A DNA stretch of 37,059 nucleotides from an uncultured Eggerthellaceae bacterium (GTDB lineage Bacteria > Actinomycetota > Coriobacteriia > Coriobacteriales > Eggerthellaceae), in assembly GCA_947626665.1 (NCBI GenBank), contig CANQTB010000001.1:1-37059 (forward strand), in the 5' to 3' direction. Made by a program: the position numbers and the translations under genes. Under the pieces are notes generated by a model, which worked only from the letters and a program-made list of their open reading frames with translations, had not been told where the DNA came from and ran no database searches. Shown here one piece after another: positions 1-37,059 of this stretch (positions are counted from its first letter, which is position 1; each line of letters begins with the position of its first letter).

Positions 1-1
1 T

Positions 2-958
2 TTAGTACTCGATGCGGAAGTAATCGAGCCAGTTTTTGAAACGATCTTGGGCAGTAAGGCAGGTGTCGAGCATATAGCCTCTTTCGTCATCCCATTGAGC
101 GAGTCCGCGGTAATAGAACGCTTTCAGATCATCCGTTATGATGAAGGGAACGATGCTGTTTTTCAGGCACTCTTTGAGCATGATGAGCCTTCCTACCCGT
201 CCATTGCCGTCTTGAAACGGATGAATGCGTTCAAATCGAACGTGTAAATCCACGATGCGTTCTAGCGATTGCGGCTCATCAGGTTGATACCATGTCATCA
301 AATCCGCCATTTGAGCAGGCACATCTTCAGGAGAGGCGGTTGTCATCACGCCTACTTCATTGGGAAGCTTCTTGTACTCGCCCGGCGCAACAAGAAAGTT
401 GTCATATCCTCTTGGATTTCTTTCAAAGCCACTTTCCACAACTGCGCTTTTCAGTATCCGATGAAACGTCTTTATCATGCTTTCAGAGAGTGGTCGCTTC
501 GCCTTGTCAAGACAATAATCGATACAGCGGAAATGATTGGCTGCCTCGAAGACGTCGTTGATGTTCACTGCGCTTTCCGAAAGGCCGATAGTCGATGTCT
601 CAAAAATCATCCGCGTCTGGTCAAGTGTCAGCCGAGAACCTTCCATATGATTCGAGTTGTAAGTGAACTCGATCTGAAGTTTGTGGTAAATGCCCCCGCT
701 TATGCCATAGGCCTTTTCTTCTAGCAGGCGTTGAAGCAACGTATTCTCGGAGAGCGACTGCCGCGCGTTTGCTCGCTTTGGCTTTTCAGCGTCCATAGGG
801 ATCTGCCACGTTTTTCCGCTAAGAATCGCTCCCTCAATGCGTCCCTGTGCACAATAATTGCGAACGCTTCTTTCGGAAAGCCCCCATCGCTTCGCCACCT
901 CGGCCACCGTTCGACATTCTTTGGATGATTGCGATTCCATCTGCCGCTCCCACTTCAT
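2..958 (-). CDS. Fic/DOC-family protein with N-terminal HTH
   Basis: Track ORF 2..988. Fic active-site string HPFQDGNGRVGR fits HxFx[DE]GNGRxxR. SNHMEG fits the [ST]xxxE[GN] inhibitory motif. VAEVAKRWGLSERSVRNYCAQGRI looks like a MerR/excisionase-type HTH. The track start at 988 is TTG; ATG at 958 or ATG at 940 (preceded by GGGAG) is more plausible. Confidence 0.85.
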   Translation of the reverse strand: MKWERQMESQSSKECRTVAEVAKRWGLSERSVRNYCAQGRIEGAILSGKTWQIPMDAEKPKRANARQSLSENTLLQRLLEEKAYGISGGIYHKLQIEFTYNSNHMEGSRLTLDQTRMIFETSTIGLSESAVNINDVFEAANHFRCIDYCLDKAKRPLSESMIKTFHRILKSAVVESGFERNPRGYDNFLVAPGEYKKLPNEVGVMTTASPEDVPAQMADLMTWYQPDEPQSLERIVDLHVRFERIHPFQDGNGRVGRLIMLKECLKNSIVPFIITDDLKAFYYRGLAQWDDERGYMLDTCLTAQDRFKNWLDYFRIEY

Positions 959-978
959 GGTACTCGCGTTATGTGCTC

Positions 979-1032
979 TTATCGGCAAAATTTAAAATTT
1001 TACATATTGTAACATCAAGTTTTTGCCGATAA
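979..1032. promoter_or_regulatory. 12-bp perfect inverted repeat (TTATCGGCAAAA / TTTTGCCGATAA) upstream of the Fic gene; candidate operator
   Basis: Arms at 979-990 and 1021-1032 read directly. The 30-bp AT-rich spacer holds a TACAAT-like -10 on the minus strand. The protein encoded next to it carries an HTH. Confidence 0.3.
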
Positions 1033-1199
1033 CCGAAACGATGCTTACGGGATTTGACTCACGATTATATTACGCGTACTGAAATTCCTTATTGGATGAT
1101 CCGCATTCGGGGATGAAACGATAAGGGATAGGGTATCTAATACAATATCGAAAAGAGTATAATATCTGGTATCAAATTAAGCCCTTCGAAGGAGTTCAG

Positions 1200-1508
1200 A
1201 TGCCGTCTTCAGTTGCAGCCCCGCCGATCTTCTCGTTTTCCGCCCTGAAAAGCAATCAACGGGAGATCAAGAACCGAAGCAAAAGCGAGGTGGTTCATAT
1301 CACCGAAAACGGCAAAGCCGCCTATGTGTTTTGCTCCGAAGAGGTCTTTGAGCGCGAGAAGGCGCAGGCGGTCGAGGACGCGATTAGCGAGCTGCAGATC
1401 TCCCAGCTCATAGAGCGCGGACGGGAGGATGTTAAAGCCGGACGTGTTGTCGTGGGCCTCGAAAAGGGAAGGGCCCGCATGATGGCCGCATGGGGGCGCG
1501 ATGGCTGA
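1200..1508 (+). CDS. type II antitoxin, Phd/YefM-like
   Basis: 102 aa. AAGGAG Shine-Dalgarno 6 nt upstream of the ATG. The N-terminal pattern (SEVVHITENGKAAYVFCSEEVFE) is typical of Phd/YefM. The 3' end overlaps the next ORF by 8 nt. Confidence 0.6.
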   Translation: MPSSVAAPPIFSFSALKSNQREIKNRSKSEVVHITENGKAAYVFCSEEVFEREKAQAVEDAISELQISQLIERGREDVKAGRVVVGLEKGRARMMAAWGRDG

Positions 1509-1770
1509 ACTCGTTTTCACGGAAAGCTACTTCGAGACAATCGCGCAGATCGAATCGCCAAAACTGCAGGACAGGCTTCTTGCATTGCTTGAGCTTTTGG
1601 GCGAGGTGCCGACGTTCGGGTCGCGAAAGGTGCGCGGATGGCTGCGCGAGCGGTTTGGCGACACCTGCATGACGGCTGACCTCTCTCCATTTCTTCTCGT
1701 CTTTGAATATATTGAAGAAGACGACACCGTCTTTGTGTACGGCGTCGTTCATCAACGTGAAATTCGTTAA
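1501..1770 (+). CDS. RelE/ParE-superfamily toxin
   Basis: 89 aa. The start overlaps the antitoxin stop (ATGGCTGA). Size, position and the C-terminal VFVYGVVHQRE pattern fit ParE/RelE toxins. Confidence 0.55.
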   Translation: MAELVFTESYFETIAQIESPKLQDRLLALLELLGEVPTFGSRKVRGWLRERFGDTCMTADLSPFLLVFEYIEEDDTVFVYGVVHQREIR

Positions 1771-1863
1771 GCGGCTTTCAATAGTTGAGCCGTTCGGTTT
1801 AGCCGCGTTCGGAGATGACGAGGCCAGTGATGGCAAGTCTTAAACCGAGGACAATACGAGTCG

Positions 1864-1946
1864 ATACTATCAATTTATAACTTTCTATTTTGATAGTCAA
1901 ATACACCTGTTATACTATCATAACTTATAAATACTATTTTGATAGG
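1864..1946 (+). promoter_or_regulatory. two tandem copies of an operator-like unit (ATACTATCA-N-TATTTTGATAG), 48 bp apart
   Basis: Copy 1 at 1864-1897, copy 2 at 1912-1946. Each contains the inverted pair CTATCA...TGATAG. They sit directly upstream of the ATG at 1954. Confidence 0.4.
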
Positions 1947-1953
1947 ATTCGCA

Positions 1954-2295
1954 ATGGAGCTCATCGACTTTTCCTCATACCCGCTCAGCAACATGCAATA
2001 CGGCGGTTCTGAGCGCAAGGAATCGATCCTTGTAGCAAACGGCGGCGGGGTTCCCTGTGAATACATGCTGAAATTCCGCAGGCGCACGCCCTTTGGCCTG
2101 CGCAACAACCATTTCTCGGAATACATCGGGTCATGCGTTTTCGAAATCTTAGGATTTCCCGTCCAAAAGGTATTGCTTGGCACATGGCACGGGGAAGAAG
2201 TTGTGGCGTGCAAAAGCTTCGTCCATGAAGGAGAGCAGTTTGTCCCGTTCAATGATGTAGGAGAAAGCACGCTTGACGAAGACAAGGACACATAA
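1954..2295 (+). pseudogene. N-terminal fragment of a HipA-like (HipA_C-type) kinase, truncated
   Basis: MELIDFSSYPLSNMQYGGSERK...YMLKF...NNHFSEYIGSCVFEILGFPVQKVLLG...VVACKSF matches, from memory, the N-terminal third of Firmicutes/Actinobacteria HipA-domain proteins. The ORF stops after about 113 aa, before any catalytic-loop region. Confidence 0.45.
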
Positions 2296-2376
2296 GGATT
2301 TCTATCGCCATATGATAATTGCCCGATACCGAGTAATCCTTGAAGCATCCGCCGATTCCCTCGGAAGGAGATTCTT

Positions 2377-3234
2377 ATGAGCGGTCACCCTCCGGAAGCG
2401 GCTTTCCTCGAGAAGGATTCGGTGGGAACAATCTCTCCGAAGCAGCATGTGACGAAAGCCCAGCTCTGCCTGAATGGCCGAGGCGGCTTTACGTATGTCC
2501 TCGCGCAGGTGGAATACATCGTGCGGTCAGACGATACGTTCACCTATCTCCTGACGCCTGATTATGGGGTCATTGATCTTTTGGATCCCCCTGACTTTCA
2601 GGGAATACCGGGCTTTAACCTCGAAAAGCGAAAAGACGTCTATGCGCGCGAAAACCGGACGCCGACACTCATCGCAGACAGAGCGCCAATGCAAAATCGC
2701 GAGGATTTGCAACAGCTCCTGCGCGCCTGCGATATGGACTATTGGGATCCTTTGGAATGGCTGATCCTAACCCCAACGCGCTATATTGGCGACAAGTTTT
2801 GGTTCCGTGCGGTTCCCGAGGCCCCAATGCAGAATCCTCCCGCACTCGATATCGAAAGCGCCATTGTGAATGCCGTCAATTCTCCCCAGGCAGTCGCGGC
2901 CATTCTCAAAGCAATCTGCGAAAGCGCCGATCTGGCTGTGCACGGAGAAAAGTTGGGCGACTCACAAAAATCAATTCTCTATCGAACGCTTATGCCGCTT
3001 TACGAGAAGATGCAAAGGCGATTCACCCGCGCGGAAAAATCAGGATCCGAGATGCCTGTGAAGGCTGGAAGAAAACGAAAACCCGTCGATGAGCTGATGC
3101 TCCGCGAAGCGGTGAGCCGTTTCCACGCGAAGGAATGGTCAGCCGAGCAAGCAGCTGAAAGCCTCGATATCGGCGTGGCAACGTTCTATCGCCGCATGAA
3201 AGAACTTACTGAGATTCAGCCGAAAATACAATAA
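2377..3234 (+). CDS. hypothetical protein with C-terminal HTH
   Basis: 285 aa. GGAAGGAGA Shine-Dalgarno before the ATG. C-terminal AESLDIGVATFYRRMKEL is a resolvase/Hin-like HTH preceded by a basic KAGRKRKP stretch. The N-terminal part is unassigned. Confidence 0.6.
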   Translation: MSGHPPEAAFLEKDSVGTISPKQHVTKAQLCLNGRGGFTYVLAQVEYIVRSDDTFTYLLTPDYGVIDLLDPPDFQGIPGFNLEKRKDVYARENRTPTLIADRAPMQNREDLQQLLRACDMDYWDPLEWLILTPTRYIGDKFWFRAVPEAPMQNPPALDIESAIVNAVNSPQAVAAILKAICESADLAVHGEKLGDSQKSILYRTLMPLYEKMQRRFTRAEKSGSEMPVKAGRKRKPVDELMLREAVSRFHAKEWSAEQAAESLDIGVATFYRRMKELTEIQPKIQ

Positions 3235-3268
3235 ACAAACCTGATTGTTAAGAAGCAATTCGTATAAA

Positions 3269-3298
3269 CAGCCCACGTTCAATCGAGAACGTGGGCTG
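3269..3298. terminator. bidirectional hairpin between convergent genes (12-bp perfect stem)
   Basis: CAGCCCACGTTC-aatcga-GAACGTGGGCTG read directly. On the minus strand it is followed by TTTATAC. It lies between the stops at 3234 and 3342. Confidence 0.6.
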
Positions 3299-3341
3299 CA
3301 TCATCATTACGCTTACGCGTTAACAGAGAGAACTCTTGGCT

Positions 3342-4907
3342 TTAAGCCTTCACTCTTGTTTGAACCGCATGCTTTGCAGCAGTACGGCCAGAATAAACAT
3401 TGTGTGCAGCGCAGGATCCTGAAATGTTCATGGTATAAACGTTTGCCCAGATCATTGCACCTTCAACACCAACAGCATAAAGACCATCTATTGGCTCATC
3501 ATCATCGTTCAGCACGCTGAAGTTTCGATCCGTTTTAATCGACCCCATCGTTTTCCCGATTGAGTTTTTAACTTCTACGGCATAAACATCGCCGTCATCC
3601 GCCATCGGAATAAGATAATCAGGGTCTTTTCCAAACTCAGAGTCGTCTTTGATGCTGCAGTACGTGTTATAGCTGTCAACCGTCTCTTGCAATACATCGG
3701 GGTCAGCACCAATGGCCTTAGCTAATTCAGCCCAGCTGCCGGCCTTAATAATAACTCCCTTTGCTTGACCATCACTCAGCTCTTTAAGACCTTCCTCGTC
3801 ACCATTGACATATTCATCCATCTTCGCTGCATCGAGAATAATATATACATGTTTATGCATGCGCACAGGATTTGCAACAACCATATGATTTGCTAATGCA
3901 AGGTCCTCATTAACAAACCGCTCACCATTTTCATTTACCCAGATCATTGAGGGGATATCATAAAAAGCATTCATCACAGAGCAGAAATAGCCACCTTCAA
4001 AAAATGACGGCAGATCCGGAATACTGGCACCACCAAGCATGCCCATATTGGAAGCATTGCTTGCTCCACCAACGGCAATCGCCATATCATGACCTGATCC
4101 GTCGCAGCCCATTGTTGAGGGCAGGCTGTTTTCCTCGTTATAACCAAATTGAGCAAGAAGATCCAACCGATCTGCAAAGCCTCCAGACGCAAGAATCACC
4201 GCTTGAGCGTTCACCTGAAGAACAGTACCATCGCCCTTAGTTGCATAGAGCCCGACAATCGAACCGTCATCAGCTTGAATAAGCTGATCCGCATGAGTGT
4301 CAAGAATGAATTCAACGCCAGCATCGAGAGCAGCCTGATTCATCGGAACAACATAGCTTTCAGCTCCGGTTCCCGTCTCAAACCAGTGGAAGATTGGATG
4401 ATATCCTACATAGTTATCAACTTTGCCGAACCTCACTCCTTTTGTGAGCAACCAATCAATATCTTCACCTGATGCATGAACAAGATCACGAAGCACAAGC
4501 CCACTGTTCCTGTATTGGTTTTGCTCGAGCTCCGTTCGAATTAATTCGCCCATGGAGACTTCAATTCCTTGGTCTTTCTGCATTCCAGAGTTGACGGCGA
4601 ACACACCCTCTACGCCACCACTAGCACCACCCGTAACATTTTGATAATCAACGCAGACAACATGGGCGCCTTCGTCTGCGGCTTGAACACACGCCGCCAA
4701 TCCAGAACAGCCTGCACCGACTATTGCGATATCGCAATCGATCGTCTCATCGGGCGTTATTTCTGCTTGCGAAGAAACCTCTGAACTCGGCGTTTCATTA
4801 GTAGAGCTGTTACTTTGTGGTGCACATCCTGCCGCTACTGCAGTAGCTCCCATTGCGAAAAGGACACCCATGCCTCCTACAAATGTTCTTCTTGATACTT
4901 CTTTCAT
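3342..4907 (-). CDS. Tat-exported lipoprotein, FAD-dependent fumarate-reductase/urocanate-reductase-family flavoprotein
   Basis: Twin-arginine SRRTFVGG, followed by the lipobox VAAGC. Rossmann motif DIAIVGAGCSGLAA. Overall length and layout fit FAD_binding_2 reductases. The ATG at 4907 is preceded by GGGAGGAG; the track start at 4925 lies inside that Shine-Dalgarno sequence. Confidence 0.85.
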   Translation of the reverse strand: MKEVSRRTFVGGMGVLFAMGATAVAAGCAPQSNSSTNETPSSEVSSQAEITPDETIDCDIAIVGAGCSGLAACVQAADEGAHVVCVDYQNVTGGASGGVEGVFAVNSGMQKDQGIEVSMGELIRTELEQNQYRNSGLVLRDLVHASGEDIDWLLTKGVRFGKVDNYVGYHPIFHWFETGTGAESYVVPMNQAALDAGVEFILDTHADQLIQADDGSIVGLYATKGDGTVLQVNAQAVILASGGFADRLDLLAQFGYNEENSLPSTMGCDGSGHDMAIAVGGASNASNMGMLGGASIPDLPSFFEGGYFCSVMNAFYDIPSMIWVNENGERFVNEDLALANHMVVANPVRMHKHVYIILDAAKMDEYVNGDEEGLKELSDGQAKGVIIKAGSWAELAKAIGADPDVLQETVDSYNTYCSIKDDSEFGKDPDYLIPMADDGDVYAVEVKNSIGKTMGSIKTDRNFSVLNDDDEPIDGLYAVGVEGAMIWANVYTMNISGSCAAHNVYSGRTAAKHAVQTRVKA

Positions 4908-5065
4908 CGTCGAATCTCCTCCCATGGAAACACTTCAACCAACGTTAGGCATTTTAGGGAGCAAGATTGCTGATGACAACGATACTTTGTCTGTGTCGCT
5001 GTTCCACATTCTTCCTGTTCAACAAGGTGTTAAATTACTTAATTAACTATTATTGTTAAAGACGC

Positions 5066-5968
5066 TTAAGTATTTTTGCTATATGTTTTCAAGTTGTAGT
5101 ACATACGAGAATGCCAAGCTTTGAGAATCAACACGCTTTCGTCGGAGCTCGGAACGTGAGTTGGCACGGTAATTTCGTCTAGCTTCGGTATTACGTCATT
5201 TACAATAGCTCGTCCTTTTTTCGTAATACCGATGATGAGAGACCGCGCATCAAAAGGATTTTTCACTTCCTCTATAAGAGATAAATTCACAAGATGCTTT
5301 TTACATGCCGAAATTTGACTTCGAGGCGTAAGTAAGTGCTCTGAAAGATCTTGTGCTCTCATCGTCGTAACATCCGCCAATGAATGTAAAATGCGAAATT
5401 CGTTCAGGTTTAATTTGCAACTATCATGAATGCATTGTCGCCACTTTTCGACAATTGCACGAGCAAAGACGATGAACTCTACGCTGTATCCAGCTGATAG
5501 TTCGTTGTGTATACAAAAGTCGACCTCAAAGCCTCGAAGAATGTCAAGGTTTGTATGAATTCCTGTTTGTAAGTAAGTGTAATATTCAGAATCGGGAAGC
5601 GTTTTTTGAATTACGTTCTTTAATAAGCAGAACGCCTCATTGCAATCTTTTGCAAGGGAGTCCCCTTGTTTGCTTAAGCTTATAGAGGCAAGTCTTTTAT
5701 CCCTTTCGTTATTCTTGATCTTTATAAACTCCCTTTCTTCTAACGACGGAGTTAGTTGCCATATACTGCTAATCTTCATTATGAGAAAGTCCGCTAATTG
5801 CCGAAACGACAGTGCAGAATCTGATTGGTAGAGTGTCAACAAGATTTCGGCGTCAGTGAGTGTTATTCCGAGGTCTTTTCTGTATTTTTGAGAAAACAGT
5901 TTAATAATCTCGAGGTAGATTGTGGAAAGTTGAGAAGAAAACCCTATTTGTTCGCTTCCACTACTCAT
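5066..5968 (-). CDS. transcriptional regulator with two MarR-like winged-helix domains in one chain
   Basis: 300 aa. First wHTH around LTDAEILLTLYQSDSALSFRQLADFL...RDKRLASISLSKQG. Second around LNEFRILHSLADVTTMRAQDLSEHL...DARSLIIGITKKGRAIV. Confidence 0.65.
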   Translation of the reverse strand: MSSGSEQIGFSSQLSTIYLEIIKLFSQKYRKDLGITLTDAEILLTLYQSDSALSFRQLADFLIMKISSIWQLTPSLEEREFIKIKNNERDKRLASISLSKQGDSLAKDCNEAFCLLKNVIQKTLPDSEYYTYLQTGIHTNLDILRGFEVDFCIHNELSAGYSVEFIVFARAIVEKWRQCIHDSCKLNLNEFRILHSLADVTTMRAQDLSEHLLTPRSQISACKKHLVNLSLIEEVKNPFDARSLIIGITKKGRAIVNDVIPKLDEITVPTHVPSSDESVLILKAWHSRMYYNLKTYSKNT

Positions 5969-5986
5969 CAGAAGCCTCTCTTGGTT

Positions 5987-6004
5987 TTTTAGCTTGAGCT
6001 AAAA
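5987..6004. promoter_or_regulatory. 18-bp palindrome TTTTAGCT-TG-AGCTAAAA, 19 bp upstream of the tandem-MarR start
   Basis: Read directly. MarR-family proteins typically bind palindromes in their own promoter regions. Confidence 0.3.
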
Positions 6005-6103
6005 GTTGATTTCAGAAACTTATTATATCTCACAGACTTTACCGCTGTGTCGGCTCAGCACTGTTGTATTTCGGAATATATCCTAGCTTTGTGTATCCAC
6101 TTT

Positions 6104-7186
6104 TCAATTGCGTTCGGAGATGAGAAGGCCGGCGATGGCGAGCCCCAAGCCAAGGGCGATAAGGGGCGTTATCGGTTCGCCGAGAACCAGTGCGGAGGCG
6201 ATCACATCTACCACGGGCACAAGGTAAAGGTAGGTCACGGTTTTCACCGAGCCCAAGATACTGATCGATTTGTTCCACAGCACATAGCAAAGCGCCGATG
6301 CGACAAGACCTAAGAAAAGCAGGTTGCCGCCGATTTCGGGTCGAAGCAGCGCCTGCCAATCGGGCTGAAAGCCCACGACCGCAAGGGCAGGCAGCATGAA
6401 CAGCAGACCCCAGAAGAAGATGCGCCGCGTGGCACCGATCACTCCATAGCCATGGTTTGAGATCGTTTTCGAGAAGATGTTGTAAACCGCCCATACAATC
6501 GCCGCACCGAGCGCAAGCAAGCACCCAAAAGCGTTTTCGAAAGGCGCGATATGAAGGAATGCCGCCGCATCACCGGTAAGGCTCGCGCAGGCGATACCTG
6601 CCATCGCGATCACGAACCCAATGAGGAAACGGACGAGCTGAAACATCTCGGCACGACGTTCTTCCAGAGTTCCGGATATTTCGGGAGTTTCGGGGGTTTC
6701 TGCGGCAGACCCCAGCGGCATGTTCATCGCCATAGCGGAAACAGTGGGCTCGCCGAAAACACATTCGCGATTATCTTGCGAGTTGGAAGGATCCGTTGCC
6801 CTCTGTGCCTTGCGCTGGCGGGAAACACGCGCTGCCACCCATAGAAAGATCGCGGTGAACAACGGCGCCGTGGCGACGATTATCCCCACATTCGATGCCG
6901 TCGTATAGGTGAGCGCGATGTTCTCCATAAGGAAATACAATGTTACGCCCATCGCTCCTGCTATAACGAAAAGAAGCTCGTCTTTTCGCTGCGCCACCAT
7001 CATCGGGTGCGGCATAATCGCCCAAAGCGCCACATAGCCCAAGGCGAAGCGAAAGAACAGCACCTCAATCGGTGTGAAGGCGGTGAGCACAACCTTCGTC
7101 TCCACAAATGTGACGCCCCAAACGATGATCGTGATGAGCGCAAACAGATGGCCGATGCCGGAGCTTTGAAAAAGCGTGCTTTTCAT
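6104..7186 (-). CDS. EamA/DMT-family transporter
   Basis: 360 aa. Two halves with multiple TM segments and a typical EamA N-terminus (GHLFALITIIVWGVTFV). A long hydrophilic central loop separates the halves. Confidence 0.8.
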   Translation of the reverse strand: MKSTLFQSSGIGHLFALITIIVWGVTFVETKVVLTAFTPIEVLFFRFALGYVALWAIMPHPMMVAQRKDELLFVIAGAMGVTLYFLMENIALTYTTASNVGIIVATAPLFTAIFLWVAARVSRQRKAQRATDPSNSQDNRECVFGEPTVSAMAMNMPLGSAAETPETPEISGTLEERRAEMFQLVRFLIGFVIAMAGIACASLTGDAAAFLHIAPFENAFGCLLALGAAIVWAVYNIFSKTISNHGYGVIGATRRIFFWGLLFMLPALAVVGFQPDWQALLRPEIGGNLLFLGLVASALCYVLWNKSISILGSVKTVTYLYLVPVVDVIASALVLGEPITPLIALGLGLAIAGLLISERN

Positions 7187-7193
7187 GAGAAGC

Positions 7194-8462
7194 CTAAATG
7201 TCTGCCTCCGAAAACCCTATCGCCGCGACGCCATCTTCACGCGAACCAGTCTTGCTGCTCGGCGGATCGCAGATGGTTCCTCCGCCAAGAACCGTATCGC
7301 CGTCATAGAGGACAAGCGACTGCCCCGGTGCGCAAGGACGTTGCGGGGAATCGAACGTCACTTCCAAGCGCCAGCCTCCAAGCACCGCCTCGTCACGCCA
7401 TACTCTCGCGGTTCCCCGCTGCGCGGTCTGCCGATAATGCGTCTTTGCCGTCACCGTTCGCGGGCTCTCAAATGCCATAAAATCCTCTGCGATGAAACTC
7501 ACGTCGTCTGCCCACACCTTTTGCACGCGCGCCTCTTCGGCCGTACCTACGACGAGCGTTCTCGTCATAAGGTCTTTCGCACACACGAACAGCGGCTCTC
7601 CCGCTGCGATGCCAAGCCCTTTCCGCTGGCCCAAGGTGTAGGACGCAAGCCCCTTATGGGTGCCGAGAACCTTGCCCGCCCGATTGACGATCGGCCCAGG
7701 CTCAAGCGCCGCTCGACTTACCCGGCTCACCTGACTCGCCTGACCCGCCGCCGAGCTTTCCACCCCGCTTTTCCTCGCTTCGTCGGGCACTTCGCACGCA
7801 GACAACCCCTCAAGCCGATGCTCGATAAACGCCCGATAGTCCCCATCGGGCGCAAAGCATATGTCTTGGCTGTCGGGCTTTTCCGCATTCGCCACCCCCG
7901 CCTCTTCGGCACGCCTGCGAACCTCTTCCTTATCGAAATCGCCCAGAGGCAACAGCAGATGCGCAAGATCATCTTGGGTCAGGCGAAAAAGCACATAGCT
8001 CTGGTCCTTCTTCTGATCGATGGCTTTCTTCAGAAGAAACCGCCTCGACGCTTCATCGAACACGCAGCGCGCGTAATGACCCGTCGCCACACAATCGAAT
8101 CCCAGCTGCTTGCGCCAGCGCCTGAGCGCTTCGAATTTCACATAGCGATTGCAATCGATGCAGGGATTCGGCGTTCGATTCTCCAAATAGCCGGCGCAAA
8201 AACGATCGATGACCTCTTTGCCGAACAGCTTCTTCGCGTTCAGCGTATAGTGCTCGAAGCCAAGCCGTCGGGCCACCGCCTTTGCATCTTCCACATCGGA
8301 AAGCGAGCAGCACGTGCTTTCATGATGGGTCGCCAGATCGTCGTTTTCGAAGAGATGAAACGTCACACCAGTGACCTCGTACCCTCGTTCGCGCAATAAT
8401 AGGGCACACACGGAGCTGTCGACGCCCCCGCTCATCGCCACCAAAACGCGCTTGCCTTCCAT
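7194..8462 (-). CDS. mnmA: tRNA 2-thiouridine(34) synthase
   Basis: PP-loop VLVAMSGGVDSS. Also has NPCIDCN and TLGQRKGLGI strings. Sequence is MnmA-like over the full length. Confidence 0.92.
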   Translation of the reverse strand: MEGKRVLVAMSGGVDSSVCALLLRERGYEVTGVTFHLFENDDLATHHESTCCSLSDVEDAKAVARRLGFEHYTLNAKKLFGKEVIDRFCAGYLENRTPNPCIDCNRYVKFEALRRWRKQLGFDCVATGHYARCVFDEASRRFLLKKAIDQKKDQSYVLFRLTQDDLAHLLLPLGDFDKEEVRRRAEEAGVANAEKPDSQDICFAPDGDYRAFIEHRLEGLSACEVPDEARKSGVESSAAGQASQVSRVSRAALEPGPIVNRAGKVLGTHKGLASYTLGQRKGLGIAAGEPLFVCAKDLMTRTLVVGTAEEARVQKVWADDVSFIAEDFMAFESPRTVTAKTHYRQTAQRGTARVWRDEAVLGGWRLEVTFDSPQRPCAPGQSLVLYDGDTVLGGGTICDPPSSKTGSREDGVAAIGFSEADI

Positions 8463-8669
8463 CGCTCTCCCTCAAAACATCAGCCGCAAAAAACGCAACA
8501 TGTCATCAAAGCGTTATAGAGTTTATGCCGTGCGTTTACGCTATCTTCAAATAAACTATCTATGCTTCTTTTTCAGCGCGTTATTTTAACGCGTATTGCT
8601 TTACGAAGCATCCGGCGGCAAGCTCTTCGCCGCCTTTGAGCACAACATAAAGAAAGCAGGATCTCATTT

Positions 8670-10961
8670 ATGACTGACTTGCCGACATTGAAAGTCAAGT
8701 CAAATATCACCATCGACACGAAGCAAAGCTCGGGAAGGCTTTCCCGCTGGGTCGCTGTTGGACTGATCGTCTTCCTTGTGCTCTATTTCGTTATCACAAT
8801 GAATAACATCAGAACGATCGACGAGCGCATCACCGCGATCAAAGACGGCCCCTACCCCGTTTCCGTTGCTGCCGGCCACGTGGAAACCATTCTTACGCAA
8901 ATTCGCACCCTCGCCTATCGACCCACCCTCACCGATCCGGATAGGGTCATTAAAAGCGTCGAATATTCCTACGAGACCAACAACGCAGATTTGGAAGCTC
9001 AGCTCACTCTCATCAAGGAACAAGACGACCAAAACTACGACCTCGCACAAGGTCTTTTTGACGATTTCTCCGTCCTCATTAACGCCGAGAACGCTTTCAT
9101 CGACTACTGCTCATCTCCTTCCGTAACTCCCGAAGAGGTCGAAGCATACGTCAACGACAACCTCTTCCCCGTTATCGATCGCATGCTCGAGAACGACCTT
9201 GCCCTCCTCGCATCAACAACAAACTTCATCGACGAGAGCTACGACGTTATTTCGGGCGTTCTGCTCACGACGACAATCGCCTCGATAATCCTCATACTTG
9301 GCGTAGCAGCCTCCCTTGCCATTTACCTGACGCTTATCTACCGCAAGAATCAGCGCGAACGACAGCTGCGCGAGAACTTGGAAAGCGCCCTCGAGATCGC
9401 CCAGAACGCCAACGCTGCCAAATCGACGTTCCTCTCGAACATGTCGCACGACATCCGCACCCCGATGAACGCCATCATCGGCCTCACCACCATCGCAGAC
9501 ACCCACATCAACGATACCATTCGCGTAAAAGAATGCCTCACGCGTATTTCCACCTCGTCAAAACACCTTCTCGGGCTTATCAACGACATCCTCGACATGG
9601 GCAAAATCGAAAGTGGCAAGCTGACGCTCAATGAGGAGCAGTTCTCGTTCCCCGAACTTATTTCCGGCTTCATCACGATCATCCAACCCCAAGTGCGCGC
9701 GAAGCACTTGAAATTCGACGCCTCGCTTCCCAACGTGAAGAACGAAATGCTCATCGGCGATTCCATGCGTCTTAACCAGATGATGCTCAACCTCATGGGC
9801 AACGCCATCAAATACACGCCTGAAGGCAAGGCCGTGAGCATTTTCATCGAAGAAGAGCCCTGCGAACGTGCCGGGTATCACAACTATCGCTTCGTCTTCA
9901 AGGACGAAGGCATCGGCATCTCCCCCGAATTCCTCAAGGTCATCTTCGACCCCTTCGAGCGCGAGAACAACGAGACAACGCGCTTTACCGAGGGCACGGG
10001 CTTAGGTCTTCCGATCACGAAGAGCATCGTCGAACTCATGGGTGGCACCATTAACATCGAGAGCACGCCGCATGTCGGCTCCACCTTCACCGTCGTCATT
10101 CCCTTGAAAGACGGCATCGATCCGGAAGAGGGCGACGATATGGCCGCACTCTATGGGCTGCACATGCTTATTGTCGACGATGATGAGCTTGTGCGTGAGA
10201 GCACTCATGAAACCTTGAGCGAGCTGGGGATTCGCAACGAGACCTCGCCCTCGGGCCATCACGCGGTGGAGATGGTTCAGGCTGCCCATGCCGACAATGA
10301 CGACTATCATGCCGTTCTTCTTGATCGTTTTATGCCTGGCATGGATGGTCTCGATACCGCACGAAAGATTCGCGAGATAATCGGAGACACAACGCCGATC
10401 ATTCTCGTGACGGCATACGATTACAACGAGATTCAGTCAGAAGCCATCGAAGCCGGTATTACGGCGTTTATTTCCAAGCCGCTCTTCAAATCCCGTATTT
10501 ACCACGTTCTGAAGCTGCAATGCATCGATGGCGGCGTTGAAACCTTCCAAGTTGTCGAGAGCGCCAAAGATGCGCAGTTGCAGGGGCGCGTTCTTCTCGC
10601 TGAAGACAATGAGCTCAACAGTGAGATTGCCTCTGAACTCATCACTCAACTCGGACCTGAGGTGGAAGTTGCAACAAACGGCCTTGAGGCGGTTGAAATG
10701 GTTGATTCAGCTGATGAAAACTACTATCAGTTGATCTTCATGGATTGGCAAATGCCGCAAATGGACGGCATCGAGGCAACGAAGACGATCATCGATCATG
10801 CACGACGCACGGGGCGCAACCATCCGCCGATCGTCGCGATGACGGCGAATGCCTTCAATGAGCATCGCGATATGGCGCTGGAGGTTGGCATGGATGGCTT
10901 TATGGCAAAGCCGATCGATGTGAAAGAACTCGAGAAGATTCTTCGAAAATACCTTGGATAG
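8670..10961 (+). CDS. hybrid sensor histidine kinase with two C-terminal receiver domains
   Basis: Two TM segments flank an extracytoplasmic region of about 170 aa. H-box SHDIRTPMNAIIG, N-box LMGNAIKYT, G1 DEGIGI, G2 GTGLGLPI. REC1 is LIVDDD...LLDRFMPGMDG. REC2 is LLAEDN...IFMDWQMPQMDG...AKP. Confidence 0.9.
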   Translation: MTDLPTLKVKSNITIDTKQSSGRLSRWVAVGLIVFLVLYFVITMNNIRTIDERITAIKDGPYPVSVAAGHVETILTQIRTLAYRPTLTDPDRVIKSVEYSYETNNADLEAQLTLIKEQDDQNYDLAQGLFDDFSVLINAENAFIDYCSSPSVTPEEVEAYVNDNLFPVIDRMLENDLALLASTTNFIDESYDVISGVLLTTTIASIILILGVAASLAIYLTLIYRKNQRERQLRENLESALEIAQNANAAKSTFLSNMSHDIRTPMNAIIGLTTIADTHINDTIRVKECLTRISTSSKHLLGLINDILDMGKIESGKLTLNEEQFSFPELISGFITIIQPQVRAKHLKFDASLPNVKNEMLIGDSMRLNQMMLNLMGNAIKYTPEGKAVSIFIEEEPCERAGYHNYRFVFKDEGIGISPEFLKVIFDPFERENNETTRFTEGTGLGLPITKSIVELMGGTINIESTPHVGSTFTVVIPLKDGIDPEEGDDMAALYGLHMLIVDDDELVRESTHETLSELGIRNETSPSGHHAVEMVQAAHADNDDYHAVLLDRFMPGMDGLDTARKIREIIGDTTPIILVTAYDYNEIQSEAIEAGITAFISKPLFKSRIYHVLKLQCIDGGVETFQVVESAKDAQLQGRVLLAEDNELNSEIASELITQLGPEVEVATNGLEAVEMVDSADENYYQLIFMDWQMPQMDGIEATKTIIDHARRTGRNHPPIVAMTANAFNEHRDMALEVGMDGFMAKPIDVKELEKILRKYLG

Positions 10962-10964
10962 AGG

Positions 10965-10994
10965 GCTTGAAGCTCACAGGCTTGAAGCTCACAG
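10965..10994 (+). repeat. perfect 15-bp tandem duplication (GCTTGAAGCTCACAG x2)
   Basis: Read directly, 4 nt after the kinase stop codon. Confidence 0.9.
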
Positions 10995-11016
10995 CTCTCT
11001 CAGTTGAAAAGTTGCG

Positions 11017-11050
11017 AAAAAAATGCCGAGGCATTTAAGCATGCTCGGCA
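11017..11050 (-). terminator. intrinsic terminator (minus strand)
   Basis: The minus strand reads TGCCGAGCATGCTTAAATGCCTCGGCA followed by TTTTTTT. It lies about 105 nt downstream of the small zinc-ribbon ORF. Confidence 0.6.
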
Positions 11051-11155
11051 ATCACGGTCGATGCAGGGGTTTTCATGCCTGCTGCGCCGGTGACTTGCTC
11101 ACTCCCCCTTTATAAGCCGAGACGCCGACGCTGCAGGCTTTACGTGCGTTCGCCC

Positions 11156-11305
11156 CTATTTCACCGCTCCAATGCGGCAAATCGTCGTTCCGCAGTCGGG
11201 GCACGTGCCCTTTACGATAGGCTTGCCGTTTTTGGTCGTGCCTTCTTTGGGATCCTTCATCTCTTTCTTAGCCTTGCATTTGACACAATATGCTTCGATT
11301 GCCAT
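11156..11305 (-). CDS. small zinc-ribbon protein (DUF5679-like), 49 aa, absent from the ORF track
   Basis: Hand translation: MAIEAYCVKCKAKKEMKDPKEGTTKNGKPIVKGTCPDCGTTICRIGAVK. It has CxxC...CxxC. GAGGAAAG Shine-Dalgarno about 5 nt upstream. A terminator lies downstream. Confidence 0.6.
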   Translation of the reverse strand: MAIEAYCVKCKAKKEMKDPKEGTTKNGKPIVKGTCPDCGTTICRIGAVK

Positions 11306-11473
11306 TACTTTCCTCTTTCATCCGTCGTTTCCAATAATGCAACTTTTACATGCCGCTCGTTGCGACAAGAGCCTCTTCGCACAGATTCGCTGAAAATCCC
11401 ACGTCAGCGTCACATGCACCGCGCATCATTATACTGGTGATAAGCCTCTTATCAGCGATTATTTTGGAACCAC

Positions 11474-14400
11474 TCATATATTTCTGAGCAATTCCATGAC
11501 AAAGTTAGCATTTGCTTGGATAACTTCGTCATCGATATTTTCAAAAACATCGTTTTTCGATCCAAAATATGCCGGAAGCGGTCCGTCCATGCCAACAAGA
11601 TGCATCGCTTGATGCCCTTGCTTTTGAGCAACAGAAGCTGCGGTGTCTGCCCAAGCGAGGCTCGCCTCGCCGATATCAAATCCCATGCTGTCGGCTGCTT
11701 TTTGAACATAGCGCTTCATGCGATTGGAGGCATTAACCGTTCCAGCAGCCCCCTCACTCGTTATAAGGCTCAAACGACCTGCACCTAAGGCGCCTATATC
11801 TATCACGATCGCACCACGCATATCTTGCGCGTGTTCCGCGAGAAACGCCTTCATGCCGGCATCCCGTGCGAGTTCAGCACCAAGCGCCACAAACCAGACC
11901 TCCATGTTCAATGGCGGATTATGGAACCCTTCAAGTCGCTGAGAAGCATATCTCTCGTCTTGGCCAAAAGCATATTCATCATCGCTGTATGGCGCATAGC
12001 CGCCTTCCCAATTTCTGTGCTGGTTTCGTTGCTCCTCAAATTTGTCGCTTTCTTCTTGGAAGCTTTCCCATCCGCCTCGAGCGGCTCCGATTTCCCGTGC
12101 ATCGAAATCCTCTTCGACATCGAGCCATTCTTGAGGGCTTAACTCGTCAGCATTCCTCTTGCGGTTGCGACGGAACCTTCCGAAGATGCGTGATGCGCGC
12201 GACTTCGGCATATCCACATGGGAAGCAGATGCATATGCCCCTCCCTCTTCGAATTCGCCGATATAGGCACTGTCGTCGGCGTCAACGACGAACATTTCAT
12301 CATCGTGATGTTCGAAGTGCTCAATCTCTCGCTCTTGTTCAGAAGAAAGCCCTTCCATCACCCCTGAGGTGCCAAGAAGCATTCCCGAACTCGGTGTGAA
12401 CGGATCAGAAACCTTAACGGGGGGAATCGCCACGGTTTTTTTACTGGCAATGTCTTCTGCTGAAGCTGAAATGGTTTGCGCTTCGATAGGCTTAAACGAT
12501 GTGCTGATATACGGAAGAGCGCCAAGTCCTTCGCGCACGCTTGCACCTTTGCCTTCGCTCACAATCATGGGAATACGCTGGGACAAGGACTTTTGATCGG
12601 GAAATGCCTCCACCTCGGGCGCACCCGCCTTCGAAAATGCAATCGGCGCCGGTTGTTTTTGGCTTTCTTCAAGAGGCATAAGATCCTTTTCAGCCTTCAT
12701 GGTATCCGGCAAGATCATTTGGCGCTTGCGGCGTTTCTTCCGTTCTTTCTTCTTCTCAAAATCATTTGTCGTAATTGCCGCGAGCGAAGGAATGCTTGCC
12801 ACCGCAGAAGCAACAGCTTCGGAAGCCGTTGCCGCGGTTGGTGCTTCTTTCTGAGATGCTCCAGCTTTCAAGGCCTCTTGGGTTCCCTGAGCTTTCTCGG
12901 CCTCTTCGAAGACGTTCACCGGCATAAAGCCTATCGTCTTGCCGTCAACAAGCTCTTCCCCTGCCGGCTGCTGCGCGAAACTCAACTGAGGCTGATCATC
13001 TGATGCTGCACCCTCAATGGTAGAGCCAGCTCCTTGGTAAAGTGCTTCCATACCCTCTCCGGCTTGCATTCCCAATGCAACCGCTTCGGTTGCAGAAAGC
13101 GTATTATCTTCGCCGGAAGCTTCATCTTGCAACGTCGGAGCTTTCACATTCATGATATTTTCGCGAATCTGCTGAAGCCGCTGCCTCGCATATTCAAGAT
13201 CAGGCTGCGGAGCTTCCTGTTGGGCACGGGCGCGACTCACTTCCGCCGCCGTATCCAGCGCATCGGCAAATTGTGAACGCTGAATGTTCGTTGGGCCGTT
13301 CTCGGTCTTTTTTGCCTTCGCTTGGGCGGCCTTGAACCAATCGGGCACATCTTTGTGTTCGAAAGGCGTCGGCGCAGCGAAAAACGTTTGTTGTTGAGCT
13401 TGCTCAAGCGCCTCTGAGGCGGCTTGTCCGGCAGAGACTCCATCCTTGTCAACAAGGCGCTCGCGAAGTTCTTCGGCACGGTATCCTGCCCTTGCAGCTA
13501 CCTCTTCGGAAAGGGCGGCATCGGCTGCTGTCTCGGCGGCCAATGCTCTTTCCTGCATGACCGCTCCATCAACGGGAGCTTGCACCATCGTGGCTGCAGA
13601 CGAACCTTGTCGGTATGTTCTTCGCTCAACGGGGCGTCCGGTGAAAGCCTCGATGGCTTGCTTTGCCGCCTCAAGCCGCTCCTCGGCACTTCCCAGCTCG
13701 CCTGAAGCTGCAGGAGATGGGCTTGCCGCTGCAGCGGCGATGTTCAGGCGATTGAACGCGACGGTGGCGTCGGGATCGATCGGCGCATTCGGCTGAACCG
13801 CTTCGTTATAAACGAGGTCGGCATTTTGAGGAACCACTCCTGCCGCAAATGCCGCCTCTAAGCCATGAACAACAGGCTGGCCATCTGCCTCGCCTAAGAA
13901 CTCGGGCGAAGGGCTTTCTTGGGCCGTATAGGCATAACGGCGTGCAGAGCTGATCTGTTCGGCAAGCCCCATAAGAACACCGACACCAGAAGCATTGCAG
14001 TTGGCGCCCACGCTGTATTTCGCAGTCTTGCGCATAAATGCTCCGATTGCCGCGATCAGCGCAAAGGCGGCAACGATTATCGTTATCACGCGGAGCACCA
14101 CTAAACCGGCTCCGGCAAGATTCGGAAGGAAAATTCCATGCAGGATAACGAGAAGGGGCAGCACGATCATGCAAACGAGCTCGATGCGCATGATAAGCGG
14201 CATCAGCGACGCCAAGCCGCTATGAAGATCGGGGCGCAGCTTGCCACTATCGTAATGGGCAACGAGGATGACCTTGCGCCGACGACTCCCTCCTTGTTTG
14301 GCAGAATAGTCGGGCACATAATGTGCCACCACGTTCTGGCTCAATCCCTTGCTGAGCATTCGTGAAAGAACCGGCCTTTCGAACGCCTCCATCGCATAGA

Positions 14401-14677
14401 TTGCCGCCGTAATCACCGTTATGATGATGGCAGGTACCGCCATAAAGGGGATGAACAGGGAAAGCATCGCGAACACGAACGCGATGACGCACACGATGAT
14501 CGTCGTTTTCTCGTAATCGATAATGCAGTTGAAATCTTCAATCACCGCGGAAAGCCCTGCTTCATGTTGAAGCTCATTTGCGATATATTGCGCCGCCGCC
14601 TGCTCCTCTTCGGTTCCTGCAGGACGCGAGCCGATCTCTTGCGACAAATACGCTACATGGTCTTGTATTTCAGCCAT
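11474..14677 (-). CDS. large M28-peptidase-like membrane protein with a long low-complexity insert
   Basis: N-terminal HVAYLSQEIGSRPAGTEEEQAAAQYI, ...NVVAHY...VILVAHYDS and ...GANCNASGVGVLMGLAE, plus C-terminal FVALGAEL...VIDIGALG, resemble M28 blocks. Several hydrophobic helices interrupt these blocks. About 600 aa in the middle are Ala/Glu/Gln/Ser-rich. Confidence 0.7.
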   Translation of the reverse strand: MAEIQDHVAYLSQEIGSRPAGTEEEQAAAQYIANELQHEAGLSAVIEDFNCIIDYEKTTIIVCVIAFVFAMLSLFIPFMAVPAIIITVITAAIYAMEAFERPVLSRMLSKGLSQNVVAHYVPDYSAKQGGSRRRKVILVAHYDSGKLRPDLHSGLASLMPLIMRIELVCMIVLPLLVILHGIFLPNLAGAGLVVLRVITIIVAAFALIAAIGAFMRKTAKYSVGANCNASGVGVLMGLAEQISSARRYAYTAQESPSPEFLGEADGQPVVHGLEAAFAAGVVPQNADLVYNEAVQPNAPIDPDATVAFNRLNIAAAAASPSPAASGELGSAEERLEAAKQAIEAFTGRPVERRTYRQGSSAATMVQAPVDGAVMQERALAAETAADAALSEEVAARAGYRAEELRERLVDKDGVSAGQAASEALEQAQQQTFFAAPTPFEHKDVPDWFKAAQAKAKKTENGPTNIQRSQFADALDTAAEVSRARAQQEAPQPDLEYARQRLQQIRENIMNVKAPTLQDEASGEDNTLSATEAVALGMQAGEGMEALYQGAGSTIEGAASDDQPQLSFAQQPAGEELVDGKTIGFMPVNVFEEAEKAQGTQEALKAGASQKEAPTAATASEAVASAVASIPSLAAITTNDFEKKKERKKRRKRQMILPDTMKAEKDLMPLEESQKQPAPIAFSKAGAPEVEAFPDQKSLSQRIPMIVSEGKGASVREGLGALPYISTSFKPIEAQTISASAEDIASKKTVAIPPVKVSDPFTPSSGMLLGTSGVMEGLSSEQEREIEHFEHHDDEMFVVDADDSAYIGEFEEGGAYASASHVDMPKSRASRIFGRFRRNRKRNADELSPQEWLDVEEDFDAREIGAARGGWESFQEESDKFEEQRNQHRNWEGGYAPYSDDEYAFGQDERYASQRLEGFHNPPLNMEVWFVALGAELARDAGMKAFLAEHAQDMRGAIVIDIGALGAGRLSLITSEGAAGTVNASNRMKRYVQKAADSMGFDIGEASLAWADTAASVAQKQGHQAMHLVGMDGPLPAYFGSKNDVFENIDDEVIQANANFVMELLRNI

Positions 14678-14769
14678 GAATTCGCCTTTCTGGTACTTTT
14701 TGGCTCCTTGGCGTGTTATGGCACGTCAATATACCATCCCGTAAGGGCATATACGGAATTGATTATACG

Positions 14770-15969
14770 CTATTTGTCCGTATCACCCAAATATTCACGC
14801 AGATAGGCATCCGTCTGTCCGGCACGTTGGCGTTCCTCCGAATAAGCATCGATATCCTCGGACAACGGGGCAGCGACAAGGCGTGATATTGCATCGGAAG
14901 GATCACCATCGAGCTTTTCGGCAAGAGCCGTCGCCTCTTCATCTGCCTTGGTATAGAGGTCGGTTTGCTCGGCGAGTGCCTCCTTATCGCGGTCGATATA
15001 GGCTTGATCAGCAGCGATGGCGTATCCGGCTGCTTCTATGCGCTTTTTTACATAATCGATATAACTTCCCAGATCGCTATCCTCAACGCTATTGGCTACA
15101 TCATCAAAAGAGGCAAGCGCCTCCTCAAACTGCTTCTTCGCTTGCTGGTCGAGCTCGAGCGCACGTTGAGCATTTTCTTGCCCCGTCTGCGAAGCGAGTA
15201 CTGCCGCATCGCGCGACATCGTGTCGGCGGATACCAAAAGCTGCCATCCATTGTAAGCCTCTTTCACCGCACGTTCCGCTTCGAAGGATTCTTCTAGGAG
15301 CTTGCTGCCCATATCGATCATCGCAATACGAGCATCGATAGAGACAATGGCCTGATCTGCGGTTCCTGCATCGTCGCCGTTAAGCTGCGCCTTGAGGTCT
15401 TCAATCACGCTACGATCCTGCTCAAGTTGCGATTTGGCGGTCTTCAAGGAAGGAGCGAGCTTGTTGAATGCCTTCTCACTTTCGTCAAGCGAGGAAACGT
15501 AGGCGCTTGCCGGCGTGAGATAATTGCCCTTTTCCTCAATACGATCAGCAATAAGCTCATCAAGGGAGATCAGCGGCTCATCGGTGGAGCTTATTTCCTC
15601 AATGGCCTGAACAAACGATGCATGCAGGTTGGTGTTGTTTTGAATGATATTTCCGATCGCCGTTGCGGCAAAGCCTACGACAACGGCTACTACAACTATG
15701 ACAAGCGAGGCGATGAGCGCCTGACGGCGACGGCGTGACCTTTTCCGTCGTTTGATCTCATTGATCGGCGGCACGAAGGCGCTGTTCGCTTTCTTCATCG
15801 TCGCCTTGACGTTTTGCTCGGTGAGAGGAAGCGAGGGGGTGCTCTGCGCACCGTCGGAAGATTCTTCGCTTATAGCGTCGAGCACGCTGAAGGAAATCTC
15901 GTTCGAGGTTCCCTGTGTCTGACGCTTAACGTATGCTCCCGAAAAGAGCTTGTGTTTCTTTTTAAACAC
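14770..15969 (-). CDS. hypothetical single-pass membrane protein with helical Ala/Glu/Asp-rich ectodomain
   Basis: 399 aa. Basic RRKRSRRRRQ followed by the TM segment ALIASLVIVVVAVVVGFAATAIG. The start is 23 bp after the dinG stop. Confidence 0.6.
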   Translation of the reverse strand: MFKKKHKLFSGAYVKRQTQGTSNEISFSVLDAISEESSDGAQSTPSLPLTEQNVKATMKKANSAFVPPINEIKRRKRSRRRRQALIASLVIVVVAVVVGFAATAIGNIIQNNTNLHASFVQAIEEISSTDEPLISLDELIADRIEEKGNYLTPASAYVSSLDESEKAFNKLAPSLKTAKSQLEQDRSVIEDLKAQLNGDDAGTADQAIVSIDARIAMIDMGSKLLEESFEAERAVKEAYNGWQLLVSADTMSRDAAVLASQTGQENAQRALELDQQAKKQFEEALASFDDVANSVEDSDLGSYIDYVKKRIEAAGYAIAADQAYIDRDKEALAEQTDLYTKADEEATALAEKLDGDPSDAISRLVAAPLSEDIDAYSEERQRAGQTDAYLREYLGDTDK

Positions 15970-15992
15970 TCAACCTGCCCTTTTGCGTTCCA

Positions 15993-18989
15993 TCACGCAT
16001 CGAAGCGCCGCAATCTTTCCGTTGCCTCATGCACGGAGAGCACCGAAATATTCTTCGACGGCATCGAGTTGAGAAACGCCTTCCCATAGCTTTTTGTCAC
16101 AAGACGACGATCGGCAAGGATAAGCACTCCCCTATCATCGGCCTTCCGAATCAGACGTCCCGCCGCTTGCTTCACTTCAAGCACAGCGGCGGGAAGCGTA
16201 TAGCGACGCCACGCAGCATCATCGCGTGCCATGCGCTCGCATGAAAGGGGATCGGAGGGCTTTGCAAACGGCAGCTTCGGCACGATAACTCCACGAAGCG
16301 TCGAACCTGGGGCATCGAAGCCTTCCCAAAAGCTCTTCAACGCAAAAAGCGAAAGGCTTTTATCGGAGAGAAAATCATCTCGCAGCCCTTTCACCGACAC
16401 GCCCCATTTCTGGCAAACAAGGCGAAGTCCATGTGCCTTCAGCGCCGGAGAAACTTCTTCGAAGCACGCTTCCATCTCGCGTCTATTGGTAAAAAGCGTA
16501 AGCATCGATCCGCCTTGTGCGATATGGGCATCGATCAAAAGCCGTTGGAGAGCAGCAAGGTAATGTGCGTCGTTGGGCTCGGGTAAATCGTTGATAACGT
16601 AAATCGCCATGTTGCGATCGTAATCGAAACTCGAATGAAGCATGAGGGTCTTTGTTTGTGACGCCTCGGTCTCATTCAAGCCCATCGCCTCTTCGAACGC
16701 TTGGAAGCTCTTCCCTACGGCTAGCGTCGCGGAGGAAAACACAACCGCGTTCGTGTTGGCATAATACGTTTCGTTGAGACAATCTCCCACATGGAGGAGC
16801 TGCGCTTCCAGCTTGTCTTCGGTTTGCTCGTGCTTCTTCGACAATGTAGCCGAATAAACATATGCCGGCTGTGGATGGAAGATAATGACGTCTGCCGCCT
16901 GGATGAGGTCTTTCATGAACAGCGTGAGAGATGCGATCTCGCGCTGACACGTTTCCGCCCCTTCCTTATCATCAAGCAAGACAACAAGGTCCTGCATCGC
17001 CGTTATGGCCTTTTCGGCTTGATCGATCGCCACCCGCGCAAAACCCGTTAAAGCGGAGAAGATCGATGAGGCTCGTATATCGTCGTTTATCCAAAGCTCA
17101 CAGGTTTCATATCCCTTTGTCTTGCGCCCCGTTTCAAAATAGAGCAGATCGGAGAAATGCGAGCCCAATTCCCTCGCAGCCGAAGCAAACCCATCAAAGG
17201 CAATCCGCGCCTTATTGCACAGTGCATATTCGAAATCCGTTGAAAGATAGTTCATGGCTTGGGAAAACGCCGGACTCTTTTCAAGCATGCGATGGATCGT
17301 GGCGCTCTCGATGCGCAAAGAAAGCGCCGAGCGAGCTTCGCGTTCCGCTCCATGCGCCTCATCGATGACCCAATAGTTCAGATGGGGCAGCAACCCCCCC
17401 TCTGCGGCTACATCGCAAAACAAAAGGCTCTGGTTTGTCACAACGATATGCGCGTTTTCGGCCTTTCGCCGTGCTCCATGCACAAAGCAGGCATTTCCGT
17501 AATACGGGCACTTTCTCCGTAAACATTCATGACTTGTCGTGGTGATAGCTCGTCGCGGCAGAAGACGATAGTCGATCTTCAGCCCGTCAAGATCGTCATA
17601 TTCGGTCTGCTCGATATACGAAAGCAAAGCCGCAAGCGGGGCAGCCTGCGAATACATGATATTGTTGACGTTTTTCAAGCGCGGCCCCTCTTTGGCGATG
17701 CGCTCAATTTTTCGCAAACACGCATAATGGGGAAATCCTTTGAGCGCCGTATACGTAAGCGGCTTTTCCTGTGTTTCATCATGCAAAGGTATCGAACTCG
17801 CAAGAAGGGGGAGCTCTTTTGAGATCAGCTGATCAAGCAGGGCATTTGTTTTCGTGGCAATACCGACGCCGATATCATTGCGATATGCCAAAAGAGCGGC
17901 AGGAACCAGATACGCCATCGACTTGCCAACGCCTGTTCCCGCTTCAATGGCAAGATTGGTAGAAGTTTCAAAGGCATGGCGAACCGCTCGAGCCATCTCA
18001 CGCTGCTCTGAGCGTCCTTCATAATCCGGATAAAAATCCCCAACGAGGCCTTTTTTCGAGAATGCCCGATCAATCTCGGCCTCTGAGGGAAACCTCAGAA
18101 GCATGCTTTCTTCAGGAGAAAGCTCTCTTTTCTGCACCTTCTCATGGTAACCATGGGCATTCTTTCCGTTTTGATGCGCTCCGGCTTGCCCGCCTGCCGA
18201 AGCAAGCCGGCTCTTTCGCAGATGCGAGAGGGAAAAAGATGTTTTTCCCAGGTCTTTCCGTTCAGAGAAGATACGAAACACTTCCACCGTCGACCAGATC
18301 TCCGCCGGTGCCATCTTCGCTATAAGCGCAACTAGCTCATCGGGCATCGCATCCACCGCAGCGAGGAGAATGCGGAAGAGGGAGCACGTGGCCGCTACAT
18401 CCTCGTCAGCTCGATGCGTGGAAAGAGGGGCCCCAAATGCTTTCACGAGGTCGATAAGACGATGAGAGCGCATTCGAGGCAGGGCGATCCGTGCCAAATC
18501 CAGCGAATCGATCCACAGATTGTCAAGCAAGGCAGACCCGGCAAGGCGTTGTGTCGTAAACCCACGGTCGAACTCCACGTTGTGGGCAACGATTTTCGCA
18601 TCTTTGACAAACGCCACCAACCCCTCGAGGGCCTCTTCTGATGAGGGCGCATCTTTCACCTGATCATCATGGATATTTGTTAAATGGACAATATCGTCGG
18701 GAATGGGTTTGCCCGGGTTTACGAATGTCATGAACTCATCGACGATCTGCCCTTTTTCCATGCGTGCCGCGGCGATTTGTATCAGTTCATCATGACGAAA
18801 CGACAATCCCGTCGTCTCTGTGTCGACGATGACGATATTGGTATCAAGCTCGCCATAATCGGCTTTTTGGGACTGTGACGGTAAAAGCGCATAACGCCAT
18901 GCCACGTCATTGGGCGTGTTTGCACTCAGGAAGGGTGTAAGCGTCTTCATGGTCTCCATGACTTTCATGTCTGATGACGAAATTTTCAT
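15993..18989 (-). CDS. dinG: DnaQ-type 3'-5' exonuclease fused to a DinG/XPD-family helicase
   Basis: Exo motifs VDTETTGL, AHNVEFD and HRADEDV. Walker A AGTGVGKS. DEAH box VIDEAHG. Cysteines at YACLRK and HECLRRKCPYYGNACF. Confidence 0.85.
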   Translation of the reverse strand: MKISSSDMKVMETMKTLTPFLSANTPNDVAWRYALLPSQSQKADYGELDTNIVIVDTETTGLSFRHDELIQIAAARMEKGQIVDEFMTFVNPGKPIPDDIVHLTNIHDDQVKDAPSSEEALEGLVAFVKDAKIVAHNVEFDRGFTTQRLAGSALLDNLWIDSLDLARIALPRMRSHRLIDLVKAFGAPLSTHRADEDVAATCSLFRILLAAVDAMPDELVALIAKMAPAEIWSTVEVFRIFSERKDLGKTSFSLSHLRKSRLASAGGQAGAHQNGKNAHGYHEKVQKRELSPEESMLLRFPSEAEIDRAFSKKGLVGDFYPDYEGRSEQREMARAVRHAFETSTNLAIEAGTGVGKSMAYLVPAALLAYRNDIGVGIATKTNALLDQLISKELPLLASSIPLHDETQEKPLTYTALKGFPHYACLRKIERIAKEGPRLKNVNNIMYSQAAPLAALLSYIEQTEYDDLDGLKIDYRLLPRRAITTTSHECLRRKCPYYGNACFVHGARRKAENAHIVVTNQSLLFCDVAAEGGLLPHLNYWVIDEAHGAEREARSALSLRIESATIHRMLEKSPAFSQAMNYLSTDFEYALCNKARIAFDGFASAARELGSHFSDLLYFETGRKTKGYETCELWINDDIRASSIFSALTGFARVAIDQAEKAITAMQDLVVLLDDKEGAETCQREIASLTLFMKDLIQAADVIIFHPQPAYVYSATLSKKHEQTEDKLEAQLLHVGDCLNETYYANTNAVVFSSATLAVGKSFQAFEEAMGLNETEASQTKTLMLHSSFDYDRNMAIYVINDLPEPNDAHYLAALQRLLIDAHIAQGGSMLTLFTNRREMEACFEEVSPALKAHGLRLVCQKWGVSVKGLRDDFLSDKSLSLFALKSFWEGFDAPGSTLRGVIVPKLPFAKPSDPLSCERMARDDAAWRRYTLPAAVLEVKQAAGRLIRKADDRGVLILADRRLVTKSYGKAFLNSMPSKNISVLSVHEATERLRRFDA

Positions 18990-19155
18990 GGTTCTCTTGC
19001 TGCGTTAACCTTTCCCTTCGCTTTTCTATTCGCCCTATTCTATCGTTTTCTCTTCAAAGTATCCTTTGTCAACGTCCATTTCCTCGACTATGATACGAAG
19101 CAACTTTATCAAGAAGTTATGCGTATAGGCCAAAAGCTCCACTTTAAGAGGCGTT

Positions 19156-19785
19156 ATGGAAGATTTTTTCGCGTGTTACCATGATTTCTCGACCGTATCG
19201 AAGAGCGATGCTGCTGTTCTTCTCGGAGCGGATTGCCTTGTCGGCGATGTGTTGGAGGTTAAGCTCACACTCGAAAACAAACACCGGGCCTGGTTGATCA
19301 GCCGCTTCGATCAGCGTGTTGGATATTTCGATGAGGAATTCTCGCGGCAGCTCTCTGTTTTAGCTGCTCGAGGGCTTGCCATTACCGCCATTCTCTCCTT
19401 TACCGCTTTCACCGATCAGCCCGAGCCGGGTTATTACTGGGGACAAGCTGCGGTTATCGCTTACAAGGGGGAAGAGCCCGCGTTTGAGGCTTTCATCCAA
19501 AATCTCTCGAAAAAAATTGGCGAAGGGGTAAGACCGCTTCTCGATCTCGGAAGCCAAAGTGTTCAAAAAATCATCGAATGCAACGGAACATGGCTTCCCA
19601 GCCAGACCATCGCGCTTCCCGAGAAAAAGCGCGGTACGGCAATACTTAAAACCCACCGTTCATTGAGTGAGAAGCTTATTGAAAAAGGACGTGCAGGAAA
19701 TAAAGGGTGCTACGCTGTCAGTTGGATCTTTTTGCTGCTTCTGGTCGCTTTGATCATCTGGGGTTTGTTCTCGCTCTTCACGTAA
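19156..19785 (+). CDS. hypothetical tail-anchored membrane protein
   Basis: 209 aa. One C-terminal TM segment (VSWIFLLLLVALIIWGLFSLF). I recognise no motif. Confidence 0.55.
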   Translation: MEDFFACYHDFSTVSKSDAAVLLGADCLVGDVLEVKLTLENKHRAWLISRFDQRVGYFDEEFSRQLSVLAARGLAITAILSFTAFTDQPEPGYYWGQAAVIAYKGEEPAFEAFIQNLSKKIGEGVRPLLDLGSQSVQKIIECNGTWLPSQTIALPEKKRGTAILKTHRSLSEKLIEKGRAGNKGCYAVSWIFLLLLVALIIWGLFSLFT

Positions 19786-19787
19786 CT

Positions 19788-20807
19788 TTAGCTTGAACTG
19801 AGCGCCATTTTCACCAATCGAGCGCATAGCTCAGGAAACTCGACACCTTCTGCACGGGCCGCATCCGGCAAAAGTGAGGTTTTTGTCATGCCGGGGATGG
19901 TATTCGTCTCCAATATCCAAAACCGCCCTTCGCTATCCAAGATAAAATCCGAACGCGATGCCCCGCTGCACCCAAGAGCTTGGTGCGCCTTGATCGCCAA
20001 TTTCTTCACTTCTTCTGTTTTCTCCTCTGAAAGAGGTGCCGGACACAGATGCTCAGAGCCACCTGGTTCGTATTTTGATGCGAAATCATAGAATTCATTC
20101 TTTGGCACGATCTCTATCACGGGAAGTGCGTGGGCAACATTTGAACCTACGACGGCAACGGTATACTCCCTCCCTTGAACAAATTGTTCGATGAGAACAC
20201 GTTCTGCGATGTCGAACGCTTTCTTCAGGGCTTCCTTCACATCCTCTTCCGTCCCGACGATGGAAACGCCATATGAACTTCCCTCACATACGGGCTTGAC
20301 AACACAGAGGGGTAAAAATTCTCGGGCAACTTCTTTTGCGATGCGATCGAGGGCCTCTTCATCCTCAGCCACCATTTGCCGATTTACCTCGATTGAACGC
20401 GGTACGAGAATTCCGGCTTCACGATAGACAGACTTTGCCCTTGATTTGTCATAGGCAAGCGCAGAGGCAGAAACATCCGATCCGGTATAGGGCACACCTA
20501 TTGTCTGAAGAAAGCCCTGTATCGAACCATCTTCCCCATTTTTTCCATGAAGACAGAGAAATGCCACATCAAACGGGGTCTCAAAGAGAAGACGCATCTG
20601 ATCTTTCTGCGCAGGATCAATCATTTGCGTGCGAAATCCCGCCTCTTGAAGCGCTTCCTGTGTCGCCTTTCCGGAAGCGAGTGAAATGTCCCGTTCGGTG
20701 CTGGAGCCGCCTGCAAGCACCGCTACCGTTGTTGTCTGTGCAAACTCAGAGTTCGCGATATTTTCACTTTGAAGAAAACCATCGTACATATGTTCTAAGC
20801 ATGTCAT
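19788..20807 (-). CDS. ddl: D-alanine--D-alanine ligase
   Basis: FLCLHGKNGEDGSIQG, GSSYGVS and LETNTIPGMT strings. ATP-grasp layout. Confidence 0.9.
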   Translation of the reverse strand: MTCLEHMYDGFLQSENIANSEFAQTTTVAVLAGGSSTERDISLASGKATQEALQEAGFRTQMIDPAQKDQMRLLFETPFDVAFLCLHGKNGEDGSIQGFLQTIGVPYTGSDVSASALAYDKSRAKSVYREAGILVPRSIEVNRQMVAEDEEALDRIAKEVAREFLPLCVVKPVCEGSSYGVSIVGTEEDVKEALKKAFDIAERVLIEQFVQGREYTVAVVGSNVAHALPVIEIVPKNEFYDFASKYEPGGSEHLCPAPLSEEKTEEVKKLAIKAHQALGCSGASRSDFILDSEGRFWILETNTIPGMTKTSLLPDAARAEGVEFPELCARLVKMALSSS

Positions 20808-20867
20808 TGGCGAATGTTCTCCTTGAAACCTCTCGCTATCTGTCGCCTTACTTTACTATAATATCGT

Positions 20868-21893
20868 GTGATGGCAGACGTATTAAGAACATACTCTGAA
20901 GAAAACCTAAAACAAGTGGTCACCGATTTGGGTCAGCCTTCCTATCGGGTAAAACAGCTTGTCGAATGGCTGTTTGTTCATCCGGTTCTTTCCTATGATG
21001 AAATGACAAACCTCCCCGCTTCTTTCCGAAAGGCGCTTAAGGAACGGTTTCCCTTGCTTCCCCCGCGCATTTACAATCGCCAGATATCACGTGATGGTTC
21101 TCGTAAATACGTATTGCAACTCGATGATGACTCTTTGATCGAAATGGTTGCTATGCCCCAGGAGAAAGATCGCCTGAGCGTTTGCCTCTCTACGCAGGTT
21201 GGCTGCCCACTTCAATGTATCTTTTGCGCAACCGGACGCGAGGGATTTCAACGGAACCTCCGCGCTGATGAAATTGTTGACCAAGTTATCATCGCTCAGA
21301 ACGATTTCAATATGAGGGTTTCCCATGTGCTTGCCATGGGGCAAGGGGAGCCATTTCTCAACTACGATAACCTTATGGACGCTTTGCACGTCCTTAACGA
21401 TCCTCATCGGATGGCGATTGGTTCACGCCATATCACCATTTCAACAAGCGGAATGATTAAAGGAATCGAACGTCTCGCTTCCGAACCTGATCAATTCACC
21501 TTAGCTGTTTCTTTGCATGCTGCGATCCAGAGCCTTCGCGATAAGCTGATGCCGAAAATGGCCTCGCAACCACTTGATATGCTTCATCAGGCTCTGATAA
21601 CGTATTACAAGAAAACAAGACGGCGCTTCACGTTGGAATATGTGCTGATCGATAAGGTTAACGACTCCCCCGCATGCCTTGAGGCTCTTATCGATTTCTG
21701 TCAATATCTGCATTGCCATGTTAATCTCATCCCGTTGAATGACACCGGCGACGAAGGTTTTAAACCTTCTGGATCGAGAACCCTCAACCAATGGCAAAAC
21801 ACACTCATTCAGCATCATATAGAAACAACTGTGCGTAATTCACGTGGTGCCGATATCATGGGCGCCTGCGGCCAATTGAAGAACTCTCTCTAA
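20868..21893 (+). CDS. rlmN: 23S rRNA/tRNA adenine-C2 methyltransferase (radical SAM)
   Basis: CPLQCIFCATG (CX3CX2C), GMGEP-like MGQGEPFLN, and the C-terminal GADIMGACGQL motif. Confidence 0.92.
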   Translation: MMADVLRTYSEENLKQVVTDLGQPSYRVKQLVEWLFVHPVLSYDEMTNLPASFRKALKERFPLLPPRIYNRQISRDGSRKYVLQLDDDSLIEMVAMPQEKDRLSVCLSTQVGCPLQCIFCATGREGFQRNLRADEIVDQVIIAQNDFNMRVSHVLAMGQGEPFLNYDNLMDALHVLNDPHRMAIGSRHITISTSGMIKGIERLASEPDQFTLAVSLHAAIQSLRDKLMPKMASQPLDMLHQALITYYKKTRRRFTLEYVLIDKVNDSPACLEALIDFCQYLHCHVNLIPLNDTGDEGFKPSGSRTLNQWQNTLIQHHIETTVRNSRGADIMGACGQLKNSL

Positions 21894-21951
21894 TTGCGAC
21901 GTTTTTCCGAACAGCGCGCGTAATAGAGGCTGCGGCCTTACGTGGCACACC

Positions 21952-22110
21952 GCTCGGCATTCACTTTCAACCCCCTCTGCCCCTCGCGAAACATTTTGTC
22001 TCTTAGGTTAAGCTAGTAAGTAAGCGAGGGTTCTCCTCGTACGTGAGATTTCCCCGTCACCCGGCTGAGTGTACTTTGGTACACGAGGGCAAGGGTGAAA
22101 GGGGAAAAAT
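21952..22110 (+). repeat. structured repeat module A (X-prime arm, Y core, degenerate X-like arm)
   Basis: 21952-21990 is the reverse complement of 24291-24330, about 31 of 40 positions by hand alignment. 22012-22076 aligns with 24450-24514, about 52 of 65. 22082-22104 is a weaker inverted match to 21961-21990. Confidence 0.5.
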
Positions 22111-22174
22111 TGCGTGCGGGAAGAAGACACAGCGTCAGCTTGTTCCGCTGTTTGTCAAAACGGCGGAACATTAA

Positions 22175-22190
22175 TGTTTCACGTGAAACA
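22175..22190. promoter_or_regulatory. parS: parS centromere-like site (TGTTTCACGTGAAACA)
   Basis: Perfect match to the 16-bp parS consensus palindrome. It ends 5 bp before the parB stop codon. Confidence 0.85.
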
Positions 22191-22195
22191 TTTAT

Positions 22196-23248
22196 TTAGG
22201 CAGTAGTGGCACTTAAGCTATCAAAAAGTTTCTCAAGCTCTTCTTCGTCTTTGAACTCTATCTCGAGCTTGTTCTTTCCGTGAGATGATTTCACTCTCAC
22301 ATTGGTATTAAGAATTTTACGCAGGGCATGTGCCACCGAGGTATAACGCTCAGGAAGAGGTTCGCGCTTTGATGTGGATTTCTTACCAGAGAGAAGCCTC
22401 GCAATATTTTCCGTCTCTCGCACGCTTAAATTATCGGCTATAACTTTTTGCGTAAGCTTTTCGCGATTTTCCTTCGTCGGAACAGAGAGAATGGCACGTG
22501 CATGCCCGGGAGTGATCTTCTCTTCGTAAAGTAGCTGCTGTGCCGATTCTGGAAGATCAAGAAGGCGAAGCGCATTGGCTATTGTCGAGCGCCCTTTCGA
22601 CATCATTTGAGCAACATCGGACTGTGTAAGCTTTTGACGCTCCATCAATCGTTTGTATCCGTAGGCTTCTTCGATCGGATTCAAGTCAACACGTTGTAAA
22701 TTCTCTATAAGGGAAAGCTCCAATGCCTTGTCAGGATCGGCCTCTTTGATACGAATGGGGATTTTCTTCATGCCGAGAGATTTACATGCCTGCCAACGTC
22801 TTTCACCTGCAATGATTTGATAGGTGTTTGGCATGATCATACGAACGAGAATAGGCTGAAGTACACCATCTTTCTTAATGGATGCCGCTAATTCCTCGAT
22901 CTCTTCCTTATTGAAGCTTGTTCGTGGTTGATCGGGATTCGGCGAAACTTCGTTTATAGGAACTTCCTCTACCTGGCGAGTGACGATTTCCTTTATTTCG
23001 ATATTATCTTCGGAAGACTCTTTTTGCCCCCTATTTGCTGCTTGTGGTGACGTTGCACCGTTATCAATAGGTTTTTGCTCACGTATTGGTGAAACTTTCT
23101 CAGTTTGAACTGACCGTTCTACAATTATCGCTTCTTCAGCACGTTTTTCATCAACAACAACATTTACTTCGCGTGCGTGATCCTCAGTAGTCGCATTTAA
23201 GAGCGATCCGAGGCCTCTTCCCAGGCCTCCTTTTGTCGTTTTAGCCAC
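22196..23248 (-). CDS. parB: chromosome partitioning protein ParB/Spo0J
   Basis: GLGRGLGSLL and the ParB box IIAGERRWQA. HTH region, and position downstream of parA. There is a variable linker of about 90 aa after the N-terminal motif. Confidence 0.93.
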   Translation of the reverse strand: MAKTTKGGLGRGLGSLLNATTEDHAREVNVVVDEKRAEEAIIVERSVQTEKVSPIREQKPIDNGATSPQAANRGQKESSEDNIEIKEIVTRQVEEVPINEVSPNPDQPRTSFNKEEIEELAASIKKDGVLQPILVRMIMPNTYQIIAGERRWQACKSLGMKKIPIRIKEADPDKALELSLIENLQRVDLNPIEEAYGYKRLMERQKLTQSDVAQMMSKGRSTIANALRLLDLPESAQQLLYEEKITPGHARAILSVPTKENREKLTQKVIADNLSVRETENIARLLSGKKSTSKREPLPERYTSVAHALRKILNTNVRVKSSHGKNKLEIEFKDEEELEKLFDSLSATTA

Positions 23249-24209
23249 GTTTGATCACTTCCTCTGCTAATTGCACATAAGCTTGGGCACCTTTTCCCGT
23301 TGGATCATATTCGATAATAGGCTGTCCGAAACTTGGCGCCTCTGAAAGTTTAACGGTTCGCGGAATAAGCGTTTCAAACACTTCTTTCCCAAAATAACGA
23401 CGTACTTCTTCCGCTACTTGACGTGAAAGCATTGTCCTTCCGTCATACATAGTAAGAAGAACGCCAAAAATCTCAAGAGATGGATTTATGTGTGTTTTGA
23501 CACGTTTCATTGAATCAAGAAGTTTTGTCACGCCCTCCAATGCATAAAACTCGCATTGTATCGGGATCAGGAGCTTATCTGCAGCTGCAAGAGCATTTAC
23601 GGTGAGAAGTCCAAGAGATGGCGGACAATCGATAAAAATATAGTCGTATTTCCCTCTCATAACGCCAATAGCGCTCTTGAGCCTGTTCTCACGCGCCATC
23701 ACGGGAACAAGCTCAACTTCAGCTCCAGCTAGATCGATTGTTGCCGGCACCAAATCCAATCCGCGATAAATATCGGGCAGGATTGCTTCCTCGATTGGCA
23801 TCTCGTTGAGCAAGATATCGTAAACACTGCTCGGCACCGAACTCTTCTCGATCCCTAATCCGCTTGTTGTATTGCCTTGAGGATCTAAATCGACAAGAAG
23901 AACCTGTTTTCCCCGAGCTCCGAGTGCAGCAGAAAGGTTAATTGCCGTTGTTGATTTACCTACTCCGCCTTTTTGGTTGATAATAGCGATTATCTTCGTT
24001 TGTCCAACGACACGATTGACGGGTTTCTTGTCTTTATAAGACTTGATTTCTTTGAAATCGGTACGGTCTTCAGGCGTTACATCACGAATAACAACCTCAA
24101 CGTCCTCAATATCGATTTCCTTTTTCTGTTCCTGTTGCGGATTTATTTTCTCTTCCTCGACAGTCTCTGCTACTTTTTTGTCACGTTTGCGACTATCAAA
24201 AAATCCCAC
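23241..24209 (-). CDS. parA: chromosome partitioning ATPase ParA/Soj
   Basis: Deviant Walker A NQKGGVGKSTT. 8-nt overlap with parB. Charged N-terminal extension of about 65 aa. Confidence 0.93.
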   Translation of the reverse strand: MGFFDSRKRDKKVAETVEEEKINPQQEQKKEIDIEDVEVVIRDVTPEDRTDFKEIKSYKDKKPVNRVVGQTKIIAIINQKGGVGKSTTAINLSAALGARGKQVLLVDLDPQGNTTSGLGIEKSSVPSSVYDILLNEMPIEEAILPDIYRGLDLVPATIDLAGAEVELVPVMARENRLKSAIGVMRGKYDYIFIDCPPSLGLLTVNALAAADKLLIPIQCEFYALEGVTKLLDSMKRVKTHINPSLEIFGVLLTMYDGRTMLSRQVAEEVRRYFGKEVFETLIPRTVKLSEAPSFGQPIIEYDPTGKGAQAYVQLAEEVIKRG

Positions 24210-24290
24210 AGGCGCCTCCTTTCGTGCTTTCTGTAAGAATAAAACAAAGAATTCTCTTTGCCTAGATTTTTATTACGTGGTTCGTGTATT

Positions 24291-24514
24291 TTCGCGAGGG
24301 GCTGAGGGAGCCCAAGAGTGAATGCCGAGCAGTTGAGAGATTCGCCAGAATGCTGAAAGCGGCGAATCCGCTCAACGTCCGCGAGGCCCTTGAACAGATA
24401 AGACCCTCGCCCGAGCGGAACGTAAAAACTTTTTCTCGCTCAGATAGACGCTAGTAAGTGAGCGAGGGTTCTTCTCGTGCCCAAGATTTCCCCGTTGACC
24501 GGTCGAGTTCACTT
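24291..24514 (+). repeat. structured repeat module B (X arm, hairpins, Y core)
   Basis: X is 24291-24330. A long hairpin spans 24332-24376 (GTTGAG-A-GATTCGCC...GGCGAATC-CG-CTCAAC). Y is 24450-24514. See module A. Confidence 0.5.
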
Positions 24515-24682
24515 CGCACACACAAAACATACCCAGTGGCATGTTTTGCAAGATCACTTACCATGTGGCAAGCGACAGATCGATTCTGGCGAAGAGTTCC
24601 GTGCACAAGAGAGGAGATGGGGCGCTGGAAGCCCTCATAGCGACAGATCATTCCGACGTTCTTCCGAACATCGGAAGAAAAA

Positions 24683-24698
24683 TGTTTCACGTGAAACA
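24683..24698. promoter_or_regulatory. parS: parS centromere-like site (TGTTTCACGTGAAACA)
   Basis: Perfect consensus, 2 bp from the rsmG stop codon. Embedded in AAAATGTTTCACGTGAAACATTTT, a palindrome with 12-bp arms. Confidence 0.85.
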
Positions 24699-24700
24699 TT

Positions 24701-25360
24701 TTAGAGAGGATGTTTTTGCGCGAAGCCCATTTTTCGCGGTAAGGAAATTTTTGGTTCTCCAACTTTTTCATATGTGACTATCTCACGTTTAGTCACCTTA
24801 TCACTCAAAACAAATTTTCGCGTCGATTTCTCTTTCATGCCTACCTGCGCAGACATATCTTGAGCTTGCTTCTTTTCGTCTTCGATATTTTGAGATTTAT
24901 AGCAAATGAGAATTCCCCCATGACAGAGAAGGGGAGAAGCAAGCTCAACTAAAGAAGGAAGAGATGCAAGTGCCCGAGCCGTTACAACAGAGAATTGCCC
25001 TCTCATTTCACAAGCAACTGCCTCTATTCTCTTATCGCAGACATGTATTTGCTCAGTTAGCCCACACCTTTGGATAATTTCTGATACCGCTGCGGCTTTT
25101 TTCTTAACGGATTCAATGAGATATGTCGTCCTTCCACTTTCAATCGCAAGAATAGCCCCAGGAAATCCTCCACCTGATCCCATGTCGGCATAAAGCCCCT
25201 GAGGAGCGTTATTCAATTCTGGCAATGCAGAAAGAGAATCCTCCACATGGAGGATTCTCGATTGCTCTTTATCGATTATACGGGTTAAATTGATCCGCTC
25301 ATTCGCTTTGATGACAAGGCGAACGTATTGATTGATCAGGGATTCTTTCTTATTGTTCAT
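24701..25360 (-). CDS. rsmG: 16S rRNA m7G527 methyltransferase
   Basis: SAM-binding motif DMGSGGGFPG. The start overlaps the jag stop (ATGA). Conserved position. Confidence 0.9.
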   Translation of the reverse strand: MNNKKESLINQYVRLVIKANERINLTRIIDKEQSRILHVEDSLSALPELNNAPQGLYADMGSGGGFPGAILAIESGRTTYLIESVKKKAAAVSEIIQRCGLTEQIHVCDKRIEAVACEMRGQFSVVTARALASLPSLVELASPLLCHGGILICYKSQNIEDEKKQAQDMSAQVGMKEKSTRKFVLSDKVTKREIVTYEKVGEPKISLPRKMGFAQKHPL

Positions 25361-25899
25361 GCATGTGTCGGGATGACGACAACGTGACGATTGCTTCCTT
25401 CGCCCTCCGATGCGGTTTCTACCCTTTCATCATCGCGTAAGGCTATATGAATAATTCGGCGCTCATATGGGGTCATGGGGCGTAATTTCACATTACGATG
25501 TTGCGATGCGGCACGATTAGCCGAGGAACGAGCAAGAGCTTCAAGTTTTTGGCGCTGTCGACTCTTATACCCTTCAATATCAACAATCACGGGATAGCGA
25601 TATCCAATACGACGTACCGTGATTGCGGAAACAACAAACTGTAGCGCTTCAAGGGTCTTGCCATGGCGGCCGATAAGAATAGCAAGACTTTCCCCTGTGA
25701 TATCAAGAATCAGCTCGCCCTCGTCGCCCTCATATTCATCGATTGTCACTTCACCAACATTGAAAAACTTCAAAATGCTCTGCAACACATCAATTGCCGT
25801 ATCGGCAATCTCATCGAGCATCTCGTCAGTTACTTCCGGTTCTTGATCGTCAGATTCCATCTGAGTAATTTCTTCTTCTTCCATACCCACAACTCCCAA
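25357..25899 (-). CDS. jag: Jag/KhpB-type RNA-binding protein (KH + R3H)
   Basis: R3H region ERRIIHIALRDDERVETASEGEGSNRHVVV. Position between yidC and rsmG. Acidic N-terminus. Confidence 0.8.
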   Translation of the reverse strand: MGVVGMEEEEITQMESDDQEPEVTDEMLDEIADTAIDVLQSILKFFNVGEVTIDEYEGDEGELILDITGESLAILIGRHGKTLEALQFVVSAITVRRIGYRYPVIVDIEGYKSRQRQKLEALARSSANRAASQHRNVKLRPMTPYERRIIHIALRDDERVETASEGEGSNRHVVVIPTHA

Positions 25900-25921
25900 C
25901 AGGCATCTCCCATAGATTTTA

Positions 25922-26758
25922 TTAACGCTTCTTCTTTGGACGTGCTTTCTTGGCCTTCCGTGTTACATAAACCTCAACCGGAGCAGTTTCTGCCAACAGA
26001 GCCTCTTCTTTCTCGTCCTTCTTCTTGAAGTGGCGAAGAGTTAGCTGGCTCTGCAAAATACCGATAACGGATGAAGCTCCCCAGAAGAGCAACACGCCAG
26101 CAGGTGAGCCCCAACCAATCCACAACATAAAGGCTGTCATAACGACTGCCATCACAATCATTTGTGTTCGCTGCGCATTATTGTTGGTTTTCAGCTGCTG
26201 AATAACCATCGGAATGAAGGTCGCTCCAGCAAAAATAAGAAGCAAAATCATATAGGGAACAAATGTTCCAAAACTCACATTGATAGCATTTGCCGGAGAC
26301 AGCTCTAAGCTCGGGATGATGTCGTAGAAACGAACCGGACCATTGAGCAATTGATCCAGTAAGGCAGGATCTTGCACCGCCTGCGCAACATCAACCGTTT
26401 GATATCCTGAGATATGAACAGGAAGCTCACGAAGAACTTGGAATAATGCAGCGAAGATAGGAAGCTGGATCAGCATCGGGAGACAGCCTGCCAAAGGATT
26501 GAACTTCGTCGAGGCATAGATTTTTTGCATCTCTTCGCTTTGTCTTACTCTGTCGTCGGCGAAACGCTCTTGGATGCTTTGAATCTTCGGTTGTATTTTC
26601 TGCATCTGATACGTCGACTTTGTCTGCTTATACATCAAGGGCGCGACGAGAATACGGAAAATCACCGTGACAATGATGATAGCAAGACCCCAGTCACCGC
26701 AAAAACTATAGAAGAATTGGATGATATCGAATATCCAATCCTTAAATACTTCCCACAT
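25922..26758 (-). CDS. yidC: membrane protein insertase YidC (short form)
   Basis: NPLAGCLPMLIQLPIFAALF motif, multiple TM segments, basic C-terminal tail RKAKKARPKKKR. Confidence 0.9.
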   Translation of the reverse strand: MWEVFKDWIFDIIQFFYSFCGDWGLAIIIVTVIFRILVAPLMYKQTKSTYQMQKIQPKIQSIQERFADDRVRQSEEMQKIYASTKFNPLAGCLPMLIQLPIFAALFQVLRELPVHISGYQTVDVAQAVQDPALLDQLLNGPVRFYDIIPSLELSPANAINVSFGTFVPYMILLLIFAGATFIPMVIQQLKTNNNAQRTQMIVMAVVMTAFMLWIGWGSPAGVLLFWGASSVIGILQSQLTLRHFKKKDEKEEALLAETAPVEVYVTRKAKKARPKKKR

Positions 26759-26790
26759 AGATGAATATCTCCTCTATACGTTAAGGCGTC

Positions 26791-27030
26791 TTACGGTAAG
26801 GGGTCATAGCCGTAAGTTCCGCCAGGTCGGCAGCGTAATATACGCTTCGCAGTCAAAACAAATCCTTTTAAAAAGCCATAACGTTGAAATGCCTGCAAGC
26901 CATATTCCGAACAAGTGGGAATATGGCGACAACACGAAGGAAATAACGGAGAAATAGCCGCGCGGTAAAACATTATGAGCATCACGGCTACCTTGACCGG
27001 TATTTTCTTTATGATGCCTAAGAATTTCAT
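26791..27030 (-). CDS. yidD: membrane protein insertion efficiency factor YidD
   Basis: YRAAISPLFPSCCRHIPTCSEYG motif. The ATG at 27030 overlaps the rnpA stop (ATGA). The longer track ORF running to 27066 is unlikely. Confidence 0.85.
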   Translation of the reverse strand: MKFLGIIKKIPVKVAVMLIMFYRAAISPLFPSCCRHIPTCSEYGLQAFQRYGFLKGFVLTAKRILRCRPGGTYGYDPLP

Positions 27031-27353
27031 CGCACTAAAGGCTCTTTCTTTCGTAGCTGTTCGCATGATTTAAGAACTTTACTATAATTCGCATCTTTCA
27101 GGGCCGACTTTGCAAGAAATATCACGTCGTAATCCTGCCAAGGGCCTCCAAGATCACGACAAAGGGAGCGTAATCGACGTTTCAGCCGGTTTCTTACAAC
27201 GGCGCCTCCAAGCTTTTTCCCCGCAATAAAAGCAACACGACCAGATTGGCCGTGTTCTACAATAAAGGTAACATAAGCAGTCTTGACGTATCTTCCCTCA
27301 TGAAATATGCGGGATATTTCGTCTTTCGATCGAATCGTTTCAATCTTAGACAC
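27027..27353 (-). CDS. rnpA: ribonuclease P protein component
   Basis: Basic RnpA-like sequence ([21 protein letters not shown]). The proposed GTG start at 27353 overlaps the rpmH stop. The track ORF extends to 27446, but that stretch overlaps rpmH. Confidence 0.8.
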
Positions 27354-27480
27354 AGAGACGCTTACGTCCCTTCGCGCGGCGACGTGCAATAACATGCCTT
27401 CCCGCCTTCGTTGACATACGAGCGCGGAAGCCATGGCATTTAGCACGTTTTCGTGTGTTCGGTTGGTACGTGCGTTTCAT
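27346..27480 (-). CDS. rpmH: 50S ribosomal protein L34 (44 aa, absent from the ORF track)
   Basis: Hand translation: [44 protein letters not shown]. Confidence 0.9.
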
Positions 27481-27516
27481 ATCATTTCCCTTTCATGACA
27501 AAAGCGTAACTGCAAA

Positions 27517-27545
27517 AGCATACTAAGCACTTTACTTCAAGTCAA
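27517..27545 (-). promoter_or_regulatory. candidate sigma-70-type promoter for rpmH
   Basis: The minus strand reads TTGACT-N17-TATGCT, ending about 36 nt upstream of the rpmH ATG. Confidence 0.45.
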
Positions 27546-27950
27546 TGAAAAAATTCATCAGCGTTGAGGGATTATACCTACGATCTTAGGGGAGCAGAAT
27601 AGCCTTTCAGGGCAGAGATCCGATACCTTTCCGTTAGCCAAAGCAGATTATTTATGAATGCTTTTCCTTACAACTGCTCTTTTTATTAAAGAGAGGTTGT
27701 TTATGGTAATAAGGGCGGTGGATATGTTGAAAACTATCGTTTGTGCTGATAAACGAAAAAAAGATATTCGCATTGAAAAGTGAAAACACCAGAGATTTTT
27801 CCATGGAGAAAAATGACTTCCTTATCTTTCCCAAGATTTATGCATTTCATCCGCTTGTTATGCCAAGACAATCAACAACCGTGCCCCAAGATTTCCCGCA
27901 CAATATCATCGGGGAATCGATCGCAGATGATATTAGTGATCGATGGACGC

Positions 27951-29576
27951 TTACAGCTCGCGAATGATATGCTTCAGCGTTTCAACCTCTTCTTGGATGC
28001 CTCGGTCTTCGCGAATAAGTTTTTCCATTACATCAACCGAGTGCATTGCCGTCGAATGATCGCGATTGAAGCGCTTGGCGATGGTGTTGAAAGGAAGATC
28101 AGTCATCTGGCGACAAAGATAAATTGCGATCTGGCGCGGTTGCACTATTTCCTTTGCACGTGAAGGGCCTATGAGGTCTTTATGGGAGATCTTGAAGAAT
28201 GATTCAACTTCCTTCTGTATATCCTCAACAGTAAGGGTATGGGAAAGCGCGGGGGTGAAAAAGCTTTCGAGCACCATCCTCACATCCTCAACGCCAGGGT
28301 TTGGCTGATGGAAAAATTCCATATGATAGATAACTTTTGTAATGGCACCCTTCAGTTCTCGAATATTCGAACCCGAGTTTTCTGCGATATAAAGTTGGAC
28401 AGATTCGGGTATTTGAAGATTGGGCTTATCATCATTGATGCGATATTGGTTGATGAAGCTTTTGATGATGCCAAGCTTTGTTTCAACCGACGGGGGTTGA
28501 ATGTCCACGATTCCGCCTTGCGAAAAGCGTGATTGATATCGTTCATCGATGTCGATGTTCTTTGGAGCGCGGTCGGCTGAAAGCACCACTTGTTTTCCCC
28601 AACCAATAAGTTTATTGAAAACCTCGAACACGATTTCCAGTGTCTGGCGTTTTCCTTGAAGTGACTGAATATCGTCTATAAGGAGAATGTCCGCCTGTTG
28701 GTAACGTGTTTTGAAGTTCTTGAAGGATGATTTCTCTTTGTCGTGAGCGATAGATGCTTCGGTAAAATCATTGAGTAGATCGGCTGAGTCTACATAGACC
28801 GTTGTCATGAGAGGCGAGGTCTCATCAATATAGTTTTGTATTGCCCTGAGCAAATGCGTTTTCCCGAGGCCGCTCTTTCCATAGATGAAAAGGGGATTCA
28901 AGGCGGTACGACCAGGATTTTCCGCCACATCGACAGCCATTGAATAAGCCATGCGATTGGAATCGCCGATGACGAAGTTTTCAAACGTCAGCTGAGCTGT
29001 TGGATTGATAGTGCCGCCAAACATCGTATTTTTCTGCATTGACTCTTTGAAATGCTGATCTATTGGTGTGTTCTTACGTTCAGAGAGCACTTTTGGATCA
29101 TCATCTTGCAGCGGATTGCCTCTTTGCAGCTGGCTAAGAGATCCATCATTGTTTGACGCCGAGTTGGCCGAGGGGATCGGCTTTTCCTGAACCTTGTTAC
29201 CAGAGGATGGAAAAGCATTCTGCTGGGCCGCTGATTTTTCAGGTGAGTTTGTCGTAGTGTTTTGAGAAACAGGAGCTGACATTGTTGGATCAACTTCAAT
29301 GAGAACCGTGAAATCTACCTGATAAAGCTCCTTGAGGGCATTCTTAATGAGTGAAAGATAATGGCGTTCGATCCACTGCTTCATAAAATCATTTTCCGCA
29401 GTGAGCATGAGAAACCCCTCGCTCATCGCCTGAGGACGAAGACGAGAGAAGAACGCGATGATCTGACTTGCGTCAACTTCCTCACGTGATGTAATGGAGC
29501 TGCAAACACGTGACCATTCTTCATTGAGGTTTTGAAAATCAACCATAGTTCTACTCACTTTATAATCTGAAAGCAT
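27951..29576 (-). CDS. dnaA: chromosomal replication initiator DnaA
   Basis: Walker A GKSGLGKTHLL, LLIDDIQ, and DnaA signature region FNRDHSTAMHSV. Long Ser/Asn/Gln-rich domain II. An alternative ATG lies at 29546. Confidence 0.95.
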   Translation of the reverse strand: MLSDYKVSRTMVDFQNLNEEWSRVCSSITSREEVDASQIIAFFSRLRPQAMSEGFLMLTAENDFMKQWIERHYLSLIKNALKELYQVDFTVLIEVDPTMSAPVSQNTTTNSPEKSAAQQNAFPSSGNKVQEKPIPSANSASNNDGSLSQLQRGNPLQDDDPKVLSERKNTPIDQHFKESMQKNTMFGGTINPTAQLTFENFVIGDSNRMAYSMAVDVAENPGRTALNPLFIYGKSGLGKTHLLRAIQNYIDETSPLMTTVYVDSADLLNDFTEASIAHDKEKSSFKNFKTRYQQADILLIDDIQSLQGKRQTLEIVFEVFNKLIGWGKQVVLSADRAPKNIDIDERYQSRFSQGGIVDIQPPSVETKLGIIKSFINQYRINDDKPNLQIPESVQLYIAENSGSNIRELKGAITKVIYHMEFFHQPNPGVEDVRMVLESFFTPALSHTLTVEDIQKEVESFFKISHKDLIGPSRAKEIVQPRQIAIYLCRQMTDLPFNTIAKRFNRDHSTAMHSVDVMEKLIREDRGIQEEVETLKHIIREL

Positions 29577-29671
29577 TGAATGCTTTTTCTCACTGTTTTG
29601 CGAAACAGATTATACGAGAGAAGACTTTTTGGTGGCGGAATTGAAAGAAATACTCAGGAAAGTTTATTTGG

Positions 29672-30478
29672 TCACTCAAGAAAACTTTTTGCAACCGCTT
29701 TTCCCTCATCAGTAAGTGCACGTTTTTTCCCGACACGTTTTACCAGCCCTGCTTCCTCAAGCTTCGAAAGCGTTTGATGAGTGCTGGAAAGAGCCACTTT
29801 GGTGAGATTCGAAAGATCTGTTACTCCAAGCTGGCCCTCCTGATAGAGGAGGGGAAGAAATTGTTTTGCATGAGCAGAAAGAAATGGTGTTGATGCATAA
29901 ACGGCATTTGAGGGATGTTTCGGTGAAGATTCTCTTTCCATTTCCGGAAGAGGGGAGGGTATCTGGTCGTGAAAGGGAGTGAGGCTGATGGTGACGACAG
30001 AGCCCGTGTTGAGATTATCTTCAAGGGTGATCATCCCATTTGAATAATCCATGTATTCCTTTACATAGGGAAGGCCGGAGCCAACACCGCGGATATAGCG
30101 TTTCATAGGTTCGGTTGCTGAGGTGAAACCCGGGCGCTGAGCGTTATCTTTGTCTTCGATGCCCGGCCCCTGATCGGCAAAACGGATAGTGTTTCCCTCT
30201 CCGATGATGGAAACAACAATTTCCTGGAATCTTGCATGGATGAAATTTTCAGCCACCTCGCGAATAACGGTGTAGGGGATTTTTCCGCCTTGCAGACGGG
30301 CGTTCTCATAAACGGATGTCGAGAGCTTTTCGATAAATTCCACCGTATGGGCAGGAGGTATTTCGATTACACGTGGCACTGAGCGAAGGTCGTCATATAC
30401 CGCAATACGAGCAGTTTGCGAGACGAAATCGAACGAGGAATCACGTGATTCTTCTTGGTTTATTATCGTTTTTTCCAC
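29672..30478 (-). CDS. GHKL (Bergerat-fold) ATPase-like domain fused to a C-terminal winged helix; function unknown
   Basis: 268 aa. GTG start with AGGAGG 7 nt upstream. N-box-like EVAENFIHA, G1-like ADQGPGI, G2-like GVGSGLPYV. C-terminal GVTDLSNLTKVALSSTHQTLSKLEEAGLVKRVGKKRALT is MarR/ArsR-like. No DHp/His-box is visible. Confidence 0.75.
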   Translation of the reverse strand: MEKTIINQEESRDSSFDFVSQTARIAVYDDLRSVPRVIEIPPAHTVEFIEKLSTSVYENARLQGGKIPYTVIREVAENFIHARFQEIVVSIIGEGNTIRFADQGPGIEDKDNAQRPGFTSATEPMKRYIRGVGSGLPYVKEYMDYSNGMITLEDNLNTGSVVTISLTPFHDQIPSPLPEMERESSPKHPSNAVYASTPFLSAHAKQFLPLLYQEGQLGVTDLSNLTKVALSSTHQTLSKLEEAGLVKRVGKKRALTDEGKAVAKSFLE

Positions 30479-31165
30479 GTGATTCCTCCTTTCCTCCTCT
30501 AACGTAGTGAAGCCTCATGCCACTGTCTTCAGCTTTTCCTCATAACGAGTCGTTCGCGATACATGGTTTTCAATATTGTCTCACTGTACAACTTTCTTTA
30601 GCTTTCAAAGTTATCAACATTTTATTCATAAAAAGTGGAGAAAGTTGAATTAAAACGAAAAAGTCCTTTCGTCGAGAAAATGCTTTGGTGAAAAACTTTC
30701 AAATTTTTTCTTGACTTTTCAATCATCTTCGGTTTCGCCTGATCGTCGCACGGAGTTAAAAGGAATAGCACGAATGCTGCCTGGAAAGAAAGCAGAATTG
30801 CAAAAAACAAGGTATTGCAATTTCGTAAAATTAGGTTTTCCCAGTTCAATAACGAAATATTGAAAAATGTGTTTTTCTGGGATTATTACTGTTTTCACAA
30901 GCAACCAGCACTAATTTTGAAACACACCGTGGTTTCCCCTTATTTATCCACGTCTAATTCTGTGTAAATGAAAAGTTATCCACTTTATCCACAATTTCAG
31001 ATGGGAGTTTTAAACTTCTTTCATCTTCAAGAGAAAGTTGAAAGCGAAAATTTTCATAAATTATGAATATTCGTCATATTTTCAGCTTTCACTTTTTTCA
31101 GCTTTCACTCAGGATAACCCCTTTAACGGGATACAATAGCAAAAACAAAGAGAAAGGTCGTTCCC
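30479..31165. other. oriC: probable oriC (687-bp AT-rich non-coding region at the strand switch)
   Basis: It contains the consensus DnaA boxes. Every gene from 22196 to 30478 is on the minus strand and every gene from 31166 onward is on the plus strand. An AT-rich stretch at 31045-31080 is a candidate unwinding element. Confidence 0.7.
30944..30993 (+). promoter_or_regulatory. cluster of three same-orientation DnaA boxes
   Basis: TTATCCACG at 30944-30952, TTATCCACT at 30976-30984, and TTATCCACA at 30985-30993 (the last two abut). A one-mismatch box, TTATCAACA, lies at 30611-30619. Confidence 0.8.
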
Positions 31166-32269
31166 GTGAAAATAAGCATCAATAAATCCGAACTTCTCAA
31201 TGCCCTTTCAATCGTTTCAAAAGGCGTCTCGGCGCGTTCAACGCTTCCGGTGCTTTCGGGAATACTTCTCGATGCATCGGGGGACGGCATTACCATGCAG
31301 TCATCCGATTTGGAACTATCGGTGAAATATCGTGTAGCGGCATTGGTAGAAGAGGAAGGCAGAGCGGTTTTGCCGGGTAAATACTTCCTCGATATCGTGA
31401 AGAACCTTCCCGACGCAGCGGTAGCGATCGATACGAATATTGAAAGCGCCCATATCATTGGAGGGGGTGCCTCCTTTTCCATCAAAATACTCAATGCGGA
31501 AGATTTCCCTGCGTTTCCCGTTGTAGAGCCTGATCAAGTAGTTGAGCTTCCCTATGAGGAATTTTGCAAGATGGTAAAGCGCGTGGTGAAGGTGGTTTCG
31601 CGTGATGAAACGCGAGCGATTCTCACGGGCGTGCTGATTTCTGTCAATGGTGGAAAAGTTCGCATGGTCGCCACCGATTCATATCGCCTTGCCCTTACTG
31701 AATCTGAACTTCCCGAGGCGAACGTCGATGCATTTCAGGCTGTCATTGCGGGGAGTTTCTTAAGCGAGCTTACGACGCTGCCAAAAGGTGCTTCGGTTTT
31801 AACGCTTGGCGTTGCGGAAAACCAAATCATCGTGACTTGCGGCGATACCGTCATGATCAACCGGAGAATAGAAGGGAACTTCCCCAATTACCAGCAGCTT
31901 CTCCCAGAAAGTTCGTCTATGAGGGCAACAGCCGATCTTGAGGAGCTAAAAGCCAGCATCAGGCGTTCTTCATTGTTGGGCACGTCTGCAACGCCGGTGA
32001 AGCTCGATTTCAATGTAGATAGCCAAACGTTGCTCATCACGTCGAATGTGTTGGATGTGGGGCATACCGAGGAAACGCTTTCGTGTGAGATCACGGGAGA
32101 GGACGAGGTTGTCGCCTTTAATTCTTCCTATGTGCTCGATGGGCTTGCGGCGATCAATACGGAGAAGGTTCATATCGAGCTGATCTCCTCATTAAAGCCG
32201 GGAATTTTCCGTGCTGATGCGCCAGAGAATTATCTGTATCTGGTCATGCCGGTGCATATTTCCTCATAA
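31166..32269 (+). CDS. dnaN: DNA polymerase III beta sliding clamp
   Basis: GTG start. N-terminus MKISINKSELLNALSIVSKGVSARSTLPVLSGILL. About 367 aa with a three-domain layout. Conserved position. Confidence 0.95.
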   Translation: MKISINKSELLNALSIVSKGVSARSTLPVLSGILLDASGDGITMQSSDLELSVKYRVAALVEEEGRAVLPGKYFLDIVKNLPDAAVAIDTNIESAHIIGGGASFSIKILNAEDFPAFPVVEPDQVVELPYEEFCKMVKRVVKVVSRDETRAILTGVLISVNGGKVRMVATDSYRLALTESELPEANVDAFQAVIAGSFLSELTTLPKGASVLTLGVAENQIIVTCGDTVMINRRIEGNFPNYQQLLPESSSMRATADLEELKASIRRSSLLGTSATPVKLDFNVDSQTLLITSNVLDVGHTEETLSCEITGEDEVVAFNSSYVLDGLAAINTEKVHIELISSLKPGIFRADAPENYLYLVMPVHISS

Positions 32270-32274
32270 AGGAC

Positions 32275-33381
32275 ATGTCTCTTCACATCACTCATATAGA
32301 GCTGACGGAATTCCGCAGCTGGCATCGTTTGCGGCTCGATGTCGAGAATCCCCTTGTCATTTTGGTGGGGGAGAATGCGACGGGGAAAACCAACACGATC
32401 GAGGCGGTGGAGCTTCTTACCGCGCTCACGTCGTTTCGGCATGCGACCACCGAACAGCTCGTTTCTCATGGGGAGGAATCTGCCCATCTTGCGATCGATG
32501 TTAAAGAGGGCACGCGAGAGCTTCAAATAGAACTTCATCTCGCGGACAATCGTCGTCGCTATATGCTTAATGGCAAAGCGAAACGCCCAAAGGATCTAAA
32601 AGGGCTTGTACCTGCCGTCTGCTTCACTCCGGATGATCTCATGGTGGTAAAAGGCGCGAATGCGCAAAGGCGGCATCTGATCGATGCGCTCGGGTCCCAG
32701 CTTTCAGCCCATTATCATCAAGTTCTCATGGATTATGAAAAGGTCATTCATCATAAGAATCGCTTACTGAAGGATGAGGCGCCTGACGATTACCTTGAGG
32801 CGGTAAACGAACTTGTGATCACCTGTGGTGCCCAGCTTGGGTTTTTTCGCGCGAATCTCATTGAAAGGCTTTCGCCCTACGTTAAAAGCCATTATGCCGA
32901 AATATCATCCGATCGCGAAGTGCTCGATCTTGCTTACGAGCCTTCTTGGGGAAATGCTCAGATGACCCGTGATGAAGCACGTGATTCGCTAGCTGAGGCG
33001 CTTGCCGATTATGCTGAAAGGGAGCGCGCGGCACACAAATCGCTCGTTGGGCCCCATGCTGATCACATCACGTTTCTTCTTGCTGGAAAGGATGCATCTC
33101 TTTTCGCCTCCCAAGGTCAGCAGCGCTCCATCGTGCTTGCAGAGAAGCTTGCCGAAGCGACGCTTGTCGAGATTATCCTCGAGAAGAAGCCGATCCTGCT
33201 TCTTGATGATGTGATGAGCGAGCTTGATCATAGAAGGCGCGATGCCCTTATGAGTTTTCTTGAAGATGGTGCCCAAGCATTCATCACAACGGTGAACCTT
33301 GATTATTTCACTCCTGAGATTTTAGCGGCATCCCAGATCGTTGAGCTTTCGAGAATTCAGAATGGATGTATGCAAGCTTGA
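32275..33381 (+). CDS. recF: DNA replication and repair protein RecF
   Basis: Walker A GENATGKTN, SQGQQRS signature, LLLDDVMSELD Walker B. Confidence 0.93.
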   Translation: MSLHITHIELTEFRSWHRLRLDVENPLVILVGENATGKTNTIEAVELLTALTSFRHATTEQLVSHGEESAHLAIDVKEGTRELQIELHLADNRRRYMLNGKAKRPKDLKGLVPAVCFTPDDLMVVKGANAQRRHLIDALGSQLSAHYHQVLMDYEKVIHHKNRLLKDEAPDDYLEAVNELVITCGAQLGFFRANLIERLSPYVKSHYAEISSDREVLDLAYEPSWGNAQMTRDEARDSLAEALADYAERERAAHKSLVGPHADHITFLLAGKDASLFASQGQQRSIVLAEKLAEATLVEIILEKKPILLLDDVMSELDHRRRDALMSFLEDGAQAFITTVNLDYFTPEILAASQIVELSRIQNGCMQA

Positions 33382-33905
33382 TAAGGCTCGGAGATGAAAT
33401 ACGATCGCAGGCAAATCAGCTGGCGCGGGGAAACGACGCCTCACGTTTGGCAAGGCGTATTGCGGAAGTGCACGCAATGTTTGCTGATGCGGCGCAAGCG
33501 CTCTACCATGAAAACGCACCCGAAGTGCTTTCCCATGTGAACGCTGTCTATATTAAAAATGAAAGCGGGCAGAAAACCCTATCGCTTTACATCGATGACG
33601 GGAGTTTTCGTTGGGATTTATACAACCAACAACATTTTCTCATGCTTTGGCTCAAAGAACGCCATGGAGAGCAGATCGATGTGGTGAAAACCTATCCCTC
33701 GCGTCTCGGCATGAGGGACCGCCATCCTTTTAAAACGGCAAACTCCCTCGATGACCAGCGAAAAGTCGCAAAAAAGACGATCACGCAAGGAGAACGGGAA
33801 CACATTGAGAAAACGGCGCAGAGCATTGCCGATCCTTGGTTGAAAAGGCGATTCATCGAAGCGATGACAGCATCGCTTGAGCGTGGGATAAAGGCCGAGA
33901 AATAA
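33366..33905 (+). CDS. DUF721/DciA-like protein
   Basis: 179 aa. Overlaps the recF 3' end by 16 nt. Its position between recF and gyrB is typical of the actinobacterial DUF721 gene. The core pattern HVNAVYIKNESGQKTLSLYIDDGSFRWDL fits from memory only. Confidence 0.55.
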   Translation: MYASLIRLGDEIRSQANQLARGNDASRLARRIAEVHAMFADAAQALYHENAPEVLSHVNAVYIKNESGQKTLSLYIDDGSFRWDLYNQQHFLMLWLKERHGEQIDVVKTYPSRLGMRDRHPFKTANSLDDQRKVAKKTITQGEREHIEKTAQSIADPWLKRRFIEAMTASLERGIKAEK

Positions 33906-33994
33906 CCTGAAATTCAAAAAGATGGGTAAAAAATGAGGAAAAATTCAAAACCCCATCTGAGAACGGCTTAAAACGGCTCAAATCAAAGCATAGT

Positions 33995-34023
33995 TTATAA
34001 AAAATAGGTTTATTTGGTATAAT
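33995..34023 (+). promoter_or_regulatory. candidate extended -10 promoter for gyrB
   Basis: TTATAA-N17-TATAAT, with TGg immediately upstream of the -10. It lies about 105 nt upstream of the gyrB ATG. The leader contains the hairpin GTCGTGT...ACACGAC. Confidence 0.4.
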
Positions 34024-34109
34024 AAGCAAAACGCGCAAAGCAGCTGTCGTGTGCCCTGTGAACAACACGACAACATGCAAAAGCGTCTTATATGAGAAGC
34101 ACACTGTGA

Positions 34110-36074
<1,965 letters not shown>

Positions 36075-36183
36075 CTATTCGACAAGAAGTCAGATTTGAA
36101 AGAAGATTGACCGCGAAGAAAGATGATCAGCCGCAAGCTGACCGTGCGCGGTGCCTGAGTGAGAAGGACAAGACAGGAAAACT

Positions 36184-37059
<876 letters not shown>

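Follow-up and report, generated by a model that had tools for sequence, protein, structure and literature searches.

For actinobacteria, to which the organism studied here belongs, the continuous dnaA–dnaN origin is the textbook case. A bipartite oriC has two DnaA-box clusters parted by a spacer gene, usually dnaA; one part contains the DNA unwinding element, DnaA bridges the two, and origin function requires both. Such origins, with two oriC parts on either side of dnaA, have been described in Bacillus subtilis (incA/B–dnaA–incC) and Clostridioides difficile (oriC1–dnaA–oriC2) (reviewed in PMC4285127 and PMC7561715). The origin of Helicobacter pylori lies outside the canonical rpmH/dnaN context, and a dnaA-origin unit can hence work in a new neighborhood (PMC4285127). 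The basal unwinding system (BUS) is recognized by three or more DnaA-trios (3'-NAN-5') no farther than 16 bp from a DnaA box; its boxes are in tandem with the upstream one nearer to the consensus, about 10–13 bp separate box and trio, and the trios read 3'-(G/A)AT-5' (PMC8287927).

We compared these systems with an origin region on the chromosome of an uncultured gut bacterium of the Eggerthellaceae (Coriobacteriia), contained in a stretch of 37,059 nucleotides that was analyzed as a whole (hereafter the window). From the observed gene order, its conservation and recurrence among relatives, and the DNA elements seen at their respective positions, we consider it quite probable that the origin is bipartite with ghkl and dnaA as its spacer, and that the whole cassette was inverted as a unit in the lineage of the window.

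Gene order of the locus and its relatives

The genes and spacers of the locus are as follows.

27346–27480, minus strand: rpmH (ribosomal protein L34, 44 aa; ORF translation), the left flank beyond the flipped cassette, followed by rnpA, yidD, yidC, khpB and rsmG, all on the minus strand
27517–27545, minus strand: promoter-like TTGACT-17-TATGCT 5' of rpmH, from a consensus scan only
27951–29576, minus strand: dnaA ORF, 541 aa (TIGR00362 at 399 bits, plus Bac_DnaA, Bac_DnaA_C and DnaA_N)
29577–29671, minus strand: ghkl–dnaA gap, 95 bp between the ORFs
29672–30478, minus strand: ghkl, 268 aa, GHKL domain and C-terminal wHTH
30479–31165, no strand: ghkl–dnaN spacer, 687 bp, joined to the dnaN leader
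31166–32269, plus strand: dnaN, the right flank beyond the flipped cassette
32275–33381, plus strand: recF
33366–33905: gene of 179 aa
34128–36074, plus strand: gyrB

Profile matches and ORF strands agreed with the preliminary description in that dnaA is a minus-strand gene with the orientation of rpmH and diverges from dnaN. The 268-aa GHKL/wHTH gene that it had placed between dnaA and the main DnaA-box cluster was confirmed by Pfam domains and a box scan, and the strand switch that it had proposed was seen as divergent transcription at 30479–31165. Its 95-bp gap between ghkl and dnaA is right for the annotated ORFs; alignment with the nearest relative (L004) suggests that translation of dnaA really begins with the ATG at 29546, Met11 in the ORF, with which the gap would widen to about 125 bp. 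It had also found no convincing promoter in this gap and had concluded that the two genes are probably co-transcribed. A simple scan of the minus strand of the 95-bp gap indeed gave neither a sigma-70-like promoter nor a terminator, and read-through from ghkl into dnaA may still occur, because there is no terminator and the corresponding gaps of distant relatives measure only 5–29 bp. The absence of a promoter is nevertheless put in doubt by a −10-like TATAAT (29614–29609, minus strand) that is kept in L004 within an otherwise conserved gap, including CTCTCGTATAATCTGT; in the family, 28 of 78 loci have a sense-strand TAYAAT in the gap, compared with 6.9 ± 2.4 in shuffles. Since the hexamer is both conserved and typical of the family, dnaA probably has its own promoter too.

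The ghkl family comprised 347 representatives at E<1e-30. In all 89 inspected loci (L001–L086 and the distant uncultured Coriobacteriia L087–L089; 158 further matching genomes lie outside this count), ghkl stood directly 5' of dnaA and co-oriented with it, down to the 47% identity of L087–L089, whose ghkl–dnaA gaps measure 11–22 bp. The PF00468 genes of L087–L089 are positional orthologues of rpmH. Among the 84 classifiable Eggerthellaceae loci, 62 had the order rpmH<- ->ghkl->dnaA->dnaN (type A) and 22 the flipped order of the window (type B), and both flanks (dnaN and rpmH) were concordant in each classified locus. Type A includes isolates of Gordonibacter, Adlercreutzia and Slackia, and the complete genome of Raoultibacter timonensis is of type B. 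Type B is the usual state in two multi-species clades and two single species, the cultured R. timonensis being among them. The arrangement had been called unusual, with the proviso that the same order in relatives would make it unremarkable; with ghkl upstream of dnaA in 89 of 89 loci and the inversion in 22 of 84, the layout is real but lineage-typical.

DnaA boxes upstream of ghkl

When DnaA-box matches to TTATCCACA were searched with at most one mismatch, eight were found in the window, four of them inside the 687-bp spacer 30479–31165 (at 30611, 30944, 30976 and 30985, the last one perfect), where about 0.1 would be expected (shuffle mean 5.7 per window). These four belong to two elements.

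30944–30993, plus strand: E1, upstream DnaA-box cluster, with TTATCCACG at 30944 and the tandem TTATCCACT TTATCCACA at 30976–30993
30611–30642, minus strand: E2, face-to-face DnaA boxes TTCTCCACT (30642–30634) and, on the plus strand, TTATCAACA (30611–30619), around TGAATAAAAT (30628–30619)

The E1 boxes face away from ghkl, and the tandem lies about 550 bp 5' of ghkl in both types; a box in the E1 orientation was present 420–620 bp 5' of ghkl in 46 of 62 type-A and 17 of 20 type-B loci. Loci of both orientations, 41 in total, retain E2 (consensus gTTTTCCACttTTTnTGAATAAAATGTTGAaAACTttGAAAA), which is likely a DnaA-controlled ghkl promoter; the approximately 350 bp between E1 and E2 are unconserved. 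The spacer 30479–31165 would correspond to the box-rich upstream half of a bipartite origin, comparable with oriC1 or incA/B.

Putative unwinding module downstream of dnaA

The following elements were found between dnaA and rpmH.

27692–27738, minus strand: E3, BUS-like unwinding module (PWM match)
27733–27725: DnaA box TTTTCAACA
27725–27717: DnaA box ATATCCACC
27716–27713: GC spacer GCCC
27712–27707: trios TTA TTA, then degenerate CCA TAA ACA
27648–27688, no strand: least stable 41-bp duplex of the rpmH–dnaA spacer, right beyond the trios and a candidate AT-rich unwinding region (nearest-neighbor dG −45.7 kcal/mol; window mean −56.9 ± 4.3)

In the family, the BUS is of the B. subtilis type and consists of two boxes, a GC spacer and TTA/CTA DnaA-trios located 3' of dnaA (consensus GTTTTCCACAATTCCACCGTCCTTATTATTACTATTATTAAAA). 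With a PWM trained on type-A relatives alone, E3 scored 32.8 bits, the next best match anywhere in the 37 kb −6.6 and the highest of 2000 spacer shuffles 7.7. By the same PWM, the module occurs in 70 of 78 loci (55 type A and 15 type B), placed and oriented alike with respect to dnaA, at a median distance from the dnaA stop of 155 bp (type A) or 165 bp (type B), and the median scores in loci outside training were 34.5 and 36.0, respectively. In type A the single best match fell between dnaA and dnaN, in type B between dnaA and rpmH; the remaining spacer sequence has diverged past detection. A strict trio detector (at least three consecutive N-T-[A/T] triplets 2–7 nt after a box) was positive in 31 of 60 type-A and 6 of 18 type-B loci.

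The family consensus shares with the described BUS (Richardson 2016/2019; Pelliciari 2021, PMC8287927) the tandem boxes with the upstream one nearer to the consensus, an interval of 12 nt from that box to the trios, an array of five to seven trios (3'-AAT/GAT-5' in the complement), and AT-rich DNA past the array. Tandem boxes and spacing are the same in the window, where TTTTCAACA is followed after 12 nt (TATCCACCGCCC) by TTA. The window copy differs in its predicted trios: boxes and spacer are retained, but only two consecutive canonical trios (TTA TTA) precede CCA TAA ACA. CCA also serves as the third trio in L011, L013 and L015, whose arrays are otherwise intact. Because the array of the window is degenerate and the BUS of L004 scores only 9.5 with the PWM, the clade of the window falls short of the published three or more consecutive trios.

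Two DnaA-box clusters, at 30611–30993 and 27717–27733, are parted by ghkl and dnaA, a pattern conserved throughout the family in both orientations. The candidate unwinding subregion consists of the BUS-like module and the adjoining low-stability DNA (27648–27738), and the skew minimum of the window is found there as well. The preliminary description had placed oriC solely at 30479–31165 and had regarded ghkl as an extra gene separating dnaA from it. Neither view found support, with the putative unwinding module conserved in the family at 27692–27738, 3' of dnaA, and the cumulative GC-skew minimum of the window at 27.2–28.0 kb rather than 30.5–31.2 kb; as the BUS is on the downstream side of dnaA, ghkl is not between dnaA and the probable unwinding site.

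Cassette model and its alternatives

According to the model that we favor, the origin would be bipartite as in B. subtilis, C. difficile and H. pylori, with a spacer of two genes instead of one. In the orientation in which ghkl and dnaA are transcribed, the cassette would run from E1 through the unconserved stretch to E2, ghkl and dnaA and, after a further 160 bp or so, to the BUS and AT-rich DNA. In type A it would sit between rpmH and dnaN with the BUS beside dnaN, whereas in type B a cassette of about 3.3 kb (roughly 27.69–30.99 kb in the window) would be inverted, turning the BUS toward rpmH and the box cluster toward dnaN. Since both origin halves and both genes would travel together, the internal geometry should be unchanged. 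Unwinding would begin at the BUS, at about 27.7 kb, and E2 and the TATAAT of the gap may act as promoters. The gene dnaA would still be read toward the unwinding site, head-on to the fork, and the flanking genes would all be co-directional with replication. Such retained geometry and co-directional flanks would account for both the tolerance and the recurrence of the flip, which may be selectively neutral.

Alternatively, the ghkl–dnaN spacer (30479–31165) might hold one continuous oriC, from which ghkl and dnaA leave as one operon co-directional with a fork moving left; the BUS-like element at 27.7 kb would then be a decaying relic in this clade. We regard this as unlikely. The strongest DnaA boxes of the window do lie in that spacer, three near-perfect ones within 50 bp, and it is richer in high-quality boxes than the rpmH–dnaA spacer; but no trio array or BUS-like match adjoins E1 in the window or in any type-B locus, no BUS-like element adjoins dnaN in any type-B locus, and in type A the homologous box cluster lies between rpmH and ghkl with the BUS at dnaA–dnaN. 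The spacer also has the lowest GC content (0.33–0.39), a slightly lower duplex stability than the rpmH–dnaA spacer (−44.0 at 31045, the lowest value) and a local GC-skew dip at 30.4–31.2 kb, whereas the overall skew minimum of the window is the one near rpmH and dnaA. Two canonical trios in the window and in L004 would suit a relic, yet type-B clades keep the BUS at type-A scores while the rest of the spacer has fully decayed. A gap without terminator would fit one operon, against which the conserved TATAAT argues for a separate dnaA promoter. The AT3 skew of ghkl and dnaA differs by type (0.06 vs −0.03, uncorrected p = 0.008), type B as a group being shifted toward leading-strand values. This hints at a change in some lineages, and third-position skews do not decide which way the fork passes ghkl and dnaA.

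The recurrence of the flip was evaluated by parsimony on an NJ tree of GHKL, DnaA and DnaN (80 taxa, rooted on L087–L089), which was built from the locus genes themselves. At least four layout changes were required in 100 of 100 bootstraps, the root was type A in 97 of 100, and the two large type-B clades were sisters in none. On this tree, type A is ancestral and the flip arose at least four times.

Repeated flips, together with DnaA boxes in inverted orientation at the cassette ends and one sub-clade in which the BUS alone is reversed, might recall a programmed invertible element, recombining between the outward-facing end box pairs (E1 and BUS), perhaps in a DnaA-bridged loop, and reversible within populations. 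This is very improbable: the inverted repeats shared between the two spacers do not exceed a DnaA box in length (mean alignment scores 11.4 inverted and 10.8 direct, the inverted being no better), the locus has no recombinase gene, and orientation is stable within clades across deep divergence (DnaA identity about 55–63%). A strain-specific rearrangement or contig assembly artefact, raised only since many relatives are metagenome-assembled genomes and favored by no evidence that we found, is already refuted by the same layout on three contigs obtained independently from L004, two agreeing independent R. timonensis assemblies (one a complete chromosome), coherent flipped clades of about 20 species and concordant dnaN and rpmH flanks in all classified loci, and its likelihood is negligible.

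The GHKL-wHTH protein

The ghkl product carries HATPase_c at residues 69–166 (33.8 bits, cutoff 26.4) and an IclR/MarR-type wHTH at residues 209–250 (HTH_IclR/MarR), both by Pfam. The N-box (E74..N78), G1 (D102-Q-G-P-G-I) and G2 (G131-V-G-S-G) motifs are invariant (residues E74, N78, D102, G104, G106, G131, G133 and G135), and the protein shows the N-box Asn, G1 DxGxG, G2 GxxGxG and alpha/beta sandwich of the GHKL (Bergerat-fold) ATP-binding superfamily. Its AF2 model, poor at the ATP-lid region (pLDDT <50, residues 105–135), matched the ATP-binding domains of histidine kinases (CA), CheA and PDK in Foldseek. The top structural match was DIP2311 of Corynebacterium diphtheriae (PDB 3LMM, E 1e-5), spanning both the GHKL-like domain and the wHTH, although the TM-score is only 0.41, the identity 15% and 3LMM twice as long.

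Three known classes were rejected. A two-component sensor histidine kinase, which carries a HisKA/DHp dimerization domain with a phospho-acceptor His ahead of its ATP-binding domain, does not fit, as no HisKA family match was obtained in Pfam or NCBIfam; ahead of the GHKL core there are only about 65 residues, modelled as two beta-strands and one helix (AF2). For a SpoIIAB/RsbW anti-sigma Ser kinase, TIGR01925 (NCBIfam spIIAB) gave 20.3 bits against a cutoff of 135. The N-box reads E-V-A-E-N-F-I-H-A, which resembles the E-x-x-x-N-A-x-x-H motif of those kinases. The product lacks a HisKA domain, and neither a sigma factor nor a STAS gene lies in the conserved ghkl–dnaA neighborhood. Finally, a MutL/GyrB-type GHL ATPase was dismissed, since not a transducer domain but a variable linker and the wHTH come after the GHKL domain, and the similarity to MutL is a weak one in the N-box only (TIGR00585 18 bits, cutoff 180; PDB 5x9y E 0.003). 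Some members of the family are named "anti-sigma regulatory factor (Ser/Thr protein kinase)" by JGI.

To our knowledge, no linkage to dnaA is known for DIP2311 or for SpoIIAB/RsbW-type GHKL proteins. Strict linkage to dnaA, the sole basis for assigning a role, makes the ghkl product a good candidate regulator of initiation, which may bind DNA in an ATP-dependent way and work together with DnaA or oriC. More tentatively, it could be an initiation factor of Coriobacteriia that has so far gone unrecognized, an ATP-dependent protein that binds DNA and serves DnaA as partner or regulator. It would then be inherited along with dnaA and the two halves of the origin, as one autonomous cassette that works in either orientation. 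If so, the ghkl–dnaA linkage across class-level divergence and at least four inversions would reflect function, not a chance neighborhood.

Significance

Programs that predict origins from the density of DnaA boxes and the proximity of dnaA would choose the box-rich spacer here, while the comparative data favor the other side of dnaA. The repeated flipping of the same 3.3-kb cassette in one family is a natural experiment, suggesting that the bipartite origin is a self-contained unit whose orientation is unconstrained relative to rpmH, dnaN and the replichores. Eggerthella and Gordonibacter, both of the Coriobacteriia, are drug-metabolizing gut genera. The cassette would define what a minimal oriC fragment should include in vectors meant to replicate in these organisms, and ghkl, locked to dnaA across the class, offers a concrete and testable candidate for a new initiation regulator.

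Comparison with known systems

With the origin of B. subtilis and other Firmicutes, the locus shares two DnaA-box regions parted by dnaA, the upstream one overlapping a promoter that is probably autoregulated; tandem boxes downstream, followed by a GC cluster, predicted DnaA-trios and DNA rich in AT, with dnaA read toward the putative unwinding site; and the ancestral context rpmH ... dnaN-recF-gyrB. It differs in that the predicted spacer of Eggerthellaceae comprises two genes (ghkl and dnaA), and in the lineage of the window also in that the unit is inverted, the unwinding half facing rpmH and the box cluster facing dnaN. The H. pylori origin (oriC1–dnaA–oriC2) is likewise bipartite with a dnaA spacer (PMC4285127), but belongs to another phylum with other DnaA-box rules, and is not known to have a ghkl partner or to have flipped repeatedly. 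Inversions symmetric about the origin of replication (the subject of PMC5850607) are similar to our case: an inversion that takes in the origin keeps genes co-oriented with replication and is tolerated for that reason. In the family of the window, by contrast, the inverted segment is only about 3.3 kb long, ends in the two spacers bounding the origin, and has flipped at least four times.

Gene order around dnaA

The genes and strands proposed in the preliminary description agree with the Pfam and NCBIfam assignments, and its gene map is right:

27346-27480, minus strand: rpmH, a 44-aa ORF
minus strand: rnpA, yidD, yidC, khpB and rsmG (Pfam/NCBIfam)
27951-29576, minus strand: dnaA (TIGR00362, 399 bits)
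29672-30478, minus strand: ghkl, 268 aa, GHKL ATP-binding domain and C-terminal winged helix
31166-32269, plus strand: dnaN (Pfam/NCBIfam)
plus strand: recF and gyrB (Pfam/NCBIfam)

Counted from its first GTG, the rnpA ORF covers all of rpmH (27027-27480); the true rnpA start probably lies further downstream, as in relatives. Between recF and gyrB, a 179-aa gene without a Pfam match (33366-33905, plus strand) occupies the site of the PF05258 DciA gene in the distant loci L088 and L089 (pairwise similarity 23%, E 0.006), and probably encodes a DciA helicase loader that has diverged very far. A hybrid histidine kinase (HisKA, HATPase_c and two receiver domains; 8670-10961) lies on the plus strand of the presumed left replichore and is therefore head-on to replication; the GC skew around it is the strongest negative one of the window (-0.17 to -0.24). 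GC falls to 0.39 at 5001-6000, coinciding with a 300-aa protein of two MarR-type winged helices (5066-5968, minus strand).

The flipped layout is lineage-typical

Relatives of the GHKL-wHTH protein number in the thousands, and the named ones are Eggerthellaceae (Raoultibacter, Gordonibacter, Arabiibacter). They were sought in one genome per species; 238 genomes matched, and the best 80 of the 238 were inspected. At every locus inspected, ghkl lies directly upstream of dnaA and is co-oriented with it. Sixty-two loci read rpmH<- / ->ghkl->dnaA / ->dnaN->recF->gyrB (type A), and 22 share the order of the window, dnaN<- / ->ghkl->dnaA / ->rpmH->rnpA->yidC (type B). The window layout is also found on three contigs of the nearest relative (77-85% protein identity) and on the complete Raoultibacter timonensis chromosome. 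The preliminary description had treated the inverted dnaA and the extra gene as remarkable unless close relatives routinely showed the same order; they do, and the arrangement is thus typical of the lineage, not aberrant.

Three far more distant uncultured Coriobacteriia/Actinomycetota loci have the type-A order, and in them 11-22 bp separate ghkl from dnaA. In L088, the sole distant locus compared, GHKL is 47% and DnaA 36% identical. Since distant loci keep ghkl beside dnaA in the type-A layout, the gene is of ancient, class-deep origin and the ancestral order is type A. In another distant locus, L087, gyrB looks split (11425-12789) into a 246-aa HATPase_c-only gene and a second one carrying the other GyrB domains; a frameshift or an error of assembly is the probable reason.

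A BUS-like element downstream of dnaA

About 160 bp past the dnaA stop lies an element, E3, with the consensus GTTTTCCACAATTCCACCGTCC TTA TTA TTA CTA TTA TTA AAA. It resembles the basal unwinding system (BUS) of B. subtilis-type origins, the architecture of which has been published (PMC8287927): both have tandem DnaA boxes with the upstream one nearer consensus, a short distance from the upstream box to the first DnaA-trio (12 nt in E3, about 10-13 bp as published), a trio complement of 3'-AAT/GAT-5', and AT-rich DNA after the trios. A PWM trained on 34 type-A loci only gave its single best match between dnaA and dnaN for type A and between dnaA and rpmH for type B, co-directional with dnaA in 55/60 type-A and 15/18 type-B loci. 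Median scores of loci outside the training set were similar, 34.5 (A) and 36.0 (B); the second-best matches in these loci were all <=11.7. E3 of the window (27692-27738, minus strand) scored 32.8 bits; the runner-up in the 37 kb reached -6.6 and the shuffle maximum was 7.7. The stretch 27648-27688, immediately after its trios, has the lowest duplex stability within the rpmH-dnaA spacer.

DnaA boxes upstream of ghkl

The 687-bp spacer between ghkl and dnaN (30479-31165) holds 4 of the 8 DnaA-box matches of the window, including a tandem pair at 30976-30993. Two conserved elements were recognized among the loci on this side of ghkl. E1 is made up of DnaA boxes that point away from ghkl and often form a tandem pair (window copy 30944-30993); in 46/62 type-A and 17/20 type-B loci it sits upstream of ghkl, 420-620 bp from the start of the gene. 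E2, kept in 41 loci, lies about 125-200 bp upstream of ghkl and is composed of face-to-face DnaA boxes flanking TGAATAAAAT (window copy 30611-30642); it looks like a DnaA-controlled promoter. Outside E1, E2 and E3, the spacer sequences have diverged past detection. No convincing trio array was seen beside E1 towards dnaN in any frame of the window; on the outward side of E1, the trio detector found none among the type-B loci and 7/62 among the type-A ones.

A direct repeat of 22 nt with 82% identity (30521-30542 and 31090-31111) lies 45-75 bp upstream of the divergent ghkl and dnaN, and its dnaN-side copy belongs to a tandem TCAGCTTTCAC (31082-31108). This repeat may serve as an operator, to which the wHTH protein, for instance, could bind. 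No Rfam match at E<=1 indicated a structured RNA in 27300-31300, and conserved small ORFs, sought in both spacers, gave translated matches with the nearest relative only, in several frames.

The probable site of origin opening

We consider it likely that the region is a bipartite origin with ghkl-dnaA as its spacer, inverted as a whole, with the outer edges of E1 and E3 as its limits (about 27.69-30.99 kb). The box-rich spacer 30479-31165, where the preliminary description had placed oriC, corresponds to the upstream, incAB/oriC1-like half, and E3 together with the cumulative GC-skew minimum (27.2-28.0 kb) moves the probable unwinding site to between dnaA and rpmH. The skew is independent support for this site; it is also positive on the plus strand of the dnaA-ghkl segment, though both genes are on the minus strand.

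A single origin in the ghkl-dnaN spacer, the earlier model, appears unlikely in view of E3 and the skew minimum. It is nevertheless kept as a rival because of several weak points. The trio array of the window is short (TTA TTA, then CCA TAA ACA), and E3 of the nearest relative, L004, scores only 9.5. Duplex stability of the two spacers is close and does not discriminate between them, the ghkl-dnaN spacer being marginally less stable and having the better DnaA boxes. Third-position skews are indecisive as well: GC3 skew is negative in dnaN and gyrB too, and the GC3/AT3 clade contrasts for the replication strand of ghkl/dnaA are inconsistent.

Under the bipartite model, both origin halves would travel together in a flip, so that dnaA would still be read towards the unwinding site, and the flanking genes would all remain co-directional with their forks. 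A repeated flip would plausibly be tolerated because this geometry and fork co-direction are preserved.

Recurrence of the flip

GHKL, DnaA and DnaN were concatenated for 80 taxa (1098 columns) and an NJ tree was built, with the distant loci as its root; it describes locus genes, not species. Parsimony required 4 orientation changes on it; over 100 bootstraps, 4 changes were obtained in 69, 5 in 30 and 6 in 1. The root was type A in 97/100 bootstraps, and the two large type-B clades were grouped together in 0/100. The clade of the window comprises nine type-B species and is deeply divergent internally, DnaA identity being about 60%.

Long inverted repeats were rejected as the cause of the flip, since local alignment of both spacers in 72 loci gave inverted scores that were no better than the direct ones (11.4 vs 10.8). 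The matches recurring between the two spacers of these loci were DnaA-box-sized only, and the inverted sequences shared by both cassette ends were DnaA boxes only. A 29-nt repeat of the window (76%; 27647-27675 and 31036-31064) is not conserved. Three loci of a type-B sub-clade (L019, L022, L027) carry a BUS-like element in the expected dnaA/rpmH spacer but reversed, with trios towards dnaA (scores 27-39), which suggests either a second flip of smaller extent or breakpoints with another history.

Transcription of dnaA

Codons 1-10 of the dnaA ORF (29546-29576) are unmatched in L004, whose DnaA starts at the Met11 position; judged from this comparison, translation probably begins at the ATG at 29546. 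The ghkl-dnaA gap is 95 bp, or about 125 bp with that start. The minus-strand TATAAT at 29614-29609 is present as described earlier, and a simple scan of the gap found neither a two-hexamer promoter nor a terminator. Between the window and the nearest relative, conservation of the gap sequence is strong and includes CTCTCGTATAATCTGT. Across the family, 28/78 loci have TAYAAT on the sense strand of the gap, compared with 4 on the antisense strand and with 6.9 +/- 2.4 in shuffles. The median distance from the motif to the conserved N-terminus of DnaA is 68 nt, and the window copy is at exactly 68 nt. DnaA boxes lie inside the gap in several lineages.

Because the motif is conserved and family-enriched and gap boxes recur, dnaA probably has a promoter of its own. 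Read-through from ghkl is likely too, given the missing terminator and the gaps of 5-29 bp in distant relatives. The co-transcription proposed earlier is likely in the form of read-through; its premise, a gap with no convincing promoter, is not supported. In one type-B clade (L019, L022, L027, L041, L044, L045), two DnaA boxes within the short gap suggest a DnaA-autoregulated internal dnaA promoter.

The GHKL-wHTH protein

In the alignment of the family, the N-box, G1 and G2 are invariant, the linker is variable and the wHTH is conserved. The AlphaFold model (pLDDT 72) shows a Bergerat fold plus wHTH; structurally it comes closest to DIP2311 (3LMM), an uncharacterised protein, with kinase ATP-binding domains next. 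Sequence searches for homologues of solved structure returned generic wHTH and histidine-kinase/MutL fragments only, and no HisKA domain was found with Pfam/NCBIfam. Membership of the SpoIIAB or MutL family was rejected, with scores far under both cutoffs, as was that of a defence system, the PADLOC matches being at wHTH level only and nothing specific. From its strict linkage to dnaA, the protein is a candidate for a role in initiation control.

Comparison with known origins

The literature search found no publication on Eggerthellaceae or Coriobacteriia origins, on ghkl or on cassette flipping. Bipartite origins, BUS modules and origin-centred inversions are already known (PMC4285127, PMC8287927, PMC5850607). 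New beyond these are a two-gene origin spacer with a conserved GHKL-wHTH partner, the presence of such a probable bipartite origin in an actinobacterial class, and the recurrent flip of the complete cassette (E1, E2, ghkl, dnaA and E3).

Follow-up and report, generated by a model that had tools for sequence, protein, structure and literature searches.

A candidate controller of chromosome replication encoded directly upstream of dnaA in Coriobacteriia

In a 37,059-nucleotide stretch of DNA from an uncultured Eggerthellaceae bacterium (contig CANQTB010000001.1; referred to here as the window), the open reading frame at positions 29672 to 30478 of the minus strand, which we call T, encodes a 268-amino-acid protein that joins a GHKL ATP-binding domain to a winged helix. 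The ATP-pocket residues of the protein are intact, its gene is paired with dnaA in a near-invariant and often translationally coupled arrangement, and a DnaA-box cluster lies upstream of it. Its sequence and gene context make T a strong candidate as a new factor controlling chromosome replication. The reading that we tentatively favor is that T is an ATP-dependent DNA-binding regulator that is cotranscribed with dnaA and acts on the dnaA promoter/oriC region; in it, we infer from these features that T binds DNA, which DNA it targets, how ATP affects it, and what regulation results.

The T reading frame begins at a GTG codon and ends with a stop codon at 29672 to 29674, and direct reading of the sequence places a Shine-Dalgarno motif, GGAGG, at 30485 to 30489 of the minus strand, 6 nt ahead of the start. 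A first-pass annotation had placed the gene directly upstream of dnaA, at oriC, and this position was verified: dnaA (541 amino acids; 27951 to 29576, minus strand), recognized from the open reading frame list and from synteny as the downstream partner of T, follows after a spacer of 95 nt (29577 to 29671, minus strand). A minus-strand scan of this spacer found no terminator-like hairpin; a TATAAT hexamer lies within it at 29609 to 29614 of the minus strand. The rpmH gene (27346 to 27480, minus strand) is downstream of dnaA in the inverted layout of the window, and dnaN (31166 to 32269, plus strand) is divergent from T-dnaA here because the block consisting of the DnaA boxes, T, and dnaA is inverted. 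An Rfam search of the whole window returned no structured-RNA family at the gathering score. Homologues of T number 4064 at an E value of ≤1e-3. The only database labels for the protein are "ATP-binding protein" and "histidine kinase." A separate search for homologues that started from the Lancefieldella protein gave near-identical L. parvula sequences only and is silent on taxonomic breadth.

AlphaFold2 (AF2) models and Foldseek delimit a Bergerat-fold ATP-binding domain at 29969 to 30430 of the minus strand (residues 17 to 170). The strings from which such a fold had been proposed in the first-pass annotation are all present on the minus strand, namely, the N-box EVAENFIHA (30233 to 30259; residues 74 to 82), the G1 box ADQGPGI (30158 to 30178; residues 101 to 107), and the G2 box GVGSGLPYV (30062 to 30088; residues 131 to 139). 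In alignments of the family, E74, E77, N78, H81, and A82 of the N-box are invariant or almost so, and D102, G104, and G106 of the G1 box and G131, V132, G133, G135, and P137 of the G2 box are invariant without exception; the pocket residues N78, D102, G104, G106, G131, G133, and G135 are invariant in two alignments with relatives that are 34 to 40% identical overall. Pfam HATPase_c matched residues 69 to 166 with an E value of 5e-8 and 33.8 bits, above its gathering cutoff of 26.4 bits, and matched all of 25 diverse family members (best E value, 8.6e-14). The AF2 models show an alpha/beta sandwich with a pLDDT of 85 to 86, and a pTM of 0.80 when the domain is modeled in isolation. The Bergerat-fold assignment was thus upheld by a profile match above the gathering cutoff, invariant pocket residues, and the modeled sandwich.

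The absence of a histidine phosphotransfer domain, also claimed previously, agrees with our searches, in which no HisKA-type Pfam family matched at an E value of ≤1. The modeled residues 1 to 65 instead form a beta-hairpin (strands 23 to 27 and 36 to 40), which is a conserved part of the ATP-binding domain and in which A26, Y28, D29, and P35 are invariant, followed by one helix (residues 45 to 62); no invariant histidine is present. Like the catalytic (CA) domains of sensor histidine kinases (PF02518; KinB 3D36, EnvZ 4KP4, CpxA, and HK853), T has an alpha/beta sandwich fold that carries N, G1, F-like, and G2 boxes; the Foldseek E values for these matches are 1.7e-7 to 1e-4. In contrast to those kinases, T has no DHp/HisKA domain, sensor, transmembrane part, or adjacent response regulator and carries in their place the winged helix and the family-specific N-terminal hairpin and helix. 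A classical histidine kinase was ruled out, as there is no DHp domain, phosphoacceptor histidine, or response regulator nearby. With the isolated N-domain as the query, Foldseek matched histidine kinase CA, BCKDK, and PDK domains at a probability of 1.00. By sequence comparison and modeled fold, the domain is nearest to kinase-type catalytic domains (histidine kinases and BCKDK/PDK). The label "ATPase" is not established for T; given this proximity, T could just as well be a kinase or serve purely to sense nucleotides.

These similarities bear on a serious, if unlikely, alternative, in which T, tethered to DNA, would act as a protein kinase or partner-switching factor on DnaA or another initiation factor and not on transcription. 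By analogy with the action of SpoIIAB on sigma-F and SpoIIAA, and with the same low probability, DnaA would be the protein that the GHKL domain binds and/or phosphorylates, while the winged helix held T at the origin. The best sequence and fold matches of T, which are the CA domains of KinB, EnvZ, CpxA, and HK853 together with BCKDK and PDK, favor this alternative; so does the resemblance of E74-x3-N78 to the Glu/Asn pair used in catalysis by SpoIIAB and the GHL enzymes, and the invariant residues of the N-terminal hairpin could form a partner-binding surface. SpoIIAB and RsbW have in common with T a stand-alone kinase-type GHKL domain of about 150 amino acids without DHp; in all of them the domain has the E-x3-N motif, and its N-box helix is preceded by an N-terminal strand and a further helix, whereas T differs by its added linker and winged helix. 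Against a kinase acting on DnaA, T lacks a DHp domain, no STAS antagonist or sigma factor was found in the gene tables of the T loci examined, the SpoIIAB model TIGR01925 scored 20.3 bits against a cutoff of 135, HATPase_c_2 matched 0 of 25 family members, and we know of no DnaA phosphorylation system of this kind. Membership of T in the SpoIIAB-type anti-sigma kinases was rejected on the same grounds, with scores below curated cutoffs and no partners, so that SpoIIAB serves as a mechanistic analogy only.

The ATP-binding domain is followed by a linker (29882 to 29968, minus strand; residues 171 to 199) that is predicted to be disordered (pLDDT, 47 to 55); in aligned relatives it can be as short as about 10 or as long as about 300 residues, and it is often rich in proline and glutamine. 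The C terminus (29675 to 29881, minus strand; residues 200 to 268) is a winged helix-turn-helix of the MarR/IclR/TrmB/Csa3 type, modeled as three helices and a beta-wing with a pLDDT of >90 over residues 200 to 267. G218, L240, K252, and G259 are invariant in the alignment, and R253 and T256 are almost so. HTH_IclR matched this region with an E value of 1.9e-5 and 24.8 bits (Pfam cutoff, 22) and was found in 20 of 25 family members; matches to MarR, TrmB, ArsR, and Csa3-type domains were weaker, with the Pfam MarR, TrmB, and HTH_5 scores falling slightly under their cutoffs. The HTH_IclR match above the cutoff and the confident winged-helix model bear out the MarR/ArsR-type winged helix that the first-pass annotation had claimed for the C terminus. 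Together, the profile matches and structure models confirm a predicted architecture in which a disordered linker joins a histidine kinase-type GHKL ATP-binding domain to a winged helix.

The winged helix supports the regulator reading, since it is closest to the Csa3, CasR, Lrp, and MarR types of ligand-controlled transcription factors. It is of the same subtype as those of Csa3/CasR and the Lrp/MarR/TrmB regulators (PDB profile E value, 6e-5; PADLOC E values, 2e-5 to 5e-5), and both share an overall logic in which a winged helix comes after a domain that binds a nucleotide or ligand; the sensor is a CARF domain or another fold in those proteins but a GHKL domain in T. The winged helix of T has neither dimerization helices like those of MarR nor an IclR-type effector domain, which leaves no evident way to form a DNA-binding dimer and counts against the regulator reading. 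A defense system component was rejected, the PADLOC matches (Csa3/CasR) being limited to the winged helix.

A winged helix with no dimerization element of its own would also suit an ATP-operated architectural factor at the origin, a reading that we regard as very unlikely. Here, ATP-driven dimerization of the GHKL domains, by analogy with MutL, GyrB, and MORC, would join two winged helices on long linkers, and T would, at the same very low probability, connect the two DnaA-box clusters on either side of the T-dnaA region by a bridge or loop. The T motif E-V-x-E-N-F-I-H-A resembles E-L-V-E-N-S-L-D-A of MutL, a MutL N-terminus profile matched residues 71 to 130 with an E value of 8.7e-5, the linker is disordered and variable in length, and, in line with bridging, two DnaA-box clusters lie upstream of T and another lies between dnaA and dnaN. 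On the other side, T has no transducer domain or GHL-type lid, its G2 box and the C-terminal half are of the histidine kinase type, for which we know of no ATP-driven dimerization of CA domains, and the MutL equivalog models scored 17 to 18 bits against cutoffs of 180 to 391, over residues 68 to 112 only. In the GHL ATPases (MutL, GyrB, Hsp90, and MORC), moreover, the GHKL domain is not continued as it is in T, where a disordered linker and winged helix follow. Membership of T in the MutL/GHL group was ruled out, because only the N-box helix matches and the transducer domain is absent.

The first-pass annotation could not place T in any named family, and likewise no NCBIfam model matched at its curated cutoff. 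Pfam and NCBIfam searches, and Foldseek with the AF2 model, gave no confident match to an unrelated family, such as might have argued against a regulator. The top full-length Foldseek match was DIP2311 of Corynebacterium diphtheriae (PDB 3LMM), with an E value of 4e-7 over 280 to 296 columns covering both domains; DIP2311 also had the highest TM-score for the N-domain (0.65, with a root mean square deviation of 3.8 over 169 columns). The two proteins share the domain order, GHKL and then winged helix, but DIP2311, whose function is uncharacterized, consists of AlbA_2, HATPase_c_4, and a C-terminal winged helix and is 14 to 16% identical to T, which has neither the AlbA_2/Schlafen-like N-terminal domain nor a sequence match to HATPase_c_4. 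PF22168 (DIP2311-like) scored 13.5 bits on T against a cutoff of 27, and we are aware of no reported link of DIP2311 to dnaA. A mobile element or horizontally transferred cargo was also rejected: there was no phage match, the divergence of T is core-like, and plasmid matches were weak, partial, and confined to the GHKL domain, the one inspected (Subdoligranulum) being an unrelated 155-amino-acid SpoIIAB-like gene beside hydrogenase-type genes.

Known regulators of DnaA or oriC include YabA, SirA, Soj, Hda, DiaA/HobA, SeqA, and AdpA and the response regulators MtrA, CtrA, HP1021, and ArcA. Pfam, NCBIfam, and PDB searches revealed no homology of T to any of these, and a full-text literature search (dnaA operon, Coriobacteriia, and GHKL with DnaA) yielded no description of the T family. 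The role proposed for T, that of an accessory factor at the origin or the dnaA promoter, is like theirs, and T would resemble the origin-binding response regulators MtrA, CtrA, HP1021, and ArcA in pairing a switch domain with a winged helix. To our knowledge, none of the known regulators is the leading cistron of a dnaA operon and none has the GHKL fold.

The regulatory proposal of the first-pass annotation leaned on the location of the gene and would have been undone by a lack of conserved linkage with dnaA in relatives; this linkage proved near-invariant, also outside Coriobacteriia. In 78 of the 80 Coriobacteriia genome loci, dnaA follows T immediately and in the same orientation, and this arrangement was also found in all eight distant relatives looked up, which are metagenome-assembled genomes labeled Bacillota, Limnochordia, Armatimonadota, or Actinomycetota; T is likewise followed by dnaA, in the same orientation, in 76 of 76 informative metagenome loci with GC contents of 27 to 72%. 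Inversions around the origin kept T and dnaA together as one block in 14 loci distributed over at least three blocks of the DnaA tree, and the inversion in this window likewise carried both genes as one block. The divergence of T follows that of DnaA, DnaN, and RecF (Spearman correlations, 0.78 to 0.86), with a median identity of 50% for T versus 45% for DnaA and 47% for DnaN; T evolves at a core gene-like rate, about that of DnaA and DnaN.

Synteny alone is no proof of a replication role for T, because gene order at the origin is conserved for many unrelated genes. In all loci examined, T has dnaA as one neighbor and rpmH/rnpA or dnaN as the other, and rpmH, rnpA, yidD, yidC, jag, gidB, and recF are equally syntenic in the same loci; the conserved origin-proximal order of the unrelated rpmH, rnpA, yidC, jag, and gidB counts against the regulator reading. 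It favors instead the view that the link to dnaA is positional only and that T, as a transcription factor or kinase, acts elsewhere, e.g., on stress or metabolic genes. In that case, T would have been kept beside dnaA through stable origin-proximal gene order and a shared promoter; we rate both this explanation and the positional view itself as rather improbable. The view gains from a search for T operators that came up empty (see below) and from one locus (L042) in which T is inverted away from dnaA with its reading frame intact. Even there, however, T abuts the DnaA-box region and dnaA. The linkage also holds across the full GC range of 27 to 72% and several phylum labels, it outlasts several independent inversions with breakpoints flanking T-dnaA, and the gaps between T and dnaA often leave no room for an independent promoter, all of which argues against a merely positional link.

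The gap from T to dnaA has a median of about 80 nt in Coriobacteriia and of 24 nt elsewhere, where several loci have 4-nt overlaps. Gaps of -4 to +42 nt suggest the fixed-stoichiometry cotranslation that is typical of interacting partners, in keeping with a kinase or partner switch directed at DnaA. Such close coupling of translation characterizes complex partners, here T and DnaA, at least as much as an operon-leading repressor, and to that extent it weakens the regulator reading. By analogy, T could act as an "anti-initiator," a kinase-type GHKL partner switch that shares its mRNA with DnaA, is made in a fixed ratio to it, and binds or phosphorylates DnaA at the origin; we think this version unlikely.

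The T gene and the divergent dnaN are separated by a 687-bp oriC-like spacer (30479 to 31165) that contains the putative T promoter region and 6 of the 27 DnaA-box-like 9-mers of the window, in two groups. The proximal group (30471 to 30619, plus strand) comprises TTTTCCACG at 30471, which overlaps the T start codon, TTTTCCTCA at 30534, and TTATCAACA at 30611. The distal group (30944 to 30993, plus strand) comprises TTATCCACG at 30944, TTATCCACT at 30976, and TTATCCACA at 30985, the last a perfect match. A DnaA-box cluster stands ahead of T throughout. Across 68 loci, DnaA-box-like sites peak at -700 to -500 and at -300 to -100 from the T start, and their density is 3.5/kb versus 0.59/kb overall; the additional cluster between dnaA and dnaN has been mentioned above. 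Searches of the upstream region for enriched 8-mers, 7-mers, and palindromic dyads did not reveal a T-specific operator, which counts against the regulator reading. The elements enriched there were DnaA-box variants, among them the clade consensus TTTTCCACA and a head-to-head pair, TCCACA-NN-TGTGGA; a phased TGAAWA repeat, which may represent weak DnaA boxes; and a CCAGTTCAA element. None was assignable to T.

For T as an ATP-dependent regulator, we propose the following mechanism. T would head a conserved operon of two genes, T-dnaA, with a promoter inside the DnaA-box cluster. Its histidine kinase-type (Bergerat) module would most likely serve as a nucleotide sensor and self-association domain, connected by the flexible linker to the MarR/TrmB/Csa3-like winged helix, which would bind DNA. 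When the N-domain binds or turns over ATP, the oligomeric state of T or the availability of the winged helix would change, and with it the occupancy of sites ahead of T-dnaA, in the DnaA-box/promoter region. As a result, DnaA synthesis, the access of DnaA to the origin, or both would be tuned to the nucleotide state of the cell. A sensing role of this kind has against it that the usual job of kinase-type GHKL domains is substrate phosphorylation and not sensing.

What is understood of DnaA control comes from a handful of model bacteria, which rely on lineage-specific factors; we are aware of nothing comparable for Coriobacteriia, which include the drug-metabolizing gut species Eggerthella lenta and oral and vaginal Atopobiaceae, or for Limnochordia-like Bacillota. 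A near-constant leading position ahead of dnaA is among the strongest genomic signatures for a replication-linked gene. If T is no regulator, it would still be a widespread core gene of uncharacterized function. If T does regulate DnaA or the origin, it would represent a new regulator family, the first of its kind on the GHKL fold. Were the anti-initiator version correct, T would be an ATP-gated brake or license on replication that takes the place of Hda, YabA, or SirA, and this control would be common to Coriobacteriia and many uncultured monoderm lineages. T offers a concrete, testable entry to replication control in Coriobacteriia and Limnochordia-like Bacillota.

The protein under study, T (268 aa), is encoded on the minus strand at 29672..30478, with a GTG start codon that follows a GGAGG ribosome-binding site. 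Pfam matched HATPase_c to residues 69-166 (E 5e-8; 33.8 bits against a cut-off of 26.4) and an IclR-type winged helix to residues 213-249 (24.8 bits against a cut-off of 22), with MarR, TrmB, and ArsR slightly under their cut-offs on the winged helix. The first-pass annotation's quoted GHKL strings (residues 74-82, 101-107, and 131-139) and C-terminal winged helix are thus borne out, as is its statement that T is without a histidine phosphotransfer domain, since no HisKA-type domain was detected. It had placed the protein in no named family, and NCBIfam returned solely sub-threshold, domain-level matches (histidine kinases, SpoIIAB, and the MutL N-terminus). Its domains make T a HATPase_c protein and also one of the MarR/IclR/TrmB winged-helix class.

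A search of 5.8 billion proteins yielded 4064 homologues at E<=1e-3, the closest being ~60% identical proteins of Eggerthellaceae, named "ATP-binding protein" or "histidine kinase" at source; a set of 1.84 billion cluster representatives (50% identity) yielded just 554 matches at E<=1e-3, 276 of them reaching E<=1e-30. Full-text literature searches found no description of the family. T is a discrete, conserved family without a name. Alignments showed a variable N-terminal tail followed by a conserved hairpin and helix (A26, Y28, D29, P35), a GHKL core with invariant E74, E77, N78, H81, A82, D102, G104, G106, G131, V132, G133, and G135, a linker of ~10 to 300 residues that is P and Q rich in many members, and a winged helix with invariant G218, L240, K252, and G259. 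The linker grows from ~10 to ~300 low-complexity, P/Q/G/Y-rich residues in family proteins P0268 (554 aa), P0229, P0205, and P0117 and likewise at relatives' loci L015, L020, L023, and L024; both domains are still conserved in these members.

The AF2 model of full-length T (pLDDT 85) contains two independent domains with a disordered linker between them. The top whole-chain structural match in the PDB was DIP2311 of Corynebacterium diphtheriae (3LMM), an uncharacterised protein that, like T, has a GHKL-like domain followed by a winged helix; histidine-kinase catalytic (CA) domains and BCKDK/PDK came next. For the isolated N-domain (pTM 0.80), CA domains were best by E-value (1.7e-7) and DIP2311 by TM-score (0.65). 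A profile search of PDB sequences matched the KinB CA domain (4.6e-7), the Csa3 winged helix (6e-5), the MutL N-terminus (8.7e-5), and SpoIIAB (3e-3). T failed the defining tests for a two-component histidine kinase (no HisKA-type domain), for a GHL ATPase (MutL sub-threshold in NCBIfam), and, at the sequence level, for a DIP2311-like protein. The check for a confident match to an unrelated family, such as an anti-sigma kinase, gave only sub-threshold SpoIIAB, and the defining tests for that type also failed. Of 25 diverse members, 25 matched HATPase_c and 0 matched HATPase_c_2, _3, _4, or _5. In the Pfam, NCBIfam, and PDB searches, T showed no homology to known DnaA or oriC regulators. It is a kinase-type GHKL domain with an intact ATP pocket, tethered to a winged helix.

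T had been described as lying next to and upstream of dnaA, and the two genes are separated in the window by 95 nt, in which the coding strand shows no terminator-like hairpin. We scanned species-representative genomes and searched the best 80 of at least 347 candidate stretches encoding a T relative with the window's DnaA, DnaN, RecF, RnpA, and YidD. These 80 loci were effectively all from Coriobacteriia, including Slackia, Gordonibacter, Raoultibacter, Adlercreutzia, Senegalimassilia, Ellagibacter, Atopobium/Lancefieldella, and environmental MAGs, and in 78 of them T lay immediately 5' of dnaA on the same strand. One exception was a truncated contig. The other, L042 (CAVABR010000087.1), is the sole locus separating the two genes: T alone is inverted, still adjoining the DnaA-box region and dnaA, so that both are divergently transcribed from a common DnaA-box spacer, and rpmH, rnpA, and yidD come after T. 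Coriobacteriia-type origin contigs also turned up in bins named Oscillibacter, Bacteroidaceae, Agathobacter rectalis, and Oscillospiraceae (L015, L023, L050, and L051), probably through binning contamination of public assemblies.

Starting from a distant member, a further search retrieved relatives with the labels Firmicutes/Bacillota, Limnochordia, Armatimonadota, and Actinomycetota, MAG taxon labels being unreliable; the arrangement was rnpA/rpmH< | >T>dnaA>dnaN in all 8 looked up, and their gaps measured 4-42 nt. In Limnochordia/Firmicutes-like loci, the gyrB product is ~950 aa with the intein-splicing domain PF14890 (L089 9793-9861; L091 9825-9831). A metagenome scan with a profile made from non-Coriobacteriia members gave 80 best loci (GC 27 to 72%), and dnaA was next after T in 76/76 with room downstream. 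Each scan covered the best 80 loci only, and unlinked paralogues are possible lower in the rankings. Almost without exception T is linked with dnaA, within Coriobacteriia and beyond. The minimal gap had a median of 24 nt in metagenome loci (IQR 9-42; several 4-nt overlaps), and the gap in Coriobacteriia had a median of ~80 nt (<=150 nt in 88%); these lengths are approximate because relatives' start codons were assigned heuristically. The translational coupling of the two genes, together with the kinase-type fold, favors a rival reading, to which we give a minor share of the probability, that T is a DNA-tethered kinase or a partner of the DnaA protein.

Across 83 loci, median identity to the window protein was 50% for T, 45% for DnaA, 47% for DnaN, and 42% for RecF, and the divergence of T tracked that of the other three (Spearman 0.78-0.86); in this T behaves like a core gene. 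No phage homologue was found; plasmid matches were weak, partial, and confined to the GHKL domain, and the one inspected was an unrelated gene. A role as a defence-system component was rejected, with no defence-system match reaching past the winged helix. That the association with dnaA is positional only appears unlikely.

DnaA-box-like 9-mers were 6-fold enriched 5' of T (3.5/kb versus 0.59/kb overall) and similarly enriched between dnaA and dnaN. Among 68 non-redundant Coriobacteriia loci, they peaked at -700..-500 and -300..-100 from the T start, and the preferred box was TTTTCCACA or TTTTCAACA, not TTATCCACA; in the window they form groups at 30471-30619 and 30944-30993. Head-to-head TCCACA-NN-TGTGGA occurred <=250 nt 5' of T in 14/68 loci versus 0/1272 control windows. 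One 9-mer, TTTTCCACG (30471-30479), overlaps the start codon (GTG) of T; the opening codons, GTG GAA AAA, are the reverse complement of a box, possibly by chance. By these positions, T is interposed between dnaA and the cluster of DnaA boxes found ahead of it in other bacteria, and that DnaA-controlled promoter presumably drives T. The T-dnaA unit, widely conserved and 3' of a DnaA-box cluster, has T as its first cistron.

Two further elements lie upstream of T. A conserved aCCAGTTCAa element (window 30841-30848, plus strand; ~20/68 loci, at -285 to -430 relative to the T start) sits between the two box peaks, mainly on the strand opposite T, with an A-rich stretch before and a TATA-like hexamer after it, in both genome layouts; it could drive a divergent transcript, be associated with a DUE, or bind a protein. 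In the 200 nt 5' of the T start (68 loci), the T-coding strand is 17-fold enriched in the hexamer TGAAWA, with spacings peaking at 9-13 nt and ~21 nt and at least 3 copies in 22/68 loci versus 1/1665 control windows (examples are L003, L006, L029, and L032). The hexamer is sparse at 30572-31100 in the window. In some loci the array is flanked by a TACAAT -10-like element and the T start; it could consist of weak DnaA boxes or of iteron-like operators.

The usual order, in most loci, is yidD<rnpA<rpmH< | >T>dnaA>dnaN>recF. In the window and 13 loci, the order is recF<dnaN< | >T>dnaA>rpmH>rnpA, an in-place inversion of the DnaA boxes-T-dnaA block, which is why dnaA and dnaN are divergent in the window (at 27346-32269) and in 14 loci. 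These 14 (L001, L007-L009, L011, L021, L026, L028, L030, L031, L043, L047, L055, and L079) are the 13 plus L001, whose contig stops just after T. On a rough, single-gene DnaA neighbour-joining tree, loci with the inverted layout form at least three separate blocks, suggesting that the inversion happened repeatedly, T staying with dnaA each time. The inversion joins the box clusters 5' of T and 5' of dnaN into a single 620-930-bp spacer and leaves the dnaA-rpmH spacer poor in boxes. In the window, the latter (27481-27950, 470 bp) has 1 DnaA-box-like site and neither a convincing ORF nor an Rfam match; the inversion may, for example, have brought the rpmH promoter with it into this spacer.

Conserved linkage with dnaA, whose absence would have counted against the first-pass annotation's proposal of an initiation or dnaA regulator, was found in all three sets of loci. 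The most economical reading, a tentative one, is that T binds DNA in a nucleotide-dependent manner and regulates the dnaA promoter/origin region. Switching and self-association would fall to its GHKL domain; no dimerisation element is present in the winged helix itself. The main weakness of this model is that no operator assignable to T was found. An ATP-driven bridging factor seems improbable. One-component regulators likewise combine a switch domain with a winged helix. The genomic signature of T is unusual and strong.
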